In this document: in pieces, positions 1 through 40,569 of the stretch
Position numbering within the stretch: the stretch's first letter is position 1
Layout: each line of letters opens with the position of its first letter
IMG/VR virus record: IMGVR_UViG_3300049982_000268
Coordinates: 1 to 40,569 of that record
DNA length: 40,569 nt
Reading direction: 5' to 3' (one strand)
DNA from: a virus
Taxonomy: Duplodnaviria > Caudoviricetes
Notes under the pieces: generated by a model
What the model was told of the DNA's origin: nothing
Databases searched by the model: none
The model's input: the letters and a program-made list of their open reading frames with translations, nothing else
Program-made: the position numbers and the translations under genes

Positions 1-919
1 AGGGGCGGCCCAGCAGACCCTGGGTGGTGGTCTGCGTGACCGTGGTCGTCTCCGGCGGGGGCGCGGGCGAGGTCTCCGTGCACTCGTAGTGCGGTTCCTG
101 CGGGTTGAAGTTCTGAACGCGCCCGCAGTCCAGGGTTCGGCCGTCCGCGTAGTGCTCGATCCAGCCGACCGGCGGCTGACCGTCACTGCCTTTTGGGAGC
201 GGCCCCACGTCTTGCGTGGTGCCGTCGGTGTAGGTCACCACCAAGTCACCGTTCACCTGGGCGGTGCTGGCGATCCCCCGGCCCGGCTTGCCGGTCTCGC
301 CGGTCTGGCCGGTGGCGCCGTCCTTGCCGACCACCTGGCCGACGTCCTCGGTGGTGGCGTCGGAGTAGATCAGCGTCAGGTGGCCGTTCGCGATCGTCGA
401 GCCGGTGATCCCGCGCCCGGCCGCGCCGGTCTCGCCCTTGATGACGCCCTTGTCTTCGGTGACGCCGTCGGAGTAGGTCACCCTGAAGTGGCCGTCCACG
501 ATCGAGGTGGCGGCGATCCCCCGGCCGTTCTGGCCCGCGACGCCCTGAGCGCCCTGCTGCGCCGGAGGAGCGGCAGCCACGGCGGCGGCCTTGAGCTGAC
601 GGGCCAGCTCGCATACCCCGCTCTCGGCCAGCTTCTTGGCTGCATCATCTCCGCGCAGGCACAGCGCCAGGGTGCTGTCCGCCGAGCTGTTCGCTACGGG
701 GCTGATCGCGCCCAGCTGGCTGACGGCGTTGTCCTTCTCCTGGGTGACCGCGTCCACCTTGCCGATGGGGATGGCCACGAGAGCAGCCACGATGGCCACG
801 GCGGCGCCTGCGAGCCCGAAGCGGTTGTACCAGCGGCTCCGACGGGCGCGCGCAGCCTGGCGCTTGTGCTCGTTGACGAGCAGATTCGCTTGGGGCGTCA
901 GCGTCGTGTCAATGGACAT
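1..919 (-). CDS. Membrane-anchored collagen-like protein (runs off the window edge)
   Basis: Manually translated from ATG at 919; absent from the ORF track because it has no stop in the window. MSIDTTL..., a TM segment (FGLAGAAVAIVAALVAIPI), G-X-Y stretches and three G-R-G-I...NG-H/D-L-x-x-x-Y-S/T-D repeats. Confidence 0.8.
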   Translation of the reverse strand, partial: MSIDTTLTPQANLLVNEHKRQAARARRSRWYNRFGLAGAAVAIVAALVAIPIGKVDAVTQEKDNAVSQLGAISPVANSSADSTLALCLRGDDAAKKLAESGVCELARQLKAAAVAAAPPAQQGAQGVAGQNGRGIAATSIVDGHFRVTYSDGVTEDKGVIKGETGAAGRGITGSTIANGHLTLIYSDATTEDVGQVVGKDGATGQTGETGKPGRGIASTAQVNGDLVVTYTDGTTQDVGPLPKGSDGQPPVGWIEHYADGRTLDCGRVQNFNPQEPHYECTETSPAPPPETTTVTQTTTQGLLGRP

Positions 920-1208
920 GGCCAGTCCCCTCACCGGGCACCGGGACATCGTTTTGGATCAGCGCTCGCCGGTATCGAGCCGCCTCATCCTCCGCTTGAT
1001 GCATTCGCCTGCGGTATTCCTCGGTCTCCATCTCAGCCTCGTCGGCGCGCTCACGGGCCTTCCGGTTCTCGGCCTCCAAACGGGTAATAACAGAGTCTTC
1101 GGACTCTATTCTTCCCTTGCGGCGACCGTCTATAACCCTAGCCACCGTGGCAACCAGGGTCGCCAGACCGCCGCCGAAGACGGCGCCGAGGATCAGCTCA
1201 AGGCTCAT
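909..1208 (-). CDS. Membrane protein with N-terminal TM and coiled coil (lysis-cassette type)
   Basis: MSLELILGAVFGGGLATLVA... followed by a charged coiled coil; ATG overlaps the upstream stop. Confidence 0.7.
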   Translation of the reverse strand: MSLELILGAVFGGGLATLVATVARVIDGRRKGRIESEDSVITRLEAENRKARERADEAEMETEEYRRRMHQAEDEAARYRRALIQNDVPVPGEGTGHVH

Positions 1209-1627
1209 GTCGAACCGTCCACGCGGGGCGCGTGGTGGAAGACCTTCCACAACTCGGTGTAGCGCCGGACCAGCAGCAGGCAGAGGGCCAGGGTGCTGAA
1301 CAGGACGTAGATCAAACCCGGCAATTCCGGAACGCGGTGGTCCGAGATCAGCTGGACTCCTCGACCCACCAAGATCACGGTGTACGCCAGGTAGCCGGTC
1401 AGCAGCAGTGTGATGGCGATCAGCTCGAACCCGACGCTTCGCAGGGATGCTCCCAGGACACCCACGAGGCCTCCAACGGTCAGCGACGCGGCCCAGATGT
1501 AGATGTAGATCTTCCAGCTAACCAGCGCGAAGCTGGCTAGTGGAACGAAAAACGACATCGCGGCCGAGACGCTCATGAACAGGTAGGCGAGGAGGTGCAG
1601 CCATCGAGGCAACGGACGCATCGGCAT
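1205..1627 (-). CDS. Four-TM membrane protein (holin-like candidate)
   Basis: Four hydrophobic segments in 140 aa; GAGGGG RBS upstream. Confidence 0.7.
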   Translation of the reverse strand: MPMRPLPRWLHLLAYLFMSVSAAMSFFVPLASFALVSWKIYIYIWAASLTVGGLVGVLGASLRSVGFELIAITLLLTGYLAYTVILVGRGVQLISDHRVPELPGLIYVLFSTLALCLLLVRRYTELWKVFHHAPRVDGST

Positions 1628-1680
1628 GGCTGGGAATCCCCCTCGTCACCTGATGGACGTACTTGCGAGCGGTGCTCGCA

Positions 1681-1839
1681 CTACTTCAACGCGAGCACCA
1701 GCACGGCCACGAAGCCGCACAGCGCCGCGACGTGGAACAGCAGCGGGCTGCGGTAGGTCGACACGGTGTGCCACAGGATGGCGTGGAGCGCGGTGCCCGC
1801 GACTGCCACGATGGCCAAGATCAGGACCAGCATGTCCAT
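1681..1839 (-). CDS. Small two-TM membrane protein (52 aa)
   Basis: Manually translated MDMLVLILAIVAVAGTALHAILWHTVSTYRSPLLFHVAALCGFVAVLVLALK; strong AAGGAGG RBS; below the ORF-track cutoff. Confidence 0.75.
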   Translation of the reverse strand: MDMLVLILAIVAVAGTALHAILWHTVSTYRSPLLFHVAALCGFVAVLVLALK

Positions 1840-1916
1840 GACTTCCTCCTTCGTCGCAAATTGGCATCAGAATCCGGGTCGTGGACAGGAGCCCACGACC
1901 CGGCGTGATCACCAGC

Positions 1917-2333
1917 TCACTGGCCGATTTGCCGCATCAGCAGTCCCTTGAGGACGGTCTGGATCTCGTCCTGGGAGAGCTGGATGTCGGGGTCTTCGAT
2001 GACCCGGCGCTGGATGTCGAACCAGTCGCGGGTCGCCTGCGGGATGCCCCAGTTCGGGTCCGGTACGTGGTCCGTGATGACCTTCTCGACGACCTCGGAG
2101 TCCACGCTGGCCGGGACGATCCAGAGGTGCTCGCCGGGTTCGCCGGGGGTGCGCGCCGTCGACATCTGCACGACCTGGTCCAGGGCCTGCTCCAGCTCGG
2201 CGTGCAGCTGGCCCTGATTGACGTCCTTGTCGGCGAAGAACTGCGCGGTCTCCTCGTCCGGGAACGGCGACCAGGGGACCTCCTCGATCTGCTTGTCCTC
2301 GGGGACGGTGGCTTCGGTGCTGGGCTCGGTCAC
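1917..2333 (-). CDS. Hypothetical protein
   Basis: 138-aa ORF with AAGGAG RBS, directly downstream of the 1189-aa gene. Confidence 0.75.
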   Translation of the reverse strand: MTEPSTEATVPEDKQIEEVPWSPFPDEETAQFFADKDVNQGQLHAELEQALDQVVQMSTARTPGEPGEHLWIVPASVDSEVVEKVITDHVPDPNWGIPQATRDWFDIQRRVIEDPDIQLSQDEIQTVLKGLLMRQIGQ

Positions 2334-2344
2334 GGAGGGCTCCT

Positions 2345-5300
2345 TCAGATGAACAGGTCGGTGGAGTCGGTGGCTTCGCCCGCGAGAGCCGCGTCCAGCA
2401 GCTCGTAGTGCGTGCCCTTGATCCTCAGGGCGGCGAGGTTACGCGCGCGGCGGCCGTCGGTCTGACCCTCGGTGATCAGCTCCTGCTGCTCGGCGAAGTC
2501 GAACTGCTTGGCGGCCGTCTTCTCCAGGTGGGCCTTCGCGGCGGCGGCGATGTCTTCGTTGCCGTCGCCCTCGGGCTCCGTAATCAGGTCCTGCCCGGCG
2601 GCCGACTTCTGGAAGGAGGCCACGATGTCCGCCAGCCGGTCGCCCTCGGCGGCGGCGTGGTAGCTGTTCGGCAGCGACGACCCGCCGTCGAGCAGGTGGA
2701 TGTTCGCATCGCTGTCCGGCACCAGCTCGGCGGCAGCGGGCGGGTTGTCCGGAATCGGGTCCAGGTCGTCGTGGGTCATCTCGGCCGGGCGCATGGTGGC
2801 GTTCTCGTCGCCGTAGGCCACCGGCAGCGCGGGCTCGGGCTGCTCGTGCAGGACCGCGTCGAAGCCGAGCGACGGCGTCAGCGGCTGCGGGTTGGCGTTC
2901 AGGTTGTTCCAGTTGTCCGGATCCTCCCCGGCCGCCCAGCCGGTGCTGCCCGGGTTCGTGGTGTTCGAGTGCGCGGGCTCGCTCGTGCCGCGTCCGGGCT
3001 GCGGGTTCGTGTTCGAGATCGGGTCCCAGGCGCTGGCCTCCTTCGTGGCGTCCAGCGAAGCCTTGCCGATCTCCTTCCATGGAGTGTGCGCCTTGACCTC
3101 GTCGCGCAGGTTCGGGATCTTCCGGGCGTGCTCGGGATCCCACCAAGCCGCCTGCTCGTGGCAGTCTCCCTTGGGGTCATCGGGATTCGGCACCACGCGA
3201 CCGTCCTTCATGGACAGGTCCTTTTCGGACGGGATCACCACGACATGGCCCTGGTACACCCCGTTCGGGGAGGACCAGACGTGCTTCACCGCGCCGTGCA
3301 GCGGGAACTCCTGTCCGACCTCCTCTTCCCACTCGCGGATGCCCGCGTGCAGGCTGGAGCGGTCACCGTCCTCGTGGTGGCCGCCCGGGAACTCCCAGGT
3401 GCCCGCCGCCGGGTCCTTCTCGTCGTCGAGTCCGCGCTGGAGCATCAGCACGCGACCGGTGTCGTGCGCCTTGAGCGCGATGCCGGAAACGCTCGGGCCG
3501 GGCGGCTCGGCCTTGGCGGCCTCGTGGTGGTGCTCGTGGCCCTCGCCACCCAGTGGCGCGCCGCAGTGCGGGCAGCGGTGGTGCTCGACGGCTTCCACGC
3601 CGATGAAGCCACCACAGTGCGGGCAGCGCCGCTCGCCGTCCTCGTGGTGCTCAGCAGTCTTCTGGGGCAGCTCCTTGACCGCCTCGACCTCATCCCCCTG
3701 ACCCTCCAGGTGGGCGACCGCGCGCTGGGCGTGCTCGTCACAGGTCGGGATGTAGGCCATGTGCTCGGCCCACATGTGCGCTTTCGTAGCCGGTTCGTCG
3801 CAGTACTTGCAGGTCTGCGGGCCGAGCTTGCCCGCGTCCTTCCACAGCAGTACGGCCGTACGGTGACGGACTCCGGCACGCACCAGGCTGCCGATGACCT
3901 CGGCTGGGTCGGCGTCCTCCGCGCGCAGCCGGGCCACCATCGAATCGACCAGCGACCCCTCGTACGGCCGGGCGAAAACGTGCTCGCCCGCGTCCGGGTC
4001 GTACCGGACGATGGTGCGCTCGCGCGAGGTCGACTCGGAGGGGTGGACCTCCTTGCCGAACATGCCCTGGCTCTGGGCCTCGAACTGGAGCGCCAGCGCG
4101 TGCGAGCACTTCCGGCCCTCGAAGCGCTGGAAGCCGGGGCTGCGCTCGAAGGCGTAGGCGGCCCACTTGCACCCACAGGTCCAGTCGGCGACCTTCTTCG
4201 TGCCGGGCCGGTAGACCAACAGGGCCTCGTAGGTGCCGTGGTCGCCCTGCACGGTGCCGCCGATGCCGTCGTTCGAGGCGATGACGATGGTCACGCCACC
4301 CTCGGACCGGATCCGCTTCGCCTTGCGCTGGACGTCGGCCCAGGACGCGGTGATGTGGAAGCCCAGGTCCCTGTCCCGAGCAGCGGCCCTCAGGATGCGA
4401 CCGGGCTCTGGGTCCTTGCGGGCGGCGATCCTCTGGTGCCCGCTCGCGGAACAGAAGCCGTCGTCGTGGTGGGTCAGCTCGTGCTGGAAGGCCTCGTCCT
4501 CGTCGTCGGTGTCGAACCCGCAGCCCAGGTGGGCGCCCGCCAGCGCGGAGTATTTCTCCAGCGACTTGGGCAGGTGCTTGAACTGCGACGGCGCCCACTC
4601 GGCCTCGGGGAAGCCGTGCTTGTCGGCGTCGTAGACGTGCCCCTCGACGTGCTTGTCCCCGCGCAGCATCGCGGCGGCGGTCCGGTGGTGACCGTCCAGC
4701 GTGTAGTAGTCACCGCCGTGCTTGACGAAGATCGGCCGGTCGTTGGCCGGGTAGTTCGGCCGCCCGCTGCCGGACTTGTGCTCGGGGTTGCTCAGGTACG
4801 TGTCGACGCCGCGCTTCGTCACGCGCGGCTGGGTCGCGTAGACCTTCGGCCCGTGCAGCGGAACCGGGCCGATCTCGCCCTTCTCGTGCCAGTGCCTGAA
4901 GTCGTTCTCGCGCCCGCTGTAGCCCCGGAACTCGTGCACGCCCGCGTGCTGCCCCACGGCCTGCTCGTCTTCCCAGTCCGGGTCGTCGCCGTGGTTGCCG
5001 AAGTTCGTCTTCTCGCCCTCGACGTACCCGGCAAAGCCCACGCGCTTGGTCGGGATCGTCTTGGTGTCGTTGTCCTCCGTGACGGAGCCCTTCGCCTGCA
5101 TCAGCGCCATCGGGCCGGGCTCGGAGATCGGGCAGACCTGCTGCTGCCACGGCGTCTCCCAGGGGCACGGGCCCCGGTCCTGCGGGATCGCCAGCGAGAC
5201 GGCCGTGGAGTCGCCCGGAAAGGTGCAGCGAGCCTCACGGCGCCAGGTGCACCAGTCGTGCCCGGCCAGCGCCGCCGTGGTGCTCACCCGCGAGTCGAAG

Positions 5301-5914
5301 TCGATGAAGTCGTTGATCCCGGCCTGCCCGGGCGCCCCGGCGCCGGGAGACGCGCCCGAGCGCGGGTCGACGATCGTCTTCGGGTGGTTCGAGGGGTCGC
5401 CGATCAGCTCGGGCGTCCACTGCATGCCCGGGTGCGCCGACATCGTGCCGTTGCAGGTGGCGCAGGTGGCCTGCCGGACCCGGCCGTTGTCGGTCTTGTC
5501 GGTGAACTCGGTCCCGCCGCAGTACGAGCAGCTGGACGGCTGATCGTCCCCGCCCGGCTCGTCATGGTCCTCGGCGTCGGCTTCCTGGCGCTCCTGGCTC
5601 AGCGCGGCCGTGAAGCTCATCTTCCCCGGGTCCGGCCGGTCGTCAATCACGGTGCCCAGCTCGGGGTAGTCGTCGGTGGCCAGGTGCACCCCAGCGGCAG
5701 ACCGACTGGTCGGCATCTTGGTCAGCATCGACGCGGAGTAGTTGCCGCCGCCCATGCCGTGATCCAGCGTGACCACGTAGTTCTCGGCGTTCGCGATCGG
5801 CCCGTCCTGGACCTCGTCGACCACGCCGGGGTAGCCGTCCACGGTCATGACGCGCTCACCCGGCTGGAAGTCCCAGTAGGTCTCGCTGGTGATGGCCTCG
5901 CGGCGCAGGTTCAT
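2345..5914 (-). CDS. Large polyvalent head-associated protein (Zn ribbons, ParB/Srx-like, SWIM Zn finger, NUDIX hydrolase)
   Basis: ParB-like ATQ...PIFVKHGGDYYTLDGHHRTAAA; SWIM-like CGCKW...CSH; NUDIX box PGGHHEDGDRSSLHAGIREWEEEVG; several CxxC pairs; lies immediately after the portal gene. Confidence 0.8.
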   Translation of the reverse strand: MNLRREAITSETYWDFQPGERVMTVDGYPGVVDEVQDGPIANAENYVVTLDHGMGGGNYSASMLTKMPTSRSAAGVHLATDDYPELGTVIDDRPDPGKMSFTAALSQERQEADAEDHDEPGGDDQPSSCSYCGGTEFTDKTDNGRVRQATCATCNGTMSAHPGMQWTPELIGDPSNHPKTIVDPRSGASPGAGAPGQAGINDFIDFDSRVSTTAALAGHDWCTWRREARCTFPGDSTAVSLAIPQDRGPCPWETPWQQQVCPISEPGPMALMQAKGSVTEDNDTKTIPTKRVGFAGYVEGEKTNFGNHGDDPDWEDEQAVGQHAGVHEFRGYSGRENDFRHWHEKGEIGPVPLHGPKVYATQPRVTKRGVDTYLSNPEHKSGSGRPNYPANDRPIFVKHGGDYYTLDGHHRTAAAMLRGDKHVEGHVYDADKHGFPEAEWAPSQFKHLPKSLEKYSALAGAHLGCGFDTDDEDEAFQHELTHHDDGFCSASGHQRIAARKDPEPGRILRAAARDRDLGFHITASWADVQRKAKRIRSEGGVTIVIASNDGIGGTVQGDHGTYEALLVYRPGTKKVADWTCGCKWAAYAFERSPGFQRFEGRKCSHALALQFEAQSQGMFGKEVHPSESTSRERTIVRYDPDAGEHVFARPYEGSLVDSMVARLRAEDADPAEVIGSLVRAGVRHRTAVLLWKDAGKLGPQTCKYCDEPATKAHMWAEHMAYIPTCDEHAQRAVAHLEGQGDEVEAVKELPQKTAEHHEDGERRCPHCGGFIGVEAVEHHRCPHCGAPLGGEGHEHHHEAAKAEPPGPSVSGIALKAHDTGRVLMLQRGLDDEKDPAAGTWEFPGGHHEDGDRSSLHAGIREWEEEVGQEFPLHGAVKHVWSSPNGVYQGHVVVIPSEKDLSMKDGRVVPNPDDPKGDCHEQAAWWDPEHARKIPNLRDEVKAHTPWKEIGKASLDATKEASAWDPISNTNPQPGRGTSEPAHSNTTNPGSTGWAAGEDPDNWNNLNANPQPLTPSLGFDAVLHEQPEPALPVAYGDENATMRPAEMTHDDLDPIPDNPPAAAELVPDSDANIHLLDGGSSLPNSYHAAAEGDRLADIVASFQKSAAGQDLITEPEGDGNEDIAAAAKAHLEKTAAKQFDFAEQQELITEGQTDGRRARNLAALRIKGTHYELLDAALAGEATDSTDLFI

Positions 5915-5962
5915 GACGGCCTCCTCGCTGTTTGGGCTGCCGCCTGGGCCACCCGGGCAGGC

Positions 5963-8170
5963 TTAGACCGCTTCCTCGTCCTCGTCCCACTTCTTCTGCC
6001 AGCGCTCTTCGGGCTCGACGACGACGTGGCGGCGCATGCCGACGTGCTTCGGGTCGCCGTAGAGACCGGCTGGCCGGTAGTTCTGGGTCCGGCGCTCGAC
6101 GACCTCGCCCGTCTCCGGGTCCACGAGGTCCTCGATCGAGTTGTCCGGTGCCACGTAGTGCTTCTTGGCCGCGCGCCGGATCTGGCCTCGCTTGTACTCG
6201 TAGTTCGCGACCTTCCGGGCGGCTGGCTTCGGCATGCTGGCCCTCGCTTCGTCGGACTCCGGCGGGCGGGTGTCGCCCTCCTCGGGAGCCTGGGCGGCCA
6301 CCGGCAGCGGGAGCACCTGCGCCCCGGCGTCGGTGGCGTCGCTCTCGTCGTCCTCTGCCTCGTCCTCTTCGGTGGGCGCCAGCGCGGGTGTGGGAATGTC
6401 CTGGTTGCCCAGGGTGGGGATGACCATGTCCTGGCCGGGTTCCGGCGCGTTGAGCGCGCGCGGCTCGAAGTCGTCGCGCAGGTCTTGCGGGATCGGCAGT
6501 CCGGCGTCGCGCAGGGCCTGGTAGGTCTCCTTGCGGGTCTCCTGCTCGACGACAGCCTTGCGGATCTGCTCCTGCTTCTTGGCCTCCAGCATCTCCTCGA
6601 AGTCGATGCCGGTGCCGAGGATGCGCCGCTCGTCGGTGATCGGTACCCCGGCCGCCGAGAGGCTCTCGATGAACTGCCGTTCCTGGGCTTGGTCGCTCAA
6701 GTTGAGCGTGTCGAACTCAAGTTCCGGCACGAGCAGCTTCGGCTGTTCGACGATCTTCTCCTCGCCGGACTCCTCGTCGACCTCCAGGACCTCTTCCATT
6801 TTCACGTACCGCTTGCCGTTGCGGACGTCGTAGTCGAAGTGCTCCTGGGCCTCGGCGACGATCCGCGCGCGGTCGTCGAAGAACTCCTTGACGTCGTTCT
6901 GGTGGTCGGTCATCAGCTCGGTGACGACGTCGCGGTTCAGGGCGTCGGCGGCGTAGGTCTCGCCTGCCTGGGCGCCCTGGAGCATGGTGCGCGAGAGCCC
7001 GAAGGTCTGGAGGATGCGGTCCTCGATGCGGTCGAAGTCGCCGGTGAGGTCCGGCATCTCCTCCTTGCCGAAGACGCTCTCGATGGTGGTCGCGAAGTTG
7101 TGGACCATGACGCGGAAGTCGGCGGCCAGCGCCTCGTCCAGCGACTCGCGGAAGTCGTCCAGCTCGTCGCCGGTGGGGATCCACGGGACGTTGGTGCCCA
7201 GGTCGGTCGCGCTGGCGCCGAGCTTGGCCAGCAGCAGCGGGGTGTACAGCCGGTCGGAGATGGCGTCCATCGCCGTGTTCAGCATCTCCTCCTGGAGCAC
7301 CGACCGGAACGCGCGCATGATGATCGGGATGCCGCGCTTGTGGAAGGTGTCGGCCTCGAACTTCACCTGCTTGAGCAGCATGTTCGAGACGGGCATCCGG
7401 CTGTTCTCGCCCGCGAAGGCGACCAGTTCGGGGTACTCGCTGACCAGCTGGTTGTACTCCCAGACCGGCGCCCGGTTGCGCAGGACGTCGCGCAGGGCCT
7501 GCGGGAGCCGGATCAGGAACCTGGGGTCGCGCGAGAGCGGGCTGCGATCCACGAAGACGTCGTTCGGGTGCAGCAGCTCCTCGGACTCCCAGACGCCCAG
7601 CACCTCGTTGAAGGTGCCCAGCGGGAAACCCTCGCCGACCATCCACTTCTCGCGCGAGAGGTTGACCAGGAACTTCTTGTACTTGAGCTGCTCGAAGAAG
7701 AGGTCCTCGTAGAACTCCTGGAGCTGCTTGTCCTTGCACTTGATCTTCATGCCCTGCAAGGGGTACTTCGAGTAGATGTCGATGCAGCTGGCCAGCACGG
7801 GGTGCGTCAGGTAGAGCAGACGGCAGAACTCCCGCAGCTTCGCCATCTCCTCGTCCTTAGAGATGTCGAACGGGAGGTTGTTCTGGCGCCAATAGAACAT
7901 CGGGTCGCGCGGGCGGCCCATGGCGAAAGCCAGGTCGCCGCCCTGCCCGCCGCCGGAGAAGGTGTCCGAGATGATCCCGGCGCCGCGCTTCTTCAACGCG
8001 CCGATCCGGCGGTTGCGGCGCATCTCCGCGACGGTGGGGTCCTCGGTGTAAGCGCGGGCCATCCGCGACATCTCCACCGACCGCGTGGGCACGACGAGGC
8101 CGGGGTGGCCGCTGCCGGACGGCTCCGGACGGCTCTGACCCCGGCGATCGGTGACGACGAAGTCCGCCAC
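5963..8170 (-). CDS. Probable portal protein
   Basis: 735 aa with portal-like segments (HPVLASCIDIYSKYP, RGIPIIMRAFRSVLQEEML, RILQTFGLSRTML) and an acidic C-terminal tail. Similarity to large actinophage portals is recalled, not searched. Confidence 0.7.
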   Translation of the reverse strand: MADFVVTDRRGQSRPEPSGSGHPGLVVPTRSVEMSRMARAYTEDPTVAEMRRNRRIGALKKRGAGIISDTFSGGGQGGDLAFAMGRPRDPMFYWRQNNLPFDISKDEEMAKLREFCRLLYLTHPVLASCIDIYSKYPLQGMKIKCKDKQLQEFYEDLFFEQLKYKKFLVNLSREKWMVGEGFPLGTFNEVLGVWESEELLHPNDVFVDRSPLSRDPRFLIRLPQALRDVLRNRAPVWEYNQLVSEYPELVAFAGENSRMPVSNMLLKQVKFEADTFHKRGIPIIMRAFRSVLQEEMLNTAMDAISDRLYTPLLLAKLGASATDLGTNVPWIPTGDELDDFRESLDEALAADFRVMVHNFATTIESVFGKEEMPDLTGDFDRIEDRILQTFGLSRTMLQGAQAGETYAADALNRDVVTELMTDHQNDVKEFFDDRARIVAEAQEHFDYDVRNGKRYVKMEEVLEVDEESGEEKIVEQPKLLVPELEFDTLNLSDQAQERQFIESLSAAGVPITDERRILGTGIDFEEMLEAKKQEQIRKAVVEQETRKETYQALRDAGLPIPQDLRDDFEPRALNAPEPGQDMVIPTLGNQDIPTPALAPTEEDEAEDDESDATDAGAQVLPLPVAAQAPEEGDTRPPESDEARASMPKPAARKVANYEYKRGQIRRAAKKHYVAPDNSIEDLVDPETGEVVERRTQNYRPAGLYGDPKHVGMRRHVVVEPEERWQKKWDEDEEAV

Positions 8171-8179
8171 GCGCGCTCC

Positions 8180-8407
8180 CTACTTCTTGGCCGCGCGCCT
8201 GCGGGCGGGCGTGGTTTCCTGCTCGTCCTGGACGTCCTGCTCGGCTTCCTCGGCCGTCATCGTGGCGGGCTCGATGATCTTGTAGTTGATCAGCCTATCG
8301 ACCTCGACCTCTTCGGCCGGGGAGTCCCGGGTCAGCATCACCATGTCGCCCGGTGCGTGCTCGCCGTCGGCGTTCGTCCACGGGATCAGGACGCGGTAGC
8401 GGGGCAT
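8180..8407 (-). CDS. Small hypothetical protein in the head module
   Basis: 75 aa; TGATG coupling to the upstream gene. Confidence 0.7.
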   Translation of the reverse strand: MPRYRVLIPWTNADGEHAPGDMVMLTRDSPAEEVEVDRLINYKIIEPATMTAEEAEQDVQDEQETTPARRRAAKK

Positions 8408-9027
8408 CAGCGGACTCCGATCTTGCTGCGGATGACGGTCAGGACCTTCTCGCGGTCGCGCGCGGCCTCCAGGGCGACGTGGCGCAGGAAGGCGTCCGGG
8501 TCGACGTAGACCCCCGAGGCGGTGCGGTAGGACTTCTTCGCGAACGGGTTGCCGCCGTCGCCGGAGTCCTCCTCGTCGCCGTCCTCGTCATCGGCGCCCT
8601 GGTCGGCGAAGGGGTTGTCGTCCTCGGCGTTCGGGTCCGCGTTCGGGTCGTCGACCGGGATGCCCTCGGCCGCGTCCTGGGCCTGCTGCATCTGCTCGTC
8701 GTCCTGGCCGGGCCACTGCGGGCCCATGCCGGGCACCTGAATCGGCTGGCCGTTGATGGTCTGCGGGAACGCGGGGTAGCGCGGCTGGACCTGCACGGTG
8801 AAGCACATCTTGCAGAAGCCGCACTCGATGGTTCCGTCCGAGCGCGCGATCACCTGCCCGGAGCCGCACGCCGGGCAGTGGTAGACCACCTGCGGGTCGC
8901 CCGAGTCGTGGGCGAACTTCATGATCTTGGGCTTGCTCTCGGCCAGCCGCCGGGCGAAGCGCTGTCCCACGCTGGCGTCGGCGGGCAGCTCCCCGAAGCC
9001 CAGCAGGACGACGTAACGGTCAGTCAC
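8407..9027 (-). CDS. Zn-ribbon protein, head module
   Basis: HCPACGSG...ECGFC motif and an acidic low-complexity linker. Confidence 0.75.
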   Translation of the reverse strand: MTDRYVVLLGFGELPADASVGQRFARRLAESKPKIMKFAHDSGDPQVVYHCPACGSGQVIARSDGTIECGFCKMCFTVQVQPRYPAFPQTINGQPIQVPGMGPQWPGQDDEQMQQAQDAAEGIPVDDPNADPNAEDDNPFADQGADDEDGDEEDSGDGGNPFAKKSYRTASGVYVDPDAFLRHVALEAARDREKVLTVIRSKIGVR

Positions 9028-9526
9028 CGTAGCCTCCGAGGGCCTCGGCCAGCAGGCGCACGCTGGCCAGTCGGATGACCTCGAACTGGTCCTCGGGGTC
9101 CAGCTCGGCCAGGTGCTGGGTCACCGCGCCGACGTTGCGCAGTTGACCCTCCACATAGGACACAGCCTCTTCGGCGAGCCCGCCGGTCTCGGCGAGCGCG
9201 CCGGAGCTGGCCAGCATCCGCAAGACGGCGGCCGGTCCGCCGGTGGCCAACTCGTGCCGGGCGCCGGTGTGGATGATCGTGCCGTACTCCAGCGAGTCCT
9301 CCAGCAGGTCCAGTTCCGCCGAAGCACGCCGCGCATTCGCCGGAGAGGGCGCCACCGCGTCTTCCAGCTCGGAGTAGAAGCTGACCTCCCCGGCCCGAGG
9401 GCCATCGCTCCACCGCACGTGCCCAGCGGCGGACGAGGCCAGCATGAGGATGCGCCCGCGCGCGCCGAGCGGGACGCCGTCACTGCCGTCACCGATGCTG
9501 GTGACCGACTGGCCCTCGTGGAACAT
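9020..9526 (-). CDS. Hypothetical protein
   Basis: 168-aa ORF tightly packed between its neighbours. Confidence 0.7.
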   Translation of the reverse strand: MFHEGQSVTSIGDGSDGVPLGARGRILMLASSAAGHVRWSDGPRAGEVSFYSELEDAVAPSPANARRASAELDLLEDSLEYGTIIHTGARHELATGGPAAVLRMLASSGALAETGGLAEEAVSYVEGQLRNVGAVTQHLAELDPEDQFEVIRLASVRLLAEALGGYGD

Positions 9527-10384
9527 TCACGCCTCCGGGTACTGGATCACCGATTGACGAGCCAGGAACACCACTTCGGACAGGCTGAGGCCGTCGTTGA
9601 TCCGCCCGATCGTGGCGATCCGGCGCATCAGCTGACCGTCCTTGGCGCCCGCCGCGACCTTCCGGCCGTGCCAGAACTCGTCCTGCGCAGTCGCGACCCG
9701 GCCCGGCTCGAACGGGTTCACCTCGGGGTGCACGTCCAGATCCACCAGCGAGCCGCACAGCCGCATCCCGCAGTACCAGTGCGCGTGGTCGCGGTCGTCC
9801 GTGACGATGGCCGTGTCGGCGGTGCCGCAGCGCGGGCAGGCCGCGCCCTCCAGGGTGATGCCCGGCACGGTGCCCGGCCGCTTGCGGCGGCCGAGGAACG
9901 GCGTCTTCGTCACGAACGGCGCGGGGTACTCGTGCTTGGCGACCAGCGGGTCCGGGACGTCCGCGCCGTACCCGGGATCCGGGTGGTGCTTGTCGTAAAC
10001 GTAGAGGTTGCTCTGCTCCACGACGCCCGGCTGCTTCTTCGTCGGCACCCGGCCGTTGATCTCGGTGTGCTCGGAGGCGCCCATGCCGCTGGCGTCCGGG
10101 CCGGGACCGGCGTACTCGTCCCAGCCCGCCACCGGGTCATCGCCCACGTAGCCCTTGCGGTCCGCGTCGCCGGGCGCGGGCATGCCCGGCTGCTTGGCCA
10201 CGCGCATGAAGTCGGCGAAGACCGGGGCGGGACCGGCGAGCGCCGCGACGCGCTGGATCTGCTCGGGCGAGCCCATCCACAGGTCGACGTCCTCGGAGCC
10301 ACAGCCGTCGTGCACCACCTTGGCGGCCAGGCGCGGGACCTGCCCGCGCTCGCCGCATCCGTTGCAGAAGACCTCGACGGTCAC
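9527..10384 (-). CDS. Zn-finger-containing hypothetical protein
   Basis: CNGC...HDGC and CPRC...CGMRLC motifs; GTGA overlap with the upstream stop. Confidence 0.75.
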   Translation of the reverse strand: MTVEVFCNGCGERGQVPRLAAKVVHDGCGSEDVDLWMGSPEQIQRVAALAGPAPVFADFMRVAKQPGMPAPGDADRKGYVGDDPVAGWDEYAGPGPDASGMGASEHTEINGRVPTKKQPGVVEQSNLYVYDKHHPDPGYGADVPDPLVAKHEYPAPFVTKTPFLGRRKRPGTVPGITLEGAACPRCGTADTAIVTDDRDHAHWYCGMRLCGSLVDLDVHPEVNPFEPGRVATAQDEFWHGRKVAAGAKDGQLMRRIATIGRINDGLSLSEVVFLARQSVIQYPEA

Positions 10385-12702
10385 TGGCGCTCCTCCTCGT
10401 CTTCCTCGCCGCCCGGTTCGCCCTCGGAAGAGCGAACGGGGATCGGCTGGCCGGGGCGCTGTGGAGTGTTGATCCGGCGGGACTCCGCGTCCTGCCGGGG
10501 CCGCTGCTCGGCGGGCTTGTTCCAGTTGTTCAGGTAGAACTCGTCGCCGGACTCGACACCCAGCGGGTTCTCCGCCGTCGGCCGGTTCATGGTGTCGGCG
10601 ATGACGTAGCGCAAGGCCGTGACGCCCATCCCCGCGCCCATGCCCATTCCGCCCGCCATGGCGGGCTCCTGGGGCGGGTTCTGGCCCGCGAAGGGGTGCG
10701 TGCTCACCGAGTCGTTCGGGATCGTCAGCGGCGGTCCTGCGACCGATCCGGCACCGCCCGGCTCCATGCTCTGCGGGGTCGGCGGCGCGCCCATCGGGTC
10801 GACCTGGGTCTGCGAGGTGTCACCGGCGACATCCGGCGACGAGGAGGCCTCGCCGAGCACCCAGCGCGCGACCTTGCGCGAGGCGGCCTTGGCCGACTCG
10901 CTGGCGCCCGGCACATTGCTGTACAGCGCCTTCTGGAACTGACGAGCCTCGCTCTCGGACTTCGGCTCTTCGTTCTTCCGCTCGCCCTTGGCGTTGAATA
11001 CTGCGTACCCGCCGTCGACCTCGCGGACCTCGTACGGAGCGTGCTCGCCGCCGCCGGGCGCGGTGTGCCGAACGGCCATCACGCGGTTGCCCTGCTGAGC
11101 CCTCACCCACGGGTGGTCATCGTGCAGCCGGACGCCGTGGCCCGGGTCGCCGGTCAGGTGCCGCCAGGTGTCGTCCTGGCGGTAGACCGGTGCGTTGCAG
11201 TGCGCGCAGGCGCCGTGGTTGTCCTTCTCGGCCGTCACGCGCGCGCCGGAGTGGGCATTCGAGTACAACGGGGTCGGCGCGGCGGGCTGACCGGTCTGCG
11301 GCGGCACCGCGCCGTACCAGTCGGCGCGCTCGTCCGGCTCCGGCAGGCTCATGTCCGGCGCGAAGCCGTCCTGGCCGTTCGTGACGCCCTCGGGTGCGTC
11401 GAAGTACAGCGGGTTCCTGGACCCGGCCGCGCCGGTCTCCACGCCCTCGCCTCGATAGTGCGTGGCGTGGTCCGGGTGAGCGTCGGCGGCGGCCTTCTTC
11501 GAACGGCTGTCCCGGTACAGGCGCTCGACCTCGCCCTTGCCCATCTCCACGCTGGGCGTCGAGAAGTGCTTGACCTCGTCGTCCGGGGTGTCCAAGCCAC
11601 GGTGACGGAAGTGCGCGTACGCGCCGCCACCTTCCTCCTTCTTCCGGGGCCGGACGTGCGCGATCTCGTCGTCGCTGCCCGTCGGGAAGCCGTAGGCGTG
11701 CCCGTTGTCGTGCACCCACTCGATCGCGGGCGCCGACTTCGCGCTCTGCTTGCCGAACTCCATCGGCCGCTCGACCCAGTCCTTGCCCGGCGGGATCGTC
11801 CACTGCGATGGCGCCATCGGGAACTGGGCGTTCATCGGGTTCCAGGGGTCCGGCGCCGCCTGGGCGAAGCCCTGGGAGTTACCGGTCGCCGGGCCCGCTT
11901 CCGGGCCCGAGTCGAAAAAAGCCGGATTGCCCTGGTTCGCGGTCTCCGTGCCGCCGTCGGGCACGTCGGCCTCCGACACCGCCAGGTGATCGAAGAGGCT
12001 GGGCGCCGCCTCCAGCTGGGCGTCGGTGGCCAGGAGAGCCTCCCGCGCGCCTGCGCCGCCGTCCTGGACGGCCATGGAGGCTTCCGCGCTCAGGGTGGCG
12101 CTCCCGTGCTCCTCGATGACGACCCCGGTCAGGAGGAGGTAGTCATCACGCAGGGACGCGGTCACCTGGTCACGGAAGCCGGTGTCGGGGAACAGGTCCT
12201 CCAGCTCGGGCTCCACGAGCGCCACGCGGTGACCGAACTCCCGCTCGGATTTGGCCTCCGCGAGGAAGGGCCAGATTCCGGCGGCAGCCACCTTGGCGCG
12301 CACGAGGCGCTCGTTGCTCAGTTCCAGTTCGGCATCCTGGGACGCCAGGACCCACAGGTCGGCAGTCATCGTCTCCTCCATCGGCGTGCGCCGGGCGTTG
12401 TGCAGGGTCGTGACGTCCACGTTCGGCCCGGGTCCGGTGTACGGAGTGGGGCTGTAGGGCGGCTTCTTCGGCTCGTCCGGGGACTTCCACATCGGGTCGG
12501 TCGTGACCGGCTGGCCCGTGGGCTCGGCGCCGTTGTAGGGCGAGGGCCCGCCGGGCGTGGCGGGGTCCTGCCCGTCGGTCGCGGGCTCGGCCACCAGATC
12601 CCGGGGATTCTGGAAGCCTTCGGGGTCCTGCGACTGCGGGTCCAGGGACATGCCCTGGACGTCCGCAGACGAGAACCCGTCAGCCAGCCGGTACAGGTTC
12701 AT
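10381..12702 (-). CDS. Large modular Pro/Gly-rich putative head/internal virion protein
   Basis: Start moved to ATG 12702 (TGATG coupling); low-complexity linkers between small domains, one with CAHC. Confidence 0.7.
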   Translation of the reverse strand: MNLYRLADGFSSADVQGMSLDPQSQDPEGFQNPRDLVAEPATDGQDPATPGGPSPYNGAEPTGQPVTTDPMWKSPDEPKKPPYSPTPYTGPGPNVDVTTLHNARRTPMEETMTADLWVLASQDAELELSNERLVRAKVAAAGIWPFLAEAKSEREFGHRVALVEPELEDLFPDTGFRDQVTASLRDDYLLLTGVVIEEHGSATLSAEASMAVQDGGAGAREALLATDAQLEAAPSLFDHLAVSEADVPDGGTETANQGNPAFFDSGPEAGPATGNSQGFAQAAPDPWNPMNAQFPMAPSQWTIPPGKDWVERPMEFGKQSAKSAPAIEWVHDNGHAYGFPTGSDDEIAHVRPRKKEEGGGAYAHFRHRGLDTPDDEVKHFSTPSVEMGKGEVERLYRDSRSKKAAADAHPDHATHYRGEGVETGAAGSRNPLYFDAPEGVTNGQDGFAPDMSLPEPDERADWYGAVPPQTGQPAAPTPLYSNAHSGARVTAEKDNHGACAHCNAPVYRQDDTWRHLTGDPGHGVRLHDDHPWVRAQQGNRVMAVRHTAPGGGEHAPYEVREVDGGYAVFNAKGERKNEEPKSESEARQFQKALYSNVPGASESAKAASRKVARWVLGEASSSPDVAGDTSQTQVDPMGAPPTPQSMEPGGAGSVAGPPLTIPNDSVSTHPFAGQNPPQEPAMAGGMGMGAGMGVTALRYVIADTMNRPTAENPLGVESGDEFYLNNWNKPAEQRPRQDAESRRINTPQRPGQPIPVRSSEGEPGGEEDEEERQ

Positions 12703-14048
12703 CAGGCCTGCTTGTCCAGCCACTGCTCGCGGACGGCGATGAACTTCAGGGCCCGCTGGATCTCCGGGTCCTGCGCGTGCCGGGCGCCGGTGGCCATCTG
12801 CCGCCCGCCGACGTCGGCGTGGGTGTCCGCGCCCGGGGCCCAGGTGCCCGGGTTGTTGGTCAGGTCGTCGGCCTCGGCCGCGCCGTAGGGCTTGAGCGGC
12901 TGGTTGCCGTTGTCGCCACCCTCGCCGTAGACCGGATCCGGCTGGCCGAGGTTGTGGCCCGGCGCGCCCGGGGGCACTTCCTGGTAGCCGCCCGCGCCCA
13001 TGTCCCCGGCCCAGCCGGAGTCGTCCACGAACCCGGCTTCCTTCATCGCCTGCGCGTAGGCCCGCTGCGCGGCGATCTTGGCCCGGCGCGAGGCGCCCCG
13101 GCGGCTGTCCCGCTCGGCCAGCTGGTTGCGGGTCTCGGCGATGGTGCGGTCGACGTTCGCGCCGCCGATCTCCCAGGTGATCGGGAAGGCCACGTCGGGG
13201 GGCAGCGGGGTGGGCTCCACGGCGGTGTCGCTCGGGTTCTCCACCTGCTGGACCTGGGGCAGGCCGGAGTACGCCTCGTGGCGGCTGGCCGACCGCTGGC
13301 TGTTGTTCATGTTGCTCCCGTCTCGCTGGGTTCCTGCGTCACCGTTGGCCAGATCCGCCGAGGGGTCGGTCTGTCCGAGCGCCGGATCGTTCACCGGCAC
13401 CACGTCCTGGGAAGCCCCGGCGCCGCCGTTGGCCTCCAGCTCCTGAATCTGCGGAGCGCGCTCGGAGGTGGTGGCCTCCAGCGGCAGCGCCGCGTCGTAG
13501 TTGCCCGCCGCGTTCGGGTTGCTCATGTCGGCCGGGTTGGCGGGCTCGGAGACCTGGGGCAGCCCGCTGGCGGACTCCCTGATCGAGCCGGTGCGCACGT
13601 CGCGGGCACGCAGCTCGGTCGCCTGGGCCACGAAGTCCTGGTAGGCGTTCTCGGCCTGCTCGCCGAAGGATCCGGCCACGACGGCGGCCACCCCGGCCAC
13701 GTGCTGCCCGAACTCGGCCGCATCGGCCTTGACCTCGGGAGAGACCTTGCCGTACCAGAGCGCGGCCTCGGCGGTGATCGTGTGCGCCATGGCGGTGTGG
13801 TCGGTGACGGTGGTGTCCAGCTCGGCCAGCCAGTCGCTCGCGGCGGTCACGTGGCTGAAGACCGGCACGGCCTCGCGGCGGTCGGCCAGCAGGGTGTTCG
13901 ACCAGTCCAGCTCGCGGCGCGCCTGGGCCTCCGCGCGGAGGTGATGCTGGACCTGCTGAGCCTCGCCAACCAGTCGCCGCTGGTCGGCCAGAGTCGGTGC
14001 CTGGGCGGCCTCGCGCAGCAGCCGCGCGGCGTCTTGGCTGTTCGGCAT
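12702..14048 (-). CDS. Putative virion structural protein (first gene of the head module)
   Basis: MPNSQDAARLL... start at 14048 with GGAAGG RBS; internal SGLPQV repeat. Confidence 0.7.
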   Translation of the reverse strand: MPNSQDAARLLREAAQAPTLADQRRLVGEAQQVQHHLRAEAQARRELDWSNTLLADRREAVPVFSHVTAASDWLAELDTTVTDHTAMAHTITAEAALWYGKVSPEVKADAAEFGQHVAGVAAVVAGSFGEQAENAYQDFVAQATELRARDVRTGSIRESASGLPQVSEPANPADMSNPNAAGNYDAALPLEATTSERAPQIQELEANGGAGASQDVVPVNDPALGQTDPSADLANGDAGTQRDGSNMNNSQRSASRHEAYSGLPQVQQVENPSDTAVEPTPLPPDVAFPITWEIGGANVDRTIAETRNQLAERDSRRGASRRAKIAAQRAYAQAMKEAGFVDDSGWAGDMGAGGYQEVPPGAPGHNLGQPDPVYGEGGDNGNQPLKPYGAAEADDLTNNPGTWAPGADTHADVGGRQMATGARHAQDPEIQRALKFIAVREQWLDKQA

Positions 14049-14132
14049 GGGACAACGCCTTCCCGTGGATGTCTCTCTCGGACATTGGTGCGGGAAGGCT
14101 GCTGAGCACACAGGAGGAGCTGGAGACGCGAA

Positions 14133-14170
14133 ACGACCCCGGCCCGAGGATGGGAGGGAGCCGGGGTCGT
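14133..14170 (-). terminator. Intrinsic terminator between early and structural genes
   Basis: ACGACCCCGGC...GCCGGGGTCGT inverted repeat followed by TT on the minus strand. Confidence 0.55.
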
Positions 14171-14211
14171 CAGCCCGGGGGTTGCTCACCCCGGGGGAGG
14201 GGAACTACAGG

Positions 14212-14709
14212 CTAGCTCATCCGGGAGCGCCAGACGACCAGCCGACGGCCTGCATCGTGGTCGCCGCGCTCGCGGGTCGAGTCGGTGGTCTTGTCGGTCT
14301 TGGAGATGAAGCCCTTCCCCTCGGCGCGCTTGAGCATGGCCGCCATCCCGGCGGTCTTCGGCACGGTGTCGCCGAGGATGGCCCAGACGGCGTCGGTGGT
14401 GAACTCGCCGTTGCGCTCGGCCGCCTCGGTGATGGCCGCCTCGACTAGGAGCTGCTCGGCCGGGCTCCAGCTCTTCGCTGCGCGCTCGGAGCCCGCCATC
14501 CCGCCCAGCTTGGCCGCCATGGCCCGCAGGCCGCGCTCAGCGCCTTTCAGGTCGCTTTGCGCCGTGGCCACCGGCGTCCAGCCCGGGTTCTTCCAATCCA
14601 CGTAACCCCCGGCGCGGTCGCTCCACCCGGAGCAGCTGTGGTGGTTCGGTGCCGTCTTGTTGCACACGGCGTCACCGTCCGGCTGGGCGTTGCGGCACTC
14701 ACTCGGCAT
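14212..14709 (-). CDS. Hypothetical protein, possible C-terminal winged helix
   Basis: MPSECRN... start overlaps the upstream gene; C-terminal FTTDAVW...GMAAMLKRAEGKGFI segment. Confidence 0.65.
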   Translation of the reverse strand: MPSECRNAQPDGDAVCNKTAPNHHSCSGWSDRAGGYVDWKNPGWTPVATAQSDLKGAERGLRAMAAKLGGMAGSERAAKSWSPAEQLLVEAAITEAAERNGEFTTDAVWAILGDTVPKTAGMAAMLKRAEGKGFISKTDKTTDSTRERGDHDAGRRLVVWRSRMS

Positions 14710-15031
14710 CCGGATCCTCGTCCTCTGCATCCGGGTCGTCCTCGGGAAACTCCGGCTCGGGGACGTGGTCGTCGGGCCCGAAGGAGTGCAGGCAGCCGAC
14801 GCGGAAGGTGCCCCGCCAGCGGTCCGGCTCGGTCGGGTCGTTGGACCAGTGCGCCCGCTCGGCCATGGCGATGGTCGGCACTGTCGTGATGACGATGTCC
14901 TCCTGCTCGACCTGGAAGAACCTCGCCGCGTACTCGCGTGCCTTCTCGTCCATCTCCGGATAGCTGCCGCCCTCGACCGGCACCGAGACGTAGGCCTTCA
15001 CCATCCGGCGGACGCCGCTCTCCTGGGTCAT
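14699..15031 (-). CDS. Hypothetical protein
   Basis: MTQESGVRR..., TGATG coupled. Confidence 0.65.
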   Translation of the reverse strand: MTQESGVRRMVKAYVSVPVEGGSYPEMDEKAREYAARFFQVEQEDIVITTVPTIAMAERAHWSNDPTEPDRWRGTFRVGCLHSFGPDDHVPEPEFPEDDPDAEDEDPDAE

Positions 15032-15594
15032 CAGCCGTTCACCTTCGTCATCGAGGGGTCCGGCGCCGGAGAGGGCTCCTGCCACCGGCCGTCGTCCTTG
15101 CACCACGGGCACCAGGGCACCAGCCAGGCGTGCGTCTGCGAGGCCTTGTCGAGGAGGCCATAGGCGAAGAAGAGCGCGACGACGTAGGTGACGTACGGCC
15201 AGTGGTTGAGGAAGATGACCGGCACGTACAGGGCCAGGACGAAGGCGATGTAGACCCAGCGGTTGGTGCTCACCTTCCGGTGGTGGACCCACAGCTGGCG
15301 CATGTGCTTCTGGGCGACCTCGGGTCCTCCGGCGGGCTGGTGGAAGCAGTACTCGCAGAAGCCGCGCATGTGCTTCATGCTGGACCAGGCCTCGAAGAAG
15401 ATCAGGAAGACGAAGATCTGGCTCAGGACGAAGGCGATCCACTGCCCGGTCGAGTTGATGCCGTAGGCGATCTCCTGGGCCGGTGCGATCACCAGGAGGG
15501 CCAACGGAACGAACAGCGGGTGGTGGGCAATCCACTGCCCGCGCTTGCTCGGCTCCTTCTTGAACAGGGGGCTGTCGGGCCCGAGAACGCTCAT
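15031..15594 (-). CDS. Membrane protein
   Basis: About four TM segments plus CEYC and CPWC motifs; variant start motif upstream. Confidence 0.75.
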   Translation of the reverse strand: MSVLGPDSPLFKKEPSKRGQWIAHHPLFVPLALLVIAPAQEIAYGINSTGQWIAFVLSQIFVFLIFFEAWSSMKHMRGFCEYCFHQPAGGPEVAQKHMRQLWVHHRKVSTNRWVYIAFVLALYVPVIFLNHWPYVTYVVALFFAYGLLDKASQTHAWLVPWCPWCKDDGRWQEPSPAPDPSMTKVNG

Positions 15595-15709
15595 CGTGTT
15601 CCTTCCGGTGCAGGTGTACGGGGAGACGAACGAGCCCGCGCGGCTCGGGGTTACCACGCGGGCTCGTTCAACAGCCGGATGACGGTGTCGGGGGACCGCC
15701 ATCCGGAGA

Positions 15710-15961
15710 CTAGTTGGCCAGCGCGGCGAGTCCGGCTTCGGTGAGCGCGGCGGGCACCAGCTCGCCCGGCAGTCCCGGGCGGCCGAGGCTCAGCAGGCCC
15801 TGGTGGGCCAGCGTGTGCGCGGTGAACTGATCACCGCAGCTCAGGCCGTCGATGTAGAGATCCGGCTCGCAGCTGCACCGCAGGGTGCCGCGTCCGGCGC
15901 CGACGGCGCGCAGGAAGGCGAGTGCGCGGTGGTTGGTTCTCGGGGGTTCGGTTGTGGTCAT
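15710..15961 (-). CDS. Conserved actinomycete-type hypothetical protein
   Basis: RALAFLRAVGAGRG...SCEPDLYIDGLSCGDQFTAH; family recalled from Pseudonocardiaceae-type genomes, not verified. Confidence 0.65.
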   Translation of the reverse strand: MTTTEPPRTNHRALAFLRAVGAGRGTLRCSCEPDLYIDGLSCGDQFTAHTLAHQGLLSLGRPGLPGELVPAALTEAGLAALAN

Positions 15962-16067
15962 AGCCCTCAGCTCCAGGTTTCGAGGGGCGCGTCCACACGT
16001 TGAGGAGCGACTGAGACCGTGATCACAGTCCTGACCTCCGGTGCGGTCCGTGTTCGTTGATCTCTCC

Positions 16068-16095
16068 ACCCTACCCGATCTGATAATAGAGTCAA
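16068..16095 (-). promoter_or_regulatory. Sigma-70-type promoter with degenerate operator
   Basis: TTGACT-N16-TAGGGT; operator TACCCGATCTGATA at 16072-16085. Confidence 0.6.
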
Positions 16096-16124
16096 CCCCC
16101 GCCCGATCACTCGGACGGGGGTTG
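16093..16124 (-). terminator. Hairpin downstream of the LuxR-family gene
   Basis: CAACCCCCG...CGGGGGTTG inverted repeat. Confidence 0.45.
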
Positions 16125-16163
16125 CTCACACCCCGGAAGCCGCCTGCGGCCCGTGCTGATCGA

Positions 16164-16445
16164 TCACTGATCGGCGGTCGCAGCTTCGGGTTGCTCCTCG
16201 GTGGCCTTCTTCAGCTGCTCGCGCAGGCTCTCGATGTCCTCGGGGTCGAGGATGTTCTCGATGTAGCCCACGCTCACCGCCTCGGCGCGGTTGCTCACGC
16301 CGAGTTTGTCGAAGATGTGACGCGCGTGGATCTTCGCGTTGTCCACCTTCGTCTCGATCTGGCGGGCGATCTGTTCGTTGCTGAGTCCGGCGGCCATGAG
16401 CCGGAAGACTTCCCCCTCGCGGTCGGTCAGGGTGCGGATCGTCAT
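16164..16445 (-). CDS. Stand-alone LuxR-family HTH transcriptional regulator
   Basis: LTDREGEVFRLMAAGLSNEQIA...KIHARHIFDKLGVSNRAEAV is a classic GerE/LuxR HTH. Confidence 0.9.
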   Translation of the reverse strand: MTIRTLTDREGEVFRLMAAGLSNEQIARQIETKVDNAKIHARHIFDKLGVSNRAEAVSVGYIENILDPEDIESLREQLKKATEEQPEAATADQ

Positions 16446-16506
16446 GATCGTTCTCGCTTCGTTCGTAGGGCGGCGGGTGTGCCGGGGTGCGGGTGTTCCT
16501 GATCCA

Positions 16507-16535
16507 ATACTACCCGGTTGGGCAGTACCCGTCCA
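16507..16535 (-). promoter_or_regulatory. Promoter with operator upstream of the LuxR gene
   Basis: TGGACG-N17-TAGTAT; operator TACCCGGTTGGGCA at 16511-16524. Confidence 0.6.
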
Positions 16536-16824
16536 GGGAGGGGCACTGCTTCGTCAGGGACTTCGCCTTCCGGGTGACGTCGTCGATGATCTCCACGTGG
16601 ACCACGTGCCGCCGCCGGAGGCCGAGATGGGCGGCGAGGCTGCGCACGGCGGACTCGTACCGGGCGCCGGTGCCCATCCGCTCGTCGGCGAAGGCGATGT
16701 AGCTCTGGACCCCCTGGCGCAGGATCTCGCCGGTGATCCCGGGCTCGCGGAAGAGCACCTCGGCGCGGCCCCACGCGGTGATCGTGACCTCCGCCGTGAT
16801 CGGCTCCTTGGCCGGGGTGGTCAC
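16510..16824 (-). CDS. Hypothetical protein
   Basis: GTGA coupled to the upstream gene. Confidence 0.6.
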   Translation of the reverse strand: MTTPAKEPITAEVTITAWGRAEVLFREPGITGEILRQGVQSYIAFADERMGTGARYESAVRSLAAHLGLRRRHVVHVEIIDDVTRKAKSLTKQCPSLDGYCPTG

Positions 16825-17294
16825 TGCTCCAGGCCTTCGCGGATGACGGCGACCGCGCGGACCGCGTCGAAGCTCAGGTCGTTGAACGGGTGGTCGCGGA
16901 TCGTGCCGCCGTGGAACTCCTCGGACCGGCCGTGCTCGTAGGCGTGGTAGTCGCGGGCGTCGGCGTCGGACAGCTCGTGCGCGTTCGCCAGGGCGTGCCG
17001 GGAGGCGAGGTGTGCCTGGAGCGGGGTCAGCCCGGCCCGGGCGATGAGCAGGAGCTGATCGGCGAACTCCTCCAGCTGCTCGGGGGTGACCGTCCCGTGG
17101 GCGCAGCCGTTGCGCTGGGTGGCGTCGGAGATGCTCACGGACGCGCTCAGCGTGCCCTCGTCGTCCCAGCCGAAGTTGATCCGACAGCCGAACGCGAGGT
17201 CCCAGCCGACCGTCGGCGTGCAGGGGATGAAGCGGTGCTCGTCGTAGTCGTAGCTGATGCCCGGCTCGCCGAGCACGGGCTTGATGTCGGTCAC
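16821..17294 (-). CDS. Hypothetical protein
   Basis: CCGCACTGGAGG start motif at 17301-17312. Confidence 0.7.
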   Translation of the reverse strand: MTDIKPVLGEPGISYDYDEHRFIPCTPTVGWDLAFGCRINFGWDDEGTLSASVSISDATQRNGCAHGTVTPEQLEEFADQLLLIARAGLTPLQAHLASRHALANAHELSDADARDYHAYEHGRSEEFHGGTIRDHPFNDLSFDAVRAVAVIREGLEQ

Positions 17295-17319
17295 GGTGAT
17301 CCTCCAGTGCGGATTGTGG

Positions 17320-17598
17320 TCAGATAACGGCGCAGCACTCCGCGACGTACGCGGTGTCCGGCAGCAGCTCGTGGCCGCCGCCGCGCCGAATTACGGTCTC
17401 GGCGTCGAACGGGGTGTTGCACTTCGCGCAGCGGCCGGGGTACTGGGAGACGAACCAGCGCGGGTCGGTCGCCAACAGGTGCTCGCGCAGCGCGGCGGTC
17501 TCCGTGTCGACCTGTTCCTCGACGGTCTGGTTGTTCCCACGGCAGTGCGCGCAGCCGAGCACGGCCATGTCGTACTTCTCGCACCAGGCTTCGGTCAT
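17320..17598 (-). CDS. Cys-rich hypothetical protein
   Basis: MTEAWCEK..., CAHC and CAKC motifs; GAGGAGG RBS. Confidence 0.7.
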   Translation of the reverse strand: MTEAWCEKYDMAVLGCAHCRGNNQTVEEQVDTETAALREHLLATDPRWFVSQYPGRCAKCNTPFDAETVIRRGGGHELLPDTAYVAECCAVI

Positions 17599-17846
17599 CG
17601 GGTCCTCCTCGTGGAGATGCCTCCGGCGCCGGACGGTGCCTTGGGTCCGATCGTGGGTAGCGGGCGCCACTTGACCCACCGGAGACGGGGATGGCTGGGC
17701 ATATTCGGGCCGGAGACGACCCAGATCTGCTCGCAGGTCTCGCACTGCCAGCGCGTGCCCTCGGGCAGCTCAGGACGGAACCAGGGTGAGATCGATGGTG
17801 GCCTGCAAGGATGATCCGGCTCGCGCTCCGGCGGGAGGAAGCCCAT
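17595..17846 (-). CDS. Hypothetical protein
   Basis: MGFLPPER..., WQCETC; good RBS but overlaps the upstream ORF by ~77 nt. Confidence 0.5.
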   Translation of the reverse strand: MGFLPPEREPDHPCRPPSISPWFRPELPEGTRWQCETCEQIWVVSGPNMPSHPRLRWVKWRPLPTIGPKAPSGAGGISTRRTR

Positions 17847-18123
17847 CAGGCCCCTCCCGCCGGATCTCGACGAGAACATCGCAGACGTCCTCGGCCAGCC
17901 CCTCGCAGGCGTAGTAGTGATCGACATCCTCGTCCGGGAAGTGCTCGTCCACGAGGACGGTCAGCACGGCCTGGACAGCCTTCACCGCCTGTCCGAGGCA
18001 GTCCGGACAGCGGTCCCGGTCGTCGAGCGCCTCGGCCGCCGGGACGTGTCCGGTGTGGATGCACTCGTCCGCGACGGCGTCGTACGCGGCGATGTACAGC
18101 CGCTTGCGCATCTGCTCGCTCAT
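17770..18123 (-). CDS. Hypothetical protein
   Basis: MSEQMRK..., TGATG coupled. Confidence 0.6.
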   Translation of the reverse strand: MSEQMRKRLYIAAYDAVADECIHTGHVPAAEALDDRDRCPDCLGQAVKAVQAVLTVLVDEHFPDEDVDHYYACEGLAEDVCDVLVEIRREGPDGLPPAGARAGSSLQATIDLTLVPS

Positions 18124-18347
18124 CACTTCCACTCCTCGGGCATCTTGTCCCAGCCGTAAAAAGTACGGGTGTACTGCTCGCCGCCGTCGACCTTGCCCGT
18201 GACGTTCGGGGCCACACGGACCACGGCCTCGATCGCGTCGAGCACCGGGCCGAGGTCGGCGAAGTGCAGCGTCGAGAGCGTGATCGTCGCGGTGTACTGC
18301 TCGGGCGGCTTCTCGCGCGCCCGGCCGAAGAGCTGTATCTCGGCCAT
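18123..18347 (-). CDS. Hypothetical protein
   Basis: 74-aa ORF in operon. Confidence 0.65.
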   Translation of the reverse strand: MAEIQLFGRAREKPPEQYTATITLSTLHFADLGPVLDAIEAVVRVAPNVTGKVDGGEQYTRTFYGWDKMPEEWK

Positions 18348-18349
18348 CG

Positions 18350-18847
18350 TCAGCCCCGGTACGACGCGAGCAGCCAGCGTGGTTTCTGCGGCTGACCGTC
18401 CTTCTCGTAGGTCCGGTAGATGAGGTCCTCGGTGCCGAGGATCTTCAGCACGGCGGCCAGTTTGCCATCCCAGTCCTCCTCGATGCGCTGACGCTCCAAC
18501 GCGGCGAAGTCGATGTCCTCGGCGTTGCCCCGGTAGACCGTGATCTCGTGGGTGACCAGCATGTACATCGGGGATTCGCCTGAACAGTACGAGTGGAACC
18601 AGACGCCCCAGTGCTTTGCGACGTCCTCGGGGTCGAAGTACTCGCCGTCGACCGGATGCCCGGCGGCGGCCAGCAGCTTGCGCGAGGCCCAGTCCTGGAA
18701 GTCGAAGTCGTAGTACTCGTCGCTGCCCGGCGCAGCGTCGAAGTCGGTCGGGCGCCAGCTCTCGTACTCGTCGAGTCCGGCCACCGGCGGCTCGTTGTCG
18801 CCGAAGTCGTAGCCGTAGGCCAGAATGCCGTTCGTGCTCTGTCCCAT
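18350..18847 (-). CDS. Hypothetical phage protein
   Basis: MGQSTNGILAYGYD...PRWLLASYRG; GAGG RBS. Confidence 0.75.
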   Translation of the reverse strand: MGQSTNGILAYGYDFGDNEPPVAGLDEYESWRPTDFDAAPGSDEYYDFDFQDWASRKLLAAAGHPVDGEYFDPEDVAKHWGVWFHSYCSGESPMYMLVTHEITVYRGNAEDIDFAALERQRIEEDWDGKLAAVLKILGTEDLIYRTYEKDGQPQKPRWLLASYRG

Positions 18848-18889
18848 GTGGTCAGTCCTCGCGTTTCTGGTCGGGAGTGAAGTAGCCGG

Positions 18890-19276
18890 TCATGGGCGGG
18901 GGAACTCCACTCCGGGGAACGCGCCGGGCTTCCCCTGTTCGGCGGGGCGCAGCTCGTAGGCCCATCCCTCGTAGCTGCCGTAGGCGGACGACAGGCAGTG
19001 GATCTTGCGCCAGTACCGGCAGCGAGCGTGTTCCAGCATCTCGAACAGCGCGTCGGCGAGCTTGTTGACCGCCTCGTCCGTGATCTTGTAGGCGTCTTCC
19101 TGGTAGCGCGGGTGCGCGGCCTGGTAGAGCAGGTCGTCGAGGTCGGTGGGCAGGTCGTCCCAGTCCTCGGAGAAGACGACCTTCAGAGCTTCGTGCGGAT
19201 CGAGCGTGCCCCGCACGAGGATCTCGCCCTCGTCCATGACGTCCACGCTGTAGCGCGGCGCCTTACTCCCCGGCAT
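18890..19276 (-). CDS. Hypothetical protein
   Basis: ORF overlapping the Thg1-like gene end; GAGG RBS before ATG 19276. Confidence 0.65.
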   Translation of the reverse strand: MPGSKAPRYSVDVMDEGEILVRGTLDPHEALKVVFSEDWDDLPTDLDDLLYQAAHPRYQEDAYKITDEAVNKLADALFEMLEHARCRYWRKIHCLSSAYGSYEGWAYELRPAEQGKPGAFPGVEFPRP

Positions 19277-20039
19277 CGGGCACCTCGTCACCGAGCAGCC
19301 ACTGTCGCGCGCCCGAGGCGCCGAAGTCCGGGGCCGTCTCGAAGACCCACCGGCGACGTTGCGCCTCGCCGACGTGCTCCTGCTGGTCGCGCTTGTCGGT
19401 GTAGCGGACCTCCTCGGTGCCCCAGCGGGGGACGACGATCGTGCCCCGCTTGAAGCGCGGGTCCTCGTCGTTCCAGTTCACGCCGTGCTCGGCCCAGAGC
19501 ATCTCCTGCATGACGCCGGTGCTCTTGCCGTGCAGCTGCTTGGTGCTGAAGTACGCCTGGGCGAGCATCGAGATCGAGTTCCGGATGGCGTCCCGCTGGC
19601 GCCAGAGGAAGTAGTTGATCACTTCCAGGTCCTGCGGGATCGTGAAGGCCCGGGCGTCGAAGAAGGCCAGGCGGCCCGCCGGACGCAGCTCGTTGAACTT
19701 CGCCGTGGCGAAGCTGGCCGCGATCGAGACGATCTTCTGGAGGTTCCCGTCGAACCACGCCTGGGTCTGCCGGGTGGCGAAGTCGGTCAGCAGGATGCTG
19801 ATCTCGTCGGACTGGGTGTAGCCGACGCGGGCGCCCTGGATCTCCTGGCAGAGGAACCGGGTGGTCTCGGCCATGTCGTCCATCAGCGTCTTGTCGTACG
19901 GCCGCTCCAGGCCCCGGGTGTAGGTGTGGAACGCCTTGCCGTCGATCCGGATGAGCGTGTGCGTGCGCCGGGGCAGCTCGATCTGTGTCCGGCGCTCGTA
20001 GTCGCCCTTCATCCGGTCGCCCATCGGGTCCTTGCTCAC
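19263..20039 (-). CDS. thg1: tRNA(His) guanylyltransferase / Thg1-like protein (3'-5' polymerase)
   Basis: Diagnostic motifs IRIDGKAFH, YTQSDEIS, WFDGNLQKIVS, FDAR, YFLWRQRDAIRNSI, GVNWND...FKRG. Confidence 0.93.
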   Translation of the reverse strand: MSKDPMGDRMKGDYERRTQIELPRRTHTLIRIDGKAFHTYTRGLERPYDKTLMDDMAETTRFLCQEIQGARVGYTQSDEISILLTDFATRQTQAWFDGNLQKIVSIAASFATAKFNELRPAGRLAFFDARAFTIPQDLEVINYFLWRQRDAIRNSISMLAQAYFSTKQLHGKSTGVMQEMLWAEHGVNWNDEDPRFKRGTIVVPRWGTEEVRYTDKRDQQEHVGEAQRRRWVFETAPDFGASGARQWLLGDEVPDAGE

Positions 20040-20485
20040 GAAAAGTCCTCCTCCAGCAGCCGGAAGCCCAGGCGCGATACACCCCAGTGGGTGTAGGTCG
20101 TCTTCTCCTCCGGCGGGTCCGTCACGGACTGGGGCTCGTCGAACCGGATGGTGCAGTGGGCGTTCGGGCGGCCGATGATCGCGACGACGATGCCCTGCAC
20201 CGGCTCGTCGGTCCAGTAGAGCGCGCCGGGCAGCGTCTCCACCCGGTCGTTCAGCCGGACGTCGGCGGCGGTCTGAGCCGGGGTGTTCGGCACGGCGCCG
20301 ATGACCCGGGAGACCTCGGTGATGTCATCACCGATCCGGTGGCCGATGCTCGGCGGGTACGACGACCAGATGCAGGTCCACTCGGTGTTGGCCATCTCGC
20401 TGTCCGGGTAGCCCGGGTCCTGGCGCACCCAGATCGTGTGGTCGTCTCCGTGGTCCTCGCGGCGGACCGTGCCGATGGGATCCAT
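20036..20485 (-). CDS. Hypothetical protein
   Basis: MDPIGTVRRE...; start motif at 20495-20506. Confidence 0.7.
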   Translation of the reverse strand: MDPIGTVRREDHGDDHTIWVRQDPGYPDSEMANTEWTCIWSSYPPSIGHRIGDDITEVSRVIGAVPNTPAQTAADVRLNDRVETLPGALYWTDEPVQGIVVAIIGRPNAHCTIRFDEPQSVTDPPEEKTTYTHWGVSRLGFRLLEEDFS

Positions 20486-20525
20486 GTTCGCTCGCCTCCA
20501 GTGCGGCTCGTGGGTCGTGCTCCCC

Positions 20526-20554
20526 ATACTACCCGAACGGGTAGCCTGCGTCCA
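20526..20554 (-). promoter_or_regulatory. Promoter with consensus operator
   Basis: TGGACG-N17-TAGTAT; TACCCGAACGGGTA at 20530-20543. Confidence 0.7.
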
Positions 20555-20572
20555 GCTCCGTTGCCGGGCTCT

Positions 20573-21394
20573 TCAGATCGGCATCGGGAAGGCCTCGGGG
20601 GCGGCGCCGCCCGCGCGGAAGGAGAGGTTCTTGCAGGGCTCGCCTTTGCGGTAGGTGTTCCAGGCCTTGAAGGTCAGGGCCAGCAGGTGGTCGCTGGAGT
20701 AGCGCTTCGAGGCCGACAGGGCGTTCTGGTTGAGCGCCTCGCGCAGCCGGTAGGCGGGGTCGACCGAGGTCAGGTTCTCGCCCGTCATCAGGTCGGAGAG
20801 GAACCGGTCGGCGTCCGCCTCGTCCAGCCCGAGGAAGATCGTGCGGGCCACGGCGATGTAGGCGCGCGGCATCTTGATCTTCTGGGTGTACGAGCCCGCA
20901 GCGGTCACCGAGCGCCGCAGTTCCGGGTGCCGGTTGAGCACGTCGTCGAGCTGCGGGAAGGACGCGCGCTTGCCGAAGGACTCCTTGCCGAAGTACGCGT
21001 GTTCGAAGCGCCACAGGAGGTTGACCGCGCTGGCCAGCGTGGTGGCGTTGGGCTCCTTGTCGATCTGGAGCTTGTCGGCGTAGGTGCGCGCCAGGTTGCG
21101 GTCCATGACCTCCTGGGCGTCCGAGTTGAGTCCCCGGATCACCAGGCACTGCACGGTCAGCCCGGACTCGTCGATCGCCTTGAGCCGGTGCTGACCGTCC
21201 AGCAGGACCTTCTCCGCGCTGAAGCGGATGGGGGAGCCGTCCAGGCGCCACTCGCCGCGCAGGATCGCGTTCTTGAGGTCCTCGACCCGGCCGGGGCGGA
21301 GCTTGCGGTTGCGGACGTTGTGGTCCCTCAGCCACCTGCGGGCCTTGACGGGGTCGACGGACTCGATTTTGGCGGTGGGAGTGGTGCTCGGCAT
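20573..21394 (-). CDS. ParB N-terminal-like domain protein
   Basis: NVRNRKL...GEWRLDGSPIRF...LLDGQHRLKAI. Confidence 0.85.
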   Translation of the reverse strand: MPSTTPTAKIESVDPVKARRWLRDHNVRNRKLRPGRVEDLKNAILRGEWRLDGSPIRFSAEKVLLDGQHRLKAIDESGLTVQCLVIRGLNSDAQEVMDRNLARTYADKLQIDKEPNATTLASAVNLLWRFEHAYFGKESFGKRASFPQLDDVLNRHPELRRSVTAAGSYTQKIKMPRAYIAVARTIFLGLDEADADRFLSDLMTGENLTSVDPAYRLREALNQNALSASKRYSSDHLLALTFKAWNTYRKGEPCKNLSFRAGGAAPEAFPMPI

Positions 21395-21424
21395 CAGTTG
21401 CCTCCTGTGCAGCAGATGGATGGA

Positions 21425-21805
21425 TTAACGGTGAACGACCGGCAGCTCGATGTCGCGGTGGTGCACCTCGACATCGGTCCGGTTCCAGTACAGGCGCAGC
21501 TCGTGCGCGATGAAGTCGGCGATCACCACGGAGCGGTGGCGCCCGCCCGCGCAGCCGATAGCCACGCTGGTGTCCCCGAACTCGTACAGCCCGGCCAGCA
21601 GCTTGGCCGTCTTGACGACCAGCGCGATGGCGCCCGGGGTCTCCATGACCACCGAGACCACGCGCGGGTTCTTGCCGGTCAGCTCCTTGAACTCGGGGTC
21701 CGGGCTGAAGTGCGGATCCCGCAGGTCGCGCCGCAGGTCGAAGGTCAGCAGGGCCTCCGGCGGCCCGATGGGATGCAGGTAGCCGAAGGAGATGAGGGTG
21801 ATCAC
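21425..21805 (-). CDS. RapZ (YhbJ) C-terminal-like RNA-binding domain protein
   Basis: ISFGY...DLR...LRDPH...LTG...VAIGCAGGRHRSV...VHHRD; lacks the N-terminal kinase domain. Confidence 0.85.
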   Translation of the reverse strand: MITLISFGYLHPIGPPEALLTFDLRRDLRDPHFSPDPEFKELTGKNPRVVSVVMETPGAIALVVKTAKLLAGLYEFGDTSVAIGCAGGRHRSVVIADFIAHELRLYWNRTDVEVHHRDIELPVVHR

Positions 21806-22131
21806 TCCAGCCCCCGGCGATCGCGCGAGAGGCGCAGCAGGATGTCGTCGGTCTCCATGCGCTCGATGGGCATGTCGACCGAGCCGGACGGGTCGGCGCC
21901 TGGCGGGTACTCGATCAGCCAGCGCTCGATGATGACCGGGAAAGGCGGCTGTTCCGGAACCCCGGCCTCCCGGAAGGCCACCACGCGCTCGGCACGGTGG
22001 TCGGCCGCCGCGTCCAGCGCGCCGTCGAGGGTGTCGTGCTCGCCGCCCACGCTGTAGGTGGCGCCCACGTACGGGATGACGGCGAAGTAGACCCGGACGA
22101 TCGTGGAGCCCGAAGGCACGCGGGTGGGCAT
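21802..22131 (-). CDS. Hypothetical protein
   Basis: MPTRVPSG..., TGATG coupled. Confidence 0.65.
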   Translation of the reverse strand: MPTRVPSGSTIVRVYFAVIPYVGATYSVGGEHDTLDGALDAAADHRAERVVAFREAGVPEQPPFPVIIERWLIEYPPGADPSGSVDMPIERMETDDILLRLSRDRRGLE

Positions 22132-22271
22132 CAGGACCATCCCTTGGCCGCGTGCTTCGGGCGGCGGCGGTACATCTTCGGCGTCTTGTGGCGCGAGGAG
22201 GCCGAAGAGCGGCGCAGGTCCTGGACCAGGCGCACGCGCTCGGCCTGCTCGGCCGTACGGCTAGTAGACAC
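22131..22271 (-). CDS. Small basic protein (46 aa)
   Basis: Manually translated VSTSRTAEQAERVRLVQDLRRSSASSRHKTPKMYRRRPKHAAKGWS; fills the gap and overlaps both neighbours. Confidence 0.6.
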   Translation of the reverse strand: MSTSRTAEQAERVRLVQDLRRSSASSRHKTPKMYRRRPKHAAKGWS

Positions 22272-22509
22272 CCTGCACCATCTCCTTCAGCTCCGCCTTG
22301 ATCCGCTTGGCGTCCTCGCCCCGCCAGCCAGTGGCGTTGGACAGGAAGTACCGCACGATCGAGGCGGCGGAGTCGGCACCATAGGCGTCGGTGACGAGGT
22401 CCAACTGCTCCATCGCGTCGAGGTAGGGCTTCGCGGCGTAGTTCACCTTGGGCCAGGTCTCGTAGACCTCGTGGGCGACTTCGTAGAGCGGGCGGGTCTG
22501 GGTGGACAT
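22261..22509 (-). CDS. Conserved small phage protein
   Basis: MSTQTRPLYEVA...AKPYLDAM...YFLSNATGWRGEDAKRIKAELK; start motif at 22515. Confidence 0.8.
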   Translation of the reverse strand: MSTQTRPLYEVAHEVYETWPKVNYAAKPYLDAMEQLDLVTDAYGADSAASIVRYFLSNATGWRGEDAKRIKAELKEMVQGVY

Positions 22510-22543
22510 CGGGACCTCCAGTGCGGTCGAACGAACTACGCCC

Positions 22544-22573
22544 ACCCTACCCGAAAGGATAAGGTGGGCGCAA
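22544..22573 (-). promoter_or_regulatory. Promoter with operator
   Basis: TTGCGC-N18-TAGGGT; TACCCGAAAGGATA at 22548-22561. Confidence 0.6.
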
Positions 22574-22583
22574 GAGGGCCAGG

Positions 22584-22904
22584 TCAGCGAGTGGCGAGGA
22601 AGGTCACTGCTCGGCGGGCCGAGGCGGTGCGCGGCGCCAGCGGGTCCCGAACAGTCCACATGTGCGCGGAGTCGAGCGCCACGGTCAGCATGAGCAGGTT
22701 CTGGAGCAGGAAGCCGGACGCGCCCGGTGTGGTCACCGTGTAGGCGATGAAGGTCAGCTGGGCCGCCGCGAGGTACCACCAGCCGACCGTGAGGCCGCGC
22801 CGGGTGTGCAGGACGGAGAGGACGTTCAGGATCGACACCGCCCAGGGGATCGGGTGGTGCGCTGGATTGAAGTCGAGCTGGAGCTGAGCGAGAAAGGTCG
22901 ACAT
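22584..22904 (-). CDS. Small three-TM protein, PnuC-like
   Basis: W...LSV...RR...GWW...Q...AY...GF pattern of short phage PnuC-like proteins; start motif at 22912. Confidence 0.55.
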   Translation of the reverse strand: MSTFLAQLQLDFNPAHHPIPWAVSILNVLSVLHTRRGLTVGWWYLAAAQLTFIAYTVTTPGASGFLLQNLLMLTVALDSAHMWTVRDPLAPRTASARRAVTFLATR

Positions 22905-22961
22905 CTTGCTACCTCCGGTGCGGGATGGTGGAGAAGTTTCCGAATGGGACGGTAGCAAGAC

Positions 22962-22999
22962 AAAGCCCCCGGTGGCAGGGGGTTCCACCGGGGGCTTTT
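22962..22999. terminator. Intrinsic terminator closing the tRNA/ncRNA-DUF397 unit
   Basis: 14-bp inverted repeat AAAGCCCCCGGTGG/CCACCGGGGGCTTT with T runs on both strands. Confidence 0.75.
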
Positions 23000-23010
23000 C
23001 AAATCAGACG

Positions 23011-23217
23011 CTACACCTTCGGGCGGTCGTACTGACCCGCCTTCGCCGAGAGGATGAACGCGTCCCACTCGGCGTCGGTGAAGCTGTGGACCGGGCTGGC
23101 GGCGCCGAGCTTGCTGTCCCGCAGGAAGACGCCGCCGGTCTGACTCAGGTCGACCTCGACGCAGTTCCCGCCGATGGGCTCGCCACAGCGGTTCGGCTTC
23201 TGCCACTGGTGCTGCAT
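23011..23217 (-). CDS. DUF397 domain protein
   Basis: WQKP...GGNCVEV...VFLRDSK...FTDAEWDAFI...KAGQYD; AAGGAG RBS. Confidence 0.9.
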   Translation of the reverse strand: MQHQWQKPNRCGEPIGGNCVEVDLSQTGGVFLRDSKLGAASPVHSFTDAEWDAFILSAKAGQYDRPKV

Positions 23218-23299
23218 GTCGTGCTCCTTGCTGTTGTGCTCCGGCCGCCCAGGTGCTGCCGGAGCGCGCACAGGTGATCAATCGCAGGCCGCGAAGCCG

Positions 23300-23416
23300 C
23301 CCTGTCCGGAGACATCCTCCGGCTCTACGCCCTGTGCGCTGGTGAGTCCGAGACGACACCGCTTCCCCGCAGGGGCTGGAGTCGGGTCTGGTGGGACGCC
23401 TATCACCGTCAGCGCC
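23300..23416 (-). ncRNA. Putative structured RNA module B
   Basis: Non-coding, with several complementary stems; shares ordered sequence blocks with 23885-24031. Confidence 0.4.
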
Positions 23417-23448
23417 ACGACGTCGTCCAGCTGGTCATCTCGGTTCGG

Positions 23449-23527
23449 GGTGATGCCGAGGCTCGAACTCAGCAGGAGAGGCCTCTCCAGCAGGCCGACG
23501 GGATTGAACCGCTCTTCCTGCACCACC
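23449..23527 (-). ncRNA. tRNA-like element with two T-loop hairpins
   Basis: Closing stem GGTGGTGC/GCATCACC; T-loops TTCAATC and TTCGAGC; D-arm-like GCCT-GCTGGAG-AGGC. Confidence 0.45.
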
Positions 23528-23648
23528 AGGCGCGGGGGCCGCCTACTACGACCGTGCGGGATCTGGCCCCAGGAGAGCCGCCACGCGGATCACTGGAGCT
23601 GGCCTCGCCGCACCCGAGCGGAGTAAGGGTTTCCGCAGGCACCGCCGC

Positions 23649-23717
23649 CGTCCTCCAGGGCATCGAACCCCGCCTTTCCCGACGGGGCCAACCCGCCAGG
23701 CCTGCTCACCACGGACG
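23649..23717 (-). ncRNA. tRNA-like element or pseudo-tRNA
   Basis: Acceptor-like CGTCCGT/GAGGACG; T-arm CGGGG-TTCGATG-CCCTG; no D stem; 9-bp arm with loop TTGGC. Confidence 0.5.
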
Positions 23718-23775
23718 TTAGGCACCTCCCGGTGTTCCGGCAGGTCGTCCTTGAGCTGAGGACGTCTGTACTGCG

Positions 23776-23848
23776 TGGCCCCCGTGGGTCTCGAACCCAC
23801 GACCCTCCGATTAAGAGTCGGATGCTCTACCAGCTGAGCTAGGGGGCC
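23776..23848 (-). tRNA. tRNA-Lys (CTT)
   Basis: Full cloverleaf; anticodon arm TCCGA-CT-CTT-AA-TCGGA; no encoded CCA. Confidence 0.95.
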
Positions 23849-23884
23849 GGGTGCGCGCGAGTGTTTCATGAGCCAACGAAAAGA

Positions 23885-24062
23885 CCGTCCGGAGATCTCC
23901 TCCGGCACCATGCTCGCGCGCGAACCAGGCTCAGGCGCTCCGTGCCAGCACTGTGCGCCATCTGTGCGGGATCGCTACCTCTGGTCCAGCTCTTCCCCCG
24001 CACGGGGTTATCCCGGGGTTCCGGGCCTGGTCTGTCCGACCGGGGCAACGGAGGCCGGTCGG
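23885..24062 (-). ncRNA. Putative multibranch structured RNA module A
   Basis: Stems CCGACCGG/CCGGTCGG, ACCAGGC/GCCTGGT, GTGCGGG/CCCGCAC, GGCGC/GCGCC and CCGGA/TCCGG. Confidence 0.5.
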
Positions 24063-24106
24063 GGTGTTCTTAAGTCCTCCAGGCGTGCACGCCCTGTTGC
24101 CACTTG

Positions 24107-24178
24107 CAGGGGCGGAGGGGATCGAACCCCCGACCGGCCGCTTTGGAGACGGCTGCTCTTCCGCTGAGCTACACCCCT
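24107..24178 (-). tRNA. tRNA-Trp (CCA)
   Basis: Cloverleaf; anticodon arm GCCGT-CT-CCA-AA-GCGGC; followed by CAA, not CCA. Confidence 0.95.
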
Positions 24179-24190
24179 AGGTAGAGAAGA

Positions 24191-24250
24191 CGTGGCCCGG
24201 GGAGTCACACCCCGCCTGCCCGGAACGGGCTGCTCGTCGAGCTGGCCACG
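24191..24250 (-). ncRNA. 60-nt mini-cloverleaf tRNA mimic
   Basis: Perfect acceptor CGTGGCC/GGCCACG; D arm GCTC-GAC-GAGC; arm GCCCG-TTC-CGGGC; T arm CGGGG-TGTGACT-CCCCG. Confidence 0.6.
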
Positions 24251-24418
24251 CCACACCGTCCTCTGCGCAAAGGACTCGGGCTGTCACCGCCCACGATCGT
24301 GCCGACCGCCGCACTCACTCGTCAGGCCTCTCCGGGCTGATCCTCCAGGCTTGCGCACGAGAGGGGCCCTTCAGGACAAGACGAGCTTGTGCTGGGCGCC
24401 GGATGCCTCCGGCACTTG

Positions 24419-24490
24419 TAGCGCGTACGGGAGTCGAACCCGTGTCCCCCGGCTGAGAACCGGGGATCCGTTCCACTGGACCAACGCGCC
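24419..24490 (-). tRNA. tRNA-Glu (CTC)
   Basis: Cloverleaf; anticodon arm CCCGG-TT-CTC-AG-CCGGG. Confidence 0.93.
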
Positions 24491-24680
24491 CTAGCACCCC
24501 TTCCTGGGCCTGACGGGACGCCAGGAAGGGGTTCGGCTCGGTATGCCTCTGGCACGAGGGTGCTGACGTTGCCGCCCGCACCGAGCCGGTACTGCTTCGC
24601 ACCCGAAGCCTCCTCCTCGACGTGGCCCCGAGCCGTTTCACTTGGAGAGGCGGCTCGTAACGGGGCTCATTCTGAGAGCT

Positions 24681-24760
24681 TGGTGCGACCCGGGGTTTTC
24701 GATCGTCCCTGCTTCTACCAGGGGCGAGCGCAGGAAGCCGGGGCAACCTGGGCGGGTCGT
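24681..24760 (-). ncRNA. Structured element ending in ACCA
   Basis: CGACCCG/CGGGTCG closing stem followed by C-ACCA; internal CCAGG/CCTGG and TCCTGC/GCAGGG pairings. Confidence 0.35.
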
Positions 24761-24789
24761 TATAAAGGATAGGACCGCCATCATCCTTG

Positions 24790-24863
24790 CGCTCCAGACG
24801 AGATTCGAACTCGCGGCCCTCCGCTCGACAGGCGGACGCTCTAACCATCTGAGCTACAGGAGC
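24790..24863 (-). tRNA. tRNA-Asp (GTC)
   Basis: Cloverleaf; anticodon arm TCCGC-CT-GTC-GA-GCGGA; one acceptor-stem mismatch. Confidence 0.92.
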
Positions 24864-24983
24864 TTGTGCAGTTTTGCGGCCTTGGGCACCGCTGCGCGGG
24901 GCGGGACGAAACCCATCTTCCCCCGCACTTCGCCGGGCGCGACCCCGACTCAGCGGTGGCACCTCACAGTGCCCTCGGCTCAG

Positions 24984-25057
24984 TGGCGGGAACCGGATTT
25001 GAACCGGCGACCTTCGGATTATGAGTCCGACGCGCTACCAAACTGCGCTATCCCGCT
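24984..25057 (-). tRNA. tRNA-Met (CAT), initiator-like
   Basis: Anticodon arm TCGGA-CT-CAT-AA-TCCGA; A1:C72 mismatch; T-loop TTCAAAT as in tRNA-fMet. Confidence 0.92.
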
Positions 25058-25105
25058 CCGGCCCGGCCCTCCCCGGTTCGAAGCCCGGGGAGGCGGCCGT
25101 GGGTG

Positions 25106-25134
25106 ATGCTACTCGAAGGGGTAGGGGGCTGCAA
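25106..25134 (-). promoter_or_regulatory. Promoter/operator of the tRNA-ncRNA block
   Basis: TTGCAG-N17-TAGCAT; TACTCGAAGGGGTA at 25110-25123. Confidence 0.65.
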
Positions 25135-25146
25135 CTGCCTTCCGGG

Positions 25147-25212
25147 TCAGGTGCCCTTGCGGATGTCCTTGACCCACTCTTCGATCATCTTGTCGAGCTT
25201 GTCGAAGCCCAT
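25147..25212 (-). CDS. 21-aa peptide MGFDKLDKMIEEWVKDIRKGT
   Basis: GGAGGTG RBS within the start motif, own promoter, and GC3-rich codons. Confidence 0.6.
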   Translation of the reverse strand: MGFDKLDKMIEEWVKDIRKGT

Positions 25213-25316
25213 GTCCACCTCCGGTGCGGTGCGATCTGGTTCTGAGTCGCACCGGAGGTGGAGCCCGTTACGAGGGACTCTCGGTGGCCTCCGGTGCGGC
25301 CTCTCTGCTGTCTCCG

Positions 25317-25345
25317 ACATTACCCGTTCGGGTAGTGGCCGTCAA
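25317..25345 (-). promoter_or_regulatory. Promoter with consensus operator
   Basis: TTGACG-N17-TAATGT; TACCCGTTCGGGTA at 25321-25334. Confidence 0.75.
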
Positions 25346-25349
25346 CCCC

Positions 25350-25628
25350 CTATTCCCAGTCCTGGATGATGTCCAGCGCACGCTGGGTGACGTCCAGGTA
25401 GCTGAGCAGGTTCGGACGCTCGCTGCCGCGCTCGGAAGCGGCCCAGTTCGCCGCAGCAGCGGCCTCCTCCAGCGTGCAGGTGCGAGAGGTGGACTCGTAG
25501 ACCGTCCAGGCGATCGGGCCCAGCAGAGCGACGTTCAGGGCCGGGTCCGCACCCTGTCCCTGCCGGTCTCGCTCGGCCTTGGCCAGCTTCTCCAGCGCCG
25601 TGACCCGGCTCACGATCTCGACGGCCAT
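25350..25628 (-). CDS. Hypothetical protein
   Basis: MAVEIVSRV..., TGATG coupled. Confidence 0.65.
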   Translation of the reverse strand: MAVEIVSRVTALEKLAKAERDRQGQGADPALNVALLGPIAWTVYESTSRTCTLEEAAAAANWAASERGSERPNLLSYLDVTQRALDIIQDWE

Positions 25629-26317
25629 CAGTCGGCCGCCATGAGCTGCCGGACACGCTGCGCGTCGAGGAACTTCCAGATGTCCCAGTCGTGCCGGGCG
25701 TCGGCCAGCGCGTCGTGCTCGGCGGCCTCCTGCTTCGGGAAGTCCTTGTGCGAGACCCCGAGGTCGTGCGCGTAGTGCTGGAGGTCGTGGGTGAACATCG
25801 GCAGGTGGCTCGGCCGCTTCACCATCGGGCCCCAGAGCTGCATCAGGCACACGTGGTCGTAGGCACCGTAGTTCGCCCACAGCTCGACCTCGCCGACGTC
25901 GTCCATCTCGTCGTCGTGCACGCCGTGGTCGAGCCGGTCCAGGAAGTACTTCCGGACCTCGTTGGCGATGACCCACTTCGGCTTCACCTCGGGGTCGGTC
26001 AGGTCCAGCTCCCAGTCGAGCAGGTTGCCGTCGTGGGAGTACCTGTCGGAGTTCGGCCGGAAGTACGGCCCGCGCTCGACCTGAGCGGCCTTGGCCAGCT
26101 GCTCGGCCACCCGGCGGTCGTTGACCAGCGGAAGGTGCCTGATCACGTGCTTGGCCAGGAAGTCGTGCTCGGAGATCCGGCGGTGCAAATCCTCGTCGGT
26201 CTGGATCTCCGAGAAGACCGCGTAGTACTCGGCGAAGTCCTCGGAAGCGATGCCGATGGAGATCGGCACGATGGTCTCGCCGTCCTCCAGAAACTCGAAG
26301 TCGATGAAGTGCTTCAT
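25628..26317 (-). CDS. DEDDh 3'-5' exoribonuclease, Rv2179c/RNase AS-like
   Basis: FIDFEFLEDG...ISIGI...EYYA, ELWANYGAYDHV...QLWGPM...LPMFTHDL, HDALADARH. Confidence 0.9.
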   Translation of the reverse strand: MKHFIDFEFLEDGETIVPISIGIASEDFAEYYAVFSEIQTDEDLHRRISEHDFLAKHVIRHLPLVNDRRVAEQLAKAAQVERGPYFRPNSDRYSHDGNLLDWELDLTDPEVKPKWVIANEVRKYFLDRLDHGVHDDEMDDVGEVELWANYGAYDHVCLMQLWGPMVKRPSHLPMFTHDLQHYAHDLGVSHKDFPKQEAAEHDALADARHDWDIWKFLDAQRVRQLMAAD

Positions 26318-26327
26318 GGTGCTCCTC

Positions 26328-27074
26328 TCAGCGCAGGCTGCGCGAACCGCTGACGGTGGACAGGGCCGAGCGCGGCAGGGAGACGCCCGCTCCCTGGGTG
26401 ACCCGAACGCTCCCGCTCACGGTGCGCGCGGTGAAGTCCTCGGTCTCGGTGCGGGCGCGCACGCTGCCGCTCACGCTCTCCAGCGAACCGCTGCCCAGGA
26501 TGACCTCGGCGTCGATGCTGCCGGAGACGGTGTGCAGGACGGCGTGGGTGACCCGGCCGACCCGGATGCCCCCGCTCGTCGAGTTGAGCCGGGCCGACTG
26601 GGCCTCATCGACGATGAGGTCGCCAGAGACGCTGTGCGCCTGCACCAGGTTGGCCCGGCCGATCACCTGGATGGTGGCGCTGGTCGTGTTGGCCCGCACC
26701 CCGACGTCGGCCGGGAGGTAGACGGTGGCCCGCACGCCGTCGCAGCGCACCGCGTTCCCGCCGCCGCTGACGATCCGGCCGTTGACCATCGTGATGCCGT
26801 TGCCGCCGACGAAGGTCTGGCCGTTGATCGAGACCACGGAGCTGCCGCCGCCGCTGACCATGGTGTCCGGGAGCTTGACGATCACCCGCAACTGACCGTT
26901 CTCCAGCTCGACCGTGGCGCGCTCGATGGCCTTCAGGGCCTCCTCGTCGCCCAGGGTCATCGGCTCCAGCACCACGGCGGCGTTCTTCGCGCCTTCCTTG
27001 GCCCGGACCTCGATGTGGCCCACCGACACCTCGATCTCTGCCGTCCGGCAGGTCTCGTCGAAGATCTTGTTCAT
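26328..27074 (-). CDS. DUF4097-type beta-strand repeat protein
   Basis: Repeated T/S-V-S-G-S/D-x units; start MNKIF at 27074. Confidence 0.8.
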   Translation of the reverse strand: MNKIFDETCRTAEIEVSVGHIEVRAKEGAKNAAVVLEPMTLGDEEALKAIERATVELENGQLRVIVKLPDTMVSGGGSSVVSINGQTFVGGNGITMVNGRIVSGGGNAVRCDGVRATVYLPADVGVRANTTSATIQVIGRANLVQAHSVSGDLIVDEAQSARLNSTSGGIRVGRVTHAVLHTVSGSIDAEVILGSGSLESVSGSVRARTETEDFTARTVSGSVRVTQGAGVSLPRSALSTVSGSRSLR

Positions 27075-27385
27075 GCCAGGGCCTCCACAGGGATCGGGTA
27101 GGAACCGTCGAGGTTCCGGCGGACGTAGACGATGGGCTCGAAGCGCACGCTCAGATTCGGGTAGACCATCTCCTGGAGCTTGCGGGCGACCAGCATGTTG
27201 ACGTTGCACTGCGGGGTGCAGAACCGTCGCGACTGGCCGCCGGAGTCCTTGGCGAAAGCCAGGCCCTTCTCCGGGTGGACGACCCACCACGAGTTCTCGA
27301 TCAGGGAGCGCTCCAGGCCGCCCCCGGTCGCGCTGAACTTCTGGTCGTCCGGCAGGAAGACCAGCCACTCCTCCAGGTTGCTCAC
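27071..27385 (-). CDS. Hypothetical protein
   Basis: Start motif at 27390-27401. Confidence 0.7.
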   Translation of the reverse strand: MSNLEEWLVFLPDDQKFSATGGGLERSLIENSWWVVHPEKGLAFAKDSGGQSRRFCTPQCNVNMLVARKLQEMVYPNLSVRFEPIVYVRRNLDGSYPIPVEALA

Positions 27386-27413
27386 GGTGCCTCCAGTGCG
27401 GCGTTGGTGTTGA

Positions 27414-27752
27414 TCACTCGGTCATTTCGAAAGCGCTGACGGGCTCGAACTTGGCCTTGAGCCGCGTGTACGTGTCGCGCTCCCACTTCTCGTGCTTCGC
27501 GGCGTGGTCCCGGCGCTGACGTTCGCTCCGCTCCAGCTCGTCCAGCGTTGGCTCGTCCTCCCAGTGCAGCTGGATGCCGCCGATCTCCAGCGCCTCGAAG
27601 TCGACCTCGGGGTAATGCTCGGTGAAGTGCTCGCGCAGCTCGCCGAGGGTCACCTTCCGGATCCCGAGGTAGCAGTCGACCCGCAGCGGGGGCTTGTGGT
27701 CCTTGAGATACCGCCGGGGAGCCGCGTCGATCTTGGGCTTCTCGTCGCTCAT
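27414..27752 (-). CDS. Hypothetical protein
   Basis: ATGA coupled. Confidence 0.7.
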   Translation of the reverse strand: MSDEKPKIDAAPRRYLKDHKPPLRVDCYLGIRKVTLGELREHFTEHYPEVDFEALEIGGIQLHWEDEPTLDELERSERQRRDHAAKHEKWERDTYTRLKAKFEPVSAFEMTE

Positions 27753-28087
27753 CGCCGTCCCTTCGCCCGGGCGCGCTGGCGCCGGGTGTACTCATGGCCG
27801 TTCGGGGTGGGGATCATCGGCCGCTCCGCGACCCGCCAGCCGCCTCGGAAGTCAGCGTGTTCGCACCGGCAACCGGCCGGGCCGACGCCGGAGAGGTCGT
27901 GCACACCGCACGGGCAGTAGAACTCCACGCAGCAGCGGTGCTCGCAGACGAGCCGGACCAGATCACCGTCGCTCGGCCGCCCGCAGCACTCGCGCGGCGG
28001 CGGGACGTAGTCCTTCCGGCACTCGTCGAACAGCTCGTGCCAGAAGTCGTCCGAGTCGCACCCGCAGGACAGCAGCTTGACGGTCAC
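27749..28087 (-). CDS. Cys-rich hypothetical protein
   Basis: Many Cys; GTGA coupled. Confidence 0.6.
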   Translation of the reverse strand: MTVKLLSCGCDSDDFWHELFDECRKDYVPPPRECCGRPSDGDLVRLVCEHRCCVEFYCPCGVHDLSGVGPAGCRCEHADFRGGWRVAERPMIPTPNGHEYTRRQRARAKGRR

Positions 28088-28659
28088 TCCGGCTCCTCGG
28101 TCGGCCAGGTGCTCCGCCCGAAGTCCGCGCACTCCTGGTTCTCGCAGGGACCCACCCGGCGGTTGAGGTGGCCCCAGACGCCCTCCACGGCGTACCAGAG
28201 GTGGATGACGCCCTTGGCGTCCTTGAACGGCACACGGGCGGGCTGAGCGCCGAAGACCGAGCCGGTCATCGAGACCAGGTCCGGCCGGAGGCCGAGCGCC
28301 TGTTCGATCAGGTGGTCGGCGTTGTCCACTGCCACCTCGACGTCGGCCAGCCGGAGCCGGGTGAGGGCGTAACTGCCGACGGTCAGGACGACCTTGCCCA
28401 GCCCACCCGCGCAGCCCTTGTCACGCAGCGTCTGGTCGGCCACATTGAACCGGCTTACGAGGTCTTCCAGCTGCCGAGTCTCGGGGACGATCAGCACGCG
28501 GCTCCAGGACGGCCAAACGTCGATCGGCTTGCCGTGCACGAGCCAGTCGACCAGCTGGGTGGTTTTGCCCTCCTGGCGGTCAGCCAGCACCGCGCTGAGG
28601 CCGGTGTGCAGCCGGTGCCGCGCGGGGTACCGGCCCATGAACAGGGCGTCCTCGGTCAT
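28084..28659 (-). CDS. Hypothetical protein with P-loop-like motif
   Basis: DRQEGKTT (Walker A-like) and VAVDNAD (Walker B-like). Confidence 0.6.
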   Translation of the reverse strand: MTEDALFMGRYPARHRLHTGLSAVLADRQEGKTTQLVDWLVHGKPIDVWPSWSRVLIVPETRQLEDLVSRFNVADQTLRDKGCAGGLGKVVLTVGSYALTRLRLADVEVAVDNADHLIEQALGLRPDLVSMTGSVFGAQPARVPFKDAKGVIHLWYAVEGVWGHLNRRVGPCENQECADFGRSTWPTEEPE

Positions 28660-28841
28660 CAGTCTGTCTCCTCCGTCCCAAACCCGCCGACGTTCGCGCC
28701 GTTGCCGTCGCGCAGGATGCCTTCCGTGTCGCCCTGCTCCACCCGGTCGGCCAGCGTGCGCAGGATCCTTGCGGTTTCCTGGCCAGCATCCGGCGCGAAG
28801 GCCGAGTTGTCGGTGCGGACCTCCACTCGCAGAACCGCCAT
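28659..28841 (-). CDS. Small phage protein
   Basis: TDNSAF...ETARILRTLA...LRDGNGANVG. Confidence 0.7.
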   Translation of the reverse strand: MAVLRVEVRTDNSAFAPDAGQETARILRTLADRVEQGDTEGILRDGNGANVGGFGTEETD

Positions 28842-29131
28842 CAGACTGCCGGTCCGTTGTCCGAGAGGTTGGGCCGCTGGAATCCCGGCGAGACCTCGTC
28901 CTCGTCGGGCTCCGAGCCCTGGGGGCCGTCGCCGACGACCGAGCGGACAGCCTTCTGGATGCAGCCGCGCTTGCAGGCGTAGAAGTCGCCGCCCATCTCG
29001 CCGTTGTTCTTGCGCGAGGACAGCTCGACCTTGCCGTGGAAGCCCTCGGGCCTCTCGTCCTGCTCGGTCTTCACCGAGCTACCGCAGCCGTCGCACGTCC
29101 AGCGCTTGGCGGTGATCTCTTCGACAGCCAT
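28841..29131 (-). CDS. Hypothetical Zn-binding protein
   Basis: CDGC...CKRGC; GAGG RBS. Confidence 0.7.
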   Translation of the reverse strand: MAVEEITAKRWTCDGCGSSVKTEQDERPEGFHGKVELSSRKNNGEMGGDFYACKRGCIQKAVRSVVGDGPQGSEPDEDEVSPGFQRPNLSDNGPAV

Positions 29132-29154
29132 GAGTTCCTCTCGGAGGGGGCTCT

Positions 29155-29197
29155 TACTCGAATGGGTAGATTACTCGATGGGGTAACGCTAGCGCAA
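29155..29197 (-). promoter_or_regulatory. Promoter with tandem operators
   Basis: TTGCGC-N18-TAATCT; TACTCGAATGGGTA (29155-29168) and TACTCGATGGGGTA (29172-29185). Confidence 0.7.
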
Positions 29198-29641
29198 CCT
29201 GTCGCGACGGCGTTCCCGCCCGCGCTCGATCTCCATCGCCAGGGCGGTGCCGCGCTCCGTGCCGGAACCGGCCAGGCGCTCGATGGCCAGCTTCTCCAGG
29301 GCGTCGTTGTGACCGCTGGCGGGCTCGTAGCGGCCCAGGCTCGCGGCGTCCAGCGCCACGATCTCCTGGTAGTTCAGCTTGGCCTGCTCGCGCAGGCGCT
29401 CCTGGTACGGGGTCATCTCGCGCCGGGGGAAGGCGTACCCGAGCGCCTCCCGGAAGGTCTCCCACATCATCGGGGCCTCGCCGTAGTGCTCGGAGTTGTA
29501 GACCTCGTACACCACGACCCTGCCCCACTTCAGGCACAGGATGGCGATGGCGGCCGGGCCCTGCTTGGCGGCCATGATCAGTGTGCGTCGGGCCCGCGAC
29601 CGGCGGGTCAGGCGGTTTTCGATCCAGGCGGAGATCTTCAT
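29189..29641 (-). CDS. Hypothetical protein
   Basis: MKISAWIENR..., ATGA coupled. Confidence 0.6.
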   Translation of the reverse strand: MKISAWIENRLTRRSRARRTLIMAAKQGPAAIAILCLKWGRVVVYEVYNSEHYGEAPMMWETFREALGYAFPRREMTPYQERLREQAKLNYQEIVALDAASLGRYEPASGHNDALEKLAIERLAGSGTERGTALAMEIERGRERRRDRLR

Positions 29642-30306
29642 CGCAGCATCAGCTCCAGTGCGCTCTTCTCGGTGGCGGTGATGGTCAGGCCGAACTTGGC
29701 CTTCACGGTGATCCAGTTGCTGGCGTAGGTGTGCCAGTACGAGACCAGCGGGGGCTTCCACTGGTCCGGCCGCCGGTCGCCCTTCTGCTGGTTCAGCGTG
29801 TCGGTGACGGCGATCAGCTGTGGGTCGGTCAAGTCGTTGGCGAACTCGATCCGGCGGGCCGGGGTCCAGGCCCAGGCTCCGGAGGCCCAGGCCTCGCCGA
29901 GCGGGACCACGTGGTCGATGTCGACCTGGTCGGCCCGGGACCAGAGTTTGTCGTCGTAGGGACTGCGCCAGGACCCGGCGATCGCGCGGCACTGCGCGTC
30001 GGTCCGGACCCCGAGACCCTGGACCCGCAGGACCGTCTCGCGGGTGTCGCATCCGCGCCCCTGGCTGGCCCAGTCCCGGCCGAACTTGGCCCGCTCGTAC
30101 TTCCCGACCGGGTGCGGGTTCTCGACGCGCAAGGACCCCAGCCGAGCCCGCACGACGTCGTCCCCGCCTGCCGGGGCGATCCCGCGCGGTGGCGGCGCCG
30201 AGGTCTGGAGCTGTCTCGTGATGTCGGAGCAGCCGCTGAGAACGGCGCCCGCCAGCACGAGACCGGCGAGAGCGATCAGGGGTTTCCGCAGGTCAAGCTT
30301 GATCAT
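29638..30306 (-). CDS. Secreted lipoprotein HNH nuclease (DUF1524-like)
   Basis: Lipobox LSGC; YERAKFG.DW, CDTRETVL, DIDHVVPLGEAWASGA, FANDL, NQQKGD. Confidence 0.85.
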   Translation of the reverse strand: MIKLDLRKPLIALAGLVLAGAVLSGCSDITRQLQTSAPPPRGIAPAGGDDVVRARLGSLRVENPHPVGKYERAKFGRDWASQGRGCDTRETVLRVQGLGVRTDAQCRAIAGSWRSPYDDKLWSRADQVDIDHVVPLGEAWASGAWAWTPARRIEFANDLTDPQLIAVTDTLNQQKGDRRPDQWKPPLVSYWHTYASNWITVKAKFGLTITATEKSALELMLR

Positions 30307-30572
30307 CGCTTCCTCGTGTCCTTGCCGACGTTGCGAGACCCGCTCCAGCTCCGGCGTCCGCGTTGGGTGGGTTTGTGGGTGCTCGGCGGCCGGGCGTACT
30401 TGCGCTTGCTCGTCAAGACCCAGTGCTCGCACCAGTCGCACTGGATCACCCGGCAGGGGTTGTACTCCCGCCACGGGTCCGGGTCCGCCTTGATCAAGTC
30501 CAAGGCGGTCTGGGCGTGCTCGCGGTCCCAGTAGTGGGTCTTCGGGTTCTCGCACGGCGGGCAGGTCTTCAC
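30303..30572 (-). CDS. Hypothetical Zn-finger protein
   Basis: CPPC...CDWCEHW; GTGA coupled. Confidence 0.6.
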   Translation of the reverse strand: MKTCPPCENPKTHYWDREHAQTALDLIKADPDPWREYNPCRVIQCDWCEHWVLTSKRKYARPPSTHKPTQRGRRSWSGSRNVGKDTRKR

Positions 30573-31243
30573 AGAGCCCAGTCCTTCCACGCGCGGTACT
30601 TCTCGGCGATCCCGGTCCGGACCAGGTCCCACGTCCAGCACTCCGGGTAGCTGGTGTCCTCGCTGTAGCCCTCCCGGCAGCAGTCGCCGTCGCAGCCGCC
30701 CCGGTGGCCCGGCACGGTGACCTCGCGGATGGTGTCGGCGTGGACCAGCTCACGGTGCGGCACGCCACCGCTCTCCGGCACCGTCTCGTGCACCGCCGGG
30801 GCGCTTGTGGGACACGTCTCCAGCAAGCCGTAGGCGAAGCGGCCGTCCAGCGCCGTCGCCTCGACGAGCGGTCGGTTGTACACCTCGCGGGCCTGCCCGC
30901 GCTTGAGCAGGTCCTGCACGTTCTGCCACATCTCGTTCTCCTTCGCGGCCAGTCGGGACTTCTCCATGAGTTGTGCGAACTCGTCCACGAACACGCCGAC
31001 GATCTGCGGACCCCGCGTGGTCTTGAGGGCCTGCGGCGCGTCGCGGAGCGGGTCTTCGACGGGGACCTGGTTGTGCCAGGCCTCGCCGGGCTCGGGCAGG
31101 GCCTGCCACTGCTGAAGCTCGCCCTCGACCCAGGACCAGTGCACGGCGCCCGGGTGCTCGGCGAAGTCGCACCGGCGGCCGTTGCGGCTTGTCGCCGGGC
31201 AGAACGTCCGGTCCTCAGAAACCTTGTTCGATCGCGCACTCAT
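30569..31243 (-). CDS. Hypothetical protein
   Basis: 224-aa ORF in operon. Confidence 0.6.
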   Translation of the reverse strand: MSARSNKVSEDRTFCPATSRNGRRCDFAEHPGAVHWSWVEGELQQWQALPEPGEAWHNQVPVEDPLRDAPQALKTTRGPQIVGVFVDEFAQLMEKSRLAAKENEMWQNVQDLLKRGQAREVYNRPLVEATALDGRFAYGLLETCPTSAPAVHETVPESGGVPHRELVHADTIREVTVPGHRGGCDGDCCREGYSEDTSYPECWTWDLVRTGIAEKYRAWKDWAL

Positions 31244-31955
31244 TGCACATTCCCTTCGCGGCCATCTGCCCGGGCTTGCGGTAGCAGTAGCAAACGTTGC
31301 AGAAGCCGACCGCGTTGCCGCCCACGTGCGCTGCCCGGAAGCTGGCAGGCTGCGCTGCCGGGCTTGACTCGTCCAGCCGAACAGGCTTCACGTAGAGGTT
31401 CTTGGGGACCTTCATCCGCGCCTTGAGCGCACGCTGCCGCTCGGAATACGAGGACCACTCCTCGATCGGCTTGTCCGAGTCGACCGTCTCGGGATCGACC
31501 GAGACCTTCTCGGGCTTGGTGAGACCCTTGACCTGGGCGCCCTCGGGCTTGGTCTCCAGCAGGAAGTTCAAGTTCTCCGCGACCGCCCACTTCAGGGCCT
31601 GGTCGTCCTCCGCCTCGGCCTGCTGACCGAGCTTGTGCCAGTAGGACGCGCGGGCCTGCCAGTCCTGGATCGCCGCGCTGCGCTCTTCCTTGCGACGGTC
31701 CATCTCAACGGCGGCCCGGTCGGCCTTCGAGGGCTCGCGCAAGAGCGATGCGGGCGCCTTCTGGAAGACGATGGCGGTCATGATCCACATGACGAGCCAG
31801 ACCGGCCAGAGCAGCGCCCAGAGCAAGGCAAGTACCCGGTTCAGTTCGTGGCCCGAGCGGTGTTCGACGCGGCGCCGGGCAGTGACGTAGAAGCGGCAGC
31901 CGTAGTGGCCGTACGTCAGCCCGATGATGAAGTTGAGCAGGAGATCCCAGTTCAT
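31215..31955 (-). CDS. Membrane-anchored hypothetical protein
   Basis: N-terminal TM segments and a C-terminal CxxC pair; start motif at 31965. Confidence 0.7.
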   Translation of the reverse strand: MNWDLLLNFIIGLTYGHYGCRFYVTARRRVEHRSGHELNRVLALLWALLWPVWLVMWIMTAIVFQKAPASLLREPSKADRAAVEMDRRKEERSAAIQDWQARASYWHKLGQQAEAEDDQALKWAVAENLNFLLETKPEGAQVKGLTKPEKVSVDPETVDSDKPIEEWSSYSERQRALKARMKVPKNLYVKPVRLDESSPAAQPASFRAAHVGGNAVGFCNVCYCYRKPGQMAAKGMCNECAIEQGF

Positions 31956-31991
31956 ACGGGTTCACCTCCGGTGCGGTGGGTTGATAGGTCG

Positions 31992-32020
31992 AGAGTACTA
32001 CCCGAATGAGTAGTGCGCAA
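31992..32020 (-). promoter_or_regulatory. Promoter with operator
   Basis: TTGCGC-N17-TACTCT; TACCCGAATGAGTA at 31999-32012. Confidence 0.65.
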
Positions 32021-32100
32021 GTGGAGATCTTCTCGGCCGCTTATCACCGCGATCTCGCGAGATTCCGGCGTCTTGCCGTGAGATCGTTATCCGGAGACGC

Positions 32101-32228
32101 AAGAAGCCCCCGACCTGTCTCCGGGGAGGGAAACGAGCCGGGGGCTCCATGCGCAGTCAACTCCTGTTGCGTTACCACCACCTTCCCGTGAGGGCGGCAG
32201 GAGCGCGGCGCGAGAACTTGACTGCTTC
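32101..32228 (-). ncRNA. Putative stand-alone small RNA (long hairpin plus terminator)
   Basis: Stems GCAGTCAA/TTGACTGC and CTCCTG/CAGGAG, then an AGCCCCCG...CGGGGGCT hairpin with TCTT tail; extended -10 TGC-TACGGT just upstream. Confidence 0.5.
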
Positions 32229-32280
32229 ACCACCGTAGCACAACGGGTAGTCCTTGAGGCAACCCCGGGTATCGTCACAA

Positions 32281-32439
32281 TCAGCCGCCGGTCATGGTGT
32301 CTCGCGCGATCGCAAGCAGTTCGTCCACCTCGGTCTCACTGCCCTCGTAGGTAGCCCAGGCATGATCTTTGCTCGCGCGTGCGCTGACGCTGTAGCGGCG
32401 GAGGTTCTCATCCCAGTAGACCTCGATCAGGGGTTCCAT
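32281..32439 (-). CDS. Small hypothetical protein
   Basis: MEPLIEVYW...; AAGGAG RBS, TGATG coupling. Confidence 0.6.
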   Translation of the reverse strand: MEPLIEVYWDENLRRYSVSARASKDHAWATYEGSETEVDELLAIARDTMTGG

Positions 32440-32588
32440 CACGAGAACCAGCTCCTTATCCAGAAGAAGGTGTCGTGCACCCGGAAGGCGGCATCCACCG
32501 GGTTGACGATGACGTAGATGATCAAGCCACAGACGATCAGGCGCTTGAGCCACTTGCCGCCGCCGATCTTGCGCTTCGTCTCGGCCAT
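32439..32588 (-). CDS. Small membrane protein
   Basis: MAETKRKIGGGKWLKRLIVCGLIIYVIVNP... Confidence 0.6.
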   Translation of the reverse strand: MAETKRKIGGGKWLKRLIVCGLIIYVIVNPVDAAFRVHDTFFWIRSWFS

Positions 32589-32589
32589 G

Positions 32590-32919
32590 TCAGCCCCCGT
32601 CGCGCGGGGGCAGGGTGGGTGTGGCCAGGTACTGCTCGATCGGCTGCGGGCCGTCGTAGTGGCGGCAGGTGCACTGCACCCACTGGTCGCCGAGCCAGTT
32701 CCCCGCCTTGTCACGCATGCTCCGGCGCAGCACCTGCCCGTGGCAGTTCCCCCGCTTCTCGTCGTGCTGGCCGAGGCCGTGGGAGCACGAGCAGATGGCC
32801 TTGGGCGTCGCCTCCAACGGCGAGAGGACGCGCCGGAAGGTGCCGAAGACGAAGCCCAGCACGACGCCGATGAGCAGGATGGCGGCGCCGATGAGCAGGC
32901 TGATGGGATCCATGATCAT
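32590..32919 (-). CDS. Membrane-anchored Cys/His protein
   Basis: TM helix then CSCSHG..HD...C and CTCRHYDGP. Confidence 0.7.
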   Translation of the reverse strand: MIMDPISLLIGAAILLIGVVLGFVFGTFRRVLSPLEATPKAICSCSHGLGQHDEKRGNCHGQVLRRSMRDKAGNWLGDQWVQCTCRHYDGPQPIEQYLATPTLPPRDGG

Positions 32920-33251
32920 TCTCCGTGGATGGGGCAGCAGGGGTCGATCTCCGACCCGGGACGAGGGACGACGAAGTGTCGGTCCGGCGTGAGGCTGTAG
33001 GGCCAGCTGCCGAACAGGCGCAGCCAGGACTCGAACTCGACGGCGCCCGGCCAGTCCGCGCAGCTGCACTCCAGGTGCATCTCGGGGTTGCAGACCGGGC
33101 AGTCCGGGTCGACGCCGTGCTGCATGATGCCCACGCCGACGTCCACGAACGGGCAGATGCACCGCTCCTCGCCGCCGCGCCCGGCGTACTTCGGCCAGGC
33201 CCAGATCTTCGGGGTCTCCTGGTCGCCGGTGGACTGGATTCGAACGCTCAT
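32916..33251 (-). CDS. Cys-rich hypothetical protein
   Basis: Two CxC...DPxC repeats; GGAGG RBS. Confidence 0.65.
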   Translation of the reverse strand: MSVRIQSTGDQETPKIWAWPKYAGRGGEERCICPFVDVGVGIMQHGVDPDCPVCNPEMHLECSCADWPGAVEFESWLRLFGSWPYSLTPDRHFVVPRPGSEIDPCCPIHGE

Positions 33252-33484
33252 GCCACCTCCTCGCGCACCTGGTCGTAGTAGCGCTCGACGGCCTGGCAGT
33301 CGCACAGCATCGCCGGGCCGGACAACGGGTGCCAACCCTCCACCGAGCTGCACCGCTCGTTGTGCTCCAAGTCGGTGGAGTCCTGGATCTTCCAGGCCAG
33401 GCTGATGCTTAGGAACTCGTCGGTGGCGATCCGAGCCCGAAGGGCTTCGGGGGACAGGAAGTGCGGGGACTCTTTGTCGATCAT
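33248..33484 (-). CDS. Hypothetical protein
   Basis: Start motif at 33492-33503. Confidence 0.65.
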   Translation of the reverse strand: MIDKESPHFLSPEALRARIATDEFLSISLAWKIQDSTDLEHNERCSSVEGWHPLSGPAMLCDCQAVERYYDQVREEVA

Positions 33485-33879
33485 GCGGTCTCCTCCGGTG
33501 CGGATGTGGCGCGCCATGCGGCCAGTCGCAGGAGCCCGACCATCGCGCAGCCCGCGATCGGGTCGTTGTCCCACGACACGACCACGCCGTGGTGGCGCCG
33601 CATGGTGTGGTCGATGATCTTCAAACCGGACGAGACGCGGTGCTGAGACACCCTGCGACCGGTGACCATCTTGAAGTCGAACTCCTCGGTCGGCGTGCCC
33701 CAGACCTTGCAGGCGCCGACGCAGTGCGGGTGGCGGCCCTTGGCCAGGATCGTCTCGCCGGTCTCGTCACGCTCGATCAGCGGCTCGCCGTCGGGGGTGT
33801 GGTGGTAACCCAGCACGCAGTCACACGGCACGGGGATCTCGTCCTCCATGCGCATGTGCGGCTGGGTCGGGATCCTCAT
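33481..33879 (-). CDS. Hypothetical protein
   Basis: MRIPTQ..., ATGA coupled. Confidence 0.6.
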   Translation of the reverse strand: MRIPTQPHMRMEDEIPVPCDCVLGYHHTPDGEPLIERDETGETILAKGRHPHCVGACKVWGTPTEEFDFKMVTGRRVSQHRVSSGLKIIDHTMRRHHGVVVSWDNDPIAGCAMVGLLRLAAWRATSAPEETA

Positions 33880-34115
33880 GTCGAGTTCGCGTCCTTTCCC
33901 GGCTCGATGCGTTCGATGGTCAGGGCGACGCCCGGCGGCGGGGTGAACTGCGCGATCGTCTCCTCCAGTACGCACAGCAGGCACTCGCCGACCGCCGGGT
34001 TGTGGCCGCCGGGGTGCACCAGGTCGGTGTGCCCGCAGTTCGGACACGGCACGCCGATCATCGAGTTCGCCGGGATGCCCGAGCGGCAGACGCCGCCGTT
34101 CCTGTGATCGGTCAT
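33876..34115 (-). CDS. Hypothetical Zn-binding protein
   Basis: CPNCGH...H...CLLC; GGAGG RBS. Confidence 0.65.
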   Translation of the reverse strand: MTDHRNGGVCRSGIPANSMIGVPCPNCGHTDLVHPGGHNPAVGECLLCVLEETIAQFTPPPGVALTIERIEPGKDANST

Positions 34116-34810
34116 CGGGTGCGCACCTCCAGCGGCCAGAAGTCGTCGCCGAGGTCGCCGAGGCGGCCGTGCGGCCGATTGAAGGGATGCGGCAGGCCCA
34201 GCTGGCGCGTGACGGCGTCGGAGGTCTTGCCGAGCACCAGGAGGCCCGGGAACTGAGCCCGGGTCTCCACGGGCAGATAGGCCGGGTAGATCTTGTGCTG
34301 CCGGACGCTGGCCAGCACGTGCACGCGACCAGCCCGGCCGACTCGGAGCAGGCGGCCGAGGCCGTTCATGAACTGCTTGCCCAGCTCGTCGTACGGCGCC
34401 CAGCGGCTCTCGATCTCGTCGAGGATGTCGTGCAGCTCCGGGATCGTCACCAGCATCGGCGCGATCTCCTCGCCGCCCTCGATCCGCTCGGCGCGCTCCA
34501 GCGCGACCGTGCCCAACCGGGCGACCTCGGCCGCGCACTCCTCCGAGGTCATGTGCATCCACGGCTCGTGCCTGGGCCACCGGCCGCCCTTCGGGTCCAG
34601 CTGGGCGCGTTCGCCGTCGTACTTGCGAGCCACGAACCGGACGAGGTTCTCCCCGGCGCCGTAGTTCTCGCGCTCGATGACGAGTAGGTGTGGCAGCTGC
34701 TCCCAAGCCCAGATGGCCTCCAGGCCGCTCTCGTACCGGCCGATCTTGAGACCCGGCGTGGTGGTGTGCCGGAAGAACCGGACCTTGCTCATGCTGCGCT
34801 TGAAGATCAT
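34112..34810 (-). CDS. Degenerate FtsK/TraB-like P-loop domain protein
   Basis: MLVTIPELHDIL (Walker B-like, D replaced) and RLLRVGRAGRVHVLAS resemble FtsK motifs; no intact Walker A. Confidence 0.55.
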   Translation of the reverse strand: MIFKRSMSKVRFFRHTTTPGLKIGRYESGLEAIWAWEQLPHLLVIERENYGAGENLVRFVARKYDGERAQLDPKGGRWPRHEPWMHMTSEECAAEVARLGTVALERAERIEGGEEIAPMLVTIPELHDILDEIESRWAPYDELGKQFMNGLGRLLRVGRAGRVHVLASVRQHKIYPAYLPVETRAQFPGLLVLGKTSDAVTRQLGLPHPFNRPHGRLGDLGDDFWPLEVRTR

Positions 34811-35130
34811 CAGCTGCCTCCGTTTAACCAGCTGGCTGGGATCGGGTCGGGGAACGAGATGTTGCGCAGCTCGATGCGCTCGCCCGGCGGTGGCTCAGCG
34901 GCGGGCTCGTCGAACTCGGCCATGAACCGCAGACCGACCAGGCTGGCCACGTTCGCCGAGCTGTAGTCCTCCGGCGCCCAGGCCATGAACTCCATGAGCG
35001 GGTCACCGGAGGTCAGGAAGGCCCGACGGGACCCGGGCGTGGTGCACCAGACGTGCACGCGCGAGGTGTCCTCACAGTCCAGCCGCAGGCCGTCCAGCTC
35101 GGCGTCGAGGATCCGGATCACGGTACGCAT
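34810..35130 (-). CDS. Hypothetical protein
   Basis: MRTVIRIL..., TGATG coupled. Confidence 0.6.
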   Translation of the reverse strand: MRTVIRILDAELDGLRLDCEDTSRVHVWCTTPGSRRAFLTSGDPLMEFMAWAPEDYSSANVASLVGLRFMAEFDEPAAEPPPGERIELRNISFPDPIPASWLNGGS

Positions 35131-35498
35131 CAGAACCATTCCCCGTATGAGACCTCGTCCGGCCCGGCCTGCTGCTTGTGGCTGTCGGGGTACTCGATGC
35201 TCTGGCGCCGCTGACCGCGCAGGCTCTCGACCTCGGCGAAGAAGGTCTCCAGGGTGTAGTCCTGGTACCACTCGTCCTTGATCGAGCCGCCCTCGGCGAC
35301 CTCACAGGTGAGGAAGTCGCGCCACGACTCGGCTCCGTAGAGCGGGTTGCCGCTGGGGGAGTCGGCGGCGGTGAAACCCTGCCATGTGAACACCCAGCCG
35401 CCCGAGCGCTTGCCGATGTGGATGCTGCCCGCCTGCCGGGGGCGGCCGCACTCGCCGCAGTTCTGCGGGTCGCGGTGCAGGTAGAAGTTGGTGGACAT
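35130..35498 (-). CDS. Conserved phage protein
   Basis: MSTNFYL...CGECG...IHIGKRSGGWVF...IKDE. Confidence 0.75.
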   Translation of the reverse strand: MSTNFYLHRDPQNCGECGRPRQAGSIHIGKRSGGWVFTWQGFTAADSPSGNPLYGAESWRDFLTCEVAEGGSIKDEWYQDYTLETFFAEVESLRGQRRQSIEYPDSHKQQAGPDEVSYGEWF

Positions 35499-35500
35499 GA

Positions 35501-36223
35501 TCAGCTCACCGCGCTCAGGTCGAGGAAGTAGGCGCGCACGCCGACCAGCCAGTTCTGGGCGAGTCGCTCGTCCACGATCATCGGCAACGCCGGGCGGTAG
35601 CTGTCGAAGATGTGCTCGGCGGTCGCGAGCTTCTCCCGGGCGACGCGCAGGCCCTCGTTCGGGTCGTCCAGCACCAGCTGGCCGAAGGCGTGGTACTCCT
35701 CCGGATTGGTCAGCCGGACGCTCATCTCGCCCCGGACGAACAGCTCGGTGCCCTGGGTCAGCAGGCGCATCAGGTGCCGGGCGTGCTTGGCCACCCGGTT
35801 CTTCGTGTCCGAGGAGAACGTCCCGTCGCCGCGCCGCTCCATCTTCCGGAACTGGCTGGTGGCGTAGCCCAGGTAGGCGTTGCGCACCGCCGTGGCGCCG
35901 AGCAGGTCGTGGCGCAGGCTGATCAACTCGTCGCCGAACAGCCGGAACTTCTCGGTGTAGCAGTCCTCGGGCAGCCACAGCAGCTCGGTGACCGTCGGGT
36001 TGGCCTTCAGCGCCAGCGCGAGGTACTTGCCGATCTCGTGGACGGTGATGTCGGGGTCGGTGCGCACGTCGCTGGCGGTCTTGTCGCGCGGCGGGTGCAA
36101 GCCGAGGACGTCCCGGGTCGGCGCGATGGCCACCGAGAGGGTGTCCACGTCGGACTCGGGGGTCGCCAGCCCGTAGGCGGTCGAGCCCACGGTGCCGGTG
36201 AGGATCGGGGTCCAGTTGTTCAC
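35501..36223 (-). CDS. Pol-beta superfamily nucleotidyltransferase (RlaP/YcgL-like)
   Basis: GSTAYGLATPESDVD signature; HEIGKY...KANPTVTELL; YLGYA; KHARHLMRLL. Confidence 0.88.
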   Translation of the reverse strand: MNNWTPILTGTVGSTAYGLATPESDVDTLSVAIAPTRDVLGLHPPRDKTASDVRTDPDITVHEIGKYLALALKANPTVTELLWLPEDCYTEKFRLFGDELISLRHDLLGATAVRNAYLGYATSQFRKMERRGDGTFSSDTKNRVAKHARHLMRLLTQGTELFVRGEMSVRLTNPEEYHAFGQLVLDDPNEGLRVAREKLATAEHIFDSYRPALPMIVDERLAQNWLVGVRAYFLDLSAVS

Positions 36224-36333
36224 TTTCGCCTCCAGGGGCGGGTCACGAGTACGGCGATGAGAAAGATCAGGCTCATCGCCACCAACACCACGAGGGCGAA
36301 GTTGAGGATGAGCCTGATCGCCGGGTCGGTCAC
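36220..36333 (-). CDS. 37-aa single-TM protein
   Basis: Manually translated VTDPAIRLILNFALVVLVAMSLIFLIAVLVTRPWRRK; GTGA coupling at both ends. Confidence 0.65.
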   Translation of the reverse strand: MTDPAIRLILNFALVVLVAMSLIFLIAVLVTRPWRRK

Positions 36334-36491
36334 TCCCCGCCCCGGCGCAGGGCCCGGCGGGCCTGAGCGCAGGAGCGGCGGGCAACGCGGCGCTTGATCG
36401 CCCGGCGCTCGCCGGGGCGGAAGCTGAGGTGCTTGTGCTCGGAGGTGAGCGCCTGGACCTCGTCACCGCTGATCATCGGAATGCTCTTCAT
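36330..36491 (-). CDS. Small basic phage protein (53 aa)
   Basis: Manually translated MKSIPMISGDEVQALTSEHKHLSFRPGERRAIKRRV...; start motif at 36499. Confidence 0.7.
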   Translation of the reverse strand: MKSIPMISGDEVQALTSEHKHLSFRPGERRAIKRRVARRSCAQARRALRRGGE

Positions 36492-36530
36492 CGCTGCTCC
36501 TCCGGTGCGGGGCTGGTGCCGATGAAGACG

Positions 36531-36559
36531 ATACTACTCGTTCGGGTAGGTTCGGGCAA
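36531..36559 (-). promoter_or_regulatory. Promoter with operator
   Basis: TTGCCC-N17-TAGTAT; TACTCGTTCGGGTA at 36535-36548. Confidence 0.7.
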
Positions 36560-36609
36560 GCCCTAGCTGGAGAATGGCTCGAATCCGAACAGGTGCGCCG
36601 CCATCCAGC

Positions 36610-36903
36610 TCACCGGGGCTTCCTCCGGCGGCCCAGCTCCTCCGCCACGTCGCCCAGGACCTGGTCCTGGAAGCCGCGCACCTGGTTCGCCAGCGGCGCC
36701 GTCTCGCGACGCTGCTCGGCGGTCGCGGGCACCGTCTCGTTGAAGTCGCAGCCCTTGGTCCGGCACATGCGGTACACCTTGCGGCCCATGTCGCAGGGCA
36801 GCTCGGCGAAGTCGTGCTGGTGGTCGGCCGGGAGACCGGGCGTCTCGGCCTTGACCTCCCGCTCCGGCCAGATCCAGCTCTTGAGCTTCTCGATCGGGTT
36901 CAT
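36610..36903 (-). CDS. Hypothetical protein
   Basis: MNPIEKLK..., ATGA coupled. Confidence 0.65.
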   Translation of the reverse strand: MNPIEKLKSWIWPEREVKAETPGLPADHQHDFAELPCDMGRKVYRMCRTKGCDFNETVPATAEQRRETAPLANQVRGFQDQVLGDVAEELGRRRKPR

Positions 36904-37235
36904 CCCTGCTCCTCTTCGTCGGTTTCGATCAGGGGTTCGTGGCAGCCGCCGCATCGGTGCGCGCGGCCGTCCTCGTCCACCGCCTCCGGGCCGTTGAAGA
37001 CCGGCTGCGGGACGCGCTGGCTGTCCTCGCGGTGCATCTCCAGGCCCTGCTCGGCGACCCAGATGGCAATCTCGCTCTCCATCACCGCGCCCGCCCGGAC
37101 GGGGCCGGTCGTGGCCATGCCCATCCTCTCCAGGGTGCAGCGTGGGCAGAGGATCTCGGCATCCCAGGCGTAGCCCACGATGTCGGTCGAGTGGCCGCCG
37201 TAGTGCTGGACGAAGCCGGTTCCGTTCCAGGGCAT
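36900..37235 (-). CDS. Hypothetical protein
   Basis: CPRC...CGGC; GAGGAGG RBS. Confidence 0.7.
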   Translation of the reverse strand: MPWNGTGFVQHYGGHSTDIVGYAWDAEILCPRCTLERMGMATTGPVRAGAVMESEIAIWVAEQGLEMHREDSQRVPQPVFNGPEAVDEDGRAHRCGGCHEPLIETDEEEQG

Positions 37236-37236
37236 C

Positions 37237-37395
37237 TCAGTCCTCCTCGGACCAGATCTCGGCGTCGCACCGGCGGCACGTCCACGGACCCTCCGGCGAG
37301 TCCTCGTAGTCGCGCGGGTCGATGTCGTGGTCGTAGGTGTCGCCGCAGATCTCCTGCTCGCGCTCGTCCTCGACGGGCTGCTGGGTGTCGCTCAT
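37237..37395 (-). CDS. Small acidic Zn-ribbon protein (52 aa)
   Basis: Manually translated MSDTQQPVEDEREQEICGDTYDHD...WTCRRCDAEIWSEED. Confidence 0.65.
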   Translation of the reverse strand: MSDTQQPVEDEREQEICGDTYDHDIDPRDYEDSPEGPWTCRRCDAEIWSEED

Positions 37396-37646
37396 TTCCC
37401 CTCCTCGGGAAGCTCGGGCACATACCCGGCGGTCAGGTCTTCTCCAGCTCGTTCGAGGGCGCCCAGTTCCATCAGCTCGGCCAAGGTGATCCGGAGTTTC
37501 CAGAACCCCTCGTGCTCGTAGCCCTCGGGCTGATGCTCGGACCAGTCGCCGATGCGGATGCTCTTGCCGTGGTCGTCCTCGACCTCGACGAAGCGGGGTC
37601 CCTCGGGGCCGGGGTGTCCGTCGAAGATGATGTTGATCGCACTCAT
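37392..37646 (-). CDS. Conserved small phage protein
   Basis: INIIFDGHPGPEGPRFVEVEDDHGKSIRIGDW...WKLRI. Confidence 0.8.
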   Translation of the reverse strand: MSAINIIFDGHPGPEGPRFVEVEDDHGKSIRIGDWSEHQPEGYEHEGFWKLRITLAELMELGALERAGEDLTAGYVPELPEEGK

Positions 37647-37668
37647 GATCGAGATCCTCTCAAGGCAA

Positions 37669-37701
37669 GAGCCGGGGTGACGGTGCGCGTCACCCCGGCT
37701 C
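37669..37701 (-). terminator. Hairpin terminator
   Basis: GAGCCGGGGTGA/TCACCCCGGCTC inverted repeat with a short T tail on the minus strand. Confidence 0.55.
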
Positions 37702-37704
37702 GGA

Positions 37705-38010
37705 TCAGCACCACTCGACGCGGCGGCCGTGCTCGGCGGCCCAGGCGGCCACCTCCTCCAGCTCCACCATCCGGATGCCGATGGACGGCTTCAGCACCTC
37801 ACGGTGCATGACGTCCTTGACGCCCCGGAGGACCTCGTCGGCGGGCAGGAACCCGGCCGGGGGCACGTCATTCTCGACGTAGCCGAGGAGACTGAGCAGC
37901 GTGCCCAGGGTGCTGCCGGAGCAGTTGAACTGCGGGACCTCACCCGAGCCGAAGAAGTACTCGTGCTTGTCAACGTTCTCGATGAACTCGGGACGGACGT
38001 CCATGCTCAT
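37705..38010 (-). CDS. Hypothetical protein
   Basis: Start motif at 38019-38030. Confidence 0.75.
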   Translation of the reverse strand: MSMDVRPEFIENVDKHEYFFGSGEVPQFNCSGSTLGTLLSLLGYVENDVPPAGFLPADEVLRGVKDVMHREVLKPSIGIRMVELEEVAAWAAEHGRRVEWC

Positions 38011-38049
38011 GATCTTGACCTCCGGTGCGGTCGGTTGGTGACGCATCCG

Positions 38050-38078
38050 ATGCTACCCGATCGGGTAGGGGATGTCTA
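38050..38078 (-). promoter_or_regulatory. Promoter with perfect palindromic operator (divergent region)
   Basis: TAGACA-N17-TAGCAT; CTACCCGATCGGGTAG is a perfect 16-bp palindrome at 38053-38068. Confidence 0.75.
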
Positions 38079-38146
38079 CCCGGGCGATCACCGGATATGG
38101 TGGCGACGTTCGAGCATCGCTCAGGAACCGAGGGGGCAACGCCAGC

Positions 38147-38680
38147 ATGGTGAACCCGGAACGGGCGCTGGCCCTCACCGAGGCCGCACGACTGCACGCC
38201 GAGTCATTCGGTGATGTGCAGTTCGAGGAGGGGCGCCGCGAGGTCTTGAAGACCGCCACGGCCTTCTACTCCTTCCTCACCGGCCCGGCGTCGGCCGTTG
38301 TCGCATTCGGCCCCATCGTGAAGCAGAACACCCTGGAACCGACCGGAAAGGCTGGCAGCAAGATGGCCCAGATCCACGACGACGAAGAGTTCGACCTCAC
38401 GATCCCCAGCGTCGCCGACGCCAAGGGCGCCGAGATCCCGGACCGCGCGGACGACCTCACCGACGACCCGACGTTCGTCTCCAGCGACGAGTCCGTCTTC
38501 ACCTACCGGACCTTCACCGAGGACCCGCGCAAGGCCACCGTGGTCGCCGGAATGCCGGGCTCGGCGGTGGGCACCGTCACCATCGGCAGCGTCGTGGTGA
38601 CGCACGCGGTCGACGTGGTGCCGGGCGACGTCGCCACGGTCACCATCCAGGAAGGCGAAGTGCGCAAGCAGCAGGCCTGA
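38147..38680 (+). CDS. Only plus-strand gene; beta-rich (Ig-like?) C-terminal domain
   Basis: GC3-biased ORF in a minus-strand gap, bounded by a divergent intergenic region and a convergent terminator; FVSSDESV...ATVVAG.PGSAVGTVT. Confidence 0.75.
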   Translation: MVNPERALALTEAARLHAESFGDVQFEEGRREVLKTATAFYSFLTGPASAVVAFGPIVKQNTLEPTGKAGSKMAQIHDDEEFDLTIPSVADAKGAEIPDRADDLTDDPTFVSSDESVFTYRTFTEDPRKATVVAGMPGSAVGTVTIGSVVVTHAVDVVPGDVATVTIQEGEVRKQQA

Positions 38681-38720
38681 TAGGCTGCGGCCACTTCCTT
38701 TCGTGGTCGTGGCTGTACAG

Positions 38721-38785
38721 CAAGAAGAACCCCCGCCTGGAATGGTCACCGCGTTGCAGCGCGGGCCAGACGGGGGTTCTTCTTG
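38721..38785. terminator. Bidirectional terminator between convergent genes
   Basis: CAAGAAGAACCCCCG...CGGGGGTTCTTCTTG 15-bp inverted repeat. Confidence 0.75.
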
Positions 38786-38786
38786 T

Positions 38787-39140
38787 TCAGATCCACTCGA
38801 CGTCGTCCACGCACTCGCAGAGCCCGGCCAACCACGGCCCGGCGAACTCGTCGCCCAGCTCGTAGGCCAGCGCCAGCGCGTCGATCAGGCTCATCGCCTC
38901 GTCGTCGTTGAGGTCCAGGCTCTTGAGGTACTCGGGCCATAGGCTCTTGCACTCGACGCCCAGGCCGAAGTACGACTCGAACCAGGGCTTGCCGCCGAAC
39001 GAGGCCGTCTCCAGCGCGTTGGCCAGGTCCTGGCGGTCATTCCAGCCGAACTGGAAGTAGTGCCCCTCGCCGGGGTTGCTCAGCAGCGCGTCCTTGAGCG
39101 CCTGGACGCCCTCGGGGCTGCCGTAGGTGTAGTCGGTCAT
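38787..39140 (-). CDS. Hypothetical protein
   Basis: MTDYTYGS..., ATGA coupled. Confidence 0.7.
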   Translation of the reverse strand: MTDYTYGSPEGVQALKDALLSNPGEGHYFQFGWNDRQDLANALETASFGGKPWFESYFGLGVECKSLWPEYLKSLDLNDDEAMSLIDALALAYELGDEFAGPWLAGLCECVDDVEWI

Positions 39141-39580
39141 CCCAGCTCCGATCGGAGCATGACCTTCTGCTCGGCCAGCTTGGGCGCCAGCTCGACGATG
39201 CGCGGCCAGAGCCGGGTGACCGCCGCGCGCGCGTCCGCCGACGCCTGCTCGTAGGAGGCAAGGCCAGACACGCCCCGGCTCGCGGAGTGCCGGATCACCT
39301 CGTCGAAGTGGACCCGGTCGTCGTGATCGAAGTCCTGCACCGGCGCCCCCGTGCGCTCGCAGTGAATCAGGGAGGCCTGGGCCCCGGCCGCGAGGAAGAT
39401 CAGGTAGGCCGGGATCAGGCTGTCCGGCACGTCGTCCTGGCAGAGGGTCAGGCCGCCCCAGCCGGAGTCGACGGGGCTGAACTCGATGCCGTGGATGATC
39501 AGGCCCTGATCGATGCCCGCCAGAGCGTGGCCCAGCTCGTGGTAGGCCACGCTCTCGGCGTCCAGGACGGGAACGCTCAT
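39137..39580 (-). CDS. HEXXH metallopeptidase-like protein (FtsH M41 domain-like)
   Basis: AYHELGHALA...G...LAAGAQA...D pattern. Confidence 0.75.
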   Translation of the reverse strand: MSVPVLDAESVAYHELGHALAGIDQGLIIHGIEFSPVDSGWGGLTLCQDDVPDSLIPAYLIFLAAGAQASLIHCERTGAPVQDFDHDDRVHFDEVIRHSASRGVSGLASYEQASADARAAVTRLWPRIVELAPKLAEQKVMLRSELG

Positions 39581-40038
39581 CCGACCTTCTTCCCTGCCAT
39601 CCGCCGCTTCTCCAGCAGCATCGGCGTGAACGCGACGACGTCATCCCAGCGCGGCAGGATCAGGTGCCGGGCCTCCTCCATCGCCTGCTCCCACGTCGGG
39701 GCGTTCGGCATCACTTCGGCGTCCTCGCGGAACATGCTGTAATCCGACCCGGCCGTGAAGTCCACCGGCATGTCGTTCAGCTGGAACCAGTGTTCGGCAG
39801 CGGCCTGGCCACCGGCGGTCATGATCAGCATGCCCCGGTAGGTGTCCCAGGCGCCCGGCGCCGGGTTGTTGCCCGGCACCGGGTACATGAAGCTCTTCAG
39901 CTCGCAGTAGCCGCCGTTGACTTCACCAGACCACCAGGAGGTCATGATGCGGACGTCCCCCAGGGGAACATCCGTCTCCTGGCCCGCGATGATGTGACCC
40001 AGCTCGTGCGCGGCCACCAGCTCGTCCGGCCATTTCAT
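39577..40038 (-). CDS. HEXXH metallopeptidase-like protein (FtsH M41 domain-like), paralog
   Basis: AAHELGHIIA...GGYC...AGGQAAAE...AGSD. Confidence 0.78.
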   Translation of the reverse strand: MKWPDELVAAHELGHIIAGQETDVPLGDVRIMTSWWSGEVNGGYCELKSFMYPVPGNNPAPGAWDTYRGMLIMTAGGQAAAEHWFQLNDMPVDFTAGSDYSMFREDAEVMPNAPTWEQAMEEARHLILPRWDDVVAFTPMLLEKRRMAGKKVG

Positions 40039-40235
40039 CAGGACCCCCAGGAGTGTCGTACCGCACGCTGGCGCGCAACGGCGAGTTCAGCTCGCAGCAA
40101 CTTGATCTCGGTCTCGTAGACCCGTGCCGCGCGGTTGAACGCGGTATCCGCGTGTTCTGGCGGCATCTCGACGATCGGGCGCGGGTAGGTGAACTCATGG
40201 AACGCCTCGGCGCGGATGGCCAGCAGGTCCCTCAC
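40038..40235 (-). CDS. Small hypothetical protein
   Basis: VRDLLAIRAE...; coupled at both ends. Confidence 0.6.
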   Translation of the reverse strand: MRDLLAIRAEAFHEFTYPRPIVEMPPEHADTAFNRAARVYETEIKLLRAELAVARQRAVRHSWGS

Positions 40236-40450
40236 TGGTTCACCCCGATCACCAGGACGAACTCGCCCCGGTGGAACTCGGCGCGCACCGAGGCGACCGG
40301 CAGGTAGTTGCCGCCGAAGTCGACCATGACGCTCTTGCTCGGGTGCAGCCCCGAACCCCGGGCGATGTTCATGACGTCGTCGATGTCCATGCCCTTGGGC
40401 GCTTCCGGGCACCAGTTCTCGTGCGGGGTGGCGTGGCAGGTGCAGCTCAT
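40232..40450 (-). CDS. Hypothetical protein
   Basis: 72-aa ORF, ATGA coupled. Confidence 0.65.
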   Translation of the reverse strand: MSCTCHATPHENWCPEAPKGMDIDDVMNIARGSGLHPSKSVMVDFGGNYLPVASVRAEFHRGEFVLVIGVNQ

Positions 40451-40569
40451 TCGCCTTCACCCCGAGCCACATCGGAAGCGGCTCGCTGGGCCATGATCAT
40501 CCGTTCGGAAGCCTGGTGCTCGGGACTACCCACCTCGACCGGGCCGCCCGGCGACAGCGCGGCGTCCGC
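40447..40569 (-). CDS. 3' end of a gene entering from outside the window
   Basis: Open frame ...ERMIMAQRAASDVARGEGE* coupled to the next gene. Confidence 0.5.
   Translation of the reverse strand, partial: ADAALSPGGPVEVGSPEHQASERMIMAQRAASDVARGEGE

What the first reader, a model, noticed from the sequence alone, without database searches (positions are those of the whole stretch)
23280..25100. tRNA operon interleaved with tRNA mimics and unknown structured RNAs
Seen: five canonical tRNAs take up only ~365 nt of a ~1.8-kb stretch with no credible CDS, in an otherwise gap-free genome. The spacers contain long complementary stems, T-loop hairpins and repeated blocks. The block has an operator-bearing promoter (25106-25134) and a terminator after the DUF397 gene. 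Known: phage tRNA arrays can host large ncRNAs (GOLLD, ROOL, tmRNA, theta ribozymes), but I recognise none of those consensus sequences here. Inference: a polycistronic RNA in which tRNA processing releases several novel ncRNAs, for example decoys for anticodon nucleases or tRNA-binding factors, or regulators.
Basis: partly seen in the sequence, partly recalled or inferred. Interest (0 to 1): 0.85.

Follow-up and report, generated by a model that had tools for sequence, protein, structure and literature searches.

The report
Phage tRNA operon carrying new RNAs
The tRNA gene cluster of this soil phage also holds three tRNA look-alikes without anticodons and two folded RNAs that match no Rfam family, one of them conserved right behind a tRNA in many other phages; host tRNA-cutting enzymes likely release them as small RNAs, which may serve as decoys against host defences.

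Summary
Observation confirmed. The minus strand carries five tRNAs and no coding signal between them. A promoter with a phage-wide operator precedes the block and a hairpin terminator follows DUF397.

The spacers are separate cassettes. Three are tRNA-like elements (TLEs) with a 7-bp acceptor stem, a T arm and the N73-C74 end of real tRNAs, but no anticodon loop.

RNA E (115 nt) is a four-way junction supported by covariation. It occurs in cultured Streptomyces and Gordonia phages and many uncultured ones. In 35 of 36 loci it starts exactly behind a tRNA or TLE. Here two TLEs flank it where other phages use real tRNAs, and a relative swaps out exactly this slot.

RNA F (70–90 nt) occurs twice here and in seven other viral contigs, away from tRNAs. 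Neither RNA matches Rfam 15. Seven further folded cassettes were seen only in close relatives.

Inferred model: RNase P and a 3'-processing nuclease cut at tRNAs and TLEs and release stable RNAs. Expression and function are untested. Anticodon-nuclease decoys fit poorly. Precedents are T4 RNAC/RNAD, GOLLD/ROOL and plant mitochondrial t-elements.

The parts
25106..25134 (-). Promoter, -35 TTGCAG / 17 nt / -10 TAGCAT, with palindromic operator at 25109-25124
   Evidence: 7 minus, 0 plus sites, all with the palindrome; 27 sites in G002, one directly upstream of its tRNA operon
25058..25100 (-). Leader hairpin with a T-loop-like loop
   Evidence: one G-C to U-A double change and one break in relative X4
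24983..25057 (-). tRNA-Met(CAT), A1-C72 mismatch
24864..24982 (-). Cassette S1, branched rod; close relatives only
   Evidence: z -1.8
24789..24863 (-). tRNA-Asp(GTC)
24607..24769 (-). Cassette H, multi-stem; close relatives only
   Evidence: two double compensatory changes and two breaks in X10; no distant hit
24491..24590 (-). Cassette S2b, two long hairpins
   Evidence: z -5.5; present in X3
24418..24490 (-). tRNA-Glu(CTC)
24251..24417 (-). Cassette S3a, hairpin series
   Evidence: no distant hit
24190..24250 (-). TLE-A, 61-nt mini-cloverleaf: 7-bp acceptor, 3-nt D loop, 3-nt loop in place of the anticodon loop, T arm, U73-C74
24106..24178 (-). tRNA-Trp(CCA)
24034..24105 (-). Cassette S4a, identical in G002
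   Evidence: z +0.2
23924..24033 (-). Cassette S4b, 110 nt, replaced by about 32 nt in G002/L006, X2 and X10
   Evidence: z -2.3
23853..23922 (-). RNA F, copy 1
23775..23848 (-). tRNA-Lys(CTT)
23648..23764 (-). TLE-B, 117 nt: 7-bp acceptor, D arm with long insert, 9-bp stem with a variable 5-nt loop, T arm, G73-C74
23531..23646 (-). RNA E, four-way junction (P1-P4) with likely L2-L4 loop pairing; starts at C74+1 of TLE-B
23448..23527 (-). TLE-C, 80 nt: 7-bp acceptor, 4-nt loop in place of the anticodon loop, T arm, C73-C74
23347..23446 (-). Cassette G, closed multi-stem; close relatives only
23264..23340 (-). RNA F, copy 2
23011..23217 (-). DUF397 gene (68 aa), last gene of the unit
   Evidence: PF04149 E 1.9e-13; GC3 0.96
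22962..22998 (-). Intrinsic terminator hairpin, 14-bp arms

Best explanation
This is a cassette array of five tRNAs, three anticodon-less tRNA-like elements and folded spacer RNAs, likely transcribed as one RNA that host RNase P and a 3'-end nuclease are predicted to cut at every tRNA and tRNA-like element, releasing RNA E and its neighbours as stable small RNAs that would most likely act in trans as tRNA-shaped protein decoys.

Shown: the order of cassettes, the promoter/operator and terminator motifs, the acceptor + T-arm + N73-C74 anatomy of the TLEs, the covarying fold of E, its fixed register behind a tRNA or TLE, and cassette swapping at those borders.

Inferred step 1: one transcript runs from about 25100 to 22962. 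Step 2: the TLEs work as punctuation marks like real tRNAs; TLE-B would set the 5' end of E and TLE-C its 3' end. Step 3: E folds with tRNA topology (P1 closing stem, P2 and P4 loops pairing like D and T loops, variable P3). Step 4, the weakest: E and the CCA-completed TLEs bind host proteins that read tRNA shape or acceptor ends, such as end-modifying toxins or sensors, and so protect translation. My odds: about 0.8 for steps 1-2, 0.7 for step 3, 0.4 for step 4.
For: TLEs: a strict acceptor + T-arm finder hits 6 places in the whole window (3 of the 5 tRNAs and the 3 TLEs), 0 on the plus strand, and 0 in 500 shuffles of the 1,470 spacer nt. In the complete 155-kb relative it hits only the tRNA operon. 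All 161 distinct tRNAs that passed the finder are followed by C74, only 7 encode CCA, and all 3 TLEs follow the same rule. C74 pairs with RNase P RNA, and RNase Z cuts CCA-less precursors behind the discriminator (PMC1874595, passages). RNA E: 23 of 38 pairs have changes on both sides, 0/500 shuffles reach this, and slid controls fall from 90% to 41-49% paired. 29 of 29 distinct copies parse with P1 and P4 in register, and P1 occurs as GCGG/CCGC, GTGG/CCAC, GCGA/TCGC and CCGG/CCGG. The search patterns held no tRNA sequence, yet 35 of 36 loci have a 5-bp T stem in exact register upstream: 27 behind an ARAGORN tRNA (9 isotypes, 4 undetermined) and 9 behind a TLE (loci partly redundant). Where a tRNA follows, it starts 121-125 nt (long form) or 74 nt (short form) after C74; here TLE-C starts at 120. 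A contig in run X4 keeps both TLEs and replaces the 117 nt between them with 99 others. Loop pairing changes in concert (ACCC/GGGU, AGCC/GGCU, CUUAC/GUAGG; permutation p about 0.009 on 11 loop types). The window also encodes Thg1, RlaP and an Rv2179c-type 3'-5' exoribonuclease. Precedent for tRNA-like punctuation: PMC1920247 (passages).
Against: No cleavage site, mature end or binding partner was observed. RNAalifold recovers P3, the apical hairpin and P4 but not P1/P2, and offers another 5' pairing; P1 rests on three kinds of double change in 4 of 29 copies. The loop pairing fails on the MAFFT columns (46.5% paired); the permutation test ignores relatedness, and one cross-class pair scores above the native ones. 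E is not unusually stable (z -0.4) and has no T loop or C74 rule at its own 3' end. Short forms lack the distal half of P3 (L048, L049, L051), so its invariant internal loop is dispensable. RNA F lies far from tRNAs in 7 other contigs, so it does not depend on tRNA punctuation. Several variants in close relatives break the predicted stems of lesser cassettes. Thg1 is missing from 4 of 5 E-bearing genomes, including G002.
Confidence: 0.6

Rival explanations
1. E acts only in cis: a compact fold behind the tRNA that sets 3' processing and, once the tRNA is cut off, shields the downstream RNA from 5' decay.
For: It always starts at C74+1. In Satis-like phages it is the last element before the ribosome-binding site of the next gene.
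Against: In L037, L038, L044, L046, L047, L048, L051 and L056 a tRNA follows directly, so nothing downstream needs shielding. It is single-copy in 8 of 8 E-bearing records searched whole, while these arrays hold up to 33 tRNAs.
Confidence: 0.12
2. E is a self-cleaving ribozyme of a new class that cuts the tRNA 3' trailer, like theta ribozymes.
For: Same position as theta ribozymes (PMC10879173, passages); compact junction with invariant unpaired bases beside it.
Against: The 5' strand pairs with the extreme 3' end, which is not the nested double pseudoknot of HDV-like ribozymes. No Rfam ribozyme hit. My HDV-like descriptor found 0 hits (no positive control). C74 follows all 161 tRNAs, with or without E.
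Confidence: 0.1
3. The mimics are decoys for anticodon nucleases.
For: Phage tRNAs are proposed to evade host anticodon nucleases (PMC10264068, abstract).
Against: None of the three TLEs has a 7-nt anticodon loop, and the TLE-B loop differs at 4 positions in relatives.
Confidence: 0.07
4. E or the TLEs are Y RNAs that partner a Ro60 protein.
For: Bacterial Y RNAs mimic tRNA, occur in mycobacteriophages and can be cut by RNase P (PMC4201824, passages). 2 of 5 E-bearing genomes encode Ro60.
Against: No Rfam Y RNA hit. The GNCGAAN0-1G motif occurs once, inside S1, and not at a 5' end. The complete closest relative has no Ro60.
Confidence: 0.05
5. The spacers are decaying tRNA pseudogenes and recombination debris without function.
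For: Short blocks are repeated between spacers; seven cassettes have no distant homologue.
Against: Covariation of E over 50-98% pairwise identity, intact acceptor and T arms in all three TLEs, and F in unrelated contigs. The rival may still hold for the lesser cassettes.
Confidence: 0.06

Closest known systems
T4 RNAC and RNAD
   Same: Small RNAs of unknown role transcribed from a phage tRNA region (PMC3014915, one passage; PMC9697503, passages).
   Different: No sequence link was tested or seen. Here there are about a dozen cassettes, explicit anticodon-less tRNA-like elements, and a family (E) shared by distant actinophages.
t-elements of plant mitochondria
   Same: tRNA-like folds with a conserved T arm whose ends mark RNase P and RNase Z cuts and gain non-encoded C/CCA (PMC1920247, passages).
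   Different: Here in a bacteriophage, bounding non-coding cassettes, not mRNAs; cleavage not shown.
GOLLD and ROOL RNAs
   Same: Structured RNAs of unknown function in or near phage tRNA arrays (PMC12286853, passages). A structured RNA of about 430 nt is reported in Mycobacterium tRNA arrays (PMC5966550, passages).
   Different: E is 69-122 nt and F 70-90 nt; no Rfam match.
Theta (HDV-like) ribozymes
   Same: Begin directly at the tRNA 3' end in phages (PMC10879173, passages).
   Different: E is a closed four-way junction, not a nested double pseudoknot; cleavage untested.
Bacterial Y RNAs (YrlA)
   Same: [quoted passage not shown]
   Different: No 5' GNCGAA motif, no constant Ro60 link; the TLEs have ordinary tRNA order.
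allo-tRNAs (8/4, 9/3)
   Same: Non-canonical cloverleaves, some in phage tRNA clusters (PMC5389517, passages).
   Different: The TLEs are 7/5 and lack an anticodon loop.

Membership tests
canonical tRNA (TLE-A, -B, -C) | 7-bp acceptor stem, 5-bp T stem, 7-nt T loop | tested here: met
canonical tRNA (TLE-A, -B, -C) | 7-nt anticodon loop; ARAGORN or Rfam tRNA match | tested here: not met
   loops of 3, 5 and 4 nt; not called
t-element (tRNA-like processing signal) | T arm plus acceptor-like stem whose ends coincide with the borders of neighbouring units | tested here: met
   E starts at C74+1 of TLE-B; the cassette swap in X4 runs from C74+3 of TLE-B to the +1 of TLE-C
t-element (tRNA-like processing signal) | cleavage by RNase P / RNase Z in vivo or in vitro | not testable with these tools
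   needs end mapping or enzyme assay
T4 RNAC/RNAD-type stable cluster RNAs | encoded within a phage tRNA transcription unit | tested here: met
T4 RNAC/RNAD-type stable cluster RNAs | accumulates as a discrete RNA during infection | not testable with these tools
   needs RNA from infected cells
GOLLD / ROOL | match to the Rfam model; length of several hundred nt | tested here: not met
theta / HDV-like ribozyme | starts within 5 nt of a tRNA 3' end | tested here: met
   35 of 36 loci
theta / HDV-like ribozyme | nested double pseudoknot with catalytic C in J4/2 | tested here: not met
   the 5' strand covaries with the extreme 3' strand; descriptor 0 hits, uncontrolled
theta / HDV-like ribozyme | self-cleavage | not testable with these tools
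   needs in vitro assay
bacterial Y RNA | GNCGAAN0-1G motif near the 5' end | tested here: not met
   single internal match at 24934
bacterial Y RNA | Ro60 gene nearby | tested here: not met
   none among 61 window ORFs (the window is a fragment); none in complete G002; present in 2 of 5 genomes, in Satis about 41 kb from E
allo-tRNA | 8/4 or 9/3 acceptor branch with an anticodon | tested here: not met
   7/5 branch, no anticodon loop

The most novel reading that the evidence does not exclude
Large actinophages run a modular RNA-cassette system: anticodon-less tRNA-like elements are interchangeable cut sites that let the phage load and swap small functional RNAs, and RNA E is the first member of a widespread class of tRNA-shaped, kissing-loop RNAs (or a new ribozyme) that neutralises a host defence aimed at tRNA ends or tRNA shape.
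Probability: 0.3. Interest if true: 0.9.

Novelty: new variant of a known kind. Interest (0 to 1): 0.66.

Why it matters
Why phages carry tRNA arrays, and what the stable RNAs inside them do, has stayed open since T4 RNAC/RNAD. This locus gives two defined RNA families outside Rfam and a concrete processing rule: tRNA-like elements stand in for tRNAs at cassette borders. RNA E is carried by cultured phages (Satis, JustBecause, Kradal and others on Streptomyces; Forza on Gordonia terrae), so expression, ends, partners and knock-outs can be tested now. If E or the TLEs are decoys, they are a new RNA-based counter-defence.

Tried and rejected
Expression: no RNA holder listed. One run labelled metatranscriptomic but flagged probably DNA has a 204-nt contig over 23884-24069; not used as evidence.

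A gapped pattern for the TLE-A/B layout gave 20 viral hits, all without tRNAs and judged chance. The E pattern in bacterial genomes gave 6 hits; none scored with model R1 at E<=1. R1 found 0 of 151 Actinomycetota-group genomes, but only 23 candidates per genome were scored and there was no positive control, so a host homologue is not excluded.

Protein-anchored locus searches found nothing or only G002. Separate blastn of S1, S2, S3, S4 and F against phages or plasmids gave chance-level hits or none; the plasmid search of the whole block listed only tRNA-region hits among the 30 of 580 records shown. The last E pattern returned 4 contigs already held. 3 of 11 hits of the F pattern were only the core palindrome.

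Idea that TLE-C (C73) is a Thg1/His substrate: weakened, since G002 has TLE-C but no Thg1. An apical-loop pseudoknot in E (UGGC with GCCA): dropped, the loop base varies in L046 and L047. Resemblances to SRP, T-box, hammerhead, twister, pistol, hairpin, RNase P and tmRNA: recalled motifs, 0 hits, no positive controls.

Prior description: none of 9 answered paper searches (one search was on RNase Z) listed a paper on E, F or these TLEs. The 8,495 IMG/VR candidates of PMC10690425 could hold E or F: two zip files were unreadable, three files were too large, and the search of file 4 failed its own positive control.
Full report
Setting. The window is a 40.6-kb virus record of about 68% GC with genes on the minus strand, including a portal protein. 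Its closest held relative, G002, is a complete 155-kb phage contig that matches 23,069 window bases, nearly all in the same order, and encodes WhiB. The host is therefore likely an actinomycete. The sequence is real: run X1 covers the block without differences, but may be its source.

The observation. Five tRNAs, no other Rfam family and no coding signature were confirmed. The promoter at 25134-25106 belongs to a phage-wide class with a palindromic operator (7 minus-strand sites, 0 plus-strand; 27 in G002). A 14-bp hairpin closes the unit after DUF397. Folding energy alone is unremarkable for most spacers.

tRNA-like elements. A finder that demands a 5-bp T stem, a T-type loop and a 7-bp acceptor stem hits three non-tRNA sites, all in the block: TLE-A (24190-24250), TLE-B (23648-23764) and TLE-C (23448-23527). 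It gave 0 plus-strand hits and 0 hits in 500 shuffles of the spacers; in G002 it hits only the tRNA operon. It misses 2 of the 5 real tRNAs, which have acceptor mismatches. None of the TLEs has an anticodon loop. All 161 distinct tRNAs that passed the finder in the held arrays are followed by C74 and only 7 by CCA; the three TLEs obey the same rule. C74 pairs with RNase P RNA, and RNase Z cuts CCA-less precursors after the discriminator (PMC1874595, passages; data from B. subtilis and E. coli). Similar anticodon-less elements occur in other actinophage arrays.

RNA E. The only spacer with blastn hits in GenBank phages is 23532-23671: 7 Streptomyces phages (Satis, Kradal, Quantum, EhyElimayoE, Frankenweenie, JustBecause, Kela) and 5 records of 4 Gordonia phages. 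It is unannotated in the four records opened. Patterns without tRNA sequence found it in 6, 13 and 12 IMG/VR stretches (overlapping sets) and 14 metagenome stretches. WhiB is present in 5 of 10 carrier records tested. An alignment of 24 copies (50-98% identity) supports four helices meeting without unpaired bases, and a long P3 with an invariant internal loop. 23 of 38 pairs change on both sides and 0 of 500 shuffles reach that (this control ignores relatedness, and the structure was named by me after seeing the sequences). The single-sequence fold of the window copy gives the same four arms. RNAalifold recovers P3 and P4 but pairs the 5' end otherwise; P1 is upheld by four sequence variants among 29 of 29 distinct copies (31 loci given). 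The loops of P2 and P4 stay complementary through concerted changes (p about 0.009, 11 loop types), but this helix fails on the raw alignment columns. A 69-nt form replaces distal P3 by a short hairpin. E is single-copy in 8 of 8 carrier records searched whole.

Context of E. In 35 of 36 loci a T stem lies in exact register upstream, so E starts at C74+1: 27 times behind an ARAGORN tRNA, 9 times behind a tRNA-like element (some loci are the same contig seen twice). Here E lies between TLE-B and TLE-C at the spacing that real tRNAs show elsewhere. A contig in run X4 keeps both TLEs and swaps the 117 nt between them for 99 others; other cassettes are gained, lost or replaced at or near tRNA borders in G002, X2, X3, X4 and X10. 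This is the main evidence that TLEs and tRNAs are interchangeable borders.

RNA F. A repeat noticed is a second family: an outer stem, a conserved purine-rich junction strand, a CCGG-closed hairpin, a variable arm and a second conserved strand. It occurs twice here, twice in G002 and in 7 other viral contigs of 51-68% GC with no tRNA within 1.5 kb, often before a U tract or hairpin. The outer stem covaries but in two registers (67% paired on one). Rfam has no match. The model was built from these same sequences, so its scores are not independent.

Lesser cassettes. S1, H, S2b, S3a, S4a, S4b and G have no distant homologue in my searches. Close relatives show two double compensations in H and one in the leader, but also several breaks. 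Their status is open.

Mechanism. Most likely one transcript is cut by RNase P at each +1 and by a 3' nuclease behind each discriminator, TLEs included, as shown for plant mitochondrial t-elements (PMC1920247, passages). That would free E with paired ends. E has the arm order of a tRNA, with P2-P4 loop pairing in place of the D-T contact, and the TLEs keep exactly the half that end-reading proteins see. I therefore favour a decoy role toward proteins that read tRNA shape or acceptor ends; that actinobacteria have tRNA-end-modifying toxins is recalled, not from a call. Anticodon-nuclease decoys fit poorly. A cis-acting stabiliser and a new ribozyme remain possible. Nothing here shows expression, cleavage or binding.

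Comparison and novelty. Unexplained RNAs in phage tRNA regions are known: T4 RNAC/RNAD (PMC3014915, one passage; PMC9697503, passages), GOLLD/ROOL (PMC12286853, PMC5966550, passages), theta ribozymes (PMC10879173, passages), Y RNAs (PMC4201824, passages) and allo-tRNAs (PMC5389517, passages). E, F and the TLEs fail the tested defining features of GOLLD/ROOL, theta ribozymes, Y RNAs and allo-tRNAs. PMC10264068 was seen as abstract; PMC6687918 and PMC10652959 only as search listings. My paper searches listed no description of these RNAs. The candidate set of PMC10690425 (passages read) could contain them, since its sequence supplements could not be read. Unchecked notes of this scan report other conserved junction RNAs and cassette arrays beside phage tRNAs; they lower the rarity of the theme and are not support.

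Verdict. A real, partly conserved RNA cassette array: a new variant of a known kind, with at least one well-supported new RNA family that can be tested in cultured phages. Interest 0.66.

Noticed in passing
window 36559, 32020, 29197, 25345, 25134, 22573, 16095 (minus); G002, 27 sites: Phage-wide promoter class with a palindromic operator (CTACCC-N4-GGGTAG type) over the spacer and -10 box. The LuxR/GerE-type HTH gene at 16164-16445 sits just upstream of one site and is a candidate regulator.
   Followed up: partly
window 19263-20039, 35501-36466, 25628-26317, 21425-21805: RNA-handling genes: Thg1, RlaP-type nucleotidyltransferase, Rv2179c-type 3'-5' exoribonuclease just upstream of the array, and RapZ C-terminal domain. 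Thg1 is absent from G002.
   Followed up: partly
window 25023-25029 in run X4; L004 about 1200-1580: A relative has a 461-nt insertion in the tRNA-Met anticodon loop. In L004 the tRNA-Asp position is interrupted by an insertion of lower GC with an open frame. Both look like tRNA introns or homing elements.
   Followed up: no
L001 2376-2608, L003 2392-2560, L034 419-587, L069 2851-3017, L036 from 2574: A family of giant (167-233 nt) tRNA-like RNAs with an A-rich loop in place of the anticodon loop and a long inserted arm; not called as tRNA.
   Followed up: no
L001 3277-3371, L003 3290-3385, L007 2040-2137, L009, L034, L068, L038: A second family of 95-98-nt anticodon-less tRNA-like elements resembling TLE-C in the 3' half.
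   Followed up: partly
L036 2248-2369 and 2441-2569: Two different copies of RNA E in one array, the first divergent (53 bits) but with the same loop motifs.
   Followed up: partly
L001 vs L003: Satis and JustBecause carry different subtypes of E at the same locus (tree), suggesting cassette exchange within one phage group.
   Followed up: partly
window 25147-25212 (minus): 21-aa ORF with a strong ribosome-binding site just upstream of the tRNA promoter, with a counterpart in L006.
   Followed up: no
L001 record 85923-86144; G003 87973-88971: Ro60 (TROVE) genes in Satis and G003; no Y RNA search was made around them.
   Followed up: no
window 2345-5914: 1,189-aa protein next to the portal gene with a NUDIX domain.
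   Followed up: no
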